Source: Candidatus Fermentithermobacillaceae bacterium DTU015
GTDB taxonomy: Bacteria > Bacillota > Sulfobacillia > Fermentithermobacillales > Fermentithermobacillaceae
Assembly (NCBI GenBank): GCA_001513185.1
Contig: LFST01000046.1
Coordinates: 171,739 to 235,738 of the forward strand
DNA: 64,000 nt
Direction of reading: 5' to 3'
Numbering within the stretch: position 1 is the first letter of the stretch; each line of letters starts with the position of its first letter. Made by a program: the position numbers and the translations under genes. Below the pieces are notes generated by a model, which worked only from the letters and a program-made list of their open reading frames with translations, was not told the origin of the DNA and searched no databases. Positions 1 through 64,000 of this stretch are shown here, in pieces.

Positions 1-645
1 AGCGGCCATTTCCTCCGAAAGAAAGACGGGTATTACTATTTCACAGGCTTGGAGAAGTTCGAACCTTCTGAAGACCTGATTATTATCGGCTTGTTCAAAG
101 ACGAAGAACTGGTGCCGGGTTCCAGGGTACACGTAGGCGGAGACGGAAGGTTTGTCAACTACATTGAAGTCTTGGAGCTGGCCGAATACGCCAAGTATAA
201 CCCGTGGGTTAGCGGCACGGTGTTATCTGTCGAGACAAACACGATAACCATTGCCACCAGCGACAAGTGGCTGGAGCTTAAGGAATACGCACTGTCCAAT
301 GATACGTGGTACGTGGATTGGGATGCCGGGGTTGATGGGAACGCAAGGGAACTTAACCCCGGCGACGAAGTGAAGATTGGTGTGGACCCCAGCGGGGAAA
401 AAGCGGTGCTCATTGAACGCACCTATACGCCCAGGTTCAGGGTGGAAGGTACCGTAACGGCGGCGTCAGGCAGGAGCTTTACCCTTTCCGGGGATTACGG
501 TGCAGTGAGGGTGGAGCTTGTGTCAGGTGCAGACGTGTACAAGGGCGGCGGACGGGTCCACTATTCTCAAATCGAAGTTGGCGACAGGGTATACCTGGCA
601 GGCTCAGACGCTGATTCTATCTACCTTGTGGTGGTAGAATCCTAA
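1..645 (+). CDS. hypothetical protein, 5'-partial (frame open to window start)
   Basis: Frame 1 has no stop from nt 1 and ends at TAG 643-645. Beta-rich, Gly/Asp-rich repetitive sequence. No recognisable family. Confidence 0.45.
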   Translation, partial: SGHFLRKKDGYYYFTGLEKFEPSEDLIIIGLFKDEELVPGSRVHVGGDGRFVNYIEVLELAEYAKYNPWVSGTVLSVETNTITIATSDKWLELKEYALSNDTWYVDWDAGVDGNARELNPGDEVKIGVDPSGEKAVLIERTYTPRFRVEGTVTAASGRSFTLSGDYGAVRVELVSGADVYKGGGRVHYSQIEVGDRVYLAGSDADSIYLVVVES

Positions 646-760
646 GTTTGGCAAGCAGAAGCGGGCCGTCGGTGTGCTACAAACTAAGGCCCCCGTGTAG
701 GATAATATATGGTATAAATAGGTGTGAAGCCTGGTTCCGATCCGGAAAGGGGGGTGGCCC

Positions 761-1297
761 GTGGAAGTAAAATACCTCGTTGAACCGCTGTATCAGATTA
801 CCTGGGAAGATATTATGGACTCATGCAAAGCAATCTGCCAGGAAGCAGATGCTACCTTCGGGCCACAGGCGGTGGTGGGGATCGCCGCAGGCGGGCTGAT
901 TCCCGCTACGATTATCGCGTCTATCCTGCAGATAGATCTGTATCCTTGTCTGGTCACCCGCAAGCGGCGGGGACGCATCGTCCACCAACGGCCTGAGGTG
1001 ATTGTATCCGTGAGCGAACAGGTGAAAGGCCGGAGAGTGCTGGTTGTGGACGAGATGGTGATGACAGGGGAAACCATGCGCGTGGTATCCATGGAATGCA
1101 AGAAAATGGGTGCCAGGCTTGTTAAGACTGCGGCCATTTGGGTATCATCTGAGAGTTGGAAGCCGACCTTGTATGCCATGGAGAGCCACGGCTATGTCCA
1201 GTTCCCCTGGAACGTTGAGGTGCTCTCAGCAGGAAAATTCATACTAAACCCTGTTTACCAGGGATATATTGATTCGTTGGAGATGATCGAGGATTGA
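761..1297 (+). CDS. type I phosphoribosyltransferase, xanthine-guanine PRT (Gpt)-like
   Basis: GTG start after SD GGAAAGGGGGGTGG. PRPP-binding motif VLVVDEMVMTGETM. Gpt-like blocks ITWEDI, GIAAGGLIPA and QFPWN. Confidence 0.8.
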   Translation: MEVKYLVEPLYQITWEDIMDSCKAICQEADATFGPQAVVGIAAGGLIPATIIASILQIDLYPCLVTRKRRGRIVHQRPEVIVSVSEQVKGRRVLVVDEMVMTGETMRVVSMECKKMGARLVKTAAIWVSSESWKPTLYAMESHGYVQFPWNVEVLSAGKFILNPVYQGYIDSLEMIED

Positions 1298-1971
1298 AAT
1301 CCAATAGGCTAGTGACTTTGGAAGACGTAAGGGCCAACCCTGTGGTTGAAGCATATATCAAGGCAGGCAATGAGCATCTTGGCGCCCTTGGTTTTACAGA
1401 CCATGGATTGAGGCATTCCGGGCTTGTGGCCAACATTGCCAAGAACCTGCTCAACAAGCTGGGATTCTCAGAACGGGAGCAAGAACTGGCTGCCATAGCG
1501 GGATACCTTCACGATATCGGCAACGTGGTGTCCCGGTACTACCATGCCCAGGTGGGTGCCGCATTGGCCGAGCGGATTTTGTCAGATATGGGGATGGACC
1601 CGGCTGAGATCGCCGTCATCATGGGGGCCATAGGCAGCCATGATCCTGAGGACACCTGCCAAGCAGTGTCCAACGTGTCTGCAGCGGTGATTTTGGCAGA
1701 TAAGTCCGACGTCCACCGTTCCAGGGTAAGGAATCCTGACATACACAACTTCGACGTCCATGACAGGGTGAACTACGCGGCCACGCGGTCGTTCTTGGAA
1801 GTCAAGAACGCCGAAAAGGTGATCTCGCTGCAGCTTACAATCGACACCAAGATCGCACCGGTTATGGAGTATTTTGAGATTTTCTTGACCAGGATGGTTG
1901 CGTGCAAGCGGGCTGCCGAGTTTTTGGGAGCCACCTTTGAGCTTTCTATTAACGACGTAAAACTGCTTTAG
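1294..1971 (+). CDS. HD-domain metal-dependent phosphohydrolase
   Basis: TTG start overlaps the stop of the upstream PRTase (TTGA). H..GLRHS...HDIGN HD motif. Confidence 0.75.
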   Translation: MKSNRLVTLEDVRANPVVEAYIKAGNEHLGALGFTDHGLRHSGLVANIAKNLLNKLGFSEREQELAAIAGYLHDIGNVVSRYYHAQVGAALAERILSDMGMDPAEIAVIMGAIGSHDPEDTCQAVSNVSAAVILADKSDVHRSRVRNPDIHNFDVHDRVNYAATRSFLEVKNAEKVISLQLTIDTKIAPVMEYFEIFLTRMVACKRAAEFLGATFELSINDVKLL

Positions 1972-2164
1972 GACGCAGGTTTTTGCGCGTGTTTGCTGTA
2001 TGTATCTTGCGGCCCCTGCCCCCCTTTCCGGCCGCAGCCATGCCAAGGCTCATTTTGGCAACCCCTTGAGAACTCCTCGATTGCACCGCAGATTATTATC
2101 ATATATCCTTGTCCTTAGGAATTGCACCATAAATCCCTTGCCGTTTGAGAGGAGAGGAACAGGC

Positions 2165-2677
2165 GTGCGGGTGTTGGATGACAAAGGACGGATTTTCGGA
2201 AAACTTAGCATCATCGATCTGCTCATAATAGTTGTGCTGGTTTCCCTGGCCGGATGGTTTGGATATTCCATGTTGGGCAGGAACTTGCGCCAGGATGTAG
2301 CCCAGCGGCAGCAGGAGACAGAGATCGTAGTGGTGGTCAGCGGCATACGCCCAACCACGGCAGAAGCCATTGCAAGAGGTGGCAAGATTTTTGAGTTCAA
2401 GACAGGCGCGCAAATCGGCGAGGTTGTGGGCGTAACCACTGAACCTGCCAAACTCTGGCTTGTGGAAGGCGACGGCAAGTGGGTGCAGGCTGAGTCCCAG
2501 GACCGGGTGGATGCTTTTGTGACCATCCGCGGGACTGCCAGGATTGGCGAGCACGTAATCACCATGAACGGGGTTGAAATAAGGGTTGGGGCAAGCATCG
2601 GCCTCAAGACCAAATTTGCCCAGTTCCAAGGGCATGTCATGATGATGGATCTTGATCTGGGAGGCACTTCCCAGTGA
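2165..2677 (+). CDS. hypothetical membrane-anchored protein (DUF4330-like)
   Basis: Strong SD GAGGAGAGG 7 nt upstream of GTG 2165. N-terminal TM segment IIDLLIIVVLVSLAGWF. The track ORF 2000.. is an in-frame upstream extension without SD. Confidence 0.6.
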   Translation: MRVLDDKGRIFGKLSIIDLLIIVVLVSLAGWFGYSMLGRNLRQDVAQRQQETEIVVVVSGIRPTTAEAIARGGKIFEFKTGAQIGEVVGVTTEPAKLWLVEGDGKWVQAESQDRVDAFVTIRGTARIGEHVITMNGVEIRVGASIGLKTKFAQFQGHVMMMDLDLGGTSQ

Positions 2678-4146
2678 GGAGCTGGCCTCTGGTTACACAG
2701 GAGCATCACATGCAAACTGGCAGCTTGCAGGCTAGCTGTACTTATAGATTGTTCCAAACCGCAGGCAGAGGATTCCATCGTGCCATAAACATGTTTTTTG
2801 CCTGGTTTGATACGGCTTTCAGACACAGCGCATGCGGCAGGACAGTTTTAGGTGCCCGGGAGATCTTCGCAAACTGGGCTCCTCAAAGCCTAGGTATACG
2901 GCTTCTCAAGCTGCTGCTAGTGCCTCACGGCAGCCCTGTAACCCAAGGTACTTTCTTGGGGATAGTGCTTGGGTTGGGCCCATTTTTGCCCACAGAGATG
3001 CAGATAATATGTTTTGCGTTCTTCTTGTTCCTGTGGCTATGGTGGCGGTGGGCCCACACAGCTTCCGGGGATGGTCTGCACCTTCCGTTTAGCGTGATGC
3101 TCCCGCTGGTGCTGCTGTTTCTGTTCATCGCCGGGGCGGCAGTGTCGTCGGTGGTGCCCAGGCGGAGTCTGATGAACCTGGTCTTATGGTGCTTTTATGG
3201 ATTGGTTTTTGCAGTTGCGTTTGATATGGCCAGACGGGGTGAAGAAGACACCATCGTCTGGCCCTTGCTTACCGGAGTCACCTTTTCAAGCATGGTGGGG
3301 ATATACCAGTACCTTTCCGGCTGGCAGGCTACCAAATCGTCCTGGCTTGACGAGAGGTTTCAGGACGAGATCACCCGGGTGGTAGGTACCTTCGACAACC
3401 CCACCTTTTTTGCCGAGATGATAGGTCTGGCGCTGCCCTTGACCCTCGCCCTGCTCATCAGGAACAAGAGCTTTAGGGACAAGGGCGTACTTCTGGTTTA
3501 CTCCGGGATACAAGGGGTGGCTTTGATCCTCACATGGTCCAGGGGAGCCTGGCTGGGGTTTTTCGCTTCCTTTGGGATGCTGGCAGTGCTGTTTGACAAG
3601 CGCTTGCTGCTGGTAGGGCTTGTTGCCGCCATGGTGGCAGTTGTCGCCGCGCCTCCTGTGATCGTGGAGAGGTTGCTTTCTTCGTTTAGCTTAGAGGACA
3701 GCTCCAATAGCTACCGGGTATTCATATGGCGCGGCTCCTTGGCGCTGTTAAAGGAGTATCTTTTCAGGGGGGTGGGGCTTGGGGCGGACAGTTTCGCCCA
3801 AGTCTACCCTGAGTACATGATTGTCCAGACTCCCGCGCCCCATGCTCACAGCACCTACCTGCAAATGCTGATTGAACTCGGGCTTTTGGGTTTCCTGGCC
3901 CTCATGTGGTTACTTGTAACCTGCGGCTGGCAGGCGCTGCGGGCTTTGTTTACCCACAAGGGAAAGACCTTTGAGAGATGGGCGAGGGTAGGGGTTTTGG
4001 CAGGGGTTGTGGCTGCGGTTGGCGGCCATATGCTCCAAGGCTTTGTAGAACATACCTGGTACAACCCGCAGGTGACCGTGGTATTCTGGGCGTGGGTCGG
4101 GATGGCCGCCGGCATTTCCTATAGCATGGAGGCAAAGGGGATATAA
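2674..4146 (+). CDS. O-antigen ligase/polymerase (Wzy_C) family membrane protein
   Basis: Multi-TM protein with a WSRGAWLGF Wzy_C-like block. GTG start overlaps the upstream stop. First ~108 aa are not membrane-like, so the true start may be the internal ATG 2998. Confidence 0.65.
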   Translation: MRSWPLVTQEHHMQTGSLQASCTYRLFQTAGRGFHRAINMFFAWFDTAFRHSACGRTVLGAREIFANWAPQSLGIRLLKLLLVPHGSPVTQGTFLGIVLGLGPFLPTEMQIICFAFFLFLWLWWRWAHTASGDGLHLPFSVMLPLVLLFLFIAGAAVSSVVPRRSLMNLVLWCFYGLVFAVAFDMARRGEEDTIVWPLLTGVTFSSMVGIYQYLSGWQATKSSWLDERFQDEITRVVGTFDNPTFFAEMIGLALPLTLALLIRNKSFRDKGVLLVYSGIQGVALILTWSRGAWLGFFASFGMLAVLFDKRLLLVGLVAAMVAVVAAPPVIVERLLSSFSLEDSSNSYRVFIWRGSLALLKEYLFRGVGLGADSFAQVYPEYMIVQTPAPHAHSTYLQMLIELGLLGFLALMWLLVTCGWQALRALFTHKGKTFERWARVGVLAGVVAAVGGHMLQGFVEHTWYNPQVTVVFWAWVGMAAGISYSMEAKGI

Positions 4147-4166
4147 AGAATGGTGGTTCTGGTTAC

Positions 4167-5276
4167 ATGAGGGTCTTGCATATTATCACTGATACCAACA
4201 TAGGCGGGGCGGGCAGGTACTTACTGAACCTGTTGGCCCAGCCTGCGTTTGACGATATCGACGTAGTGGTGGCGTGTCCTGACGGGGATTTGGCTGAACG
4301 GATAGACAATGCAGGGCTCACGCGGATAAACATCTCGGGCAGGGACACATCTTTTTCAGTACCTCTTACCTTTGAACTCATGAAGGTGATGAGAAAGGTA
4401 AGGCCTTGTTTGGTCCATACCCATTCCAGCCTGTCAGGCAGGATTGCCGCACGGGTATTGGGGATACCCGTCGTCTACACCAAGCACAACCTGGTAAGGA
4501 TTCCGTCGGCCGGAGGCAAGATCCCTCCGCCTGCAGGGCCTATTAAGCAGAGGCTCAACCGGATGGCCGCCAAGATGTTGGCCGATGCGGCTATAGCCGT
4601 GTCCCGGGGTGTGTACGACGAACTCATCGAGTCTGGGTTGGACGAGTCCATGGTGCACTGCGTGCAGAACGGTATTGATCTTGGCCCCTACAAGCCCGTG
4701 GATTTGGCCAAGAAGCGTGCCGGAAGCGATACCGTGGTAATCGGTACCGTTGCCCGCCTCCATCCTCAAAAGGCCCTGGAAGTGATGCTGGATGCGGCTA
4801 AACTTGTGGTAGCGTCTTTGCCTGCGGCCAGGTTCGTGATAGGCGGTACCGGCCCTATGGAGCAGTTGTTGAAAGAGAGGATCGCCGAATTAAGGCTGGA
4901 ACCCTACGTCAAAATGGTGGGGTTTGTTGAAGACGTCCCGGGGTTTTTGTCCGGGTTGGACATATATGCCTTGTCTTCTGATTACGAAGGGTTACCCCTG
5001 GCCGTGCTTGAAGCCATGGCAGCAGGGCTCCCGATTGCCTCAACCGCAGTAGGCGGTGTGCCTGAAGCCGTAATCGACGGGGAGAACGGTTTTCTGGTTC
5101 CCCCCAGAAACAGCCGTTTGCTCGCCCAGGCCATAGTAAGGCTGGCTGTAGATCCTGAGCTAGCTGCCCGTATGGGGGCACAAAGCCGCAAACGGATGGA
5201 AGAACTGTTCGACGCCAAGATCATGGCCCGCAAGACTGTGGAAGTGTATCACAAGGTGCTGAAACACAGGGGATAG
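4167..5276 (+). CDS. GT4 (group 1) glycosyltransferase
   Basis: C-terminal EGLPLAVLEAMAAGLPIASTAVGGVPE GT4 signature. Confidence 0.85.
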   Translation: MRVLHIITDTNIGGAGRYLLNLLAQPAFDDIDVVVACPDGDLAERIDNAGLTRINISGRDTSFSVPLTFELMKVMRKVRPCLVHTHSSLSGRIAARVLGIPVVYTKHNLVRIPSAGGKIPPPAGPIKQRLNRMAAKMLADAAIAVSRGVYDELIESGLDESMVHCVQNGIDLGPYKPVDLAKKRAGSDTVVIGTVARLHPQKALEVMLDAAKLVVASLPAARFVIGGTGPMEQLLKERIAELRLEPYVKMVGFVEDVPGFLSGLDIYALSSDYEGLPLAVLEAMAAGLPIASTAVGGVPEAVIDGENGFLVPPRNSRLLAQAIVRLAVDPELAARMGAQSRKRMEELFDAKIMARKTVEVYHKVLKHRG

Positions 5277-5300
5277 CCCCGGGTGTTTCAGCACCTGATT

Positions 5301-7088
5301 TCAAGCCCGCCTAAACTGTGCCTGGTACAGGTTGGCGTACCGGCCGCCTAAGGCAACCAGTTCATCGTGGGTGCCTGATTCCGTAATCTGCCCGTCTTCG
5401 ATCACCATGATCCGGTCTGCCGACCGCACAGTAGACAGCCTATGGGCGATGATGAACGAAGTCCTGCCTTTAAGCAGCGTCTTGAGTGCCTGTTGTATGA
5501 GCTGTTCTGTTTCCGGGTCCACGCTTGAAGTAGCTTCGTCGAGGATGAGGATCCTCGGGTCAGCTAGGATCGCCCTGGCAAACGCAAGCAGTTGCCGCTG
5601 CCCTGCCGACAGGTTTGTGCCCCGCTCTGTGACTTCGGAATCATACCCTTTAGGCAGGCTTTCAATGAAATCGTGGATACATGCAGCTTTTGCTGCCCTG
5701 ACCACTTCGTCCATAGTGGCATCAGGTTTTCCGAAAAGCAGGTTGTCTTTTATTGTCCCCGAGAAAATCAGCGTGTCTTGGAGTACAATGCCCAGCTGGC
5801 TCCTGTAAGACGGCAGGCTTACTTCAGCAAGGTCATACCCGTCTACGGTGATCTTGCCCGATGAAGGCTGGTAGAACCTGGCCAGCAGGTTGATTATGGT
5901 TGTCTTGCCCGCCCCTGTGGGCCCTACCAGGGCGATGGTTTCTCCTGGGCTCACCTTGAAGCTTATTCCAGAGAGCACCTGCTCGCCGGGTTTGTATGCA
6001 AAGCTTACGTTTTCGAATACAACTTCTCCTTCCAGCCGTGGAAGTTCAATGTACCCTTCCTGCGCTGAAGACCCTGTTTCCGGCTTGAGGTCGAGCACGG
6101 TAAACACCCTTTCAGCCGAAGCCATGGCCGAAAGCACTTGGCTCCACACCCTTGAGAACGTGCTTATAGGTGCCCAGAACTTGCCCAGGTAGTTCACAAA
6201 GGCCCACACCAAGCCTATGGTCATGGTACCTTGGACTACTGCATTTGCACCATACCAGATCACGATTGCCGTGCCCATGGCGCCCACGATATCTGTAAGC
6301 GGCCAGAAGGCCTGGTCCAGCCTGATGGCGCGCATATATGCATCGAAGTATTTCTTGTTAAATTCCCTGAACTTGGCGCTGTTGTGCTTTTCATAGCCGT
6401 ATGCCTGTATCACAGATAGGCCTTGTATGGTTTCGTTAAGATGGGCGTTGATGCTGGCAACCGCCTTGCGGGTGTCTCCCCAGGCATCTTCAAGCGCCCA
6501 CCTTACCTTGGTCAGCACGAACCCAAGCAGGGGGATGGTGACAAACGACAGCAGCGCCATCTTCCAATGGAGATACAGCATAATGCCTACGATACCTACT
6601 AAGGATATAAGCTGGCTTACCAGGTTCACAATCCCTGACGCCGCCAGGTTGCCTATGTGGTTTACGTCGTTGGTGATCCTTGACACGATTTTCCCGGCAG
6701 GCCTGCGATCGAAGAATACAAACGGCAGGGATTGGATGTGGGTGAATAAGTTTTGCCGCAGGTCGTACAGCACCTGCTGGCCCAATATGTTTATGGTTCT
6801 TACCTGGGCCCGCGATGCCGCCCACTGGATGAACCTGAGGACAAGCAGCACGGCCAATGTAACCACAAGTATCCTTACGTTGCCCGGCGTTATCCCGTCA
6901 TCGATGGCTTTCCTGAACAGCAAAGGCTCTACAAGGCCTATGATTATCCCCGTAAGGGTGAGGATTGAAGCCTTTATGGCAGTTTTCCTGTAAGGCCGGG
7001 TATACCCCAGTATCCTAAGGAAATATTCCATGTTAAACGGCCGTTCTTCTGCTTCTTCAATGAGCTCATCAAGGTCGTATTCTGACAT
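5301..7088 (-). CDS. ABC exporter, fused permease/ATP-binding subunit
   Basis: 6-TM N-terminal domain plus NBD with Walker A GPTGAGKTT, signature LSAGQRQ and Walker B ILILDEATS. Confidence 0.9.
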   Translation of the reverse strand: MSEYDLDELIEEAEERPFNMEYFLRILGYTRPYRKTAIKASILTLTGIIIGLVEPLLFRKAIDDGITPGNVRILVVTLAVLLVLRFIQWAASRAQVRTINILGQQVLYDLRQNLFTHIQSLPFVFFDRRPAGKIVSRITNDVNHIGNLAASGIVNLVSQLISLVGIVGIMLYLHWKMALLSFVTIPLLGFVLTKVRWALEDAWGDTRKAVASINAHLNETIQGLSVIQAYGYEKHNSAKFREFNKKYFDAYMRAIRLDQAFWPLTDIVGAMGTAIVIWYGANAVVQGTMTIGLVWAFVNYLGKFWAPISTFSRVWSQVLSAMASAERVFTVLDLKPETGSSAQEGYIELPRLEGEVVFENVSFAYKPGEQVLSGISFKVSPGETIALVGPTGAGKTTIINLLARFYQPSSGKITVDGYDLAEVSLPSYRSQLGIVLQDTLIFSGTIKDNLLFGKPDATMDEVVRAAKAACIHDFIESLPKGYDSEVTERGTNLSAGQRQLLAFARAILADPRILILDEATSSVDPETEQLIQQALKTLLKGRTSFIIAHRLSTVRSADRIMVIEDGQITESGTHDELVALGGRYANLYQAQFRRA

Positions 7089-7133
7089 AACCCAGGCAGC
7101 GGGATAAGCTGCCTTTTTCCTCCCTTCGTTAGC

Positions 7134-8930
7134 TCATGCATCTTGGCTTACATGGTTTGGATTTGAGGCGTTTTCCAGTTCGAGGCTTAGTGCCAACTCC
7201 ACATCCTGTTCGGCGAACTGGCTTTCAAACAGTTTCTTGTAGAATCCAGGTTGGGACAAAAGCTCCAGATGGGTGCCTACTTGCGAGATCTTCCCGTCTT
7301 TTAAGATCACAATCTTGTCTGCATCCCTAATGGTAGACAGCCGTTTGGCGATGATGATGGTGGTCCGGTTTTCCATCACGTGGCTGAGCCCTTCCTGGAT
7401 CAAGTATTCAGTTTCCGTGTCTACGCTGGATGTGGCTTCATCGAGTATTAAGATTTTCGGGTCAGTCAAGATAGCCCTGGCAAGCGCAACCCGCTGCTTC
7501 TGTCCGCCTGAAAGCCCGATGCCCCGTTCACCCAGAGGGGTGTCATAGCCTTTGGGGAACTCAGATATAAATCCGTGGGCCTGAGCCAGCTCTGCCGCCT
7601 GGATGATCTCCTCCAGGGAAGCGTCAGGCTTTCCCAATGAGATGTTTTCCCTGACGGTGGCAGAGAACAGGAAATTTTCCTGGAGCACAAGCCCGATGTT
7701 CTTCCGCAAGGATTTCAGCGATATTTCCCTTAAGTCATGGCCGTCAAGGGTGATCCGGCCTGAAGTTGGATCCAGAAAGCGCGGGATGAGGTTAACCAAG
7801 GTTGACTTGCCCGAACCTGTCCCGCCTACGATGGCCACCGTCTCCCCGGGTAATATTTCAAGGTTTATGTTTTCCAGAGTCTTGCGGTCATCCCCTGGGA
7901 AGCAGAAGTCCACGTTTTCAAATACTATGTGCCCCTTTACTTGTTCCAGTTCCACAGGGTCCGGGCAATCCTTGATCTCAGGCTCAGTGTCCAAGAGTTC
8001 AAACAACCGGGGCGCTGCAGCCAAGGATTGTTCCGCCATGTTTACAAGCCAGCCCAGCATTCTAACCGGCCATATAAGGCTCCACAGCAGGGAATAGAAC
8101 GCAAACAACGTGCCTACCGTCATCTGTCCTGACAGTACAAGGTATCCGCCGTAACCTATCATACTTACTGCCGAAAGGCCGGTGAGCAGTTCGAGGAAAG
8201 GCTGGGCCCTGGCTTCTATGTCCGCCCGCTCCAGGTTGGCCTCGTAATGCTCTAGGTTTCTTCGGGCAAACTTCCTGATCTCCTCAGGTTCCCTGGCAAA
8301 CGCCTTTACCACCCTGATCCCAGTGATATTTTCCTGGAGGGTTTCGGTTAGCTTGCCCATCTTCTCCCTTACGTTTTTCCATGCCGGCCTCACGTTCCGG
8401 TCGAACCAGAACACAGTGCGGAACAGGAACGGAAAGGTCACTACCGTAGCGAGCATAAGCCGCCAGTTGAGGTAGGCCAGGTATGAGCTCACCCCGACTG
8501 TCATGAGCACCATGCTCACCAGGAACAGGGCGCCCCAGCCAATGAAATCCTGAACTGAGTGAATGTCGCTGGTGAGCCTTGCCATGACCTGCCCCGTGCC
8601 CATGGTTGAGAAATACGACGGGGGCAGGGTTTGGAGGTGATCGTGGATCTGTTGCCTCATTTGAAAGATCACTTCTTGCCCGATGAGTTCCGATGTGTAC
8701 CATTGGATGTATAGTACGATTCCTTTGAGCACCGCCACACCCACAAAGCCCAGGCATAGCTTCGCCAGCAGCGGCAGATCCTTTTGGGGCAAAGCTACGT
8801 CCACTATCTGCCTGAGCAACATGGCAGGAGACATCTCCAGCACTGTGGCAGCTGTCATGGCTAAGATCACAATTACTACGCCTATCCAGTGTGGTTTTAG
8901 GTACCCGAGAAGCCTTTTTAGATCTGACAT
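7134..8930 (-). CDS. ABC exporter, fused permease/ATP-binding subunit (heterodimer partner)
   Basis: TMD plus NBD with GGTGSGKST, LSGGQKQR and ILILDEATSSVD. Adjacent to and co-oriented with 5301..7088. Confidence 0.9.
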   Translation of the reverse strand: MSDLKRLLGYLKPHWIGVVIVILAMTAATVLEMSPAMLLRQIVDVALPQKDLPLLAKLCLGFVGVAVLKGIVLYIQWYTSELIGQEVIFQMRQQIHDHLQTLPPSYFSTMGTGQVMARLTSDIHSVQDFIGWGALFLVSMVLMTVGVSSYLAYLNWRLMLATVVTFPFLFRTVFWFDRNVRPAWKNVREKMGKLTETLQENITGIRVVKAFAREPEEIRKFARRNLEHYEANLERADIEARAQPFLELLTGLSAVSMIGYGGYLVLSGQMTVGTLFAFYSLLWSLIWPVRMLGWLVNMAEQSLAAAPRLFELLDTEPEIKDCPDPVELEQVKGHIVFENVDFCFPGDDRKTLENINLEILPGETVAIVGGTGSGKSTLVNLIPRFLDPTSGRITLDGHDLREISLKSLRKNIGLVLQENFLFSATVRENISLGKPDASLEEIIQAAELAQAHGFISEFPKGYDTPLGERGIGLSGGQKQRVALARAILTDPKILILDEATSSVDTETEYLIQEGLSHVMENRTTIIIAKRLSTIRDADKIVILKDGKISQVGTHLELLSQPGFYKKLFESQFAEQDVELALSLELENASNPNHVSQDA

Positions 8931-9004
8931 AAGTCTTACCCCTCTTAGTTTGCCTGCTTGTTTTAGGATGTCGCTAATGCTACCAGCTTTTTGAAGTAAC
9001 TACA

Positions 9005-9025
9005 ACGCAAACAGCTTGTTTGCGT
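9005..9025. promoter_or_regulatory. perfect inverted repeat ACGCAAACA-gct-TGTTTGCGT upstream of the ABC exporter operon
   Basis: 9-bp arms with 3-nt spacer, 75 nt upstream of the start at 8930 (minus strand). Candidate operator or 5'-UTR hairpin. Confidence 0.35.
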
Positions 9026-9227
9026 GTTGGTATCTGGCTGGGAATTAGCGATTTGCCGGGCGCTGCCCGGCCTGAACCCGGACTTTTCCGAAGCGATCTC
9101 ATGGGGCTAGAGGATGGGCACGGCTTCAACTCCTCGTACACGTCTTGGCCTGTAACCGGTTAATTATAAGCCCACAAACATATACCACAATTCACCAAGC
9201 GGCGCAATATAGTGAATGCTGAAGGTT

Positions 9228-9257
9228 CAAAAGGCCTCCGGCAGCCCGCCGGAGGCC
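9228..9257 (-). terminator. intrinsic terminator downstream of pntB
   Basis: GGCCTCCGGC-agccc-GCCGGAGGCC 10-bp stem, followed on the minus strand by UUUUG. ~25 nt after the pntB stop (9281-9283). Confidence 0.7.
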
Positions 9258-9280
9258 TGGGCATAGACGTGTGCGCCCGC

Positions 9281-11878
9281 TTAACCCTGGCCTTCTACTT
9301 CTGCCAAGAGCTTCTGCAGGGACTCTTTGGCATCGCCTAGGAGAAGCACCACATGGGGCATCTCGTAGAGCGGGTTGTCTACTCCTGAATAGCCGGGCTT
9401 GGTGTCTAGGTTGCACACGATCACTTTCTTGGCTTTGTCTACATCGAGTATGGGCATGCCATAGATGGGTGTGTCTTCTGCGGTGTTGGCGGCAGGGTTG
9501 ACCACGTCGCAGGCACCCACTACTATGGCAACGTCGGTTTCAGGGAATTCAGGATTGATGTCGTCCATTTCGCAAAGCTTGTCATATGGGACGTCAACTT
9601 CAGCCAAGAGCACGTTCATATGGCCAGGCATCCTTCCGGCCACTGGGTGGATGGCGAACTTGACTTCCACCCCTCTGGCCTCGAGGGCATCCATGAGCCG
9701 TTTTACGTGCTGCTGCGCCTGGGCGATTGCCATGCCGTAGCCAGGCACGATGATGACCTTCTTGGCTTTGGCTAACGCTTCTCCCAATGACTCTTTGCTT
9801 TCCGGCTGAGGCTGTGTGGTTGCAACGTCTTCCTCAGCGTCTGCTTTAGGCAGTGTTCCTTCTGAAGCATAGCCTTCAACCGCTTCCAAGAGCTTGCTCA
9901 AGGACTCTTTGGCATCACCCAAGAGAAGCACCACGTGGGGCATTTCGTAAAGCGGGTTGTCTACCCCTGAATAGCCAGGTTTGGTGTCCAAGTTGCACAC
10001 GATCACCTGCTTGGCCTTGTCAACGTCAAGCACAGGCATGCCGTAGATGGGAGTATCCTCTGCGGTGTTTGCCGCAGGGTTGACCACGTCGCAGGCACCC
10101 ACCACTATAGCCACGTCGGTGTCGGGGAACTCAGGGTTAATGTCGTCCATCTCGCATAGCTTGTCGTAGGGTACGTCCACTTCGGCAAGGAGCACGTTCA
10201 TGTGTCCGGGCATCCTGCCGGCTACAGGGTGGATGGCGAACTTAACTTCCACGCCTCTGGCTTCCAAGGTGTCCATGAGCCGCTTTACGTGCTGCTGTGC
10301 CTGGGCGATCGCCATGCCATAACCGGGTACGATGATCACCTTCTTGGCGGTGGCCAATGCCTTGCCCAAAGCCTGTTTGCTGTCTGGTTGAGGCTGTTCG
10401 GGTGTATCGGCTTCTTGTGTCATGGCCGGTGCTTCTTGTTGTGCAGCTTGGCCTTCAATCGCTTGCAACAGTTTAGTCAAGGACTCTTTGGCATCACCCA
10501 AGAGAAGCACCACGTGGGGCATTTCGTAAAGCGGGTTGTCTACCCCTGAATAGCCAGGTTTGGTATCCAGGTTGCACACGATGACGTTTTTCGCCTTATC
10601 TACATCAAGCACGGGCATGCCGTAGATGGGAGTATCCTCTGCGGTGTTTGCCGCAGGGTTAACCACGTCGCAAGCTCCTACTACTATGACAACATCGGTT
10701 TCCGGGAATTCAGGGTTGATGTCGTCCATCTCGCACAGCTTGTCGTAGGGCACGTCCACTTCGGCAAGGAGTACGTTCATGTGTCCGGGCATCCTGCCGG
10801 CTACAGGGTGGATGGCGAACTTGACCTCAGTGCCTTTGGCCTCGAGGGCATCCATGAGCCGCTTTACGTGCTGTTGCGCCTGGGCGATTGCCATGCCGTA
10901 GCCGGGCACGATGATAACCCGTTTGGCTTCCCTCAGCATACGTCCGGCAGGGAAAGGATCCTCTGCTTGTTCTTCGGGTGCCTGAAGTGCTTCAGCCGCC
11001 GGTACGGGTGCAGCTGGTTCTGCAGGGGCTTCCGGTGCTTCGTCCTGAGTCTTAGGTTTGGATGATGGTTTAGCGATGGCGCCGCTGAGCACGTGGGCGA
11101 GCGACCTGTTCATTGCCCTGCACATTATCTGGGTGAGGATAAGCCCTGATGCCCCGACGATCGCTCCTACCGCGATGAGCAGCGGGTCTGAAATGGTGAA
11201 ACCTACGATAGACCCCGCCAACCCTGAGAAAGAGTTGAGGAGCGAGATGGTGATGGGCATGTCAGCCCCACCCACCCTTATGGCGAACAGCACGCCGTAG
11301 ATGTTGGACAGGATGAGCACGAGCACTGACAAGGGCACCACTGCTGTATCGAAGAACAGGGTGGCAATCCCCAAGCCGAACATGGCTACGATACTCAGGT
11401 TGGCCCAGAAATTATGGTTTGGAAGGTGTACAGGCATCTGGGTCATGCGCCTGTCCAGCTTTGCCGCAGCTATCATACTGCCACTGAACGTCACGCCCCC
11501 GACGATGAGCCCCAGCTGGCCGCTGAGCTTGTTGAACGTAGCCATCTGATGGTATTTATCCATGACTTCCATCATGGATACCAGGGCCGAGGCTGCGCCG
11601 CCGAACCCGTTGAGCAAGGCTACCATCTGTGGCATCTGAATCATCTTGACCCTCAGGCCAAGGGTCAGGCCAAAGGCTGCACCAACTGCCATTGCCGCCC
11701 ACAGCAAAGGCACAGTCAGTATGCCATTGTTCCAAAGGGTCAACAGTATGGCGGTAAACATGGCCAGGGCGCTTAGTCGGTTGCCATTCACAGCGGTCCG
11801 GGGAGAGCTCATCATCTTAATGCCAAGGAGGACCAACCCTGAAAGCACGATCGAAACTACAACATATAAGCGATCCAT
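9281..11878 (-). CDS. pntB: NAD(P) transhydrogenase beta subunit (PntB) with three tandem dIII domains
   Basis: N-terminal ~270 aa multi-TM dII domain, P/A/E-rich linker, then three complete dIII NADP(H)-binding domains. Each begins KRVIIVPGYGMAIAQAQQHV and ends VVLLLGDAKESL. Confidence 0.85.
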   Translation of the reverse strand: MDRLYVVVSIVLSGLVLLGIKMMSSPRTAVNGNRLSALAMFTAILLTLWNNGILTVPLLWAAMAVGAAFGLTLGLRVKMIQMPQMVALLNGFGGAASALVSMMEVMDKYHQMATFNKLSGQLGLIVGGVTFSGSMIAAAKLDRRMTQMPVHLPNHNFWANLSIVAMFGLGIATLFFDTAVVPLSVLVLILSNIYGVLFAIRVGGADMPITISLLNSFSGLAGSIVGFTISDPLLIAVGAIVGASGLILTQIMCRAMNRSLAHVLSGAIAKPSSKPKTQDEAPEAPAEPAAPVPAAEALQAPEEQAEDPFPAGRMLREAKRVIIVPGYGMAIAQAQQHVKRLMDALEAKGTEVKFAIHPVAGRMPGHMNVLLAEVDVPYDKLCEMDDINPEFPETDVVIVVGACDVVNPAANTAEDTPIYGMPVLDVDKAKNVIVCNLDTKPGYSGVDNPLYEMPHVVLLLGDAKESLTKLLQAIEGQAAQQEAPAMTQEADTPEQPQPDSKQALGKALATAKKVIIVPGYGMAIAQAQQHVKRLMDTLEARGVEVKFAIHPVAGRMPGHMNVLLAEVDVPYDKLCEMDDINPEFPDTDVAIVVGACDVVNPAANTAEDTPIYGMPVLDVDKAKQVIVCNLDTKPGYSGVDNPLYEMPHVVLLLGDAKESLSKLLEAVEGYASEGTLPKADAEEDVATTQPQPESKESLGEALAKAKKVIIVPGYGMAIAQAQQHVKRLMDALEARGVEVKFAIHPVAGRMPGHMNVLLAEVDVPYDKLCEMDDINPEFPETDVAIVVGACDVVNPAANTAEDTPIYGMPILDVDKAKKVIVCNLDTKPGYSGVDNPLYEMPHVVLLLGDAKESLQKLLAEVEGQG
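9284..10921 (-). repeat. three tandem ~579-bp in-frame coding repeats (dIII domain plus linker) inside pntB
   Basis: Units at approx 10343-10921, 9764-10342 and 9284-9763. The two proximal copies share >80-nt identical runs. The distal (C-terminal) copy is ~85-90% identical to them. Confidence 0.85.
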
Positions 11879-11895
11879 CTCGACACCCCGTTAAT

Positions 11896-12183
11896 CTATT
11901 CTTGTTTCTTGAACATCTTAAGCATCCGGTCTGTAACCACAAACCCGCCTACTAGGTTGATGGTAGCCAAGGCTATGGCTACAAACCCAATAGCCATGCT
12001 CTTATAAGTCAAGGCGAATGCAGTGGCAACCAGGGAACCCAGTATGGTCACGCCAGAGATGGCGTTGGAACCCGACATGAGAGGTGTGTGAAGCAAAGAA
12101 GGCACTTCACTTATCACCTTGTACCCAAGCCAGGTTGCAACTGCAAAAACCACGACCTGAATCAGTAGATCCATGAATGCCAC
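11896..12183 (-). CDS. pntAB: NAD(P) transhydrogenase alpha subunit part 2 (PntAB, membrane)
   Basis: 95 aa, 3-4 TM helices, placed between pntAA and pntB as in split-alpha pnt operons. Confidence 0.8.
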   Translation of the reverse strand: MAFMDLLIQVVVFAVATWLGYKVISEVPSLLHTPLMSGSNAISGVTILGSLVATAFALTYKSMAIGFVAIALATINLVGGFVVTDRMLKMFKKQE

Positions 12184-12193
12184 TCCTTATAGA

Positions 12194-13375
12194 TTAGTCC
12201 AGTCCCATTGCTTCCCTTGCTCCGGCGTGAACCAGTTCGCCGTCTTTGCACACAAGTGAGGATGCAGTGATCTCGTCATCAAGGTCGATTACGACTTTGC
12301 CGTCTTTGACCAGGTGTGAAGCGTAGTTCAGCACGTTCCGTGCAAACATCGTGGTTGAGCTTTCGGGAACCATTCCGGGGATGTTCTTGGTTCCGTCGAT
12401 GCTAACTCCGTATTTTTCGATTACTTCGCCGCCAACGGTAAGTTCGCAGTTCCCGCCTTGGTCAATGGCAACGTCTACGATGGCGGAACCGGGCTTCATT
12501 GCTTTGACCATCTCTTCGGTAATGAGGACCGGTGCCAGCCGTCCAGGCACAAGGGCGGTAGCTACCACAACGTCGGACTTAATGATGGTGTCCTTGATAG
12601 CTTCACGTTCTTTGATCAGCCATTCTTCCGGAAGGGCCTTGGCGTAACCACCTTCACCTATTGCGATCTCAGCCGGGACCCCTGTTTCAACCGGCTTTGC
12701 TCCCAAGCTCTTGGCATGCTCCACTGCGTCGGGCCTGATATCTATCGCGTTAACCACGGCGCCAAGCCTCTTTGCAGTTGCCACTGCCTGGAGTCCTGCA
12801 ACTCCGGTTCCGATTACTGTTACGGTGGCAGGGGGGATCATACCTACTGCAGAGCCAATCATGGGCATGAACTTAGGCAGCCTGTTGGCAGCCATGAGTA
12901 CGGCCTTGTAACCGGCTACTGTGCTCATGGAAGTCAAAGCGTCCATGGCCTGGGCCCTCGAAATCCTGGGAATGCCGTCAAGGGTAAGCGCGGTAACGCC
13001 TTTTGCAGTCAGCTGCTTGACCATCTCATGGTTTGCCGGTGCAGCAGGGTGCAAGAAGGTAATAAGCACCTGGCCTTCATGCATCATATCAACTTCATGC
13101 TTGTTCTTTTCGGAATTGAAAAGCGGTTCTTTTACTTTGAGGATGATGTCAGCTTCTGCGAAAAGTTTTTCGACATCGTCAACGATTTCTGCGCCGGCCT
13201 TGACATATTCTTCATCGGGGAAGAATGAACCTACGCCTGCTCCCTTTTCGACCAGCACTTTGGCGCCGCCGGCTGTAAGTTTTTTCACTGTTTCAGGAAT
13301 ACCTGCTACGCGTCTTTCACCAGGCATGATCTCTTTGGGAATTCCGAAGACAAGACCTTGAAATTGCATGTGCAA
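12194..13375 (-). CDS. pntAA: NAD(P) transhydrogenase alpha subunit part 1 (dI, alanine dehydrogenase-like)
   Basis: Rossmann motif VIGTGVAGLQA and AlaDH/PNT family blocks. Confidence 0.9.
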   Translation of the reverse strand: MHMQFQGLVFGIPKEIMPGERRVAGIPETVKKLTAGGAKVLVEKGAGVGSFFPDEEYVKAGAEIVDDVEKLFAEADIILKVKEPLFNSEKNKHEVDMMHEGQVLITFLHPAAPANHEMVKQLTAKGVTALTLDGIPRISRAQAMDALTSMSTVAGYKAVLMAANRLPKFMPMIGSAVGMIPPATVTVIGTGVAGLQAVATAKRLGAVVNAIDIRPDAVEHAKSLGAKPVETGVPAEIAIGEGGYAKALPEEWLIKEREAIKDTIIKSDVVVATALVPGRLAPVLITEEMVKAMKPGSAIVDVAIDQGGNCELTVGGEVIEKYGVSIDGTKNIPGMVPESSTTMFARNVLNYASHLVKDGKVVIDLDDEITASSLVCKDGELVHAGAREAMGLD

Positions 13376-13589
13376 TGACCTCCTTTAAATTTTGGGGAAG
13401 CATGGCTGCGTATGTAATCCGGTCAGCTGGTTCGGCAAAAGCACCGTGTTGTGGAACTGTTTAGTCTTTGCCTCCCATCAGGTCTTGATTCTACAACGAT
13501 GGAGATAATCCTCTTTTTTTGGGTTTGATGTTATCATTTCTAAGGTACCATGGTTGTGATGCTGATTTTTCTGAAAAAGGGATGAGATT

Positions 13590-15155
13590 GTGTCAAACAA
13601 GGGTTTCGCCAGGGCGACAGTCATCGTTTCCGTCCTGAGCGTGCTTTCTAAAATAATGGGTTTTGTACGGGAACAGCTGGTAGCTTGGCTGTTTGGGGCA
13701 TCGGGGCTCACCGATGCCTATGTGGTAGCGCTTGCCATACCTACTGTGCTTACCGGAGTGATTTCCAATCCTGTGTCGACGGCTTTTTTGCCTGTATTTG
13801 CATCGTATGTAGCGCGGGATGACACAAAGGGTGCGACCAGGCTGGCGTCATCGGTGATTACATTGTCTGTAGGCGCCTTCCTGTTGGCAGGCCTGGCAGC
13901 TATCCCCTTTGCGCCGGCCCTGGTCAGATTGTATGCACCTGGGTTTTCAGGGCATGTGTTTGACAGTGCGGTGGGGCTTACCAGGCTGTTTTTTCCCGCT
14001 TTTGCGCTGCCCCTCTTGGGCGCTCTGTACAAGGGAATACTTAACACCTACAAGGAGTTTACGGTACCCGGCATAGCTCCCTTCGTTCAAAATCTGTGTA
14101 TAGTCGGTTTGACGGCTCTGTTGGCTCCGGCGCTGGGTGTACGTGGCCTGGCCATCGCTACGGTAGCGGGCTATCTGGCGTTTAACTTGATTCAGGTACC
14201 ATGGGTGCGCCGGCTGCGGTTGGGACTCAGCTTCATGCCGGAGGTAAGCCCTGGCACAAAGCAAGTTGCAAACCTCGCGCTTCCCCTCATGGTAGGCGGG
14301 CTGGCTACCCAGCTCTACACCCTTGTGGACAAGAACCTTGCGTCGAGGCTTGCCCAGGGTTCGATAGCCGCGCTAAATTTCGCCGGCAGGATAAGGTATT
14401 TGCCCATCGATCTGTTTGTCACCGCGGTGATCACTGTGGTATTCCCTGCCTTGTCTGAGATGTGGGCGCGGAAGGATGAGCAAGCCATGGGAGAGACCCT
14501 CATTACCGGTGCCCGTTTTGCCTTGTTTGTGTGCGTGCCTTCTGCAGTCGGGCTGGCGGTGCTGGCTAAGCCGGTTGTCAGGATTGCGTTTGAAAGAGGG
14601 GCATTTACCGGCACGGCCACCTTGCTTACCGCAGGCGCCTTGTCAGTTTACTCCCTCGGGATCGTAGGGCTGGCCCTTTGCAGGATCGTCGACGTAGGTT
14701 TTTACTCCAGCCAGAACACCTGGTATCCGGTATTGCTGGCTTTAGGGGTTTCGTGTGTGAATATTGTATATGATCTTGTGCTGGTTGGCCCTTTGGGCCA
14801 TATCGGCCTGGCACTTGCCAATGTGCTGGCGTCGTGGCTAGGCGCGGCAGCCGGCCTTATCTTGTACACCAAGCATATCGCCGGGGTTAACTTCAGACCA
14901 CTCATCGGATCGGGCTTGAAGATATTGCTTTCATCCGCGGTAATGGGCATATGCGCGTGGGCCCTCGGAACGTATTCCGGCGTGATTGCCGGCACGGGCA
15001 GCCTGACGCAGGACATCATATTGACGTTTATTGCCGTAGGGGTTTCAGTGTTGGTATATCTGGCGTGTGCCTTTATCCTTAAGTGTGAGGAGCTTGTGCT
15101 CATAACAAATATCGTAAGGCGCAGGTTGGGCAATTCAGGAAAGGAGAGCTCTTGA
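13590..15155 (+). CDS. murJ: lipid II flippase MurJ
   Basis: N-terminus VLSKIMGFVREQLVAWLFGASGLTDAYVVALAIP is typical of MurJ/MviN. 14 TM segments. Confidence 0.9.
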   Translation: MSNKGFARATVIVSVLSVLSKIMGFVREQLVAWLFGASGLTDAYVVALAIPTVLTGVISNPVSTAFLPVFASYVARDDTKGATRLASSVITLSVGAFLLAGLAAIPFAPALVRLYAPGFSGHVFDSAVGLTRLFFPAFALPLLGALYKGILNTYKEFTVPGIAPFVQNLCIVGLTALLAPALGVRGLAIATVAGYLAFNLIQVPWVRRLRLGLSFMPEVSPGTKQVANLALPLMVGGLATQLYTLVDKNLASRLAQGSIAALNFAGRIRYLPIDLFVTAVITVVFPALSEMWARKDEQAMGETLITGARFALFVCVPSAVGLAVLAKPVVRIAFERGAFTGTATLLTAGALSVYSLGIVGLALCRIVDVGFYSSQNTWYPVLLALGVSCVNIVYDLVLVGPLGHIGLALANVLASWLGAAAGLILYTKHIAGVNFRPLIGSGLKILLSSAVMGICAWALGTYSGVIAGTGSLTQDIILTFIAVGVSVLVYLACAFILKCEELVLITNIVRRRLGNSGKESS

Positions 15156-17293
15156 TGAGACCTGTAAGCTCAGAAGACTTGTACCTCATGAAGTGGGTGA
15201 GAGATCCCCAGATATCTCCTGACGGTACAAAGGTTTTGTTTGAAGTTAAGACAGTTGAACACGAAGGTACGTTGAAATCATATAAGACCCAAATATACAT
15301 GGCCTGTCTGGATAAACCTCAAACCGGCCCCATAAGGTTTACGTCGGGCATGGGCAACGACACCTCGCCTAGGTGGTCCCCTTGCGGGACAAAGGTGGCT
15401 TTTCTGTCTGACAGGGACAAGGACAAGAACCAGCTATATATCCTGTCCCTTGAGGGAGGCGAAGCAACCAAGGTTACATCTGTAGAGGGCGGGGTACGGA
15501 ACCCCAGCTGGTCCCCCGACGGAAAGAGAATCGCGTTCTGTGCCCTTGACCGGCAGGCGCAGCAGGACGAACCTAACTCAGGCAATAGCTCAGGGGTGAG
15601 GGTGGTTACCCGGCTGAGGCACAAGCTGGATTCCGTGGGCTTCCTTCCAGAAAGCAGTTACCAGATATATGTATTGGATGTAGAGTCGGGGGAAATCACC
15701 CAGCTTACTACGGGCCCCTATGACTGTCTTGAGCCTGAATGGTCTCCTGACGGCGAGCACATAGCTTTTGTATCCGCCAGGTTCCCGGACTACGAGCTTT
15801 CCTATGTGAAAGATATCTGGGTGGTGCCGTCACAGGGCGGGGAGATGAAGCGGCTTACTTCAAGCGACGCGGTACTGTCTTCGCCTTCATGGTCTCCCGA
15901 TGGCAGGGCCATCGCTTGCTATGGCCACGACAACGGGTACAAAGGCGCTACCGTCCCAGGGATATGCCTGGTGGACCCGGAGGATGGCACTGTCAGGTTC
16001 CTTACAAGGCCGGCCCATCTTGGAGCAGGCCAGACTGCCACGTCAGACATGGTGTCTCCTACCCGTTCCAAGCCGGCTTGGTCTGCTGACGGCAAGAAGA
16101 TATATTTCAGTGCCTTGCACCGGGGGGCAACCGGCCTCTACAGTGTGGATGTGGATACCATGGCCGTGGATCACATCGTTGATGGAAAGTGTGTGATCTA
16201 CGGTTGGAGCAAAGCTGCATCCAGGGACAGGTTTGCTGCGGCGGTCACTTCGCCTGAGATAATCTGCGACATCTGGTGCGTTGATTTAAGCGTTGAGGCT
16301 CCCAAGCTGGAAGACACGGTGTTAGAAGTCACCGGCGGTAGGGGGCAAGTGAGGCGGATAACCCAGGTAAACAGGGAACTCCTTGAGTCCCTGTATCTAA
16401 GCCGCCCTGAGGAAGTAGAGGTAGAAGCGTACGACGGGCAGAAACTTCAGGCGTGGGTGATGAAACCCATAGGGATGCAAGATGAAGGCAAGTATCCGCT
16501 GGTGGTGCACATACACGGCGGGCCCCATTCGGCCTACGGTTACGCCTTTTTCCATGAGTTCCAGCTATTAGCCTCCCGGGGATACGGCGTGATTTTCGGT
16601 AACCCTAGGGGCAGCACCGGCTATGGGCAAGAATTCGTGGCGGCTACACGGCATGATTGGGGAGGCACCGACTACCAAGACGTAATGGCCATTGCAGATT
16701 TTGCAGCCAAGCTCCCCTGGGTCGACAACCAGAGGATGGGTGTTACCGGGGGAAGCTACGGAGGCTACATGACCAATTGGATAATCGGGCATACCAACCG
16801 GTTCAAGGCTGCGGTTTCCTGCAGGAGCACCTGCAACCGTTTCAGCCAGTTCGGCACAAGTGATGCTGCGTACATGAACGGGCAGTTTGAATTCGACGGC
16901 GACCCGTGGGATAACCCTGAGGCCTATTTGTCCAGATCTCCCATCATGTATGTGAGGAATGTTGAGACTCCCCTGCTCCTTATCCACAGCGAAGGGGATT
17001 TGAGGTGCCCCATAAGCCAGGCTGATGAGATGTTCGTCGCGCTTAAGAAACTTAGGAAGCCCGTTGTGATGGTCAGGTTCCCGGGAGAGAGCCACAACCT
17101 ATCCCGGACGGGCAAACCGCTCCACAGGGTCGAACGGCTGGAGTACATGGTGGCTTGGTTTGACAGATACATGGGCCCGGAAGAGAAGGATTATTCAGTT
17201 CCCCTTGCCAAGCCGGCAAACGTAGCTCTTAAACTGCCTAAACAGCCGGCGCTGGAAGAAGGTGAACCCGGCAGTGAAGCAGAGGTCCGGTAG
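15155..17293 (+). CDS. S9 family peptidase (prolyl oligopeptidase/acylaminoacyl-peptidase-like)
   Basis: N-terminal WD40-like beta-propeller repeats (WSPDG x4). C-terminal alpha/beta hydrolase with nucleophile elbow GGSYGGYM. Confidence 0.85.
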   Translation: MRPVSSEDLYLMKWVRDPQISPDGTKVLFEVKTVEHEGTLKSYKTQIYMACLDKPQTGPIRFTSGMGNDTSPRWSPCGTKVAFLSDRDKDKNQLYILSLEGGEATKVTSVEGGVRNPSWSPDGKRIAFCALDRQAQQDEPNSGNSSGVRVVTRLRHKLDSVGFLPESSYQIYVLDVESGEITQLTTGPYDCLEPEWSPDGEHIAFVSARFPDYELSYVKDIWVVPSQGGEMKRLTSSDAVLSSPSWSPDGRAIACYGHDNGYKGATVPGICLVDPEDGTVRFLTRPAHLGAGQTATSDMVSPTRSKPAWSADGKKIYFSALHRGATGLYSVDVDTMAVDHIVDGKCVIYGWSKAASRDRFAAAVTSPEIICDIWCVDLSVEAPKLEDTVLEVTGGRGQVRRITQVNRELLESLYLSRPEEVEVEAYDGQKLQAWVMKPIGMQDEGKYPLVVHIHGGPHSAYGYAFFHEFQLLASRGYGVIFGNPRGSTGYGQEFVAATRHDWGGTDYQDVMAIADFAAKLPWVDNQRMGVTGGSYGGYMTNWIIGHTNRFKAAVSCRSTCNRFSQFGTSDAAYMNGQFEFDGDPWDNPEAYLSRSPIMYVRNVETPLLLIHSEGDLRCPISQADEMFVALKKLRKPVVMVRFPGESHNLSRTGKPLHRVERLEYMVAWFDRYMGPEEKDYSVPLAKPANVALKLPKQPALEEGEPGSEAEVR

Positions 17294-17966
17294 GCGATAC
17301 ACATCCAAGGAAATATGGGGCTATCATGAAGACACAGCCAGCGAACTAAAGCTTGCAAGGGCGCTTAAGAAGGCAGGGGTTTGCTTTGAAAGGGAAGTCC
17401 CGATAAACCGGTTTATCGTAGATTTCCTGGTGGACGGCTGGCTTGTTGTGGAGGTGGACGGATGGAGCCACCTCACCGCCTCCCGCCAGCTGGAGGACAC
17501 AAAGCGCCAATCTGAGCTGGAATCGTGGGGGTTTTCGGTGATACGTATCCCTGCCATGGAAATTTCCCACCGAGCGGGCCTAAAACAGTGGGTCAACAAA
17601 ATCGTAAAACTGTCCAAGCAGGGCCCGCCAGGCCTGAACCAAACCGGTTTTGAAAATATCCACCTTAAGCAAGCAGTTGAACGTGTCCGGCGGGAGCTTG
17701 TGGAACAGGCGAGGAAAACAGGGCAAAAGGTTCAAGAGCAAAAACGTGAGGCCAGCCGCGTTTGGGCTGATGGACGTACCGTGGGTTCACGGAACCGGAC
17801 GCACACAGAGGAAAGCATGCACGACTACTTCGGCCCTGAGGCTGAGGATTTCGGGAAACTATTAGAGCAGTATGACTGGAGCAAAGCTCCTGTCAAACAC
17901 GAAGATGAGCCTGAAGAGAGGCAAAATGCCCGCGGGCGTCGTACACATAGGCGTAGACATAAGTAA
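17262..17966 (+). CDS. DUF559 endonuclease-domain protein with basic C-terminal tail
   Basis: Vsr/DUF559-like REVPINRFIVDFLVDGWLVVEVDGWSH. Start uncertain (ATG 17262 or GTG 17274). Confidence 0.6.
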   Translation: MNPAVKQRSGRRYTSKEIWGYHEDTASELKLARALKKAGVCFEREVPINRFIVDFLVDGWLVVEVDGWSHLTASRQLEDTKRQSELESWGFSVIRIPAMEISHRAGLKQWVNKIVKLSKQGPPGLNQTGFENIHLKQAVERVRRELVEQARKTGQKVQEQKREASRVWADGRTVGSRNRTHTEESMHDYFGPEAEDFGKLLEQYDWSKAPVKHEDEPEERQNARGRRTHRRRHK

Positions 17967-18006
17967 ACCTTACGTGTAGGCTTGGTTCAACCATAATGCA
18001 TCGGGG

Positions 18007-18378
18007 GTGGAGGCGATGCTCATACTGGCGGTGTTGCTGCTCATTCCGGTGGTGATATTTGCCGTCCAAAATGCCCAAGTGGTTGCTATCAATTTTTTGA
18101 GTTGGAGTTTGTCCCTCAATATGGCCATCGTGGTGATGGGTTGTTTGCTAATCGGTATGATTGTGGGGACTGTTTGGACTTGGTTCAAAGGAGCTAGGAT
18201 CAGGGGCCAGGTGAAACAGCTTACTAAGTCCCTGGAAGAGTCCACCAGGCGGGTCAAGGAACTCGAGCAAGCCTTGAAAGAAGAAAAACACAAGTCTGAT
18301 AAATTGGCCGCTGAAGCTGACAGGCTGGCGGCGGAGCTGGAAGCGCTAAGGGCACAAGGCTTGACAGACGTGCAGTAG
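18007..18378 (+). CDS. LapA-family (DUF1049) small membrane protein with coiled-coil tail
   Basis: Two TM helices followed by a coiled-coil segment. Same position as B. subtilis yrvD, upstream of recJ. Confidence 0.6.
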   Translation: MEAMLILAVLLLIPVVIFAVQNAQVVAINFLSWSLSLNMAIVVMGCLLIGMIVGTVWTWFKGARIRGQVKQLTKSLEESTRRVKELEQALKEEKHKSDKLAAEADRLAAELEALRAQGLTDVQ

Positions 18379-18400
18379 AGAAAGACGTGCTTTAGACAAG

Positions 18401-21082
18401 ATGAAACAGGATATATTTGCTAGATCGCTTACCACAAACATAACAGGATATTATGCCAGATGGGAGCAGCCTGCAGCCATCGACCCGGAACAAGCAAAAG
18501 CGCTATCGCGGATGCTGGATGTGCCTGCCGAAACCGCCTCAGTGCTCTTGAGGCGGGCCGGAGGATGTATCCAAACTGCCCTGGAGCTTTGGGAAGCTAA
18601 AGCACCCTTGCCGGATTTTAGGGCCCTCCCAGGGATTGAGCAAGCGGTTCACAGGCTTATGCAGGCTGCCGGCTCCGGGGAAAAGGTGCTGGTGTATTCG
18701 GATTTTGACGCCGACGGCGTGGCAGCCGGGGTGATCCTCAAGGAAGGGCTTGGACTTGCGGGGATACATAATGTAGATGTTTTCTTCCCGTGCAGGTTCA
18801 AGCATGGCTACGGGTTCCATGCAGACTTGATAGACACCTTCCATTCCCAAGGAGTAAGCCTCATAATCACCGCAGACTGCGGGATTACCGGCTGGGATGC
18901 ATGCAGGAAGGCACGGTCCCTGGGTATCGATGTGATCATCACCGATCACCACAGGCTCGGCCCGTGCTTGCCTGAGGCTTTTTCAATCCTAAACCCCCAA
19001 TTGCCCTCGTGGGAGGAGTTTGGGCTCAAGTTTCTCACAGGCGCCGGAGTTGCGTATTTGCTCATAAGGGCGCTCTTGGAAGCCGGGGGCCTGGGGGATG
19101 AGATGCCCCCTGATTGGGGCACCGACATGCTCGCCCTGTCCATCGGAGGAGACGGCCATCCTGTGACCGGGCTCAACCGCCTGTGGATAAAGCAGGGCAT
19201 GCAGGTGTTGCAATACACGTGCCGTCCCGGTATCTTTGCCCTGCTGTGTGTTTCGGGGATCTTTAAGTTAGGACAGGGTTTTGGCCTTGACGAGTGTATG
19301 GCCACTCTATTGCCGGAAAACGGCCTGGACGAGCCTTTTACCCTTGACGGTCTGGAAGCGGGCGCGCTTGAGGGCGCGGTTGAAATAAGGGATCTTGAGT
19401 TTGAGCGGGATGTTGTGTTTGCCTTGGTGCCCAGGATCAATGCAGCCGCAAGGCTCAGCCACGCCAAGGACGCATTTGACCTGCTGTGCGAGGAGGATTT
19501 GCCTAGAGCGTTCCAGATGGCAAAGCAACTTGACCGGCTCAACCGGGAAAGGCGCAGGATCGAGCTGGCCATGCTCCAGGAATGTTACGAAAGGCTGGAC
19601 CGGCAGGCTGCGACCAGCGTAGCGGGAGGGGAGTCCGGTGAATCCCAGGCACCCCAGGCGGCCGGGGCAGTTTACCTGGGATACCCCCGGTATTCCATCT
19701 GTGAAGCGGGGCACTCATGGCACCAGGGAGTGGTGGGCATCGCGGCGTCAAAGGTGAGGGACAGGTACTGGCGGCCATGTGCCTTGATTGCAGGAGAAGG
19801 CCCTGTGCTTAAGGGGTCGGTACGCGGAATACCCGGGCTTAACATACACCGGGTGTTGTCAGAGTGCAAGGACCTGTTGATCAATTACGGCGGACATAAG
19901 GCTGCGGGAGGATTTTCAGTCGCGAGTGAAAACATCCCTGCATTTGCAGACAAGTTTGAAGCTGTAGTGCAGGAACTCTTAGAAGACAAATTGATTGAAC
20001 CGGCGCTGCAGCTGGACGCACTCTTAAATCCCGGGGATTGCCGGGATGATGCGCTGATGACTCTGGTATCCCTGGAGCCTTTTGGTACTGGCAATCCCCG
20101 GCCTGCCTTGGGGCTTTTGGGAGGCAGGATAACCGGGGCAAGACTGCTGGGCAAGGACCAAGATCATCTCGAACTCACCGTAGGTGACGCTCAACACCAG
20201 GTGAGGCTGGTGTGGTTCGGCGGAGGGCATAAAGCGGTTCAGGTATGCCTCGCAGGAGCTTGCGACCTGGTATTTACCCCCAACCGCAACACATACCTTG
20301 GCAGGGATACGGTGTCTTTGTTTGTTGAGGATTTCCGGCTTGCTTGGAGCATGTTGGGCCAAAAATATACCGGGCTGGCCGGGTATATCCCAGACGGAAG
20401 GCCCGTGATTGTCTACACATGGAGCCCTGATGCGGCAGCTGCCATATGGGTTGGGTTGAAGCGCCTCGGGGTTGAGGCAGGTTTGCACCTGAGCAACCAT
20501 GGCGGTGCCCTGGCCCACAATGCCAAGGTTATCCTCAAGAGAGGCAGCGGGATAGTTGTGTCTACCGCTCCCTGGGATCTGATTAATGCGGATCTGGTGC
20601 GGGATGTAGCAGTGTTGGTGGTTCACCCGCCTGTTTCCACACAAGCCAGGGACAAGCTTTCAGATTTGCGAGGAGCAAATGGGATTGAGTGTGTGTGCCT
20701 GGATGGTTATGCTGATGATTCAATCACCTGGCTGCTTGCCCGCCATCCTTCAAAGGAATACATAGAGCAAGTGTGGAAGTTTCTCATTGGCAGATCTCGC
20801 AGGGGGTACATCCCTGTGTGGGAAGCCGGCCCTTTGTATGCGCAGAGGTTTGTAGAATTTGAGGGCGCCGCTTATGAGCAGCAATTGGTGCTCCTGGAAA
20901 CGTGTATTTCCATTATGATGGAACTGGGTATGATATCTTTCGATGTTGTCAACCGGATACCCATGTTTGTCTTACACAGACCCAAGGGACAAGTCAGCCT
21001 TTCAGGCTCACCCCTGTACGTGAAAGGGCGCAACCTTAGGAGGGCTGCCCGGGGGTTAATGGAACATTTGAGGGAGGGATAA
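18401..21082 (+). CDS. recJ: single-stranded-DNA-specific exonuclease RecJ (DHH/DHHA1)
   Basis: DHH motifs VYSDFDADGV and ITDHH. DHHA1 motif GGHKAAGGFSV. Conserved recJ-apt-relA context. Confidence 0.9.
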   Translation: MKQDIFARSLTTNITGYYARWEQPAAIDPEQAKALSRMLDVPAETASVLLRRAGGCIQTALELWEAKAPLPDFRALPGIEQAVHRLMQAAGSGEKVLVYSDFDADGVAAGVILKEGLGLAGIHNVDVFFPCRFKHGYGFHADLIDTFHSQGVSLIITADCGITGWDACRKARSLGIDVIITDHHRLGPCLPEAFSILNPQLPSWEEFGLKFLTGAGVAYLLIRALLEAGGLGDEMPPDWGTDMLALSIGGDGHPVTGLNRLWIKQGMQVLQYTCRPGIFALLCVSGIFKLGQGFGLDECMATLLPENGLDEPFTLDGLEAGALEGAVEIRDLEFERDVVFALVPRINAAARLSHAKDAFDLLCEEDLPRAFQMAKQLDRLNRERRRIELAMLQECYERLDRQAATSVAGGESGESQAPQAAGAVYLGYPRYSICEAGHSWHQGVVGIAASKVRDRYWRPCALIAGEGPVLKGSVRGIPGLNIHRVLSECKDLLINYGGHKAAGGFSVASENIPAFADKFEAVVQELLEDKLIEPALQLDALLNPGDCRDDALMTLVSLEPFGTGNPRPALGLLGGRITGARLLGKDQDHLELTVGDAQHQVRLVWFGGGHKAVQVCLAGACDLVFTPNRNTYLGRDTVSLFVEDFRLAWSMLGQKYTGLAGYIPDGRPVIVYTWSPDAAAAIWVGLKRLGVEAGLHLSNHGGALAHNAKVILKRGSGIVVSTAPWDLINADLVRDVAVLVVHPPVSTQARDKLSDLRGANGIECVCLDGYADDSITWLLARHPSKEYIEQVWKFLIGRSRRGYIPVWEAGPLYAQRFVEFEGAAYEQQLVLLETCISIMMELGMISFDVVNRIPMFVLHRPKGQVSLSGSPLYVKGRNLRRAARGLMEHLREG

Positions 21083-21085
21083 AGC

Positions 21086-21628
21086 ATGGGGGAAAGCATC
21101 GAAAAAGAGATAGCGTCGAATATTAGGGTGATTCCCGATTTTCCCCAGAAAGGGGTCAGCTTCAAAGACATTACTCCGCTTTTGAAAGATCCTGGACTGT
21201 TCAGGCTTTGCATCAACAGCCTCAAGGATGTGTGCGAGCAGATAGACTTCGACCTGATCGTGGCGCCTGAAGCCCGGGGATTCATCATAGGTAGCGCCCT
21301 TGCCTACGCCATGGGCAAAGGGTTTGCACCTGTCAGGAAAAAAGGCAAGTTGCCCTGGGAAACCCTTCAGGGTGAGTACCAGCTGGAATATGGAACTGAT
21401 ACTCTTGAGATACATAAAGATGCGGTAGCGCCGGGGCAAAAGGTACTGGTTGTAGACGACCTGCTTGCCACAGGAGGCACCATTGCCGCTACCATCGATA
21501 TGGTGGAGAAACTTGGCGGCCAAATCGCCGGCCTGGTGTTCTTGATTGAGTTGACTTACATTCCGGGTAGGGCTAATCTAAGTAAAATGGGGTATCAAGT
21601 TCATTCCGTGGTTAAGCTCGACAGTTGA
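21086..21628 (+). CDS. apt: adenine phosphoribosyltransferase
   Basis: VLVVDDLLATGGT PRPP motif. Apt-length protein (180 aa). Confidence 0.9.
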   Translation: MGESIEKEIASNIRVIPDFPQKGVSFKDITPLLKDPGLFRLCINSLKDVCEQIDFDLIVAPEARGFIIGSALAYAMGKGFAPVRKKGKLPWETLQGEYQLEYGTDTLEIHKDAVAPGQKVLVVDDLLATGGTIAATIDMVEKLGGQIAGLVFLIELTYIPGRANLSKMGYQVHSVVKLDS

Positions 21629-21676
21629 GCACGCTTGCTAAAGCAGGCAAAGTCTAAGTGTAATCAATAAGATATG

Positions 21677-21728
21677 ATGCTTAGGGAAAAAAGCGACATT
21701 CGGGCTAATACACAAACCAGGAATGTCG
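21677..21728 (+). terminator. intrinsic terminator after apt
   Basis: AAAAAAGCGACATTC / GAATGTCGCTTTTT 14-bp stem with ~19-nt loop, followed by UUUUUG. Confidence 0.6.
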
Positions 21729-21745
21729 CTTTTTGAAAATTTAAG

Positions 21746-23920
21746 GTGGGAGCCATGGCAGTAACTAAACTGCAAGACGACATAGGTGCATACTTGCAGG
21801 ACCAGGAGAGGGAACTGGTCCAAAGGGCCTATGTTTTTGCTGCCAAGGCTCACGAGGGTCAGTATAGGCTGTCGGGCGAGGAATATATCCACCATCCCGT
21901 GGCTGTAGCCCGGATACTGTCTGAACTTGAAGGTGATGCCGACACCCTCGCAGCTGCCCTGCTCCACGATGTGGTGGAAGATACTGACGTTACCCTCGAA
22001 GAAATCCGCCAGGAATTCGGGCCTGAAATCGCCAGGCTGGTCGACGGAGTGACCAAGCTAAGCCGGATCCAGTTTCACTCCCGGGTGGAAGAGCAGGTAT
22101 CAAACTTGAGAAAGATGTTTCTGGCCATGGCGGAAGACTGGCGGGTAGTGGTAATCCGGCTTGCCGACAGGCTGCACAACCTCAGGACCCTAGGTGCGCT
22201 TCCTGTTGAGAAACAAAAGCAGACTGCCGAGGAAACCCTGGACATTTACGCCCCCCTGGCCCACAGGCTGGGGATTTGGCGGTTTAAGTGGGAACTTGAG
22301 GATTTGAGTTTCAGGTACCTCTACCCTGAAGACTACCGGTCCCTGGCAGAGCAGATCTCTGCCAAACGCAGCGAGCGCGAAGCCGAGGTAGCTATGGTGA
22401 TCAGCCGTCTGCAGGCTTCACTCCAGGAACACGGGATACAAGCGGAAGTTCAGGGGAGGGCCAAGAACCTTTACAGTATTTACAGGAAGATGAAGCGCCA
22501 GGCCATTGATATTTCTCAGATATACGACCTGTTGGCAGTGAGGGTGATCGTGGCTACCGTGAGCGATTGTTATGAAGTGTTGGGGCTGGCCCATACCCTC
22601 TGGAAACCCATGCCCGGAAGGTTCAAGGACTACATTGCCATGCCCAAGCCCAACGGCTACCAGTCACTCCACACAACTGTGCTAGGGCCTTTGGGGAAGC
22701 CTTTTGAAATACAGATACGGACCAGAGACATGGACCGGACTGCAGAATACGGCAGTGCGGCCCATTGGAAATACAAAGAGGGAAAGGCCGACCAGTCCTT
22801 TGACCAGAAGATGTCATGGTTGCGCCAGCTCCTGGATTGGCAACGGGAGATGACCGACGCCGGCGAGTTCATGGAGGCTCTCAAACTGGACCTGTTCAAT
22901 GACGAGGTGTTCGTGTTTACCCCCAAAGGCGACGTGATCGATCTGCCTGTCGGGTCTACGCCTCTGGATTTTGCTTACAGGATCCACACAGACGTAGGCC
23001 ACCAGTGCGTCGGGGCAAAAGTCAACGGCAGGCTGGTGCCTTTATCATACAAACTCAATACAGGCGACATAGTGGAGATCCTTACTTCACGCCAGTCATC
23101 GGGGCCCAGCCGGGACTGGCTGGACATTGTGAAGACATCCACGGCGCGCTCGAAGATCCGGGCGTACTTCAGGAAACTGCTCAGAGAAGAAGACATCGCC
23201 CGGGGTAAGGCTGCCCTTGAGAACGAAGTCCAACAGAAACTGGGCGTGAAGTTAGCGGACCTGATTGAGGCAGGCGTAGCCTCCAACGTGCTCAAGAAGC
23301 TCAACTATCATGACTTCCAGAGCCTGTACGCGGCTATCTCCTACGGGGGAATCAGCGCCGTCCACGTAACCACCAGGCTGCGGGAAGAGGCTCTCAAGGC
23401 CGCACCTGACCTTTTGCCTAAGCGGGAAGAGACGCCAAAGGCCGCCCCTAAGAAGCCCAGGGGGCCGGAAGAGGCGGTTATTGTCAAAGGGATGGACGGG
23501 ATCCTGGTGCGGCTGGCACAGTGCTGCTCGCCTTTGCCCGGAGACCAGATAATCGGGTATATCACCAGAGGCCGGGGTGTCACCATCCATAGGCTGGATT
23601 GTCCCACTTTGTTGTCGCTTACCGATACTGAGCGGTTTATCGAAGCGACGTGGAAGGCTGAGGTAAGGGCGTCTTACCCTGTGGAAATACTGGTGGAAGG
23701 CGAGGACAGGCCGGGGCTGTTTGCTGAGGTCACCTCTGTAATAGCCAGCATGGGTTCAAACATAACCAACGCTACCGCTAGGGGGTGTCCTGACGGGACG
23801 GCCAGGATCACCATCCAGTTTGAAACCCATGACCTTAACGAACTCAGGAAAGTGGTAGCCGGTATCAGGCAAGTAGAAGGGATTGCAGCAGTAAAGCGTG
23901 TTTTCGGTAAGGGGAGATAA
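21746..23920 (+). CDS. relA: bifunctional (p)ppGpp synthetase/hydrolase RelA/SpoT
   Basis: N-terminal HD hydrolase domain (HDVVEDT), synthetase domain, TGS and ACT domains. The ATG at 21755 after SD AAGGTGGGA is the likelier start. Confidence 0.9.
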   Translation: MGAMAVTKLQDDIGAYLQDQERELVQRAYVFAAKAHEGQYRLSGEEYIHHPVAVARILSELEGDADTLAAALLHDVVEDTDVTLEEIRQEFGPEIARLVDGVTKLSRIQFHSRVEEQVSNLRKMFLAMAEDWRVVVIRLADRLHNLRTLGALPVEKQKQTAEETLDIYAPLAHRLGIWRFKWELEDLSFRYLYPEDYRSLAEQISAKRSEREAEVAMVISRLQASLQEHGIQAEVQGRAKNLYSIYRKMKRQAIDISQIYDLLAVRVIVATVSDCYEVLGLAHTLWKPMPGRFKDYIAMPKPNGYQSLHTTVLGPLGKPFEIQIRTRDMDRTAEYGSAAHWKYKEGKADQSFDQKMSWLRQLLDWQREMTDAGEFMEALKLDLFNDEVFVFTPKGDVIDLPVGSTPLDFAYRIHTDVGHQCVGAKVNGRLVPLSYKLNTGDIVEILTSRQSSGPSRDWLDIVKTSTARSKIRAYFRKLLREEDIARGKAALENEVQQKLGVKLADLIEAGVASNVLKKLNYHDFQSLYAAISYGGISAVHVTTRLREEALKAAPDLLPKREETPKAAPKKPRGPEEAVIVKGMDGILVRLAQCCSPLPGDQIIGYITRGRGVTIHRLDCPTLLSLTDTERFIEATWKAEVRASYPVEILVEGEDRPGLFAEVTSVIASMGSNITNATARGCPDGTARITIQFETHDLNELRKVVAGIRQVEGIAAVKRVFGKGR

Positions 23921-23923
23921 GAT

Positions 23924-24373
23924 TTGCGGGCTGTATTCCAACGGGTAAAAAGGGCAAGAGTCGTAGTAGACGGCGAACAAGTGTCAGCCATCGGCCCGGG
24001 AGCCCTGGTGCTTTTAGGCGTGGGGAAGGACGACACTGAAAAGGATGTAACCTACATGGCCGGGAAAATTGCCGGTTTGAGGGTGTTCTCTGACAATGAA
24101 GGCAAGATGAACCTTTCCCTTCAGGACGTATCAGGCGAAGTGCTGGTAGTATCCCAGTTTACGCTGTATGGAGATGTAAAGAAGGGTAAACGCCCCGGGT
24201 TCGATGGGGCAGCACCTCCAGATAAGGGTGAGGAGCTATACCTAAGAGTTGTAGAGGAATTGCGCCAACTGGGGCTGGCTGTGCAAACCGGGGTTTTCGG
24301 AGCCAATATGCAGGTGGAACTGGTAAACGACGGGCCGGTTACCATATTGATTTCCAGCAAGAAAGAGTTTTGA
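23924..24373 (+). CDS. dtd: D-aminoacyl-tRNA deacylase
   Basis: [18 protein letters not shown]... is typical of Dtd. TTG start after SD GGGGAGATAA. Confidence 0.9.
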
Positions 24374-24397
24374 ATCTACCTTTCGGCGAAAGGCGGG

Positions 24398-25060
24398 TTG
24401 CGGGTGAAGGTTCACAGGCGTGTCGTAGGCCGGCTGCAGACAAACTGCTATATCGTAGAAGACGAAGCATCCAAGAAATGCATAGTCATAGACCCCGGTG
24501 GGGACGGCCAGGGCATCCTTGATTTCATCGACAGCCAGGGGCTGGAGCTCCACAGCATCGTGATCACCCATGGACATATCGACCATTTCCTTGATGCAGG
24601 CTATATCCAGGCTAAGACATCGGTGCCTGTGCTAATCGCCGAGGCTGACAGCAAGTTCCTGGAAGATCCCGGCTGGATGCGGGCTTTTGCCGGCACTCAC
24701 CAAATGATCCGGCCGGCACAGATCACCTTTGTAAAGGAAGGCGATGTGATAAGCTTCGGTAATACCTGCCTCCGCGTAATCGAGACACCTGGGCACAGCC
24801 CTGGTTCGGTTTGCTTGTACTGGCCGGGCAACCAGGATACCCAAGACTCCCAGGGCGGGCCGGGAGTGCTGTTTTCCGGTGACCTTATTTTCAGACTAAG
24901 TGTGGGCAGGACGGATTTTCCAGGAGGGGATGCCTACAAGCTTGTGGAAAGCATCCGTAATAAGGTGTTTACCCTGCCTGACGATACAATCATATATCCA
25001 GGCCACGACGAACAAACCACAGTGGGGAGAGAACGTACGCAGAATCCCTTTGTGTGCTAG
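24398..25060 (+). CDS. MBL-fold metallo-hydrolase (glyoxalase II-like)
   Basis: HGHIDH metal-binding motif, ~220 aa. Confidence 0.8.
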   Translation: MRVKVHRRVVGRLQTNCYIVEDEASKKCIVIDPGGDGQGILDFIDSQGLELHSIVITHGHIDHFLDAGYIQAKTSVPVLIAEADSKFLEDPGWMRAFAGTHQMIRPAQITFVKEGDVISFGNTCLRVIETPGHSPGSVCLYWPGNQDTQDSQGGPGVLFSGDLIFRLSVGRTDFPGGDAYKLVESIRNKVFTLPDDTIIYPGHDEQTTVGRERTQNPFVC

Positions 25061-25075
25061 AGTGGAGGGGTAGTT

Positions 25076-26356
25076 ATGCTGAGAGCACCTCGGGGCACCA
25101 AAGACATCTTGCCTCCCGAGTCGCATAAATGGGCTTATCTTGAATCGCTCCTTAGGCGGCTCTCTAAGCTCTACAATTTTGAAGAGATCAGGACCCCCAT
25201 ATTTGAGTACACTGAACTGTTTTCCAGGACCGTAGGGGAGTCCACCGATATTGTCAGGAAAGAAATGTACACCTTCCAGGACAAAGGCGGCAGGGACCTG
25301 ACCCTCAGGCCTGAGGGCACGGCGCCTGTAGCCCGGGCGTTCCTGGAGCGGGGGCTCGCCCAGGGCGCTTTGCCAAAGAAGTTGTTCTATCTGGGCCCCA
25401 TGTTCCGCTATGAGAAACCCCAGGCGGGCCGGTACAGGGAGTTTGTACAGTACGGGGTAGAAATCCTAGGTTCACCCTCTGCATACTCAGACGTGGAAGT
25501 GATCTTGCTTGCGGTGAGGATCGCCGAGGAATTGGGGCTTACCGGCACTGTGCTTTATATAAATACTATCGGTTGCCCCAAATGCCGCCAGGCCCACAGG
25601 GAGGATTTCGTGAAGCACATTTCAAGCAGGGCAAAACAGCTTTGCAAGGACTGCCTGGAAAGGCTCGAGACCAACCCCATGAGGATTCTCGACTGCAAGA
25701 ACCCGGCGTGCCGGGAAGCTGTTGCAGATGTGCCCTTGGTCAAGGATTACCTGTGTGATGACTGCCAGGAGCATTGGGATACCCTTCAACAGCTTCTAGA
25801 GTCTCTTGGGCTTGAGTATACTGTTGACCCTACCCTGGTAAGGGGGCTTGACTACTATACTAAGACAGTGTTTGAGCTCAAATGGCCTCCCCTTGGTGCC
25901 CAGGACGCCATCATTGGCGGGGGCCGCTACGACGGGCTCATTGAAGAACTGGGCGGCAAGCCATGCCCTGGAGTGGGGTTTGCCGTGGGGGTTGAGAGGC
26001 TGCTTCTGGCGGCGGAGAAGGGCCAGAAACCCTTGAACCCTGATGTATCCATCGATTGCTTTGTGGTTTTCCCCGGGGGCGGAGACAGGCGTCTTGCACA
26101 GGCAGGCTTTAAACTGGTCAACGACTTGCGGGGCTCGGGGCTTTCAAGCGACTTCGACCCATTAGGCAGAAGCATGAAGGCTCAGATGAAGCATGCGGAC
26201 AGGCTCAACGCCAGGTACGTTGCAATACTCGGGGAAGCCGAATTCGAACAAGGCCTTGTGACAATAAGGTCCATGGAACACGGGTGGCAGAAGCAGGTTT
26301 CCGCCGGACAAGTGTTAGATTTCATGAAGGAGGAAGTCTCAGGTGGCAGCAAATGA
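25076..26356 (+). CDS. hisS: histidine--tRNA ligase
   Basis: Class II aaRS motifs. HisS-typical RGTKD, RPEGTAPVARA and GGGRYDGL. Confidence 0.9.
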   Translation: MLRAPRGTKDILPPESHKWAYLESLLRRLSKLYNFEEIRTPIFEYTELFSRTVGESTDIVRKEMYTFQDKGGRDLTLRPEGTAPVARAFLERGLAQGALPKKLFYLGPMFRYEKPQAGRYREFVQYGVEILGSPSAYSDVEVILLAVRIAEELGLTGTVLYINTIGCPKCRQAHREDFVKHISSRAKQLCKDCLERLETNPMRILDCKNPACREAVADVPLVKDYLCDDCQEHWDTLQQLLESLGLEYTVDPTLVRGLDYYTKTVFELKWPPLGAQDAIIGGGRYDGLIEELGGKPCPGVGFAVGVERLLLAAEKGQKPLNPDVSIDCFVVFPGGGDRRLAQAGFKLVNDLRGSGLSSDFDPLGRSMKAQMKHADRLNARYVAILGEAEFEQGLVTIRSMEHGWQKQVSAGQVLDFMKEEVSGGSK

Positions 26357-28208
26357 CGGAGAAAAACTCACAAACGGGACGTCTCCTGTGGCCTTAAGCA
26401 GGTATCAGGGGGAAAAACGGACTTGCTATTGCGGGGAACTTGGAGAAAAAGATGTGGGTTCCAAAGTGGTGCTGATGGGTTGGGTCAACCGCCAGAGGGA
26501 CCTGGGTGAGCTCATCTTCATCGATTTGCGTGACCGTACCGGCATGGTCCAGGTGGTCACGGATCATAAAAGATCTCCTGAGAGTTTCAAAGTGGCAAAG
26601 AAAGTACGTTCAGAATATGTGCTGTGCGTGTCGGGCACGGTGGTTAAGCGGGCGCCGGGTACTGAAAACCCCAATTCCCCCACCGGCACCATAGAAGTGA
26701 TGGCCGACGCGATCAAGGTTTACAACAGGGCCAAGACGCCTCCTTTCGTGATCCGGGATGAAGCCGAACCTGACGAGGGGCTGAGGATGAGGTACCGGTA
26801 TCTCGACCTCAGGCGGTTGCCTATGCTCAGGAACCTTGAACTCAGACACAAGGCCACCCTGGCAGTGAGGAACTATTTGTCCCAAAACGGCTTCTGGGAA
26901 GTGGAGACCCCCACCATGACCAAGAGCACGCCCGAGGGCGCCAGGGACTACCTGGTTCCATCAAGGCTGGACCCGGGCAATTTTTACGCCTTAGCTCAAT
27001 CGCCTCAGCTCTTCAAGCAGCTCCTGATGGTGTCAGGCGTAGATAAGTACTTCCAGATCGCCCGTTGCTACAGGGACGAAGACCTGAGGGCAGACAGGCA
27101 GCCTGAATTTACCCAGATCGATATTGAAGTATCGTTTTCAGATGAAGAGCAACTGTTTGCCTTGATCGAAGGCATGATGAAATACTTGTGGAAACAAGTC
27201 CTGGATATAGACGTTACCCTGCCTTTCCCCAAGATGACGTGGCAGGAGGCCATGGAGCGCTACGGCACTGACAAACCTGATATCCGCTTTGGGATGGAAA
27301 TCCACGATATTACCGGGGTAGTTAAGGATTCAGGCTTTATGGTATTTAGGAATACTGTAAACTCCCAGGGCACGGTCAGAGCCTTATGCGCACCGGGATG
27401 CGCCGGCTTTTCCAGGCAGCAACTTGATGCCCTGGTGGCCCAAGCCAAAGAGTTTGGAGCTTCAGGCTTGATACACCTGGCATATCTGCCTGGGGGAGAG
27501 GTAAAGTCCCCTGTAAGAAAGCACCTCTCAGAGGAAGAGATCGAAGGTATTGCAAGAGCTACAGGGGCCAGAGAGGGCGATTTGGTGTTGGTAGTGGCGG
27601 GCCCGTTTGAAACAGCTGTTACAGTGTTGGGCAGGCTCCGGTTGAGCCTTGGGGAGAAGCTAGGGCTCATACCAGAAGATAAGTATGAGTTCTTGTGGGT
27701 CACTGAGTTCCCGCTGCTTGAGAAGAACGAGGAAGACGGGCGCTGGCAAGCGGTCCACCATCCATTTACCAGCCCTGTGGCCAGGCACGTAGATCTCTTG
27801 GAATCAGAGGACGACTCGGTGAGAGCCCAGATTCGGGCACGGGCTTACGATTTAGTATTAAATGGGGTGGAACTGGCGTCAGGCTCTGTACGTATACATG
27901 AAAGGGAACTCCAGGACAAGATGTTCAGGCTGCTCAATCTTTCGCCTGAAGAAGCCGACGAGAAGTTTGGGTTCTTGTTGGAAGCATTTGAATACGGGGC
28001 GCCTCCCCATTGCGGGATCGCATTTGGGCTCGACAGGCTGGTCATGCTGATGGCGGGAGCCGGCACTATAAGGGATGTGATAGCATTTCCCAAGACCACC
28101 AAGGCGACCTGTCTGCTTACAGGGGCGCCGTCGCAAGTGTCAGCTGAACAACTCGAGGAACTTGGTTTGTGCCTCAAACTTAAGCAGGAGGAGAAGGCCT
28201 GCAAGTAG
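26343..28208 (+). CDS. aspS: aspartate--tRNA ligase
   Basis: RTCYCGEL, IFIDLRDR, QSPQLFKQLLM and FGLDRLVML. GTG start after SD GGAGGA, overlapping the hisS stop. Confidence 0.9.
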   Translation: MAANDGEKLTNGTSPVALSRYQGEKRTCYCGELGEKDVGSKVVLMGWVNRQRDLGELIFIDLRDRTGMVQVVTDHKRSPESFKVAKKVRSEYVLCVSGTVVKRAPGTENPNSPTGTIEVMADAIKVYNRAKTPPFVIRDEAEPDEGLRMRYRYLDLRRLPMLRNLELRHKATLAVRNYLSQNGFWEVETPTMTKSTPEGARDYLVPSRLDPGNFYALAQSPQLFKQLLMVSGVDKYFQIARCYRDEDLRADRQPEFTQIDIEVSFSDEEQLFALIEGMMKYLWKQVLDIDVTLPFPKMTWQEAMERYGTDKPDIRFGMEIHDITGVVKDSGFMVFRNTVNSQGTVRALCAPGCAGFSRQQLDALVAQAKEFGASGLIHLAYLPGGEVKSPVRKHLSEEEIEGIARATGAREGDLVLVVAGPFETAVTVLGRLRLSLGEKLGLIPEDKYEFLWVTEFPLLEKNEEDGRWQAVHHPFTSPVARHVDLLESEDDSVRAQIRARAYDLVLNGVELASGSVRIHERELQDKMFRLLNLSPEEADEKFGFLLEAFEYGAPPHCGIAFGLDRLVMLMAGAGTIRDVIAFPKTTKATCLLTGAPSQVSAEQLEELGLCLKLKQEEKACK

Positions 28209-28272
28209 TTGCAGATAAGTTTGGGCTTCGACATTTTGTGCTAGTCGCACATTGATACCGGAGGGGAAGTCG

Positions 28273-28890
28273 GTGGCTTTACCAAACGAGCAAGTCCTTG
28301 TCCAAAGGGCTTCAAAGGGTGACCTGCAAGCTTTTGAGGCTCTTGTCAAGGCATATGAAACCAAACTGTATAACGTGGCTTTACGCATGGTATCTGACAG
28401 CGAGGACGCCATGGACATAGTGCAGGAAGTGTTCCTCAAAGCATACCAAGCTTTGCCCAACTTCAGGGGAGACAGCAAGTTCTCCACCTGGATATACAGG
28501 ATTTGCATGAACGCTTCTTTGGACCATTTAAGGAGACGCAAGAAATCCCAAGTATACTCGCTGGATGCACCGATAGAATTCCCTGATTCAGAAGCCCAAA
28601 GGCAGGTAGAAGACACAGCCGAGAGCACTGAGGAAATCGTAGAGGCCAGGTTCCTCGGCGAAAAGCTGCTGGAAATCCTGAGCGATCTTGAGCCCCATTA
28701 CCGTGCAGTGCTGATCCTGTGCGATGTGCAGGGCTACTCGTACCAGGAAATCGCGGAGATCCTGGATATGTCTCTGGGTACGGTTAAGTCACGGATTCAC
28801 AGGGCTAGGAATATCTTAAGAAAATTGATGGATGCGGAACAAATCTTTCCTTCTTACGTCAAACAGGACGCAAGGAGGGATGATAGGTGA
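28273..28890 (+). CDS. ECF-subfamily RNA polymerase sigma-70 factor
   Basis: Sigma-70 region 2 (DIVQEVFLKAYQAL) and region 4 HTH. GTG 28273 lies 5 nt after SD GGAGGGGA. The track ORF begins 21 nt earlier. Confidence 0.8.
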   Translation: MALPNEQVLVQRASKGDLQAFEALVKAYETKLYNVALRMVSDSEDAMDIVQEVFLKAYQALPNFRGDSKFSTWIYRICMNASLDHLRRRKKSQVYSLDAPIEFPDSEAQRQVEDTAESTEEIVEARFLGEKLLEILSDLEPHYRAVLILCDVQGYSYQEIAEILDMSLGTVKSRIHRARNILRKLMDAEQIFPSYVKQDARRDDR

Positions 28891-30143
28891 CTTGCCGTGA
28901 AGTTTCGGAACTTTTGTCTGCATACTTAGACGGCGAACTTGATCGCGACTCCCACGGCCTTGTGGAAGCGCACCTGGACACATGCGGGCACTGCAGGGCT
29001 GCGTTGGAGGAACTACGGCAGGTTAAGTCTGCGCTTCAGTCCCTCCCAGTAGTTGAGCCTCCCCCTGAGCTCCATTCCAGGATCATGGAAGCTGTATCCC
29101 AGGCACCGGCTCTCCGGCCTGGACCTGCTGAGGAAACCCCGTCTCAGAAGGGCCGCTTCCGCTGGAAGCTGCCATCCTGGGGCCGGGGCGGGCTGGGAAC
29201 GGTTGCCATGGCTTTGGCGGCATGCCTTGTGATCGTGATATTGTCGTCGGCAGGTACGTTGTACTTTGCCCTGCGTTATTTTGCTCCCTTGGCGGCTAAC
29301 GAAGAATTGCAGGATATTTCCAGGGAGTTCGGGTTCAGCAGTTTTTCCGAGCCTGAAACAGGCGTAGAGTTTTCTAAGACGGCTGAAACCCCCTCAGGCA
29401 GCCAACTCCGGGCGGTTTCCCCTGAGCAATCAGGAGACTTGGCTACCGAGTTTAGCGGGGAAAACTTTGTAGCATCTCCTGATACTGCCGGCATTGAAAG
29501 GAAGCTCATAAGGCGGGCAAAGCTTACCGTGGAGGTGCCGAAAGGCGCAGTGGATGCCGCGTCCCGGGAAGCCATCCACATTGTCCGCGCTTATCAAGGA
29601 TATATAGAATCATCTTCCACGTCTGTTGGCCAAGACAGCAAGCGGTCTACAGTGTTTTACATGACCGCCAGGGTGCCGTCTGAGCACCTGGATACGGCAA
29701 TTGATGAGATGTCGGCCCTTGGCGTGGTTACCCAGTCGGATATCGCAGAGCAGGACGTGACTGAGCAGTACGTGGATCTGGACGCCAGGATCAAGAACAA
29801 GATACAGCAGGAGCAAAGGCTTTTGCAGATAATGGGGAATGCCAACACAGTGGGAGAGCTGCTGCAGGTGGAGGGCGAGCTGGTGCGGGTAAGGACTGAG
29901 ATAGAGAGTCTCCAAGGCAGGCAGAATCTACTGGAGAGGTCCTCCGCCATGTCGTTCTTGTCTGTGAACATCGTAGAGGAAGGTTCGCGGAAGCCTTCGC
30001 CATCACCGTGGTCAGACATTTGGGAGGCTTTTGTCAGAGCGTGGCAAGACCTGGCTATATTCCTGGCAAAGATAGCTCCTGTAGCTATCTTGCTGGCAGT
30101 AGTGTATTTTTTGGTTAGAAGAGCTCTCCGCAAGAAGGACTAG
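28887..30143 (+). CDS. anti-sigma factor: N-terminal zf-HC2 (ZAS) domain, TM segment, C-terminal DUF4349-like coiled-coil domain
   Basis: H-x3-C-x2-C motif (HLDTCGHCRAAL). GTG start overlaps the sigma-factor stop. Central TM segment. C-terminal coiled-coil and TM are typical of DUF4349. Confidence 0.75.
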   Translation: MTCREVSELLSAYLDGELDRDSHGLVEAHLDTCGHCRAALEELRQVKSALQSLPVVEPPPELHSRIMEAVSQAPALRPGPAEETPSQKGRFRWKLPSWGRGGLGTVAMALAACLVIVILSSAGTLYFALRYFAPLAANEELQDISREFGFSSFSEPETGVEFSKTAETPSGSQLRAVSPEQSGDLATEFSGENFVASPDTAGIERKLIRRAKLTVEVPKGAVDAASREAIHIVRAYQGYIESSSTSVGQDSKRSTVFYMTARVPSEHLDTAIDEMSALGVVTQSDIAEQDVTEQYVDLDARIKNKIQQEQRLLQIMGNANTVGELLQVEGELVRVRTEIESLQGRQNLLERSSAMSFLSVNIVEEGSRKPSPSPWSDIWEAFVRAWQDLAIFLAKIAPVAILLAVVYFLVRRALRKKD

Positions 30144-30182
30144 CTGCCAGCTTGTACATTTGCACAAGCCCGAGGAAGCATA

Positions 30183-30241
30183 CAGCTTTTCGGAAATCTG
30201 CCTGAAGTTCAGGCGAGCTTTCCGAAAAGCTGTAGTTTTTT
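30183..30241 (+). terminator. intrinsic terminator after the sigma/anti-sigma operon
   Basis: ACAGCTTTTCGGAAA ... TTTCCGAAAAGCTGT 15-bp stem with an internal CCTGAA/TTCAGG sub-hairpin, followed by GUUUUUU. Confidence 0.75.
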
Positions 30242-30260
30242 GCCGGTTCCTGCCTTCAAA

Positions 30261-30289
30261 TTGCCAAGGTGTGTGTGGACAAATATACT
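30261..30289 (+). promoter_or_regulatory. sigma-A-type promoter for polA
   Basis: -35 TTGCCA, 17-nt spacer, -10 TATACT, ~30 nt upstream of the polA ATG. Confidence 0.5.
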
Positions 30290-30320
30290 GATACTGTAAA
30301 TACTACTTGGGGGTGAGGAC

Positions 30321-33020
30321 ATGGCTGCCGGACGACTTCTGCTGGTAGATGCCAATTCCCTTGCTAACCGGGCGTTCTACGCACTTCCCCCGCTGTCTAC
30401 AAGCAAAGGTGTTCCTACAAATGCAGTGTATGGCTTTCTCACAATGCTGTTCAAATTGATTGAAGACAGACAACCGGAATATATCATCTGTGCGTTTGAC
30501 CATCCGTCGCCCACGTTCAGGCACGTTGAGTTCGAAGATTACAAAGCTACCCGGAAGCCCAGCCCGGATGAATTCAAAGTGCAGGTCCCCATGATCAAAG
30601 AAGCCCTTTCCGCACTTGACATGGCTTTTGTGGAACTTCCGGGGTTTGAGGCTGACGATATAATGGGCACCCTTGCATGCAGATATAGCCAGGCAGGTTT
30701 TGAGGTGCTCATCCTGTCAGGTGACAAAGACTGCCTGCAGCTGGTAGGCGAGGGGCGTGAAGCCGTGCTGTTTGTGAGGGGAATCAGCCAGAGCAGGCAA
30801 TATGACCGGGAAGCGGTCAAGCAGGATATGGGAGTATGGCCTGAGCAAATCCCCGATTTCAAGGGGCTTGCAGGTGACCAGTCTGACAACATCCCAGGTG
30901 TGAAAGGGATAGGCGCCAAGACTGCAATCAAGCTGCTTGACCAATACCGGGACATAGAGGAGATCTTTGACCATATCGATGAGATTTCGCCTGCCAGGGT
31001 TCAAAGCCTGCTGAGAGAGCATGAGCAGACGGCTCTGCTTTCCAAGCGACTGGCTACCATAGCTTGCGATGCCCCGTGCCACGTTGATGTAGAAGACGCA
31101 AGGTGGGAGGGGCCCGACCTTGAAAAGGCCCGGGAGTATTTTGTCAACATGGAGTTTCAAAGCCTGCTAAGGAGGCTCGACAGGTTTGAAGCTGGGAGCT
31201 CCCGGCTGTCGGTTGGGGGCCGGCCTGAGGCATATGAAATTATAGATTCAGAAGAGAAACTCAAAGCCCTTGTAAGCCGGATTACCGAATCGGGGTATAT
31301 GTCGGTGTATGCAGGCCTTAGCGACATAGACACCCAGGTGACCCGGGACTTTGAATGGCCCGGCTTGTTCGGGGTTGCTACAGGCGGCAAGGCGTATCTC
31401 CTCGATTTCCGCAGAGCCGATTCCGCCGCTTCAGAGGATTACCAGGGGCTGATGTGGAAATATCTCGGGCCTGTGCTGCAGGAACCCCGGATCAAGAAGT
31501 TTGGCTTTGACCTCAAGTGGCTCTACACCCTGGGTTTCCATAAAGGCATCACGCTCAAAGGGTTTGAGTTTGACGTCATGGTGGCTGCGTACTTGCTCGA
31601 TCCCACCCGTACCACTTACAAGCTTGAAGCCTTGGCCAACACCTACTTGGGCGAGGACATGCCCCCGAGCATTGAGAGTTTGCCCAAGGATCAAAGAAAA
31701 GGGGAACAGGCCAAAAAAGGCCATATGGCCCACCTGGCCCAAGGCGCTTACTTCGCCGTAAAGCTTGCTGACAAGCTGAAAGGAGACTTGGAGCAAAACG
31801 GGCTTTGGGCTTTAGCCAAGGACGTAGAGTTCCCCATGATCCAAGTGCTGGCTGCCATGGAGGCTTTGGGAATCAAGGTGGATCTGGAAAAAGGCCGGGC
31901 GCTCAGGGAGGAGTTTGCCGGGAAACTCCGTGCCCTGGAGCGGGAAATATATGAAATGGCCGGACAGGAGTTCAACCTGAGTTCACCCAAGCAGCTAAGC
32001 TACATACTCTTCGACAAACTCAACCTGCCGCCGGTAAAGAAGACCAAGACCGGATATTCCACCGATGCCGAGGTGCTTATGACCCTGAGTGCCATCCATC
32101 CGCTGCCCGACAAGATTCTCGATCACAGGCATTATGCCAAGCTAAAGTCCACCTACTTGGATCCCTTGGAAAGCGTGGTAAACCCGGTGACAGGCCGCAT
32201 CCATACAACGTTTCACCAGACCGTCACCGCCACAGGCAGGCTTTCCAGCTCTGAGCCTAACTTGCAGAACATACCGGTGAGGACTGAATCGGGCAGGGCC
32301 ATCAGGGAAATCTTTGTGCCTGAGCCGGGCAAATTGTTTCTGGCATCTGACTATTCCCAAATAGAACTCAGGGTGATGGCCCATATGTCAGGGGACGAGT
32401 CAATGATTGAGGCATTTAGGCAGAACCAGGACATCCACAGGGCCACTGCTTCCGAGATGTTCGGGGTGCCCATGGACCAGGTTACCCCTGATCTCAGGGA
32501 CAAAGCCAAGGCGGTCAACTTCGGGGTGATTTACGGCATATCCGACTTCGGGCTGGCAAGGAATACAGGCGTCACACGGGAAGAGGCCAGGGAGTTCATT
32601 GAGGCCTACTTCCGGAGATACCCCATGGTAAAGCAGTATATGGATCACATGGTGGCTCAGGCCAGGCAAACCGGCTATGTGACTACCATCCTGGGCAGGA
32701 GACGGCCTATACCTGACATCAACTCCAGGAACAGGGTGAGGCGGGGGTTTGCCGAGCGCACGGCCATAAATACCCCAATCCAGGGAAGCGCCGCTGACCT
32801 GATTAAGCTGGCCATGGTCCGCCTTCACAGGAGGATTGAGAAAGAAGGGCTCGGTTCCCGGATTATCCTCCAGGTCCACGACGAACTGGTATTTGAAATC
32901 CCCCCTGAAGAGAAGGACTACATGATTGAGATGGTTAAACAGGAGATGGAAGGGGTCATGGAACTAAAAGTGCCGCTTAAGGTAGATATCGACGTTGGGG
33001 AAAGTTGGGCCCATGTCTGA
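30321..33020 (+). CDS. polA: DNA polymerase I (5'-3' exonuclease, inactive-type 3'-5' domain, polymerase domain)
   Basis: Pol A-family motifs DYSQIELR, RRRAKAVNFGVIYG-like and HDELVFE. 5' nuclease N-terminus. Confidence 0.95.
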   Translation: MAAGRLLLVDANSLANRAFYALPPLSTSKGVPTNAVYGFLTMLFKLIEDRQPEYIICAFDHPSPTFRHVEFEDYKATRKPSPDEFKVQVPMIKEALSALDMAFVELPGFEADDIMGTLACRYSQAGFEVLILSGDKDCLQLVGEGREAVLFVRGISQSRQYDREAVKQDMGVWPEQIPDFKGLAGDQSDNIPGVKGIGAKTAIKLLDQYRDIEEIFDHIDEISPARVQSLLREHEQTALLSKRLATIACDAPCHVDVEDARWEGPDLEKAREYFVNMEFQSLLRRLDRFEAGSSRLSVGGRPEAYEIIDSEEKLKALVSRITESGYMSVYAGLSDIDTQVTRDFEWPGLFGVATGGKAYLLDFRRADSAASEDYQGLMWKYLGPVLQEPRIKKFGFDLKWLYTLGFHKGITLKGFEFDVMVAAYLLDPTRTTYKLEALANTYLGEDMPPSIESLPKDQRKGEQAKKGHMAHLAQGAYFAVKLADKLKGDLEQNGLWALAKDVEFPMIQVLAAMEALGIKVDLEKGRALREEFAGKLRALEREIYEMAGQEFNLSSPKQLSYILFDKLNLPPVKKTKTGYSTDAEVLMTLSAIHPLPDKILDHRHYAKLKSTYLDPLESVVNPVTGRIHTTFHQTVTATGRLSSSEPNLQNIPVRTESGRAIREIFVPEPGKLFLASDYSQIELRVMAHMSGDESMIEAFRQNQDIHRATASEMFGVPMDQVTPDLRDKAKAVNFGVIYGISDFGLARNTGVTREEAREFIEAYFRRYPMVKQYMDHMVAQARQTGYVTTILGRRRPIPDINSRNRVRRGFAERTAINTPIQGSAADLIKLAMVRLHRRIEKEGLGSRIILQVHDELVFEIPPEEKDYMIEMVKQEMEGVMELKVPLKVDIDVGESWAHV

Positions 33021-33660
33021 CTCCAGAAGGTGGCGTCATTTATATGTCCTCGGACTTACCGGAGGCATTGCTACAGGCAAGAGCACCGTGTCCCGCATCT
33101 TGCGACAGCTGGGGGCTTACGTGATCGATGCCGACAGGGTGGCCCACCAGGTGACTGAACCCGGTACGCCAGGGTTCTTGAAAGTGGTTGAAAGATTCGG
33201 TGATGAAGTAGTTACCCCTGAAGGAACCCTGGACCGCAAGGCCCTGGGCCGGATAGTGTTTAGCGACAGGGAAGCCCTTGCCGGCCTCAATTCGATTGTG
33301 CACCCCCTGGTGATAGATGAAATACACAATATGCTTGATGATTTGGAGCAGGCTTCGGCTGCCCGCGGTTCCCGGATATGTGTGGTGCTGGATGTGCCCC
33401 TTCTGTTTGAAGCCGGCATAGACGGGATTTGCGACGAAATCTGGGTTGTGGCTGTGGGTTTGGAGCCTCAGATAAGGCGGTTGATGGAAAGGGACGGCTA
33501 TTCCAGGGAAGAAGCATTGAGCCGGATCAGGGCGCAGATGCCTTTGGAGGACAAGATCGCCCGTGCCGACGTTGTAATAGATAATTCGGGCAGCCTCGAT
33601 GACACCCAACAACTGGTGAGGGGCCTGTGGCATGAGCTGAACAGGAGATTACAGGGATAG
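33013..33660 (+). CDS. coaE: dephospho-CoA kinase
   Basis: P-loop GLTGGIATGKST. Overlaps the polA stop. polA-coaE linkage is typical of Firmicutes. Confidence 0.85.
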   Translation: MSDSRRWRHLYVLGLTGGIATGKSTVSRILRQLGAYVIDADRVAHQVTEPGTPGFLKVVERFGDEVVTPEGTLDRKALGRIVFSDREALAGLNSIVHPLVIDEIHNMLDDLEQASAARGSRICVVLDVPLLFEAGIDGICDEIWVVAVGLEPQIRRLMERDGYSREEALSRIRAQMPLEDKIARADVVIDNSGSLDDTQQLVRGLWHELNRRLQG

Positions 33661-33716
33661 GCTCGAATGTGGGAGTTTTGAAAAAACACAACTGGAACAA
33701 CCGGGAGGAAGGCTGT

Positions 33717-34085
33717 ATGGATCAAGCTGAAAAGAGCATCGGGATGAAAGACGTTACAAGCAAGACCTTCGACAAGGAAATATCGGGGGCCAGGGCCTCA
33801 GTGGTGAAGTTCTGGGCGCCATGGTGCATGCCGTGCAAGCGGCTGGCAGGCGTCATAAGTAAGGTGTTGCCCGATATCCGAAATACGTACCAAGACCAGA
33901 TAAGCTTCCTGCAAGTCAACGTGGATGAAGAAGCTGAATTGGCACAGAGGTTCGGAGTCATGACTTTGCCCACGGTAATTGGGTTTAGCGGTACCAACCC
34001 CATCGAGAGGTTCTCCGGGCGTACTGAAGAGGAATTCGTCAAGTGGGTGCACAGGGTTGCCCAAAGGGCGGGTATTGCCGAGTAG
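33717..34085 (+). CDS. thioredoxin (active site WCMPC)
   Basis: Thioredoxin fold with [12 protein letters not shown] 33717 follows SD GGAGGAAGG. Confidence 0.8.
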
Positions 34086-34147
34086 ACTTGGGCGCTGTGT
34101 CGGTGCCGGGTTTAGGCATTCTTGAACAAGGAACGGAGGGGCACCAA

Positions 34148-35185
34148 TTGAACAAGGTTATAGACTTGCGTTCTGACACTGTGACAAAACCGACTCCTGA
34201 GATGCGTGAAGCCATGGCTAGGGCAGAAGTGGGCGATGACGTCTACGGGGAAGATCCTACGGTAAACCGGCTTGAAGCTTTAGGTGCCGAAATGACAGGC
34301 AAGGAGGCGGCCGTGTTCGTGCCCACGGGTACCATGGGCAACCAGGTATCCATCATGGCTTGGACCCAGCGGGGCGATGAGATCATCGTAGAATCCAACG
34401 CCCATATTTTCATGTTTGAAGCCGGCGGCCCTGCGGTGCTGTCAGGGGTCCAGATAAGAACCGTGCCAGGCTTCAGGGGCGCCATGGATCCTGAAGACGT
34501 GGAAGCGGCCATCAGGCCAAAAGATCTACATTGTCCGCGTACGTCGCTCATCTGCCTGGAAAACACCCACAACAGGTCCGGCGGGTGTGTGATTCCGCTT
34601 GATAACATGAAAGCCATATATGAACTGGCCAAGCAGCACGGGATTAACGTACACCTCGATGGCGCCAGGGTGTTTAACGCTGCCACAGCCCTGGGCGTGG
34701 ACGTAAAACAGATCACCCGTTATGCCGACTCGGTTCAATTTTGCTTGTCCAAGGGATTGTGCGCACCTGTGGGATCCCTGGTCGCGGGGCCTAAAGAGTT
34801 CGTCGACAGGGCCCGGAAAGCCAGGAAAATCCTTGGAGGCGGGATGCGCCAAGCCGGAGTGCTGGCAGCAGCGGGTATAGTTGCCCTGGAGAAAATGACC
34901 AAACGCCTTGGTGAAGACCATGAGAAGGCCCGGAAGCTTGCCCAAGGGCTGGCAGCTATCCCGGGACTGGAGATTGACATGGATACTGTCCAGACCAACA
35001 TGGTGATGGTGGGCACCAAGGGTGCCGGGATAGATGCTGCTGAGTTTGCCGCCCTCATGAAACGCCATGGGGTGCTGTTCAATTGGTCTACCCGGTACAA
35101 GGTTAGGATGGTCACCCACAATGACGTGGGGTTTGATGATATAGACGAGGCAATAAGACGCGTAAAGGAAGCGTTAGGTGCATGA
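34148..35185 (+). CDS. ltaE: low-specificity L-threonine aldolase
   Basis: [13 protein letters not shown]-terminus, PLP fold. TTG 34148 after SD GGAACGGAGGGG. Confidence 0.8.
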
Positions 35186-36669
35186 GCCAGAAAGGGCTAT
35201 GGGACAATCAGCCTGATGATCTGAAGCCAGGTGCGGCCGGTAAGGAACCTGCCCGAACGGGGCCGGGCGGCCGGCCTGGTTATGGTATGCGGCCGGAGCC
35301 TGGTAGCATAAGCTATGTGCCGCCAGGGGCTCCCCTGGCCCTCAGGATGACGCCCCGGGATTTCGACGAGTACCTGGGCCAGGAGGAAATAATGGGCCCT
35401 GGTAAGCCCTTAAGGCGTATGGTGGAAGAGGATAAGCTTATCTCCATGATATTCTGGGGGCCTCCCGGTACCGGGAAAACCGCCCTGGCAAGGCTGATTG
35501 CCTCAAAGAGCCGCGCTTATTTTAAGGAACTGTCGGCAGTATCTTCAGGGGTGCAGGATGTCCGCAAGATAGTGGACTTTGCACGTGAAGCCGGGAAAGC
35601 CGGCAGGAAGACAATCCTTTTTCTAGACGAGATCCACCGCTTTTCAAAAGCCCAGCAAGATGTGCTGTTGCCCTATGTAGAAAACGGCACCCTGATACTT
35701 ATCGGTGCCACCACTGAAAACCCCTATTTCTCAGTTAACTCTGCCCTCTTGTCCAGGATGAGGATTTTCCGGTTTGAGCACCTTTCCCCCGAACACATCA
35801 GGATCTTGTTGCAAAGGGCAATAGATGACCCGGATAGGGGGCTTTTGGCAGGGGAAAGGCGGGGAAAACCCCAAGCGGCTAAGCAAGGTGCTCAAGTTGC
35901 TGAGGACGGAGATGAGCCTCAGCTTGCTGCTTCCAAGCTGATAATTGAAGACGGGGTGCTGGATCACATTGTGGCGTACTCAAAAGGTGATGCCCGTACA
36001 GCCCTTAACGTGCTTGAAGCCCTTTATTATGCGGGAGAGGAGTCAGGCGGCAAGAAGGTGCTCGCCCTCGATAAGCTAATTGAACTTACCCAGAGCCCTG
36101 TGGGCTTGTACGATAAGGCAGGGGATTGGCATTACGATATAATCTCCGCCTACATCAAGAGCATGAGGGGGAGCGACCCTGATGCAGCTCTGTACTGGCT
36201 TGCCCGGATGCTTCACGCAGGTGAGGATCCCAGGTATATCGCCAGGCGGCTGGTGATTTGCGCATCCGAAGATGTGGGCATGGCGGATCCCATGGCACTG
36301 GTGGTGGCAGAGGCGGCTTTTAGGGCCGCGGAACACCTTGGGATGCCCGAAGCCAGGATACCTCTGGCCCAGGCGACGGTGTATGTCGCCCTGGCGCCCA
36401 AATCAAACTCGGTCTACCTCGCCATCGATAAGGCCTTGGAAGATGTTAAGCAAAAACCTGCTTACCCTGTGCCGGTGCACTTAAGGGGCACAGGGTACCG
36501 CGGAGCCAGAGAACTTGGCCACGGTGACGGTTACCTCTATCCTCACGACTACCCTGGACACTACGTTGAGCAGGAATACCTTCCTCCACAGCTCAAGGGA
36601 ATCAAGTATTACCAGCCAGGTGAACATGATGTAAACCCCGGCTGCCCCCGGCTGAAAACCGGGCGCTGA
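35182..36669 (+). CDS. rarA: replication-associated recombination protein A (RarA/MgsA AAA+ ATPase)
   Basis: Walker A GPPGTGKT, sensor motifs, MgsA C-terminal domain. ~60 aa Pro/Gly-rich N-terminal extension if translation starts at 35182. Confidence 0.85.
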
Positions 36670-36818
36670 CGTTACAGAGCCCTCGTACTGCTTTCGGGCC
36701 CTGCCGGCGGCGATGAATAATCCCCTTCCTGCCTTGATGGATAATCCCTATCCTGCCTGGGAAGAATTTTTGTCAGGACAGAAAATCGAAATAATCCAAG
36801 CGGTCAGGGGGCATGGGT

Positions 36819-37049
36819 ATGAACTGCCCAAAATGCAAGAGCAGGGCTACAGGGCGGATTGGGCAGGGCCAATACTATTGCTGGGATTGCAGCATCGAGT
36901 TTGAGCCTACACCGGCGGGAGTCAGGGTTTACAGGCTGGAGCCGGACGGAATTGCCATACCCGAGTCCATCGATGGCAGCCCCGTGTCCGGTTCTACCCT
37001 CACAAGCCGATCCCAGGCAAACACTGGATTGCGGCGTGAATCCCGGTGA
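36819..37049 (+). CDS. small zinc-ribbon protein
   Basis: CPKC...CWDC four-Cys ribbon. SD CAGGGGG lies 8 nt before ATG 36819. Overlaps an alternative ORF at 36713..36904. Confidence 0.35.
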   Translation: MNCPKCKSRATGRIGQGQYYCWDCSIEFEPTPAGVRVYRLEPDGIAIPESIDGSPVSGSTLTSRSQANTGLRRESR

Positions 37050-37304
37050 ACTTCAAGAGGCTGTGCCTTAAGGCAGTCAAATGGGCCTTTGGGTTAGGAA
37101 CACTTATTGGCAAAAAGGAGTTGTATCTGGGTATGAAACAGAGGAATTTTTGGGATGGGCTGGCTCTGGGTGCCATAGCAGGTATAATCCTAGGTTCTAT
37201 GATGATGGCAAGAGAGCCAATGGCTCCTTCTGAACGGGCCAGGATGGCTGTAGAGCGGAGGGCAAGGAGAGCATGGAGGAGGGCACAGGGTAGCATAGGG
37301 CGTA

Positions 37305-38357
37305 TTGCAGGAAGGTTCTCGGGCGGGCAGCAATAGGTACAGACATATATTTCGGTTGGGGCTAGGCCTGGCGTCAGTACTTGCGCTTGTGCTCTTGCGC
37401 AAAGTACTGATTCCGTTTATTTTGGCAGCTTTTCTAAGTTACATGCTTGAGCCGCCGGTAGGGTTTCTCAACCGGCGGGGCATGTCGAGGGCCGGGGCTA
37501 TTGCCTTGGTGTACCTGGCTATCTTCACCGCCGCCGTGCTGCTTGGGGTCTATTTTATCCCCCGGTTTTTCCAGGATCTCAGGGAGATTTCCATGGCAAT
37601 CCCCAAGTACGCCCAGGCGCTGGCGCAGCTTTCCGAAAGGGCTTATCAAGTAGGCAAGGAGTACAACGTGCCCGAGGGCTTCGTCCAAGGGATTGCCGGT
37701 GCCCTTTCCCGCCTGGAAACCCGGCTTGTAGGCGCAGGCGAGGGGCTGGTTCAGGCGATTTTGTCCTCTGTAAGTCTTGTGCCGCACATCTTGCTTGCGC
37801 CGGTAATCGCCTATTACATCCTCAGGGACATTAACAAATGGCGGCACAATACCCTCCTCAGGATGTCAAGGTATCCCCTCCACTACATGGACCTAGTGCG
37901 GGACATAGACCGGGTGTTTGCAGGTTTCATCAGGGGCCAATCCTTGGTTGCCCTGTTTGTCACGATAATGGTGTGGGCTGCATCGATACTGCTCAAACTA
38001 AGGTACGGGGCAGTGTTGGGTGTGATAAGCGGGCTAGGGGAGTTCATACCGTATTTCGGGCCGGTAATCGGCAGCATCCCCATCCTGGTAGTGGCATTCC
38101 TCAGCTCGCCTATCACCGGACTTTGGGCCCTGGTACTGGTAGGTTTCATACAATGGTTTGATTCTACGGTCTTGGTCCCCAGGGTAACCGGTGAGCGGGT
38201 CGGGCTCCATCCGCTGTGGGTGATATTTGCCATCTTTGCAGGAGGCGAACTCCTGGGGTTTTGGGGGATTTTCCTGGCGGTGCCCCTGGCCGGGATCTTC
38301 AGGGTGTTCCTAAGGTTTCTCAGGACCGTCCTCAAGCACAAAACCCCTCAACAATGA
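37305..38357 (+). CDS. AI-2E family transporter (PerM/YtvI-like)
   Basis: 8-TM protein with AI-2E-like FILAAFLSYMLEPPVGFLNRRG. Start uncertain (TTG 37305 or 37356). Confidence 0.8.
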   Translation: MQEGSRAGSNRYRHIFRLGLGLASVLALVLLRKVLIPFILAAFLSYMLEPPVGFLNRRGMSRAGAIALVYLAIFTAAVLLGVYFIPRFFQDLREISMAIPKYAQALAQLSERAYQVGKEYNVPEGFVQGIAGALSRLETRLVGAGEGLVQAILSSVSLVPHILLAPVIAYYILRDINKWRHNTLLRMSRYPLHYMDLVRDIDRVFAGFIRGQSLVALFVTIMVWAASILLKLRYGAVLGVISGLGEFIPYFGPVIGSIPILVVAFLSSPITGLWALVLVGFIQWFDSTVLVPRVTGERVGLHPLWVIFAIFAGGELLGFWGIFLAVPLAGIFRVFLRFLRTVLKHKTPQQ

Positions 38358-38367
38358 GGGCTTTTTT
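38344..38367 (+). terminator. intrinsic terminator after the AI-2E gene
   Basis: CCCTCA-acaa-TGAGGG stem overlapping the stop codon, followed by CUUUUUU. Confidence 0.6.
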
Positions 38368-38488
38368 CAGTCTGCCTGATTTATCTACGGGTTTCCGAAA
38401 AACTGTAAGACTTTTCTGCAGGGTGAAACGGATTTGGCAGGAATATACTGCAGGTTGTAGAAACTTCCGATAGAGAGGAGGGTATCGC

Positions 38489-39334
38489 ATGGCCGGAAAG
38501 ATTGGCGTAGTAGGTGCCGGGACCATGGGCCGGGGGATTGCTGAATCATGCCTTGTGGCAGGTTTCGAGGTGGTTTTGCTCGATGCGACCACGGAGCTGG
38601 CGTCCAAAGGCTATCAGGGCGTCGAGAAAAGCCTTAACAGGGGTGCAGAGCGGGGACGGATAACCGCCCAGGCCAAAGGTGAGATGTTGGCCAGGCTCAG
38701 CTATTCAGATAACTACGGTGACCTCAAGGATGTCCAGGTAGTACTGGAAGCGGTTTACGAAGACATGGAAGTCAAGCGGGAAGTGCTGGCCAAAATTTCT
38801 GAAGTGGTAGACAAACATGTGCTCATAGGGTCAAACACATCGTCCCTGAGCATAACCGAGATGTCAGGCTCAGTTGATAACCCGTCAAGATTCATGGGGA
38901 TACACTTTTTCAACCCCGTGCCTGTGATGAAACTTGTGGAACTCATAAAAGGCCGGGACACCTCTGAGGCAACCGTGGACCAAGCCAAGGATTTATGCCT
39001 CAAACTGGGCAAAACTCCTGTGGTGGTAAACGAATCGCCTGGATTCGTAGTAAACCGTTTATTGTGTCCTATGCTCAACGAAGCGGCCTATCTCCTGATG
39101 GAAGGTGTGGCCTCGGCTGAAGATATTGACACTGCTATGAAACTGGGAGCAAATCACCCAATGGGGCCCCTGTCCCTGGCAGACCTTATCGGGATAGATG
39201 TGCTCTACGCTATCATGGACACGCTGCACAAAGACTTTGGCGACGACAAGTACAAGCCATGTCCTTTGCTAAAAGAGATGATCGACAAGGGACACCTTGG
39301 GCGGAAGACCGGCCAGGGGTTCTTTAAGTACTAA
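38489..39334 (+). CDS. hbd: 3-hydroxybutyryl-CoA dehydrogenase
   Basis: N-terminal GVVGAGTMGRGIA Rossmann motif, 3HCDH N and C domains. SD AGAGGAGGG. Confidence 0.85.
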   Translation: MAGKIGVVGAGTMGRGIAESCLVAGFEVVLLDATTELASKGYQGVEKSLNRGAERGRITAQAKGEMLARLSYSDNYGDLKDVQVVLEAVYEDMEVKREVLAKISEVVDKHVLIGSNTSSLSITEMSGSVDNPSRFMGIHFFNPVPVMKLVELIKGRDTSEATVDQAKDLCLKLGKTPVVVNESPGFVVNRLLCPMLNEAAYLLMEGVASAEDIDTAMKLGANHPMGPLSLADLIGIDVLYAIMDTLHKDFGDDKYKPCPLLKEMIDKGHLGRKTGQGFFKY

Positions 39335-39497
39335 GCCTGGGTATTGTTAGATGATCGATAATTGATAACGCCGCTGCCATGCATCAGGCAGCGGCCTACG
39401 TGTTCTGAGGCAAGATGAGGTAAGGTCTTGCCAGCAGCCAGCCCAGGCAGGATCTGGCGGCCTAGCTGTTCCAAATAGGGTTAGACCTGGGTTGACC

Positions 39498-39986
39498 CTA
39501 GAGTTTGTAACCTATTTTTCTCAAGAAATCTTTGCGTGCCTGGATGTCCTCAGGCCCTTCCACGCCCAGAGGTGAACCTCCGTCTATGACCCCCATTATC
39601 CCGCGGCCTTGCTCTGTATCAGCCACGATGACCTGTACCGGGTTGGCGGTGGCGCAGAAGATGTTGACCACCTCAGGCACCATCTTAATATTGTTGAGTA
39701 CGTTTATGGGGAAGCCGTTTTCCATGAAAATGATAAAGGCGTGGCCCGTGCCCAAGGCTAAGGCGTTGTTCACCGCAAGTTCCACCAGCTTGTCGTCGTT
39801 GCCGGCTGAGCGCACCAGCCGGGGCCCGCTTGCTTCTAAGAACGCAATACCGAACTTGATCCCGCCGCCGGCGTTTGCCATGGCTTCATATAGATCTTCC
39901 ACGGATTTTATGAAATGGGACTGCCCGAGTATCATATTCAGATTGTCGGGATTTTGGATGTTTACTATTTCGAACTTAACTCCCAT
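39498..39986 (-). CDS. PF04008 (adenosine-specific kinase/DUF355) family protein
   Basis: 162-aa soluble protein. Family assignment is from recalled motif similarity and is unverified. Confidence 0.55.
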   Translation of the reverse strand: MGVKFEIVNIQNPDNLNMILGQSHFIKSVEDLYEAMANAGGGIKFGIAFLEASGPRLVRSAGNDDKLVELAVNNALALGTGHAFIIFMENGFPINVLNNIKMVPEVVNIFCATANPVQVIVADTEQGRGIMGVIDGGSPLGVEGPEDIQARKDFLRKIGYKL

Positions 39987-40084
39987 TCTATCTCCTCCTA
40001 AACAATGGTCAGGTGTTCCAGAATTCTACAAGCTAATCAGCTTGTCCTGCCTGTACCTGGGACCCATCCAGATCCGAAGATAAG

Positions 40085-40546
40085 CTACTCCTGGCCACCG
40101 TTGCCGACATATACGATCTGGCCTGACGGTAAGAGTCCTAGGTTATCTACTGAAGGATCTGCGGTGATAAGGGTCCCGCCGGAAACCTTGGCAAGGTACA
40201 CACACAAGCTTGTGCCCGGCTCAAGCCCTTGATGTTCCGACATGAGCCTTGCGGCTTCCAGGGCGCCTTCCTGGGTGACAGGTTCCACCTGGAGGGGGAG
40301 CTGGTCAAGCAATGCAAGCAGTTCCGCAAAGCAGTCAGGGTGCTGGGCAAGCCCTTTGTGGTATACGTGGACCATGTCCAGCGCCGTGATGCTCACTTTC
40401 GCCCCGCTGGCGTGGGCTTGTTCCAGGAGCCTCTGAACTACCTGCCCTTTCGGCGTGCCCTCCAGATACGCCATCAGCGCCGGAGCGTCGATTATGCAAG
40501 CTGAGTCACCGCACACTGACGGGCTATCATGACTGGCTGGCTTCAT
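40085..40546 (-). CDS. PIN-domain toxin (VapC-like)
   Basis: Conserved acidic residues in IIDAPAL and LITAD. SD GGAGA 9 nt upstream. Overlaps the upstream antitoxin by 20 nt. Confidence 0.65.
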   Translation of the reverse strand: MKPASHDSPSVCGDSACIIDAPALMAYLEGTPKGQVVQRLLEQAHASGAKVSITALDMVHVYHKGLAQHPDCFAELLALLDQLPLQVEPVTQEGALEAARLMSEHQGLEPGTSLCVYLAKVSGGTLITADPSVDNLGLLPSGQIVYVGNGGQE

Positions 40547-40757
40547 CAGTATGCTCTCCTTGACCGGTGTGTTTCCTGCTGAAAAAACCCAGCCCGTATC
40601 CTACCGGGTCGTCTACTTCAGGCACCAGTACCACCTTGCCGTCAAGGTCGTATACGGCAAACTTGGTTCCGGGCTTAAGGCCCAGCTTATTTCTTATATG
40701 TGCCGGGATGACTATCTGGCCTCTTGTAGAAAGGGACGTTTTGTGCAATGGATTCAC
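40527..40757 (-). CDS. AbrB/MazE/SpoVT-family antitoxin
   Basis: Swapped-hairpin motif TRGQIVIPAHIRNKLGLKPGTKF. Immediately upstream of the PIN gene. Confidence 0.65.
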   Translation of the reverse strand: MNPLHKTSLSTRGQIVIPAHIRNKLGLKPGTKFAVYDLDGKVVLVPEVDDPVGYGLGFFSRKHTGQGEHTDEASQS

Positions 40758-40980
40758 CTCGCATACAAGCTACAGGCCTGCTGCTTACTGTGGCCATGGC
40801 GGATTTTGAGGGCGACGTAACCCCCGTATCCTTCCTAGTATGTCCGAAATTACAGGAGGATAGCAGTTGTGCTCGATTGTGTAAATTGGCTGCAAACGTT
40901 GAAATTATGTTGCAAGTTGGAGAACATATACTCAAGCGGTTGCCACAGGCTTAATCAGTGATAAATGCGGAGGTGCTAAC

Positions 40981-41223
40981 ATGGCTGCTGAACACAAAGT
41001 GGTAGTGTACTCTACTCCCACCTGTCCGTGGTGCGTAAGGGCCAAAGATTACTTGAGGGACAACGGAATCGAGTTTGAGGAAAAAGATGTGTCAGTAGAC
41101 ATCCAGGCTGCACGTGAAATGGTTAAGATATCGGGCCAGATGGGCGTACCGGTACTTAGCATTGACGGTAATGTCGTGGTCGGATTTGATAAGAATAAAA
41201 TCGACGAGCTCCTGGGCCTCTAA
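40981..41223 (+). CDS. glutaredoxin-like protein (YruB/NrdH-like, CPWC)
   Basis: 80 aa, TCPWC active site. SD GGAGGTG. Confidence 0.8.
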   Translation: MAAEHKVVVYSTPTCPWCVRAKDYLRDNGIEFEEKDVSVDIQAAREMVKISGQMGVPVLSIDGNVVVGFDKNKIDELLGL

Positions 41224-41240
41224 GCCATCCAGGAAAAAGA

Positions 41241-41274
41241 CGCCGGCCGCACCGGGGAGTGTGCGGCCTTTTGT
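41241..41274. terminator. bidirectional intrinsic terminator between the glutaredoxin gene (+) and the small peptide gene (-)
   Basis: GGCCGCAC-cggggagt-GTGCGGCC with a U-run on both strands. Confidence 0.65.
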
Positions 41275-41284
41275 CCTTCATGTA

Positions 41285-41374
41285 TTAGTCGAGTCCTAGT
41301 ATGAGTAGGATGAGAATCAGGAATACGATGAACGCAAGTTCGTCATCAAAGCACCGTCCGTGCCTGCCTCCCAT
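41285..41374 (-). CDS. 29-aa hydrophobic small peptide (YjcZ-like), not in ORF track
   Basis: Strong SD GGAGAGGAGG 6-7 nt upstream of the ATG. Sequence MGGRHGRCFDDELAFIVFLILILLILGLD. Paralogous to 47435..47614. Confidence 0.5.
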   Translation of the reverse strand: MGGRHGRCFDDELAFIVFLILILLILGLD

Positions 41375-41455
41375 GTCTGAGCCTCCTCTCCGGTAAACTC
41401 AATTCATATTATGTAAATCAGGAAAAGTTGCTACAGTCTCGGGGGAGTTTTGCAG

Positions 41456-41494
41456 GTTGCACCGGAGCCGGGTTTACCCTGTCTCCGGTGCAAC
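41456..41494 (-). terminator. 12-bp-stem hairpin downstream of the CotF-like gene (no U-tract)
   Basis: GTTGCACCGGAG ... CTCCGGTGCAAC stem with 15-nt loop. Confidence 0.4.
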
Positions 41495-41557
41495 CCTTTC
41501 CCGGCCGGGTTTTGCCGGCATCTGGGACGGTGCTTGCTGTACGAGGGTCAAAGCGAG

Positions 41558-42070
41558 CTACTGCGGGTTGTAGTAGCCGTGTTTTTGCATGTAATTGAAG
41601 ATTTTTTCACCGTGCTTTTGCTCGTCGTCCTGAATCTTCTGGAGGTCTCTTCTAAGCTGGGGGTTGGCTGACTCAAACACCGAAGTATCGTAGGCGCCTG
41701 AAATGAACTTCTCGGTCATGAGCATATCTTGGCACATGGCCGCGTCATCAGGCTGGCCCGCTTGCCCCCCCTGGCCTGCCTGGGTTTGACCCTGGGACTG
41801 CTGGTTCCAGGCATAGGTTTGGGCGTCAGCTTGAGCCATCTGCCCTTGTCCTTGTGCCTGGCCCTGTTGCATCCCGCTTTGGCCTTCCAGGTACCTGTTT
41901 AAGGTGTCGTAGTGGTTTTGCTCTTCTTGGGCCAGTTCGTTGAAAAGGTTGCGCAGTTCCTGGCACTGGGTCAGGTTGGCATACCCTCTGTACTTCTTGA
42001 TGCAGATTTCCTCATGGGCTAATTGATCTTGAATCAGCGATCGTTCTTTTTGAGTGAGCTGATGTGTCAT
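41558..42070 (-). CDS. spore coat protein F (CotF)-like, ferritin-like fold with Gln/Gly-rich insert
   Basis: N- and C-terminal Coat_F-like halves separated by QGQAQGQGQ low-complexity insert. SD AAGAGGTGA 5 nt before the ATG. Confidence 0.7.
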   Translation of the reverse strand: MTHQLTQKERSLIQDQLAHEEICIKKYRGYANLTQCQELRNLFNELAQEEQNHYDTLNRYLEGQSGMQQGQAQGQGQMAQADAQTYAWNQQSQGQTQAGQGGQAGQPDDAAMCQDMLMTEKFISGAYDTSVFESANPQLRRDLQKIQDDEQKHGEKIFNYMQKHGYYNPQ

Positions 42071-42409
42071 GGCTATCACCTCTTGTTAAGGATGCGGAAA
42101 AATGCCGCCACATATTCTTGAGACCAATAGGAACTTGCACTGGTTTTGATATGAAGCAGGTCTTGCATACGGCCTGAACAGTGCCTCTAACAGGCAGGCA
42201 GGTGTGGCCGCACAAATGGCTGAGCCAATTTGCCTATCTTGAAATTCTGATTTTGTGCGTCCTTGTCGAAAATAATGGTTGATTTATTGACTGCCAAACT
42301 ATATAGTGTAGAGTGGTAGGGTATCAGTGATGCATGAGACATGAATACCTTACCACCGGGATACCGGATGTGCCGATGGGGATTACTGAAATTATAGAAG
42401 GGTGATTAT

Positions 42410-43672
42410 ATGGCTCAGAAAACCAATCCATTCGAGAACATGCTCGAACAGCTAGACGCGGCCGCAGAGATCGCGGGATTAGACAAACAAGAGTACATAA
42501 CCCTACGTTATCCTGAACGGGAACTTACGGTTAACTTCCCTGTCAAGATGGACGATGGGAGCATCCGCGTGTTTACCGGCTACCGCGTCCAGCACAGCAC
42601 TCTCAGAGGCCCTGCCAAAGGCGGAATCCGGTTTCACCCTGACGTAGACATGGACGAAACCAGGGCTTTGGCAGCGTGGATGACCTTCAAGTGTGCAGTG
42701 GTTGATATCCCCTACGGAGGGGCTAAAGGTGGGGTGACAGTAGATCCTACCGGAATGTCCCAAGGGGAACTTGAGCGGATTACCAGAGCTTACACAGCAG
42801 CTATTGCAGATTTCATAGGACCCGAGAAAGACATTCCTGCTACAGACGTTAACACCACCCAGCAGATGATGGGCTGGATCATGGACACTTACAGCACCCT
42901 CACCGGCGTGTATTCCCCAGGAGTGGTGACCAGCAAACCGGTGGAAGCAGGTGGATCTCTCGGCCGCAAAGAAGCTACAGGATTGGGAGTCTTCTTCGTC
43001 ACCAGGGAACTTGCAAAGAAGCTCGATATAGATCTGGCCACCTCCACCGTTGCGGTTCAGGGATTCGGCAACGTAGGCAGCAATGCAGCCAAGTTCCTCT
43101 ATGAAGCCGGTGCCAAGATCGTCGCCGTAAGCGACGTATCAGGCGGGATTTATTGCGAAGACGGGTTGGACATCCCTGCCCTAATCGAGTACGTTGAAAA
43201 CAATCCTAAGAGAGTCATCGAAGGATATAAACAGGATGGAGTTAAGGCTACAGACAATCATGGAATCCTAACCTGCAAGTGTGACTTCCTGGTCCTGGCG
43301 GCTTTGGAGAACCAGATTACAGAAGAAGTCGCAAAAGAAGTTCAGGCCAAGGTTATTGTTGAAGGTGCCAACGGGCCCACAACCTTTGCAGGAGACAAGG
43401 TACTTGAAGAAAGAGGCATCATAGTCTCCCCTGACATTCTCACCAACGCAGGCGGAGTCACATGCTCTTACTTCGAGTGGGTCCAGAACCTGCAGCACCA
43501 TTACTGGGACCTTGAGACAGTCAACACCAACCTTGAGCGGATCATGGTCAAAGCGTTCAACGAAGTATACGAGACCGCAGAAGAGCTTAAGGTTCCCATG
43601 AGGATAGCTGCTTACATCGTGGCGCTTAAGCGGTTGATTGCTACTCAGAAGATTAGGGGAATTTTCCCATAA
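42410..43672 (+). CDS. gdhA: NAD(P)-specific glutamate dehydrogenase
   Basis: GDH catalytic motif KGGIRFHP...GGAKGGV and Rossmann motif GFGNVGS. Confidence 0.9.
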   Translation: MAQKTNPFENMLEQLDAAAEIAGLDKQEYITLRYPERELTVNFPVKMDDGSIRVFTGYRVQHSTLRGPAKGGIRFHPDVDMDETRALAAWMTFKCAVVDIPYGGAKGGVTVDPTGMSQGELERITRAYTAAIADFIGPEKDIPATDVNTTQQMMGWIMDTYSTLTGVYSPGVVTSKPVEAGGSLGRKEATGLGVFFVTRELAKKLDIDLATSTVAVQGFGNVGSNAAKFLYEAGAKIVAVSDVSGGIYCEDGLDIPALIEYVENNPKRVIEGYKQDGVKATDNHGILTCKCDFLVLAALENQITEEVAKEVQAKVIVEGANGPTTFAGDKVLEERGIIVSPDILTNAGGVTCSYFEWVQNLQHHYWDLETVNTNLERIMVKAFNEVYETAEELKVPMRIAAYIVALKRLIATQKIRGIFP

Positions 43673-43684
43673 GTTTATAGGTTT

Positions 43685-43718
43685 CTGTTGGGACCTCCGG
43701 AAGGAGCATTCCCAACAG
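43685..43718 (+). terminator. compound hairpin 13 nt after the gdh stop (no U-tract)
   Basis: CTGTTGGGA ... TCCCAACAG 9-bp stem enclosing a CTCC-ggaa-GGAG sub-hairpin. Confidence 0.4.
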
Positions 43719-44240
43719 ATAGGTTGCGGAGTCAGGTCTGCAGCAATAGTCTGAGCAAGTATGCAGAAGTGGTTGCGCCAGAGTTTGCAGTACCAAGCAA
43801 GCACAAGTTGCAGCCAGGAACGGAGCAAAGATGCACAACCGATAAAGCACTAGTTGAACAACATTGCGGCACTCATGAAGCTATAAACGGAGCAAGCATT
43901 GTACCAGGATAGGACGTAGCAAGAGACGCGGCAAGCAACCGAGCCAACACCGCCTACACACGACGCACTGGCTGCAGCAAGTACGCAGTAGACACAAACC
44001 AGGAAAAGAAGCAGGAGTTGTAGCAGGGACGCAGCATAGGATTCGGCCAAGACGAACCGGAATTCAGTGATGAGATTCACGACACAGGGGTTTTGAAACC
44101 GCACTGGGTACGATTCAAGGTTTTGGTCGATGCAGCATCCGACGAAAGAGTAACCGGAACAGGGAACGGAGCTTATATGCACCAATGTATGAACCGTGCT
44201 TCACACAACACGACGGAACTATACCGCAGCCTAGCGTAAG
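43719..44240 (+). ncRNA. T-depleted A/C/G-rich non-coding region, candidate structured or large ncRNA
   Basis: ~520 nt with only ~13% T on the plus strand and recurring GCAGCAA/AGCAAGC motifs. No SD-led ORF. Ends at a strong terminator. Confidence 0.35.
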
Positions 44241-44266
44241 AGGGCCCTTTTGAAGGGCCCTTTTAT
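44241..44266 (+). terminator. strong intrinsic terminator
   Basis: AGGGCCCTT-ttg-AAGGGCCCT 9-bp GC stem followed by UUUUAU. Confidence 0.75.
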
Positions 44267-44373
44267 ATTGTAGAATCAAGTCAAGTGCAAAGGTTTGGTT
44301 GCAAAAAGGTGGGTGTGGGTTGAAAGCCATGGGGTGCGGTGGCTGCGGAAGCAAGCCAAGTGAGGGGCCTAGC

Positions 44374-45069
44374 ATGTCCTGGGAATATGCAACACGGGTG
44401 AAGCACAATCCCGCATATGCCGTGGTTGTGGCAGGTGGCTCTAAGACCGAATCAGACCTCAGGGTGGTGGAACGCGCCTCTCTGGTGGTTGCAGCAGATT
44501 CAGGGGCTGAGTTTTTGAGGCAGCACAAGCTGGTTCCCGACATAGTAGTGGGGGATTTCGACTCTTGCCATCCTGATACCGTTGCTCGCTTCAGGGACCT
44601 GGGGGTGCCGGTGGTCTGCCTTGAGCGGGATAAAGACAAGACCGACACCGAGGTCGCACTGGATTTGATTGCGGGTAAAGGATTCGACACCGCAATCATA
44701 ATCGGCGGGACCAGGGGAAGGCGACTGGACCATGAACTGGCCAACGTATTCTTGATCGAGCACTATGCCAGAAAAGGCATGGATGTGATAATCCATTCCC
44801 AAGACTCTGTGATTTTTGGGGTATCCGGAGATGAAGGCGGCCCGGCGATACGGCGGCGGGTGTTTGCCGGCAACCCGGGTGACTGGGTGACCATAATGCC
44901 CATAACTTCCCGGGTTACCGGTGCTGTTTCGTCTAACCTCAAGTTCCCCCTCAAAGATGATGTGCTTTACAGGGGAAGCACCCTCGGCGTTTCCAACGAG
45001 ATGCTTGATAGCACCGCGAGCATAGCGATTACCTCGGGCTTTGCCCTGGTATTGCTCCATCCCAGATAA
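44374..45069 (+). CDS. thiamine diphosphokinase (thiamine pyrophosphokinase)
   Basis: TPK blocks VVAADSGAEF, VGDFDS and KDKTDTEVAL. ATG 44374 lies 6 nt after GAGGGG. The track ORF adds a Cys/Gly-rich 25-aa N-terminus. Confidence 0.8.
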   Translation: MSWEYATRVKHNPAYAVVVAGGSKTESDLRVVERASLVVAADSGAEFLRQHKLVPDIVVGDFDSCHPDTVARFRDLGVPVVCLERDKDKTDTEVALDLIAGKGFDTAIIIGGTRGRRLDHELANVFLIEHYARKGMDVIIHSQDSVIFGVSGDEGGPAIRRRVFAGNPGDWVTIMPITSRVTGAVSSNLKFPLKDDVLYRGSTLGVSNEMLDSTASIAITSGFALVLLHPR

Positions 45070-45086
45070 GCCCTGCCAACCTGCGA

Positions 45087-45911
45087 TCAGTTGCCAGGCA
45101 GCTCGCTTAAGGGCCTGCCTCTGGGATCGTCTCTGGCCGGCTTACCTATTGCCATCAATTCGCCTAAAGTTATGATTTCGTATCCGGCTGCCTTGAGATT
45201 TTCCAGTACCATGGGCAAGGCTTCGTGGGTTTGCTTCGCTGAATCTGATGCGTGGAACAGCAAGATGGCTCCTGGAAAAGTGAGCTTTGACACCCTCTCA
45301 ACGATGTACGACGCACCGGGGTTTTTCCAATCCAGGCTGTCAACCGCCCAGATCACCGTCTCGTAGCCGAGTTCCCTGGCAGTAAGCACCACCAGGTCAT
45401 CGTAGTCCCCGTTGGGAGGCCTGAAAAATTGGGGGATGGTGCCGGTCAGGTTCACCAGTATGTCGTGGGCTGACTGGATGTTTTGCTTGATAGCCTCTTT
45501 GCTTTCCTGGCTGAGGTTTACGTGTTCTTGCCCGTGGCTGGCGATCTCATGGCCGTCTTGGACTATGCGCGAAACTATCGATTTATAGTGGCTAGCCCAG
45601 GGCCCAGAGAGAAAGAAGGTAGCCTTTTGATTGTATTCCGACAGCACGTCAAGCACTTTGTCAGGGGTTTTGTCGCCCCATGATATGTCAAATGTAAGCG
45701 CCACTGCCTTTCTGTCGGTCTGCACGTAAAATACAGGCATTTCAGTGCCCATTGCAAGCCGCGGGTCGTACTCCTCGAACACGGGTTTTACTGCGGGCGG
45801 CCGCAAGCCGTAGTATATGCCCCCTGCTACAAGCAATGCTGCCACCGCTGCAAATGCTAACCTTTGCTTGACGAATGACAAGACCCTCTTTAATGCCCTT
45901 ATGATGAACAT
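45087..45911 (-). CDS. polysaccharide deacetylase family protein (NodB domain, N-terminal TM)
   Basis: NodB motifs TFDISWG, HGQEH and VLLFHAS. N-terminal membrane anchor. Confidence 0.85.
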   Translation of the reverse strand: MFIIRALKRVLSFVKQRLAFAAVAALLVAGGIYYGLRPPAVKPVFEEYDPRLAMGTEMPVFYVQTDRKAVALTFDISWGDKTPDKVLDVLSEYNQKATFFLSGPWASHYKSIVSRIVQDGHEIASHGQEHVNLSQESKEAIKQNIQSAHDILVNLTGTIPQFFRPPNGDYDDLVVLTARELGYETVIWAVDSLDWKNPGASYIVERVSKLTFPGAILLFHASDSAKQTHEALPMVLENLKAAGYEIITLGELMAIGKPARDDPRGRPLSELPGN

Positions 45912-46006
45912 GGAAATTCCCTCCGGGAGGCTGAGCCGGGGACCCTATCCCCGGCTCCGGTTGTGTTTGGTCCATATAAAAAGATAGTTTTAGCGGGAGA
46001 AAGATA

Positions 46007-47029
46007 TTACCTGTGGCGGGCTAAAACACGCCTCGTGCCGTCCTGGATTTCATCAGGCTCCAGGCGGCGTTGCTTGAGCCACCCCCTACGTATTCCCACG
46101 CCTGGCTTGTGTCTTTGTGCCGGCGGTTGTACCGGCGTCTTGATACACTGAGATGGCTGCTTTGAGACAGGTTTTGCTATTACCGACTCGCCGTCAGGCG
46201 ACAAGCTTATCTGGACTTCCTGTCCGTGTTTGCCGGGAGCCTCAGGCGGAGGCGGTCCGACTGGGGTGCTAGCCGGCTTTGACCTGGACTTTTCCAGCCC
46301 AGCCAAAAAGTTGACCAAAGAAACTATGAGCTTGGGGTCTAATCCAAAGCTGCCTTGGGAGGAAGCAGTTGGCTCCTCCTTAGATACCGCGGCTGCGTCG
46401 CCGGAGGCTTCAGGAGCTGAAGCGGGTTTACTCCTGGTCAAGGATGGGATCAGTTTCAGGATAGCCGAAATCAGGTTAGGGTCGATTCCCCCTTGTTTGC
46501 TGCCAAGGAGCAACGGTAACGCAGAAAGCAAGGGCGCCAGAGCATCAGGTTTAGCTGCCCCGCCTTGGGTACCTGGCAGTCCGGCCGGCTGCGCTTGTGT
46601 TTGGATGCTGCCTTGTGTGGCGGCCGGCTGTGCTATAGCCTCTGCAACGGGACTGTCTTTTGGTGAACCGGAGCTGCCGGCTGATGTTTCCGGGCCGGTG
46701 TCGCTCGGGGCAGCCTGTGTAGCCGGCCGGTCATCTCCGGTGGTATCAGGCCTGCCTGCGTCTAGCCCGGCTTCGTCCAAGCCGGTTCTGCGAGGGGCCG
46801 AAACCTCTTGCAGCTCGCCGGCGGCGTAAAACACTTCCAAAATCCCCATGAGGTTAAGCAGTGCAAGCAGTCCTGCTTTTTCCCGGACCCAAGCAGGATC
46901 ACCGGCACCTTCACTAGTCAAGCAAACCTGGGCAAGCCGGCTAAGGCTGCCGTTACTCACCGTTTGCTCCACTCCGTCCAAAGAAGCCAGCAAACTCCGG
47001 AGGTACTTTTCCACCCAACACGCCTCCAA
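46007..47029 (-). CDS. Pro/Ala/Ser/Gly/Gln-rich low-complexity protein
   Basis: Long ORF co-oriented with and overlapping the 3' end of the ybaB-like gene. Start ambiguous (GTG/TTG candidates between 46963 and 47029). Amphipathic segments among low-complexity tracts. Confidence 0.45.
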   Translation of the reverse strand: MEACWVEKYLRSLLASLDGVEQTVSNGSLSRLAQVCLTSEGAGDPAWVREKAGLLALLNLMGILEVFYAAGELQEVSAPRRTGLDEAGLDAGRPDTTGDDRPATQAAPSDTGPETSAGSSGSPKDSPVAEAIAQPAATQGSIQTQAQPAGLPGTQGGAAKPDALAPLLSALPLLLGSKQGGIDPNLISAILKLIPSLTRSKPASAPEASGDAAAVSKEEPTASSQGSFGLDPKLIVSLVNFLAGLEKSRSKPASTPVGPPPPEAPGKHGQEVQISLSPDGESVIAKPVSKQPSQCIKTPVQPPAQRHKPGVGIRRGWLKQRRLEPDEIQDGTRRVLARHR

Positions 47030-47303
47030 TTTCGGTCCTCAGCAAGGCCCGGGCCTTTCTGATGGCGTCGTTGACCGCCAGGGCTATTGCCTCTTCCAGC
47101 GTGGCCAAATCAAAAGGCCGCTCAGCCAGTTTGTTCCGGTCGATGGTTATGTGTTTGATGTTGAACCAGATATCTCCGGTTACCTTGACCAGCCCATCGT
47201 TGGCAGTGCCTTCCACCGTCATATCTTGCAGGTTTGACAATCTTGTGTTTACCTCGGACTCGATTTTTTCCATCTGCATGAGTAAACTCGCGAGGTTGTG
47301 CAC
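46953..47303 (-). CDS. YbaB/EbfC-family nucleoid-associated protein paralog
   Basis: GLVKVTGD and LEEAIALAVNDAIRKA blocks. GTG start 7 nt after SD GGAGGGAAC. Confidence 0.7.
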   Translation of the reverse strand: MHNLASLLMQMEKIESEVNTRLSNLQDMTVEGTANDGLVKVTGDIWFNIKHITIDRNKLAERPFDLATLEEAIALAVNDAIRKARALLRTEIGGVLGGKVPPEFAGFFGRSGANGE

Positions 47304-47434
47304 TTAAGTTCCCTCCAGTTCCCCTTGTTTCAGCATCTTATGCACATCTTGCCCGTGATGGTGCCAGCCATCAGCAATTTGGGAACAACTTCTGAAACCA
47401 CCAGGTTAAGGTTGGTTTTCTTCACCGTGTACCG

Positions 47435-47614
47435 CTAGGATTTCTCCGGGGCCCGCCGCTTTGAGCTCAGCAGCCCCACCGGGCTGTCATGGGCTCTTGG
47501 GTCGTTTTTGCCTGTACGGGCTGCGCTCGTACTAAAAGAGCCTGTGGCTGCCAGAAGCAAGATCAAAATCAGAAACAGTTCATACGGGTTGACGTCAACT
47601 CCGAAGATCCGCAT
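47435..47614 (-). CDS. 59-aa small membrane peptide, not in ORF track
   Basis: SD GGAGGA 6 nt before the ATG. Sequence MRIFGVDVNPYELFLILILLLAATGSF... with a charged tail. Paralogous core to 41285..41374. Confidence 0.5.
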   Translation of the reverse strand: MRIFGVDVNPYELFLILILLLAATGSFSTSAARTGKNDPRAHDSPVGLLSSKRRAPEKS

Positions 47615-47626
47615 CTTAATTCCTCC

Positions 47627-47938
47627 TTATGAATGAGATACCGGGTCACTTCCGCTTGACATGGTGAATGCCTGCACTAACCACAAAACTACCAGGATGA
47701 TGAACAAGGAAAACGCAGAATCAACCCTGGAAGCCAGGAGGTTCTTGGCTTGTTCCGCCAAAGCCGCGAGTTCGACGCCGTCAGCCAATGAAGCCGAACT
47801 CTCTGCAAGGCTGATCAGGGTATCTATCACATCCCGGCCCCTCTCTCCGGTAAACGGCCTTAGCGCCGAGACCAGGTCCAGCGTTTCCTTGGAAAGACTG
47901 TTGGCCACTGTAAGCCCTCCTTTTCGAGAAATGGTCAA
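47627..47938 (-). CDS. hypothetical protein with C-terminal TM helix
   Basis: 103-aa ORF directly upstream of and co-oriented with the small-peptide gene. TTG start, no strong SD. Confidence 0.4.
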   Translation of the reverse strand: MTISRKGGLTVANSLSKETLDLVSALRPFTGERGRDVIDTLISLAESSASLADGVELAALAEQAKNLLASRVDSAFSLFIILVVLWLVQAFTMSSGSDPVSHS

Positions 47939-48126
47939 GTTAGCGATGGATCATCACATAATATGAGGGACGCGGATCTTATGTTTACACCGGCAGGAGC
48001 AAATCAGAGGTGCAGGTGTTTGATGTTGGCCTTCTTGAGATATCCTTGGGGAGAACCTAAAAAGGTAAATTTGCGCCCAAAAGAGAACATTATGCCAAAG
48101 GCAGCTGAAAGAGGAGGGCGTAGCAC

Positions 48127-49164
48127 ATGGATATAGCTTCTGTGTTTAGGAAGAAGGCCGAAGATGATCCTGCCATGGACGAGATCCGGATGGAACGGGC
48201 TGAGGAGCTGCATTCTGAGTGCTTGGTCATTGACGGACACCAGGGAACGCTGCTGGATGTGTTTAAGGGAGTCAGGAAGTTTGAAGAGGAATCTTCAGCG
48301 GGGCATTCTGATTTGCCGCGGCTAAAGCAGGCACAAGTGGATTGCGTAATCCTCAGTGCATTTCCCTATGACAGGTTACATCCCATACGTGGAGTACGGC
48401 AGGCTCTTGAGTACATAGACGTGTTTCACCGGTTGGCCAAAGTGCCTGGGCTAAGGCAAGTACTGCGGACCTCAGACATTGAAGATGCCAGAGAAGCCGG
48501 CGAGGTCGGTATCATGCTCAGCCTGGGCGATGGCGCTATGCTTGAAGGCAGCCTTGAGGCCCTCAGGATGTATCACAAACTGGGGGTGAGGATGCTGACG
48601 CTAACCTGGAACGAGAGGAATCAGCTGGGTGACGGTGCCGCGTTTTCCGTTTCCAGGGGCGGGCTTACCCCGTTCGGGTTCAAGGTGGTGAAAGAAGCAG
48701 CCAGGTTAGGCATGGTTATAGACGTAGCCCACCTGTCTGAAGCCGGGTTCTGGGATGTGTTGGATGTGGCCCAGGCCCCCTTTGTGGTAAGCCACGCCAA
48801 CTGTCACGCTTTGCTTGCCCATCCAAGGAACCTTACAGATGCCCAGCTTAAGGCGATCGGTGAAGCCGGAGGGCTGGTTGGAATTTCATTCAACCACGAA
48901 TACATTACCGGCACTGACGAAAAAGCCACCATTTCCCAGGTTGCGGATCACATCATCCACGCCATGGAGGTGGCCGGCGAAGACAGCGTGGGTTTGGGCA
49001 CGGACTTTGACAGTTTTGGAGAACCTGGGCCGGATCCTGTAACCCACATAGGCAAACTACCCCTGCTTACATTGGAACTTCTCAAGCGGGGTGTAACCGG
49101 ACAGCAGATAGAATCGCTCTTAGGCCGGAACTGGATGCGCGTCTTAAGAGCCGTGATGGGATAA
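48127..49164 (+). CDS. membrane dipeptidase (peptidase family M19)
   Basis: M19 blocks [34 protein letters not shown] and GLGTDFD. The true start may be ATG 48175. Confidence 0.85.
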
Positions 49165-49184
49165 GCAATGGGAGGCCCCAAGTC

Positions 49185-50762
49185 TTGGCTGTGAAAGTGC
49201 TCGTAGGGATGAATGCATTTAAGGGGAGTTTGCCGGCTCAAAAGGCGTGCGCCCTGGTTGCAGCCGGGTTCAGGCGGGGTTTTCCCGAAGCCCGTGTGGT
49301 TGAAATCCCCCTTGCCGACGGCGGCGACGGTACCCTGGATGTGCTGGTAGGTGCAAGATCGGGGACGAGCCAATATATGGAAGTAACCGGGCCTTACAAC
49401 CAGCCGGTAAAGTGCAAGCTGGGTTGGCTTCCAGGGGGCACGGCCGTCATAGAAAGTGCAGCATGCTCAGGACTTGCCCTGGCTGCGCCTGAGGAGCGGG
49501 ATGTGTTTTCTGCTACAAGTTACGGAGTAGGACAGCTAATGGCCCTGGCCGCTGACAGAGGCGCCCGCCGTGTAATCGTGGGGATAGGCGGCACTGCCAT
49601 GAATGACGGCGGCATAGGTATGGTGCAAGCAGCCGGAGGCAGGGTGCTTGACGGAGAAGGCCGCCAGGTTCCGCGAGGCATCTACGGGCTGAGGCAGGTG
49701 TCCCGGGTTGAACCCGGCGATATCCCGGAAAGGTTCAAAGGTATTGAGGTAATAGGGATTTGCGATGTTGACAGCCCTCTTACAGGACCTCAGGGCGCGA
49801 CCTGGGTGTATGGGCCCCAGAAGGGGCTCAAAGGGCAGGAACTCCATGAAGTGGATGGTTACATGGACCGGTACGGCCAGGTGCTGGCCAGGGACCTGGG
49901 GCGGGATCCCAGGGGACTACCCAGGGCAGGGGCCGGCGGCGGACTGGCTGCGGCCCTGTGGGCGTTTTTCGGTGCGAGCCTTGTGGACGGAGCAGGTTTC
50001 ATATTGGAAGAGACAGGCTTCCTGGATGAAATAGAAGGTGCGGCCCTTGTGATTACAGGCGAAGGCAGGATAGATTCCCAGACTCAGAAAGGGAAGGTGC
50101 CATATGCCGTAGCCAAGGCCGGATTTGAGCGGGGAGTGCCCGTGATAGCCCTCGGCGGCAGTTTGGACGGGGATGTGCTTACCGGCTACCCCCCTGAGTT
50201 TTCAGCGGTATTTGACAGTACAACCGGCCCTGGCACGGTGTGCCAAGCTATTGAAATGGCGGAACTTAGCTTGCCTTTTGTTGCAAGGCAGCTTGCACAG
50301 CTCACCAGGGCGGTGGTGCTCAAGGGCCCGGTGGCCAGGCGGGAGGTGTGTGCCGGGGGAGTGGTGTTCAGAAAACGTAACGGCAGGCGAGAGGTGCTCT
50401 TGATTGAAGACAGGTTCGGCTACCTGGCCCTGCCCAAAGGCCATGTGGATCAGGGAGAGACCCTTGAACAAGCCGCACTAAGGGAAGTCAAGGAGGAAAC
50501 AGGGCTTGACTGCGAGATTCTGGCTTATGCAGGGCCGTGTACATACAGGTTTTTCGGCAGCGGAGATGCAGGGAATGCCGGATGTTCGGTGGTTGAGAAG
50601 ACTGTTCATTATTATGCCATGAACCACACAGGGGGAGCACTTACACCCCAGCCAGGGGAAACTACCCGGGTGATGTGGGTCGGCCTGGATGATCTAAGCC
50701 GCATTAGGTCATATCCCGATACCAAGCCGCTCATCGAAAAAGCTGCAGAGCTATTGCCATAA
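49185..50762 (+). CDS. glycerate kinase fused to a C-terminal NUDIX hydrolase domain
   Basis: GlxK/GarK family N-terminal ~380 aa ([32 protein letters not shown]). C-terminal ~140 aa with a perfect Nudix box [23 protein letters not shown]. Confidence 0.85.
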
Positions 50763-50772
50763 AACGGCATGG

Positions 50773-50785
50773 ATGTGATATAATT
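50773..50785 (+). promoter_or_regulatory. extended -10 promoter element TGaTATAAT
   Basis: TGATATAAT lies immediately downstream of the glxK-nudix stop and ~130 nt upstream of the next CDS. The intervening leader is GC-rich with several inverted repeats. Confidence 0.4.
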
Positions 50786-50916
50786 CATAGTGCTGCGAAG
50801 GGCCCGGTGACCAGACGGAGCGCGCCTGTAAGCGTGTTCCCTGGGGCCGGGCCGTTTCTGCGTTTGGTCCGGCCCTCACACAAAACCATAGATCAATACG
50901 GTGTGGGGGAGTTCCT

Positions 50917-51597
50917 ATGGAAAACCGCATTCGCTTTGTACTTAGACTGTTTTTGCTTGTGTGTGTTTATGGGCTAATTGGCACCTTGGTGATGCGTCTG
51001 ATCTGGTTTGGCGATTCGTTTGTGTTCTTGACCGTAGAAGAATCCTCTCTGAATGCCATCACCGGATGGCCGCTGAGCATGCCTCAGGGACCCCGGGTGT
51101 TCATTGACGCCCGGGAAAGGACGTTGGTGATCCCTGAGAAACGGAACCTCTTGGGTGTGTGCCTGGGAGTGTACTACAGTGCCACCTCCCAAGGTGTTGG
51201 ATTTGACGAGCGCCTGATCTTTTCCATAACAGGCAAAGCCGGCTTGGATCTTACCGCACCTGCGTCTTTGGTGGTTCCGGGGATAGGCGGCGGTGAAGTG
51301 GAACTTGTGAACAACCTGGCTAGGGTGGTTGCCGGGGACCTCAAAGTGCTGGCTACCAAACGGGACGGTACGGTTGAAATAGAGTACGGCTCAAGGCGCA
51401 TTACCCTAAGCCCCGGTGAATCCTGGGCCGAGCTCTTGGTGCTAGAGCCCGGCGGGCCCAGGGCGGTGTCGGCAGACAATTGGCAGGAAGAGTTGGACAG
51501 GTGCGTGAGCTTGGGATACCCAGCCACACGGCTGGCGATAGCCAACAGGGGGCTCTGGCCCAAATCCGGGGTTAAGGCAGGGATAGGCTATGAGTAA
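50917..51597 (+). CDS. hypothetical N-terminally membrane-anchored protein
   Basis: One N-terminal TM helix, 226 aa. Overlaps the start of the downstream large gene by 8 nt. Confidence 0.5.
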   Translation: MENRIRFVLRLFLLVCVYGLIGTLVMRLIWFGDSFVFLTVEESSLNAITGWPLSMPQGPRVFIDARERTLVIPEKRNLLGVCLGVYYSATSQGVGFDERLIFSITGKAGLDLTAPASLVVPGIGGGEVELVNNLARVVAGDLKVLATKRDGTVEIEYGSRRITLSPGESWAELLVLEPGGPRAVSADNWQEELDRCVSLGYPATRLAIANRGLWPKSGVKAGIGYE

Positions 51598-54409
51598 GAG
51601 GCGCCGGGTCAGAGCCCGCAAGCATCCACATGGGGGAAGGAGTCTGCCGGCGAAGGCCAAGAACTTGACGGGCCGTGCCGGGAGCTTGACCGGCAGTGTC
51701 AGGAACTTACATGGCCGTGCCGCTGCGTTTGCGGTGATTCTGTGTATACTGGCAAACATCACGGTGGCCTCCGGTGCAGCTGCTTCTTCCAGGACCGCCC
51801 AAGTAAGTGATGCTCCGTGGAAACCTCTGGTGCTCATCGGGGAGCCGGCCCAAAAAGAAGGTGGAAGTATATGGGATAAAGCGGGGCTTGTCTCCAGGCT
51901 GAAAGCCGCAGGTTACAAGCCAGGTGAGAGTTTGTTTGTGTACACCCCGGAGGAACCTTACGGGGACTTGGATTCAGGCGCCCGTATTTTACGCCAGCTG
52001 TTGGATGAGGTAGTAAGCGCCACTGGATGCAAACTTTTGGATGTGGCCGCCTACGGAGTGTCGGGGCTGGTGCTGAGGTTTGGGCTGGAAACGGGGATCA
52101 TCCAAGATGGCTTGGTAGATACTGCGATCATGTTAAGTTCGCCCCAACGAGGTTCTTTCCTGGCTGACCTATTGCATCAGGCGTGTACTGTGGTGGAGCA
52201 CGAGTGTATGTTTGAACGGGAAACTAGGTATCAAAGGTTTTCCCCTTTCGGAGATGTGGGGGCTGCTTTGGATCCCAAGGCGGTGACCGCCAAGAGCACG
52301 GGCGGGCTGCCTGGCTCTATAGGTACCGCCATGTTTTCCTGGGAGGGAGAAGCATGGTGGGTGGCGCAAAGGGCCCGGGAACTCTACGAGCCTCTGTACA
52401 GCCAGTACGTGCAGGAGAGGTTCCTGTCGCTTCCGTACGTGCCGGTGGATTCGCCTAGCCAGACCTTTGCCGGGTGGATAAAGCAAAACCGCCCCCTTAT
52501 ATGGGAAAACTGCATCGCAGGGGCGGGCGAGCCGCCGTTTGGGGCCATGCCGGATACTGCCCTGAGTGGACCGCCTCAAGCGGGGCAGGATTTCACTACA
52601 GCATATTACGAGCTCCTTGCCATGGCAGTCGGCAGGAACCAATACGTCCTAAGGATGGCTGCTGCGGGCAGCCTGGTCCAGAGCTTGTTGTCATCCCCGG
52701 GAGGCCCTATGCCAGGTAGCCTCAAGGACGCCATCATACAGTACGGGCTCAAAGCGCTGGTGCACTACGCCAAGAAAGCGCTGGTGACCGTCAAGGCGGA
52801 AATCCAGAGGATCATAGCAGACACCATCGTGGGCTCGGTAGGATACCTGGACGGCCCGGATAGCAAGTTCTTGAGGAGGCTGGTCAAAGAAGAAGTCCTG
52901 GTCAATTTAGGCACTTCGTCAGGCCAGAGGTTCTACAGGGTACCTGCCAACTACTATCTGGGCCAGCTCAACCGGAAGTCGTCCTCAGCTGCTTCTACCC
53001 GCAACACCCGTTTTGTGACCATAACAGGCCGGGTTACCAACCTCCTGGGCTTGGTGTGGCCCCAGCTGGGCCCCAATAACCTGTTCTGCGAAGTGGATGC
53101 TGCAGTGCCGCCCCAGGGGCCTAGGGACGTAATCCGGGTGTTCTCAGGATTCCTGTCTCCGTCGTACCTTAACCTGCTCAAAGACCAAAGGGTTCAGGAT
53201 AGCATAGTGGCGATGCTGCTGGGTTCGGATGAAGTAAAGCGGTTTACGCCTGGGGCCGGCGGTCCGGAGCAGATTCCTGCGTCTAGCTGGCAACCGGCCT
53301 ATGTGTCCCCTGTCTGGGATGACAGCCAAGGACAGGTGTTCGAGGTTTCAGTGAACCTACCTTCGTTGCCTGAAGGATGGGAGTGTGCCGTGTGGATCGA
53401 GGGCTATGACGGAGGGCGGTGGCTGCGTGTGCCCGGTTGGTACCAAGTGCTTTCCGGAGGAACCAAAACAGAGTTGCTGCTCAAGGACGGCTCGTACAGG
53501 GTTGGCGTGCGTCTGGTCAGGACAGGAACGCTGAACCCTTATACCCCCGGTGGCAAAGTTGAGTCTGCGTTTGAACGTGAGGTAGTGGGCAAGATCTGGG
53601 TCAGCGTGCAAGGTTTGGCCGGATCTGGCACCGGTCAAGCCGGCGGTGCCGGAAATCCCCAAGTTCCTGGTGCCGGCGGTGGTGAGCCGGGGAACGTTTC
53701 CCAGGACCCACGTCACGGCCAAGGCTACGAGCCAGGAATTGTCCCTCCCGGCATGGGTCAAGCTACCGATATTCCCGGAGCGGGGGAACAAGGGAACCCC
53801 GATTCTCCTGGGGCTTGGACAGGTGAAGGGGATATCCCTAGCGTGAGAGTGGTCTACAGGTCCAAACACACTACCTTGTGGAAACCCCAGGAGACGTATC
53901 ATGCATATTGGGAGATCGATTTCGGGGATGGGGAAACCATTGTGGTGCAAGGGCAGCCTAATCTGGAGATAAGCCACACATTTAGCCCCTCAGGCCGTTA
54001 CCTGGTGCGGGCGGTTTCGTACGATAATCATAACCAGATGCTGTTTGAGAAAAGCTGGCATGTATTGACGGGAGATCAGCCGGAACTTAGGCAATTCCAG
54101 TGTTCCAGTATTATCCCGCCCGAGGTAGAATTAGAACTGACCGGGCCCAAGAAGTGGGTCACCGGTAAGCATGCGTTGTTCTCAGGCAAGGCGCAGTGGA
54201 AATTGCCAGCCGGGGCACGTGTGGTGGCCGCTGAGTGCGATCCCGGAGAGAATTTTCACGTGCTCTGGGAGCGCTCAGGAGAGTTTACGGTGCTCTGGGC
54301 GGTTAGACTCACCATAGACTATGAACTAGAGGACAGGGTAATCAGGGTAAAGAATACCTATCTTACGCAAACACAGGTGGATGTGTTTACCCCGGGGATT
54401 ACCCAGTGA
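51590..54409 (+). CDS. large secreted/cell-surface protein: N-terminal TM/signal, lipase-like alpha/beta fold, Gly/Pro-rich linker, PKD domain
   Basis: N-terminal hydrophobic segment AAAFAVILCILANITVA. Lipase-like block with AYGVSG at the expected GxSxG position. PKD-like WEIDFGDGETIV...SHTFSPSGRYLVRAVSYDN. G/P-rich low-complexity linker. Confidence 0.7.
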   Translation: MSKRRRVRARKHPHGGRSLPAKAKNLTGRAGSLTGSVRNLHGRAAAFAVILCILANITVASGAAASSRTAQVSDAPWKPLVLIGEPAQKEGGSIWDKAGLVSRLKAAGYKPGESLFVYTPEEPYGDLDSGARILRQLLDEVVSATGCKLLDVAAYGVSGLVLRFGLETGIIQDGLVDTAIMLSSPQRGSFLADLLHQACTVVEHECMFERETRYQRFSPFGDVGAALDPKAVTAKSTGGLPGSIGTAMFSWEGEAWWVAQRARELYEPLYSQYVQERFLSLPYVPVDSPSQTFAGWIKQNRPLIWENCIAGAGEPPFGAMPDTALSGPPQAGQDFTTAYYELLAMAVGRNQYVLRMAAAGSLVQSLLSSPGGPMPGSLKDAIIQYGLKALVHYAKKALVTVKAEIQRIIADTIVGSVGYLDGPDSKFLRRLVKEEVLVNLGTSSGQRFYRVPANYYLGQLNRKSSSAASTRNTRFVTITGRVTNLLGLVWPQLGPNNLFCEVDAAVPPQGPRDVIRVFSGFLSPSYLNLLKDQRVQDSIVAMLLGSDEVKRFTPGAGGPEQIPASSWQPAYVSPVWDDSQGQVFEVSVNLPSLPEGWECAVWIEGYDGGRWLRVPGWYQVLSGGTKTELLLKDGSYRVGVRLVRTGTLNPYTPGGKVESAFEREVVGKIWVSVQGLAGSGTGQAGGAGNPQVPGAGGGEPGNVSQDPRHGQGYEPGIVPPGMGQATDIPGAGEQGNPDSPGAWTGEGDIPSVRVVYRSKHTTLWKPQETYHAYWEIDFGDGETIVVQGQPNLEISHTFSPSGRYLVRAVSYDNHNQMLFEKSWHVLTGDQPELRQFQCSSIIPPEVELELTGPKKWVTGKHALFSGKAQWKLPAGARVVAAECDPGENFHVLWERSGEFTVLWAVRLTIDYELEDRVIRVKNTYLTQTQVDVFTPGITQ

Positions 54410-54488
54410 CCGGAGGATACCTGTGGAACTTGATGGCAGCTGTTGCGTCAAGACTACAAAGGCAAGCCTGAGCCGGAGGTGCAAGCAA

Positions 54489-55223
54489 ATGATAAAGGTA
54501 CGCAAACTCACAAAAATCTATCGTATGGGCAAGGTTGAAGTGCCCGCCCTCAGGGAAGTTGACTTGGATATACCAAAAGGCCAGTTTGTTGCGATAATGG
54601 GGCCCTCCGGGTCAGGGAAGTCAACCCTCATGAACATCCTGGGATGCCTCGACAGGCCCACTTCCGGGGAGTATTACCTTGACGGTGACGACGTCAGCAA
54701 GAAATCTGATAACCAATTGGCCGAGATACGCAACCAATGCATCGGTTTCATTTTCCAATCCTACAACCTGCTGTCGAGGATTGATGCCACGTCCAACGTG
54801 GAGTTACCCCTGATATACAGGGGCGTGCCTCCCCGGGAACGGCGCGACAGGGCCATTAAGGCTTTGGAAGCTGTGGGGCTAGCAAGGCGAGCCGGGCACA
54901 AGCCCAACGAGATGTCAGGAGGAGAGCAGCAGCGGGTGGCTATTGCCAGGGCTATTGTAGGCGGGCCCAAGGTGATCCTGGCAGACGAGCCTACAGGCAA
55001 CCTGGACTCCAGGTCTGGAGAAGAGATTATGGTGATTTTCCAAGAACTCCACAGACAGGGCATAACCATCGTGCTGGTAACCCACGACCCTGACATCGCA
55101 AGGCATTCTGAGAGGATAATCTCGCTAAAAGACGGCAGGATCCTTTCAGATGAGATGGTCCAGGACCCCCTGGACGCCAGGGAACTGCTAGCTGCTATGC
55201 CCCAGCCAGACGTGTCAGCTTAG
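54489..55223 (+). CDS. ABC transporter ATP-binding protein (MacB/LolD/FtsE-like), no adjacent permease
   Basis: Walker A GPSGSGKST, signature MSGGEQQR, Walker B ILADEPTGNLD. ATG 54489 after SD GGAGGTG. Confidence 0.85.
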   Translation: MIKVRKLTKIYRMGKVEVPALREVDLDIPKGQFVAIMGPSGSGKSTLMNILGCLDRPTSGEYYLDGDDVSKKSDNQLAEIRNQCIGFIFQSYNLLSRIDATSNVELPLIYRGVPPRERRDRAIKALEAVGLARRAGHKPNEMSGGEQQRVAIARAIVGGPKVILADEPTGNLDSRSGEEIMVIFQELHRQGITIVLVTHDPDIARHSERIISLKDGRILSDEMVQDPLDARELLAAMPQPDVSA

Positions 55224-55294
55224 CAGATTAGCAGAGCCTTTAGCGAGGGTTGAGTGTGGACTAAGGGCGCTCCTAGTAGAGAGCGCCCTGCTGC

Positions 55295-55702
55295 TTACTG
55301 GCTCATTATCTGTTCAGCCAAGCGCCTCATAAGTTCGGCTCCTTCCGGAGAGCTGAGGAATGAGGCCAACGCTTCGCCCAGCGCTTCCCGGAACTCAGGC
55401 GAATCCATGGCTTCCTCGAGCATTTGCCTTAGAGTAAGGGGTGCCTGGCTGCGCATGATGTCGTTTACCAGGGCTTTCCCTTGCTCGGAGCACAGGATGT
55501 CCTGGATAAGGGACTTGAGGATAGACTGGTCCAGTACAGCTTGGGCTGAGTCATCTTCAGAACCTGTCCCGGCAATTGTCTGCTGCCAACTCAAGATCAC
55601 ATGGGGTGCATAGTAGGCCAAGCCGGCGAGCGCCCCCATGGATAAACATGCGCCGATAGCAACTCCCAGAAGTATGTATGCCATCTGCTGTCTCCCAGAC
55701 AC
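55295..55702 (-). CDS. hypothetical membrane protein
   Basis: N-terminal TM helix, 135 aa, no recognisable family. Confidence 0.45.
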   Translation of the reverse strand: MSGRQQMAYILLGVAIGACLSMGALAGLAYYAPHVILSWQQTIAGTGSEDDSAQAVLDQSILKSLIQDILCSEQGKALVNDIMRSQAPLTLRQMLEEAMDSPEFREALGEALASFLSSPEGAELMRRLAEQIMSQ

Positions 55703-55801
55703 TTGTGTTTGCCCTCCCGGCGGGTTGTGTTTTATGTTGATAGCATGCGTGGAATAGTATGTTATTATTCCATGGTGGTATGATTGGTAGAGGTGATAAC
55801 T

Positions 55802-56554
55802 ATGAAGCCTGTGCTCTTTACCATAGGCGGGATAAAGTTCTACTCATACGGCCTTATGGTTGGTCTGGGATACGTGCTTGGCGCGAGGATAGCTGTTAGC
55901 ATGGCCAGGAAAAAGGGAATCAATCCCGACTCCCTGTTCGATTTCTTTCTGCTTTTGTTCGTGGCCGGAGTCTTGGGTGGCCGGTTGCTTCACGTGGCAC
56001 TCAATCCCGCCGTGTATCAGGATTTGCGGGCGGTTTTCGATCTCAGGGACGGCGGGCTGTCTATCCACGGTGTGCTCTTGGGAGGGCTTCTCGCCGTAAT
56101 CTTGTATTGCCGGGTGAAAAAAGTCCGCCTTGGGTTGCTGCTTGATGTAGTGGTGCCTGGGGTTGCTTTGGGACAATCGATTGGCAGGTGGGGCTGCCTG
56201 TTTAATGGTTGCTGTTACGGTAAGCTTACGGGCGGCGACTGGGGCGTGCTCACCAGATACGCTCCGGGGCTCAGGCATCCTTACCCTATCTACGAGAGCA
56301 TTGCTGATCTTGTGTTGTTTGCGTTGCTTATAAGGTTGTCTCGAAGGCTAGAGTTTGACGGTGGCTTGTTTGCAATCTACCTCGCCGGATACGGGACCAT
56401 TCGCTTTGTGCTTGAGTTTTTCAGGGACAACTACAGTTTTGTGTTGGGGCTGAGCCAGGCTCAATGGGTCTCGGTCTTGCTTATTGGCTCCGGTTTGGCC
56501 TGTTTTGCATATCTAAAGCATAAAGCCGGCATCAAGAACCGCACTTTGTCCTGA
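55802..56554 (+). CDS. lgt: prolipoprotein diacylglyceryl transferase
   Basis: Lgt signature blocks GGIKFYSYGLM, GGRLLHV and LSIHGVLLGG. ATG 55802 after SD GGTAGAGGTGA. Confidence 0.9.
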   Translation: MKPVLFTIGGIKFYSYGLMVGLGYVLGARIAVSMARKKGINPDSLFDFFLLLFVAGVLGGRLLHVALNPAVYQDLRAVFDLRDGGLSIHGVLLGGLLAVILYCRVKKVRLGLLLDVVVPGVALGQSIGRWGCLFNGCCYGKLTGGDWGVLTRYAPGLRHPYPIYESIADLVLFALLIRLSRRLEFDGGLFAIYLAGYGTIRFVLEFFRDNYSFVLGLSQAQWVSVLLIGSGLACFAYLKHKAGIKNRTLS

Positions 56555-56633
56555 CAATATTAACCGTATTCCCCAAAATCCGAAATACTGTAAGGACGGT
56601 TGTGAAAGTAAGCACAAAGGGGGTGACAAGGTG

Positions 56634-58139
56634 ATGGGCAAACTTGCTATCTCACAAGAGGAACTGGAAATCACACTCAACGGGATTGACGTAGGGATAA
56701 TGCTGGTTGATTCCGCGGGCCGCATTGTGTTTGCCAATCACAAGGCAGGTTTGCTCCTGGGCTGCGCCGGATACGAGATGGTAGGGAACAGGTTCGGTGA
56801 GTTTATGCGCCGTGTTGTTGCACCTAATATCATGAGCTCCGACGGCTTTACCGGTTGGGTTGACATAGTCGACTGCGCTTTGCCGTTTTCAGGGGAAGAT
56901 CTCAAGTTTGATTGCCAGGTTGAGTACGAAAGCAAGGGGCAAAAGCGGATCCTCAAGCTTGTGGCGATTCCCGTCCAAAGGCCTGGGCAAAGCAGCCTGA
57001 AAACCGTTATTACCATCAGCCTCATGTCTCACGGCGATGGTTCTCTTCAAGATGTACTGGAGTCAGACATGCTTGGCTCCGGTTGGAACGGGTTTTCATA
57101 CGGACCCTATACACCTCTTATCGATCAGGCGGATATCGACAGGGACATCATCGCGTCAAAGGAAATGAGGGTGATATTCCGCATCACCCAGGAGATGAGG
57201 AAACTCCTAGATTTGGACGACTTGCTCAAACACATCTTGTCCATAGTGTCGACTGAGATGCGCTACACTGACTGTTCCATTTTGCTCCCTGACGAAGACG
57301 GACAGAACCTTGTGATGTCCGCGGGGTTAGGTATGTCCCAAGAGCTGATCGGGATCAGAATCCCTCGCGGCATAGGAATTTCCTGGTGGGTTATGGAACA
57401 CGGCCAGCCCCAGAACGTGCCTGATGTCAAAGTGGACCACAGGTATTATCCAGGGGCTCCGGAGGTGGCTTCAGAAGTGTATGTACCCCTTGAGGTGCGG
57501 GGCAAGCGCCTTGGGGTACTGGTTGTGCAAAAACCTGAGAAGTACGGTTTTACTCCCACTGACGTGAAGCTGCTCATGGCAGTTGCCGGGCACATTGCGT
57601 CGGCCTTGGAGGTGGCACAACTGCACAGCCAGGTCAAGAAAGCGGCCGAGACTGATAGCCTAACCGGGCTATATAATAGAAGCAGCACAGTGTGTGCCCT
57701 GGACCGGTTCATAGAAAGTGCCAAGCAGCACAAAGGCCCTGAGTGCATCTCAATCATCTTGCTGGATGTAGACAGGTTGAAGTATATCAACGACAACTAT
57801 GGACACCTGGCAGGCGACCGGGTGCTGGTGCACATCGCCCAAAGCCTCACCAGGGGGTTCAGGGCCGATGATATAGTAGGCAGGTTCGGAGGTGACGAGT
57901 TCATAGTTTTGCTGCCCGGAGTCCGCCCTGAGCTGGCAGGTGAGCGTATACAGCAGATTATATCCGGCTGGCTTGATGCAACCCTCACGGATCCGGCGGG
58001 CAGGCAGATTCCGGTGCCCAGCGCTTCGTTCGGCATAGCGTGCTACCCCGTTGACGGGGCGGAGTCGCGGTTGCTTGTGGCAGCAGCTGACAACAAGCTT
58101 CTGGCAGCAAAAGCCAAGGCCTATGAAAACATACGTTGA
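56634..58139 (+). CDS. sensor diguanylate cyclase (PAS-GAF-GGDEF)
   Basis: PAS-like N-terminus, GAF-like middle, C-terminal GGDEF domain with RFGGDEF active site. Confidence 0.85.
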   Translation: MGKLAISQEELEITLNGIDVGIMLVDSAGRIVFANHKAGLLLGCAGYEMVGNRFGEFMRRVVAPNIMSSDGFTGWVDIVDCALPFSGEDLKFDCQVEYESKGQKRILKLVAIPVQRPGQSSLKTVITISLMSHGDGSLQDVLESDMLGSGWNGFSYGPYTPLIDQADIDRDIIASKEMRVIFRITQEMRKLLDLDDLLKHILSIVSTEMRYTDCSILLPDEDGQNLVMSAGLGMSQELIGIRIPRGIGISWWVMEHGQPQNVPDVKVDHRYYPGAPEVASEVYVPLEVRGKRLGVLVVQKPEKYGFTPTDVKLLMAVAGHIASALEVAQLHSQVKKAAETDSLTGLYNRSSTVCALDRFIESAKQHKGPECISIILLDVDRLKYINDNYGHLAGDRVLVHIAQSLTRGFRADDIVGRFGGDEFIVLLPGVRPELAGERIQQIISGWLDATLTDPAGRQIPVPSASFGIACYPVDGAESRLLVAAADNKLLAAKAKAYENIR

Positions 58140-59418
58140 CCCCGGGAAAATACCTTTCAAAGTCTTGGCCATAGCTTCGGCGCTCAGGGACAAGGGCGGC
58201 ACTCCCCTGATCGTAGGCGGCTCGGTCAGGGACGTCCTGCTCGGAAGGCCACCCTTGGACTGGGATATTGCAGTCAATATGGATCCTTATGAGGTATTGC
58301 AGGTGTTTCCAGGGGCTTGTACCGTAGGAATCGAGTACGGCAGGGTTTCAGTGGGCGATGTTGACGTAGTGTCGCTCCGGGCAGAAGAGGATTACTTGGA
58401 CAAGCGGCATCCCAGCCAGGTGACGTTTGGGGTGCCCATGGAGAAAGACTTGGAACGCCGGGACTTTACCATCAACGCCATGGCATGGGATCCTTTTACA
58501 GGCGAGATCTTCGATCCTTTCGGGGGACTTAACGACATTGAGCGGCGGACTCTGGTATGTGTAGGGGTTGCCTCAGAGCGATTTGAAGAAGACCCCTTGA
58601 GGATCCTGAGGGCAGTGAGGTTCAAGACTTGCCTGGGGTTCAACTTGGATCCCGAGCTGGTCCAGGCGATAGGAACGTGCAAGCACCTGCTGAGCCACGT
58701 GTCAGGGGAGAGGGTGTTTGCCGAACTCACCCGCATCCTGATGTCCCCGGCTGTGTATCAAGGTATAATGGATCTGTACGAATACGGTTTAAGTGCCGTG
58801 GTTTTGCCTGAACTGGATAAGGCTCCCACTCAGGCGGCGGCAGGCGTTGCCTTGTGCAGGCCTGATCTTGCTGCCAGGCTGGCGGTGCTCCTGGGGATAA
58901 CCGGAGCCGGCGTCCATGACCTTAAGCTCAGGTTTGGTCTGCCAGGAAAACTGGTTAAGGATGTAGAATGGCTCAGCCTGAATTGCGACCCTGAGATCGT
59001 TTTGGACAACCGCACCCTTCCCAAGGGCCATTTTGGGTTGTGGAAACAATCAGGAGGATACAATAACGATCCGGGGTACATTGCACGACGGATCATCTAT
59101 CATTGGGGGCGCGAGCAGCTGGAGCGCCTGGTGGAAGTAAAGCGGGCTGTGTGGCTCGGGCTAGGCAAAGGCGGGTTACCTAAGGGATACTTGTACCTGG
59201 TGTCAGGGCTCTTGTCGGTTTCAGAAGCTGATCCACAGGGTTTTATGAAGATCGCCCTTGACGGAAACCAAATCATGGAGATCTTAGGTGTGGAGCCGGG
59301 CCGGCTTGTGGGTGAAGCTCTCGAATACCTGGAAGATGTAGTCTTGCAGGATCCTGAATTAAACCAGGAACAAACTTTGACGCAAATACTACTGGAATGG
59401 TGGCGTAAACGGACTTGA
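58123..59418 (+). CDS. cca: CCA tRNA nucleotidyltransferase / poly(A) polymerase family protein
   Basis: Pol-beta NT motif GGSVRDVLLGRPPLDWDIAV...RDFTINAMA. ATG 58123 overlaps the cyclase stop. Confidence 0.8.
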   Translation: MKTYVDPGKIPFKVLAIASALRDKGGTPLIVGGSVRDVLLGRPPLDWDIAVNMDPYEVLQVFPGACTVGIEYGRVSVGDVDVVSLRAEEDYLDKRHPSQVTFGVPMEKDLERRDFTINAMAWDPFTGEIFDPFGGLNDIERRTLVCVGVASERFEEDPLRILRAVRFKTCLGFNLDPELVQAIGTCKHLLSHVSGERVFAELTRILMSPAVYQGIMDLYEYGLSAVVLPELDKAPTQAAAGVALCRPDLAARLAVLLGITGAGVHDLKLRFGLPGKLVKDVEWLSLNCDPEIVLDNRTLPKGHFGLWKQSGGYNNDPGYIARRIIYHWGREQLERLVEVKRAVWLGLGKGGLPKGYLYLVSGLLSVSEADPQGFMKIALDGNQIMEILGVEPGRLVGEALEYLEDVVLQDPELNQEQTLTQILLEWWRKRT

Positions 59419-59942
59419 AAACCAATGGAGTAACGACCCTTACCCGGATTGCAATAATGGTCGCTCTAGCCACGGCTTTGCACGTGGTAGAATCCATGAT
59501 CCCAATTCCGTATACGGTTCCAGGCGCCAAATTGGGACTTGCCAATATCGTGGCTCTGTATGCGGTTATGACCATGGGGTTTGGCGAAGCCATGGCTATA
59601 AGTTTTCTAAGGACCCTGTTGGGAAGCTTGCTATCAGGCACTTTCCTCAACGTGGCCTATTATCTGAGCACTTCAGGAGCACTGGTATCAACCGCGGTGA
59701 TGTATGCCTTCAAGAAGCTGTTTGGCGACGGTCTTTCGGTTGTAGGTATAAGCGTAGCAGGGTCTATCACCCATAACGTTACCCAGCTGCTTGTAGCAAG
59801 TTTGATTTTGCGCCAGATTGGGGTTATGTTCTACCTGCCGTATCTCCTGCTATTTGCCATACCCACAGGGATTTTTGTGGGAATACTGGCAGGGAGAATC
59901 ATTGTTTACACAGAAAATCTGTCTAAAAGGTACCGGGGCTAA
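59415..59942 (+). CDS. Gx transporter family membrane protein (heptaprenyl diphosphate synthase component I-like, PF07456)
   Basis: 5-TM, 175-aa protein. TTG start overlaps the upstream stop. Family call is from pattern recall. Confidence 0.6.
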   Translation: MKTNGVTTLTRIAIMVALATALHVVESMIPIPYTVPGAKLGLANIVALYAVMTMGFGEAMAISFLRTLLGSLLSGTFLNVAYYLSTSGALVSTAVMYAFKKLFGDGLSVVGISVAGSITHNVTQLLVASLILRQIGVMFYLPYLLLFAIPTGIFVGILAGRIIVYTENLSKRYRG

Positions 59943-60022
59943 AGGCCCATAGCCGCTTACGGATATACAGCCGAAACGGGTGTGAGATGGCTTATCGGAA
60001 ACAGCGAGGAGGTATTGGCTCG

Positions 60023-60652
60023 ATGCGAAATAAGATTCCGGACGTAGTTATCCGCAGGTTGGTGACCTACTTGAGGATCTTGAGCGATATAGACGCAGGG
60101 CCTGATGATTATATTTCTTCAGCTGAAATCGGAGACCTGGCTGCGGTAAACAGCGCCCAGGTGCGGAAGGACCTGGCGCTTTTCGGGGAGTTTGGCAAGC
60201 AAGGGGTCGGGTATCCGGTGCTGGGGCTCAAGAAGGAACTCATAGAAATCCTGGGAGCCGACAGGCAGATGAACATCGCCATTTTCGGAGTTGGCGAACT
60301 GGGTACGGCGCTTGCCAGATACCTGACTTCCAGGAAGGAATCCACCCCCAATTACAGGTTCGTGGTCAAAGGCCTGTTTGACGTTGATCCCAATAAGGTG
60401 GGTACTGAAATAGAGGGGATACCGGTCAGGCACCTCGATGAGTTGGAACAAGTGATGGCTACCGAAGACATAAAGATCGGCGTGATTGCAGTTCCGGCAC
60501 AAGCAGCCCAAGACGTGGTAAATTTCGCAATCTCCAAGGGAATCAAGGGTTTCTTGAATTTTGCCCCGGTGAGGATCAAGGTTCCGTCCGATGTGAGGAT
60601 CCAGAACAGCGACGTAACTTCCGATCTTCAGGAGCTGGGTTTTTACCTATAA
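60023..60652 (+). CDS. rex: redox-sensing transcriptional repressor Rex
   Basis: Winged-helix N-terminus (RRLVTYLRIL) and Rossmann NADH domain (AIFGVGELG). SD GAGGAGG 8 nt before ATG 60023. Confidence 0.85.
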   Translation: MRNKIPDVVIRRLVTYLRILSDIDAGPDDYISSAEIGDLAAVNSAQVRKDLALFGEFGKQGVGYPVLGLKKELIEILGADRQMNIAIFGVGELGTALARYLTSRKESTPNYRFVVKGLFDVDPNKVGTEIEGIPVRHLDELEQVMATEDIKIGVIAVPAQAAQDVVNFAISKGIKGFLNFAPVRIKVPSDVRIQNSDVTSDLQELGFYL

Positions 60653-60835
60653 AGACAGCCGGTAGGCAGAGCCATGCATGGCTTCATATAAGGCCAATTG
60701 GACTATATAGCAGGTCCAAGACAGGCCTGACAGACCTTCTCAGACCCCGCTTCCTGATGTGCCCAAAGTCTGCTTCCACCTTTATTGGCTTTATGTTATG
60801 CTATCTTTGGTTTAATGTAAGCTTTGGGCTGAGTA

Positions 60836-62449
60836 TTGGCTGGTCCAATGTGCCGGCCTGATGAATTCCTCGCGGAGGTGAGCCGGTTGTCAGATTCCAT
60901 CCAGTTTGAAGCAAAACTTAAGGAACTCAGGGAACGCCGCAGCAAGATCGAACTTGGCGGTGGCCAGAAGCGAATTGAAAGGCAGCACGAGCGCGGCAAA
61001 ATGACTGCCCGCGAACGGATAGCTGCTTTTTTCGATCCTGGCACGTTTGTTGAGACCGATGCATTTGTTACCCACAGGGCAACCGAATTTGGCATGGCAG
61101 ATGTTGAGGCACCCGGTGAAGGTGTGGTCACAGGGTACGGGCTGGTTAACGGCAGGGCCGTGTGCGTTGCAGCTCAGGACTTTACCGTGATCGGCGGTTC
61201 ACTGGGTGAAATGCACGCAGAAAAAATCTGCAAAGTCATGGACCTTGCAGCCAAAGTCGGGGTTCCTTTTGTGTCGCTAAACGATTCAGGGGGAGCCAGG
61301 ATTCAGGAAGGGGTAGACGCCCTCAAGGGTTACGGCAATATCTTTTATAGGAACGTGAAGTATTCAGGCGTAATCCCTCAGATATCAGTCATCCTTGGCC
61401 CGTGTGCAGGCGGAGCCGTGTATTCTCCCGCCCTTACTGACTTTGTGTTCATGGTCGAGGGCATTTCCAACATGTTCATCACAGGCCCCCAGGTGATAAA
61501 AGCGGTTACCGGCGAAGAAGTCTCAACTGAAGACCTGGGAGGCGCGCTTATCCACAACCAGGTAAGCGGCGTAGCCCAATTTATGGCGCCTGATGAACCC
61601 ACCTGCTTCGAAATGATACGGACCCTCTTGTCGTATCTCCCTGCTAACAACCTAGAGGATCCTCCCTTTGTGGAGACAGGTGATGAAGCCGGAAGGCTCG
61701 AACCCAAGTTGCGGGAAGTAGTGCCCGTAGATCCCACCAAGGGATATAGCATGTACGACGTAATTTACCCCATGGTAGACAATGGCGAGTTTTTCGAGGT
61801 GTCCAAGCACTTTGCAACCAACATTATCACGGGATTTGCCCGGCTAGGCGGTAGGGCAGTGGGCATTGTTGCATCCCAGCCAATGGTTAAGGCAGGATGC
61901 CTTGACATTGATGCTTCAGACAAGGCTGCCAGGTTCGTAAGGTTCTGCGATGCCTTCAACATCCCCCTTGTCACCCTGGTTGATGTACCTGGCTATCTGC
62001 CCGGCGTGGATCAGGAGTACGGCGGGATTATCAGGCACGGTGCCAAACTCTTGTACGCCTACTCAGAAGCTACTGTACCCAAGGTTACTGTGATAACGAG
62101 GAAGGCTTACGGCGGAGCTTACATAGCTATGTGTTCCAGGCACCTCGGCGCAGACATGGTATTTGCATTCCCTCATGCAGAGATTGCGGTAATGGGCCCT
62201 GAAGGTGCCGCCAATGTGGTTTTCAGGAAGGAAATCAGCGAGGCGGAAGATCCTGCAGCTAAGCGCGCCGAGAAGATCAAGGAATTCCGCGAAGTGTTTG
62301 CCAACCCGTACGTTGCTGCCGGCAGGGGTTACATCGACGACGTGATCGATCCCCAGGAGCTTCGCCCACGGGTTATAAGCGCGCTTGAGATTACCGCTAC
62401 TAAAATGGTTGAGCAATCACGCAAGAAACACGGCAATATACCGTTGTGA
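60836..62449 (+). CDS. mmdA: methylmalonyl-CoA/oxaloacetate decarboxylase carboxyltransferase alpha subunit
   Basis: Carboxyl_trans family blocks GGGQKRIERQHERGKMTARERI and two CoA-carboxylase subdomains. Likely start TTG 60887 after SD GGAGGTG. Confidence 0.9.
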   Translation: MAGPMCRPDEFLAEVSRLSDSIQFEAKLKELRERRSKIELGGGQKRIERQHERGKMTARERIAAFFDPGTFVETDAFVTHRATEFGMADVEAPGEGVVTGYGLVNGRAVCVAAQDFTVIGGSLGEMHAEKICKVMDLAAKVGVPFVSLNDSGGARIQEGVDALKGYGNIFYRNVKYSGVIPQISVILGPCAGGAVYSPALTDFVFMVEGISNMFITGPQVIKAVTGEEVSTEDLGGALIHNQVSGVAQFMAPDEPTCFEMIRTLLSYLPANNLEDPPFVETGDEAGRLEPKLREVVPVDPTKGYSMYDVIYPMVDNGEFFEVSKHFATNIITGFARLGGRAVGIVASQPMVKAGCLDIDASDKAARFVRFCDAFNIPLVTLVDVPGYLPGVDQEYGGIIRHGAKLLYAYSEATVPKVTVITRKAYGGAYIAMCSRHLGADMVFAFPHAEIAVMGPEGAANVVFRKEISEAEDPAAKRAEKIKEFREVFANPYVAAGRGYIDDVIDPQELRPRVISALEITATKMVEQSRKKHGNIPL

Positions 62450-62486
62450 TCGTAGGTCGCAGGTCACAACGTGTGGAGGGATATAG

Positions 62487-62879
62487 ATGATACCTGACAC
62501 CTTTGCAGGTGGATTGCTGCTGACTGTGGTTAACATGGCGGTCGTGTTTGCGACACTTATCGTAATTGCATTAGTAATCAACCTTATTCGCAAGTTGGTG
62601 TCAAATGGAACAAAAGACACGGCCGGTGAACATGCTGCAGTCTCAACAACTTCAGTTGCCCAGCCTGCATCACCTTCTCACCAAGCACAGCTTGCTCCAC
62701 AAGCGGTACCTTTCCAATCGCTGGATCCCAAACGTAAGGCGGTTATTGTGGCGGCTTTGCAAGCTTATCTGGGATATGAAGCAGTTCCGGTGTTTGTGCG
62801 GAGAATCCCCGATGCCGGGGCATGGGGCAAGGCTTCAAGGTTTTATGCCCTGAATAGGCAAAAGATTAAAGATCTCTAA
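62487..62879 (+). CDS. OadG-family small membrane subunit of the Na+-pumping decarboxylase
   Basis: One N-terminal TM helix (LLLTVVNMAVVFATLIVIALVI) and 130 aa, located between the carboxyltransferase and biotin-carrier genes. Confidence 0.65.
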   Translation: MIPDTFAGGLLLTVVNMAVVFATLIVIALVINLIRKLVSNGTKDTAGEHAAVSTTSVAQPASPSHQAQLAPQAVPFQSLDPKRKAVIVAALQAYLGYEAVPVFVRRIPDAGAWGKASRFYALNRQKIKDL

Positions 62880-62901
62880 TTGACATAAAGGAGGATCTAA
62901 C

Positions 62902-63330
62902 GTGCGGCGATTTAGGGTCAGAATCGATGATGAAGTATTTGAGGTTGAAGTAGAAGAGCTTGGACAGGGTCAGGGTGCACCAAGGGAACCGGTGGCAAGG
63001 GCTGCTCAAACCCCTCAATCTATTGCGGCGCCACAATCACCGGCGGTTTCGGCCAAACCTGCGGCTGCGCCAGCCCCTAAACCAGCACCAAAGCCTGCTG
63101 CAGCTCCGTCGGGGGCCGGAGCAGTTACAGCGCCTATCCCTGGAGTGGTCACCGAGATCAAAGTTGCAGCCGGGGACAGTGTGAAAAAAGGCGATCTTCT
63201 GATGTATCTTGAAGCAATGAAAATGCAGAACGAAATCCTTGCTCCTTACGACGCCACGGTAACTGAGGTAGTTGTGAGCCAGGGCGCATCAGTCCAGACA
63301 GGAGATGTGCTTGTCCGGCTAGACGGATAG
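62902..63330 (+). CDS. biotin carboxyl carrier subunit (MmdC/OadA biotinyl domain)
   Basis: Biotinylation motif EAMKMQNEI preceded by an Ala/Pro-rich linker. GTG start after SD AAGGAGGA. Confidence 0.85.
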   Translation: MRRFRVRIDDEVFEVEVEELGQGQGAPREPVARAAQTPQSIAAPQSPAVSAKPAAAPAPKPAPKPAAAPSGAGAVTAPIPGVVTEIKVAAGDSVKKGDLLMYLEAMKMQNEILAPYDATVTEVVVSQGASVQTGDVLVRLDG

Positions 63331-63362
63331 TTACTTAAGCCAGAGGTAGGTGTGATTGCAGC

Positions 63363-64000
63363 ATGAATGTAGGCACAGTTTTCCAAAGGTTGTGGCTGGA
63401 AACCGGGCTTTCACAGCTTACGTTAGGCAACGTGGTGATGCTGGGCATCGGGATACTGCTCCTATACCTTGCTATATACAAGAAATTTGAACCCCTTCTC
63501 TTGGTACCTATTGCGTTTGGAGCCATTTTGGCTAATCTGCCCCTTGCTCCAATCATGAATCCTCCTCAAGGAGATATGCCGGGTGGATTGCTGTACTACC
63601 TGAGTTTCGGGGTGGAGAAGGAAATATTCCCTCCCCTGATTTTCCTCGGGGTCGGGGCCATGACAGACTTTGGGCCGCTCTTGGCGAATCCTTGGACCAT
63701 CCTTCTGGGAGCTGCCGCCCAGATCGGCGTGTTCCTTGCAATGCTTATGGCAAAGGCCTTGGGGTTTACTCTTCCTCAAGCCGGTGCCATCGGGATTATC
63801 GGAGGCGCTGACGGGCCCACTGCGATCTACACGGCTATGAAGTTGGCGCCCGAGCTTCTGGGTCCGATTGCCGTTGCGGCATATACCTACATGTCCCTGG
63901 TGCCGCTTATCCAGCCTCCAATCATGAGGGTTTTGACTACCAAGAAAGAACGCCAAACGGTTATGAGCCAGCTTCGGGAAGTGTCCAAGACCGAGAAGAT
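63363..64000 (+). CDS. Na+-transporting decarboxylase beta subunit (OadB/MmdB), 3'-partial
   Basis: OadB blocks [26 protein letters not shown] and [13 protein letters not shown]. Runs off the window end. Confidence 0.85.

What the first reader, a model, noticed from the sequence alone, without database searches (positions are those of the whole stretch)
49185..50762. Glycerate kinase fused to a C-terminal NUDIX hydrolase domain
The N-terminal ~380 aa is a complete GlxK/GarK-type glycerate kinase. The C-terminal ~140 aa (approx nt 50337-50759) is a NUDIX fold with a textbook Nudix box [23 protein letters not shown]. These activities are normally separate proteins. A covalent kinase-pyrophosphohydrolase pairing suggests coupled nucleotide or metabolite processing (for example ADP-ribose or ADP-glycerate turnover) and is not a commonly annotated architecture.
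Basis: partly seen in the sequence, partly recalled or inferred. Interest (0 to 1): 0.55.

Follow-up and report, generated by a model that had tools for sequence, protein, structure and literature searches.

The report
Conserved glycerate kinase–Nudix fusion protein
This is a real, inherited gene in an uncultured group of heat-loving Bacillota that joins a complete glycerate kinase to a small Nudix enzyme of the kind that breaks down diadenosine polyphosphates; the combination is rare and unstudied, but both halves are ordinary members of well-known families.

Summary
Window 49185-50762 (+) is one 525-aa ORF with a full-length class-I glycerate kinase domain (aa 5-373) and a Nudix domain (aa ~385-525) with a perfect Nudix box. 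It is not a read-through artefact. The identical protein occurs in dozens of independent assemblies. About 57 clusters, down to 46% identity, carry both domains in one ORF. Both domain trees show a single fusion clade, and the two halves have diverged in step. The only split copies are frameshifted, with breaks at different positions. The architecture is rare: 4 of more than 7,500 GK-family representatives in an exhaustive search. One of those four carries a different, MutT-type Nudix and is an independent fusion. The carriers are Candidatus Fermentithermobacillaceae-like Bacillota, and public records name the protein only 'glycerate kinase'. No paper describing the fusion was found. Both domains look catalytically competent, but how or whether they are coupled is inference only. 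My best guess is coupling through the adenine-nucleotide pool. Interest is modest: a new, conserved domain architecture built from known parts.

The parts
49185..50762 (+). Whole GK-Nudix ORF (525 aa plus stop). TTG start at 49185; alternative GTG start at 49191.
   Evidence: identical protein P0001 in 42 collection blocks
49170..49175 (+). GGGAGG Shine-Dalgarno-like sequence, 9 nt before the TTG and 6 nt after the stop codon of the upstream M19 gene (20-nt gap between the two ORFs)
   Evidence: read directly
49197..50303 (+). Class-I (GlxK/GarK-type) glycerate kinase domain, aa 5-373. All family motifs are retained ([46 protein letters not shown]).
   Evidence: fold TM 0.84-0.87 to 3cwc and 1to6
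50304..50336 (+). Junction: end of the C-terminal GK helix (aa 359-379) plus a 5-residue linker (aa 380-384). No gaps in 22 of 25 aligned homologues.
50337..50759 (+). Nudix domain of Ndx1/Ap4A-hydrolase type, aa 385-525
50439..50507 (+). Nudix box [23 protein letters not shown] (aa 419-441). G419, H420, E425, R433, E434, E437, E438, T439 and G440 are invariant in 25 fusion proteins.
50562..50579 (+). Six-residue loop insertion specific to this species (about aa 460-465, GDAGNA). It is the only low-confidence part of the model.
48127..49164 (+). Peptidase_M19 dipeptidase gene immediately upstream on the same strand (20-nt gap), a probable operon partner. The pairing is kept in relatives down to 47% identity but is absent next to P0216.
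50917..54409 (+). Downstream co-directional pair overlapping by 8 nt: a 226-aa protein with an N-terminal hydrophobic segment (50917-51597) and a 939-aa protein with a weak PKD match (51590-54409). It is conserved next to GK-Nudix even in the distant P0216 locus. It belongs to the neighbourhood; a functional link is not shown.

Best explanation
A genuine, vertically inherited bifunctional protein of Candidatus Fermentithermobacillaceae-like Bacillota. The N-terminal 375 aa is a complete class-I glycerate kinase (ATP + D-glycerate -> phosphoglycerate + ADP, feeding lower glycolysis). Whether it makes 2-PG or 3-PG is not determined. The C-terminal ~140 aa is an Ndx1/Ap4A-hydrolase-type Nudix pyrophosphohydrolase with an intact Mg-binding Nudix box. 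It most likely cleaves adenine dinucleoside polyphosphates (Ap4A-Ap6A) or closely related adenine polyphosphates to ATP/ADP/AMP. The fusion arose once in the ancestor of this lineage, from a stand-alone GK like that of Caldinitratiruptor, and has been kept with both active sites intact and only a 5-residue linker. Shown: the fusion is real, conserved, of single origin, has catalytic motifs intact, and the Nudix subfamily is assigned by homology. Inferred (about 0.25): any functional coupling runs through the shared adenine-nucleotide pool and not through glycerate. On this view the Nudix domain removes ApnA-type ATP-site competitors next to an ATP-dependent kinase and returns usable ATP/ADP, and the fusion ensures 1:1 co-expression, probably in an operon with the upstream M19 dipeptidase.
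For: Both domains match at full length with strong scores. P0001 is 100% identical and is recorded in 42 blocks of independent assemblies. 57 clusters at 46-100% identity, mostly 500-571 aa (a few shorter, truncated records), all carry PF02595 + PF00293. The alignment of 25 shows invariant GK motifs, an invariant Nudix box and an ungapped junction. The fusion proteins are monophyletic for the GK domain (55 of 55, against 63 stand-alone GKs; 40 of 40 bootstraps) and for the Nudix domain (against 65 stand-alone Nudix proteins plus Ndx1). Pairwise identities of the two halves correlate at r = 0.82. Split members of one cluster are frameshifted copies with breaks at different sites. The Nudix profile hits 3i7u Ap4A hydrolase (5.6e-27), Ndx1 Ap6A hydrolase (1.8e-24), CT771, C. 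elegans Ap4A hydrolase and MutT1. Fold TM is 0.86-0.89 to 3i7u and 1vc8. K418/H420 and Y510 align with K36/H38 and Y121 of the C. elegans enzyme. The AF2 model has pLDDT 91.4 and pTM 0.83, with helix 359-379 running almost directly into strand 385. The M19 gene lies directly upstream on the same strand in the window and in L005, L006 and L007, and in L004 with one MobA-like gene between.
Against: No biochemical data exist for any member. Nudix substrate specificity is notoriously hard to predict from sequence. The closest characterised relatives are only 34-37% identical, and MutT1, a near structural neighbour, acts on 8-oxo-(d)GTP and even on phospho-NDK (PMC11784022). Nothing ties ApnA to glycerate kinase in the literature searched. 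Synteny across this lineage is conserved over more than 15 kb, so adjacency to M19 is weak evidence for an operon, and P0216 lacks it. A pTM of 0.83 suggests a defined domain arrangement, but coordinates and PAE could not be inspected, so the geometry of the two active sites is unknown.
Confidence: 0.5

Rival explanations
1. Selectively near-neutral fusion. Two unrelated housekeeping enzymes (a glycerate kinase and an ApnA/NTP-sanitising Nudix) that were neighbours lost the intervening stop codon. Both keep working independently and there is no functional coupling.
For: Both domains look like ordinary, complete members of their families. Stand-alone relatives of each are common and are not adjacent to each other where examined. 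The architecture is confined to essentially one lineage. No literature link was found.
Against: It has been retained without fission across relatives as divergent as 46% identity, with a very short conserved junction and a confident whole-chain model. An independent GK + MutT-type Nudix fusion exists (P0276). Single examples of GK fused to Maf and to nucleotidyltransferases also exist, which hints that the pairing of GK with nucleotide enzymes is not random.
Confidence: 0.33
2. The Nudix domain acts on the kinase's own chemistry. It either hydrolyses a nucleotide-linked glycerate or phosphoglycerate species, or it works as a phosphatase or regulator of the kinase, as the MutT1 Nudix domain does on phospho-NDK.
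For: The MutT1 Nudix domain, a close structural neighbour, dephosphorylates a kinase intermediate (PMC11784022). Rare GK fusions to NTP_transferase and CTP_transf_like would fit a kinase -> nucleotidyl-activation route. The closest stand-alone Nudix, P0124, lies among lower-glycolysis genes.
Against: The nucleotidyltransferase fusions are singletons on short contigs. No NDP-glycerate pathway is known in Bacillota (my own knowledge). Class-I GK is not known to use a phospho-enzyme intermediate (my own knowledge). The best homology is to ApnA hydrolases, with adenine- and phosphate-binding residues conserved.
Confidence: 0.12
3. The Nudix domain is a non-catalytic ligand-sensing module (as in NrtR) that regulates the kinase allosterically.
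For: Non-catalytic Nudix domains typically occur in multidomain proteins (PMC5389931). The NrtR Nudix domain appears among the fold matches (rank 25).
Against: All Nudix-box catalytic residues (E425, R433, E434, E437, E438) are invariant in 25 divergent sequences. Regulatory Nudix domains usually have degenerate boxes (my own knowledge).
Confidence: 0.03
4. Sequencing or assembly artefact: two adjacent genes joined by a lost stop codon or a frameshift in this contig.
For: Some members of a related 90% cluster are split (381 + 136 aa, 311 + 185 aa).
Against: Those split copies have out-of-frame tails and break at different positions, so they are the errors. The intact ORF is identical in many independent runs. 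It is conserved in 57 clusters, including a complete 2.3-Mb genome, CP062796.1.
Confidence: 0.02

Closest known systems
Class-I glycerate kinases (GlxK/GarK; PF02595, TIGR00045; structures 3cwc Salmonella, 1to6 Neisseria)
   Same: Full-length domain at 38% identity to 3cwc. All conserved motifs and the fold are retained.
   Different: Known members are stand-alone proteins of about 380 aa; this one carries a C-terminal Nudix domain. It scores below the equivalog cut-offs for both GarK (2-kinase) and GlxK (3-kinase), so its regiospecificity is unknown.
Thermus thermophilus Ndx1 (Ap6A hydrolase, ATP-forming; 1vc8) and Aquifex aeolicus Ap4A hydrolase (3i7u)
   Same: These are the best sequence and fold matches to the Nudix half (E 1.8e-24 and 5.6e-27; TM 0.86-0.89; 34-37% identity). 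They share AGGVV, DRxG, PKGH, the Nudix box, and a Tyr 13 residues after the box as in Ndx1.
   Different: They are single-domain proteins of 126-134 aa. Here the domain is fused behind a kinase, and its substrate is untested.
Mycobacterial MutT1 / Rv2985 (Nudix + histidine-phosphatase two-domain protein)
   Same: Its Nudix domain is a close relative (E about 1e-13; Foldseek E 3e-12 to 1e-11). It is also a Nudix fused to a second phosphoryl-transfer domain, has diadenosine polyphosphatase activity according to PDB entry 9cxx, and regulates a kinase (NDK) (PMC11784022).
   Different: The partner domain and the domain order differ (Nudix at the N-terminus, RHG phosphatase at the C-terminus). No histidine-phosphatase domain is present here.
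NadM-Nudix (bifunctional NMN adenylyltransferase / ADP-ribose pyrophosphatase; 2qjo)
   Same: It is a precedent for a metabolic nucleotide-utilising enzyme fused to a C-terminal Nudix domain.
   Different: Its Nudix subfamily is different (ADP-ribose pyrophosphatase) and so is its partner. Matches here are weak (E about 1e-4).
P0276-type GK + MutT-like Nudix fusion (metagenomic, 2 contigs)
   Same: Same domain order and a similar size (544 aa).
   Different: Its Nudix is of the MutT/NudG type (NUDIX_4, 'WEFPGGK'), only 26% identical to this one. Its GK falls outside the fusion clade and its gene context is different, so it is an independent event.

Membership tests
Class-I glycerate kinase (PF02595 / TIGR00045) | Full-length match to the family models above the curated cut-offs | tested here: met
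   PF02595: 384 bits (cut-off 23.3), profile positions 1-370 of 372. TIGR00045: 348 bits (cut-off 168).
Class-I glycerate kinase (PF02595 / TIGR00045) | Two-domain GK-I fold | tested here: met
   The AF2 model matches 3cwc and 1to6 with TMt 0.84-0.87 and E 1e-42 to 1e-34.
Class-I glycerate kinase (PF02595 / TIGR00045) | Conserved family motifs (DGGDGT, GGTxxNDGG, GPQKG, GAGGG, TGEGxxDxQT, GKxP) | tested here: met
   They are invariant columns in 25 fusion proteins and align with 3cwc.
Class-I glycerate kinase (PF02595 / TIGR00045) | ATP-dependent phosphorylation of D-glycerate, and product regiochemistry (2-PG or 3-PG) | not testable with these tools
   The equivalog models for GarK (260 bits against 686) and GlxK (248 bits against 625) are not reached.
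Nudix hydrolase superfamily (PF00293) | Nudix box GX5EX7REUXEEXGU with catalytic Glu residues | tested here: met
   aa 419-441 fit exactly. G419, E425, R433, E434, E437, E438 and G440 are invariant.
Nudix hydrolase superfamily (PF00293) | Alpha/beta/alpha Nudix fold | tested here: met
   TMt 0.86-0.89 to 3i7u and 1vc8; pLDDT is about 90 except in one loop.
Diadenosine polyphosphate (ApnA) hydrolases of Ndx1/Ap4A-hydrolase type | Closest sequence and structure relatives are characterised ApnA hydrolases | tested here: met
   The top five PDB profile hits are all ApnA hydrolases, and the fold ranking agrees. JGI names a fragment of a 73%-identical orthologue 'diadenosine hexaphosphate hydrolase (ATP-forming)'.
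Diadenosine polyphosphate (ApnA) hydrolases of Ndx1/Ap4A-hydrolase type | Phosphate-binding Lys/His (PKGH) and adenine-stacking aromatic residues (C. elegans K36, H38, Y76, Y121; residue roles recalled from memory) | tested here: inconclusive
   K418/H420 and Y510 are invariant and align with K36/H38 and Y121. Y76 aligns with F457, and Y454 is the nearby conserved Tyr, as in Ndx1. The residue roles come from memory and were not verified in a paper (one search found none).
Diadenosine polyphosphate (ApnA) hydrolases of Ndx1/Ap4A-hydrolase type | Hydrolysis of Ap4A-Ap6A | not testable with these tools
   This needs an enzyme assay.
   Only a partial 33-aa hit to NudE (28 bits against a cut-off of 169) and weak NadM-Nudix hits. 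The positions 15-16 residues after the box are F456 and F457, and no conserved Pro is present.
MutT1 (Nudix + histidine phosphatase) | C-terminal RHG histidine-phosphatase domain | tested here: not met
   The protein ends 7 residues after the Nudix Pfam match, and no such domain is detected. NF052459 scores 41 bits against a cut-off of 475.

The most novel reading that the evidence does not exclude
Class-I glycerate kinases have a hidden functional tie to nucleotide (pyro)phosphate metabolism. They have been fused at least twice independently to Nudix hydrolases of different subfamilies. There are also examples fused to a Maf NTP pyrophosphatase, to two kinds of nucleotidyltransferase and to guanylate kinase. 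If these are real, some 'glycerate kinases' may work in an unrecognised pathway involving a nucleotide-linked glycerate or phosphoglycerate (NDP-glycerate), or may need a dedicated nucleotide-sanitising partner. The GK-Nudix protein here would be the best-conserved handle for testing that.
Probability: 0.1. Interest if true: 0.6.

Novelty: new variant of a known kind. Interest (0 to 1): 0.3.

Why it matters
If the two activities are coupled, this would be a natural example of an ATP-dependent metabolic kinase carrying its own alarmone or nucleotide-clearing module. It would also give a concrete physiological target for the poorly understood Ndx1-type ApnA hydrolases. Practically, public annotation calls these proteins simply 'glycerate kinase', which hides the second enzymatic domain. 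If the fusion is merely neutral, its main use is as a clean phylogenetic marker for the Fermentithermobacillia-like lineage. Either way the finding is incremental: both domains are standard families.

Tried and rejected
(2) The afdb50 fold library was unavailable, so I could not check UniProt/AFDB for the architecture. (3) The promoter/terminator scan found no more sites than shuffled sequence, so it gave no operon boundaries. (4) Literature searches for GK + Nudix fusion, GK + Ap4A, and Ap4A hydrolase residue roles found nothing relevant. The PGK review PMC7729029 mentions Nudix only in its reference list. (5) The first large NJ/bootstrap script timed out and was redone on a smaller set. (6) The MobA-like gene between M19 and GK-Nudix in Ca. 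F. carboniphilus was considered as a possible nucleotidyl-activation partner. I rejected this because it is a weak MobA (molybdenum cofactor) match and is absent from the other loci. (7) Base composition across the locus is unremarkable. (8) dN/dS per domain was not attempted, because the loci in hand are 60% identical or less at the protein level and synonymous sites would be saturated.

Full report
**Observation**

Window 49185-50762 (+) is a single uninterrupted ORF of 525 codons with a TTG start (sequence read).
- Pfam places a full-length Gly_kinase domain at aa 5-373 (E 9e-115, profile positions 1-370 of 372) and a NUDIX domain at aa 392-518 (E 1.4e-20).
- NCBIfam TIGR00045 'glycerate kinase' is passed at 348 bits against a cut-off of 168. 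The equivalog models for GarK (2-kinase) and GlxK (3-kinase) are not reached.
- The quoted Nudix box lies at aa 419-441 (nt 50439-50507) and fits GX5EX7REUXEEXGU exactly.

**Is the fusion real?**

Four lines of evidence say yes.
- The identical protein (P0001) is recorded in 42 blocks of the assembly collection. These come from independent sequencing runs, with the same flanking genes in each.
- A search of 5.8 billion proteins returned 57 clusters between 46% and 100% identity. They are mostly 500-571 aa long, with a few truncated records, and every one carries both Pfam domains. Stand-alone kinases of about 380 aa appear only below them in the list.
- An alignment of 25 of these proteins has an ungapped junction in 22 of them. 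The kinase motifs and the Nudix-box residues G419, H420, E425, R433, E434, E437, E438, T439 and G440 are invariant.
- One 90% cluster (P0004) does contain short members, such as 381 + 136 aa on one contig and 311 + 185 aa on another. Their sequences show out-of-frame tails, for example '...QIASSSRLYSSAAVG*' where the intact protein reads '...QIAKLSRAVLLSGRG...'. The breaks fall at different places, so these are indel errors in noisy assemblies and not an ancestral two-gene state.

**Origin and distribution**
- In neighbour-joining trees all 55 fusion proteins form one clade. This holds for the kinase domain against 63 of the nearest stand-alone kinases (40 of 40 bootstraps on a subsample). It also holds for the Nudix domain against 65 stand-alone Nudix proteins and Ndx1.
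- Pairwise identities of the two halves correlate at r = 0.82. This fits one fusion event followed by vertical co-inheritance.
- Where sources give names, they are 'Bacillota/Firmicutes bacterium', 'Candidatus Fermentithermobacillaceae bacterium' and Candidatus Fermentithermobacillus carboniphilus, a class-level Bacillota lineage. Samples include thermophilic biogas fermenters.
- An exhaustive HMM search of 1.84 billion 50%-identity representatives found more than 7,500 GK-family representatives at E <= 1e-30. Only four of them match across both domains: P0015, P0054, P0216 and P0276.
- P0216 (516 aa, 9 contigs) has an Ndx1-like Nudix. It joins the fusion clade, but with modest support (24 of 40 bootstraps).
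- The P0216 locus shares MoxR/DUF58/transglutaminase/DUF1405 neighbours with the unfused kinase of Caldinitratiruptor microaerophilus. That genome therefore plausibly represents the pre-fusion state.
- P0276 (544 aa, 2 contigs) has a MutT/NudG-type Nudix only 26% identical to this one. Its kinase lies outside the fusion clade and its gene context is unrelated, so it is an independent second fusion.

**What kind of Nudix is it?**
- A profile of the Nudix halves hits these solved structures, in order: Aquifex Ap4A hydrolase 3i7u (5.6e-27), T. thermophilus Ndx1 Ap6A hydrolase 1vc8 (1.8e-24), Chlamydia CT771 (1e-16), C. elegans Ap4A hydrolase (4e-15), mycobacterial MutT1/Rv2985 (1e-13) and human NUDT2 (7e-11).
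- The predicted structure gives the same ranking, with TM 0.86-0.89 to 3i7u and 1vc8.
- No solved chain covers both domains.
- The PKGH Lys/His and the C-terminal Tyr (Y510) align with K36/H38 and Y121 of the C. elegans enzyme. Y454 sits 13 residues after the box, as the corresponding Tyr does in Ndx1. The functional roles of these residues are from my memory and were not checked against a paper.
- ADP-ribose pyrophosphatase models give only marginal partial hits, and no conserved Pro follows the box.
- The nearest stand-alone homologues are 43% identical or less and carry only generic names.
- The domain is best described as an Ndx1/Ap4A-hydrolase-type diadenosine-polyphosphate hydrolase with an unverified substrate.

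**Structure**

AlphaFold2 run on the 25-sequence alignment gives mean pLDDT 91.4 and pTM 0.83. The final kinase helix (aa 359-379) is followed after five residues by the first Nudix strand (aa 385). The only low-confidence segment (aa 462-464) lies within a six-residue loop insertion (about aa 460-465) peculiar to this species. This suggests a compact, defined arrangement and not two domains on a flexible tether. Coordinates and PAE were not available, so the geometry of the two active sites is unknown.

**Context**
- A Peptidase_M19 dipeptidase gene ends 20 nt upstream on the same strand. A GGGAGG lies between it and the start codon.
- The M19 gene directly precedes GK-Nudix in the window and in L005, L006 and L007. 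In L004 the order is the same, but a weak MobA-like gene sits between them. These relatives range down to 47% identity.
- Downstream there is a 226-aa protein with a hydrophobic N-terminus and an overlapping 939-aa protein with a weak PKD match. Homologues of both follow the fusion gene even in the P0216 locus, which lacks M19.
- Synteny in this lineage extends over more than 15 kb, so these adjacencies are only weak evidence of a functional link.

**Mechanism**
- Shown: both catalytic centres have been conserved across the whole clade, and the fusion is stable.
- Inferred: the kinase phosphorylates D-glycerate, and the Nudix domain hydrolyses Ap4-6A or similar adenine polyphosphates.
- My preferred coupling runs through the adenine-nucleotide pool: the Nudix domain clears ATP-site competitors and returns ATP/ADP next to an ATP-dependent kinase. 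This is speculative (about 0.25).
- A neutral fusion of two independent housekeeping enzymes is nearly as likely.
- Less likely alternatives are action on a nucleotide-linked glycerate, or on the kinase itself, by analogy with the MutT1 Nudix domain dephosphorylating NDK (PMC11784022).
- A non-catalytic sensor role is disfavoured by the invariant Nudix box.

**Novelty and verdict**

No paper describing this architecture was found, and public records call the protein simply 'glycerate kinase'. It is a previously undescribed but database-visible, lineage-restricted domain architecture built from two ordinary families. Interest is modest at 0.3.

The most novel reading still open has a probability of about 0.1. 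It is that class-I glycerate kinases are systematically tied to nucleotide metabolism, given the two independent Nudix fusions plus examples fused to Maf, nucleotidyltransferases and guanylate kinase. Most of those examples are singletons and need verification.

Noticed in passing
proteins P0224, P0363, P0332, P0310, P0255, P0277, P0271: Other long GK-family representatives are fused to Maf (NTP pyrophosphatase), NTP_transferase, CTP_transf_like, guanylate kinase (N-terminal; 27 cluster members on contigs up to 961 kb), AIRS/AIRS_C, an Rrf2 regulator and TPR repeats. Most partners handle nucleotides. All except the guanylate-kinase fusion (27 members) and the Rrf2 fusion (2 contigs) are singletons on contigs of 9 kb or less and could be artefacts.
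   Followed up: partly
window 50917-51597 and 51590-54409 (+): A pair of unknown genes overlapping by 8 nt: a 226-aa protein with a hydrophobic N-terminus and no Pfam hit, and a 939-aa protein with only a sub-threshold PKD match. The pair stays next to GK-Nudix even in the distant P0216 locus L092 (E 1e-6 and 8e-46, 25% identity over the full length of the large protein). Function unknown.
   Followed up: partly
L088 (GCA_046291455.1) 4441-8913: P0124, one of the closest stand-alone homologues of the Nudix domain (40% identity), sits in a co-directional run of AhpC/TSA, Nudix, GH15 glucoamylase and pyruvate kinase. Enolase and iPGM lie a few kb away. This is a lower-glycolysis neighbourhood, the same pathway that glycerate kinase feeds. 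It is a single observation.
   Followed up: no
L004 6241-6942 (Ca. Fermentithermobacillus carboniphilus CP062796.1): A 233-aa NTP_transf_3 gene (a weak MobA-like match, 70 bits against a cut-off of 164) is inserted between the M19 dipeptidase gene and GK-Nudix in this genome only.
   Followed up: yes
L005 8598-9566: A NotI-family restriction endonuclease gene and a 304-aa unknown gene are inserted between GK-Nudix and the conserved downstream pair in GCA_050260675.1.
   Followed up: no
P0049 (571 aa), Nudix domain: One orthologue carries an insertion of about 46 residues of low-complexity sequence inside the Nudix domain, between the first two strands (alignment columns 424-470).
   Followed up: no
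window 50562-50579: A six-residue Gly/Ala-rich loop insertion (about aa 460-465) that none of the other 24 aligned fusion proteins has in full. It is the only region of the AF2 model with pLDDT below 50.
   Followed up: yes
window 46007-47303 and 47627-47938 (-): A divergently oriented block is conserved upstream of the M19 gene in the window, L004, L005 and L007: a YbaB/EbfC nucleoid-associated protein whose gene overlaps that of a 335-340-aa Pro/Ala/Ser-rich protein with no Pfam hit, plus two small unknown ORFs. L006 has the same block with only one small ORF.
   Followed up: no
window ~40085-40770 (-), by correspondence with L001 901-1564: A PIN (VapC-like) and MazE-antitoxin gene pair, also present in the distant relative L006.
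   Followed up: no
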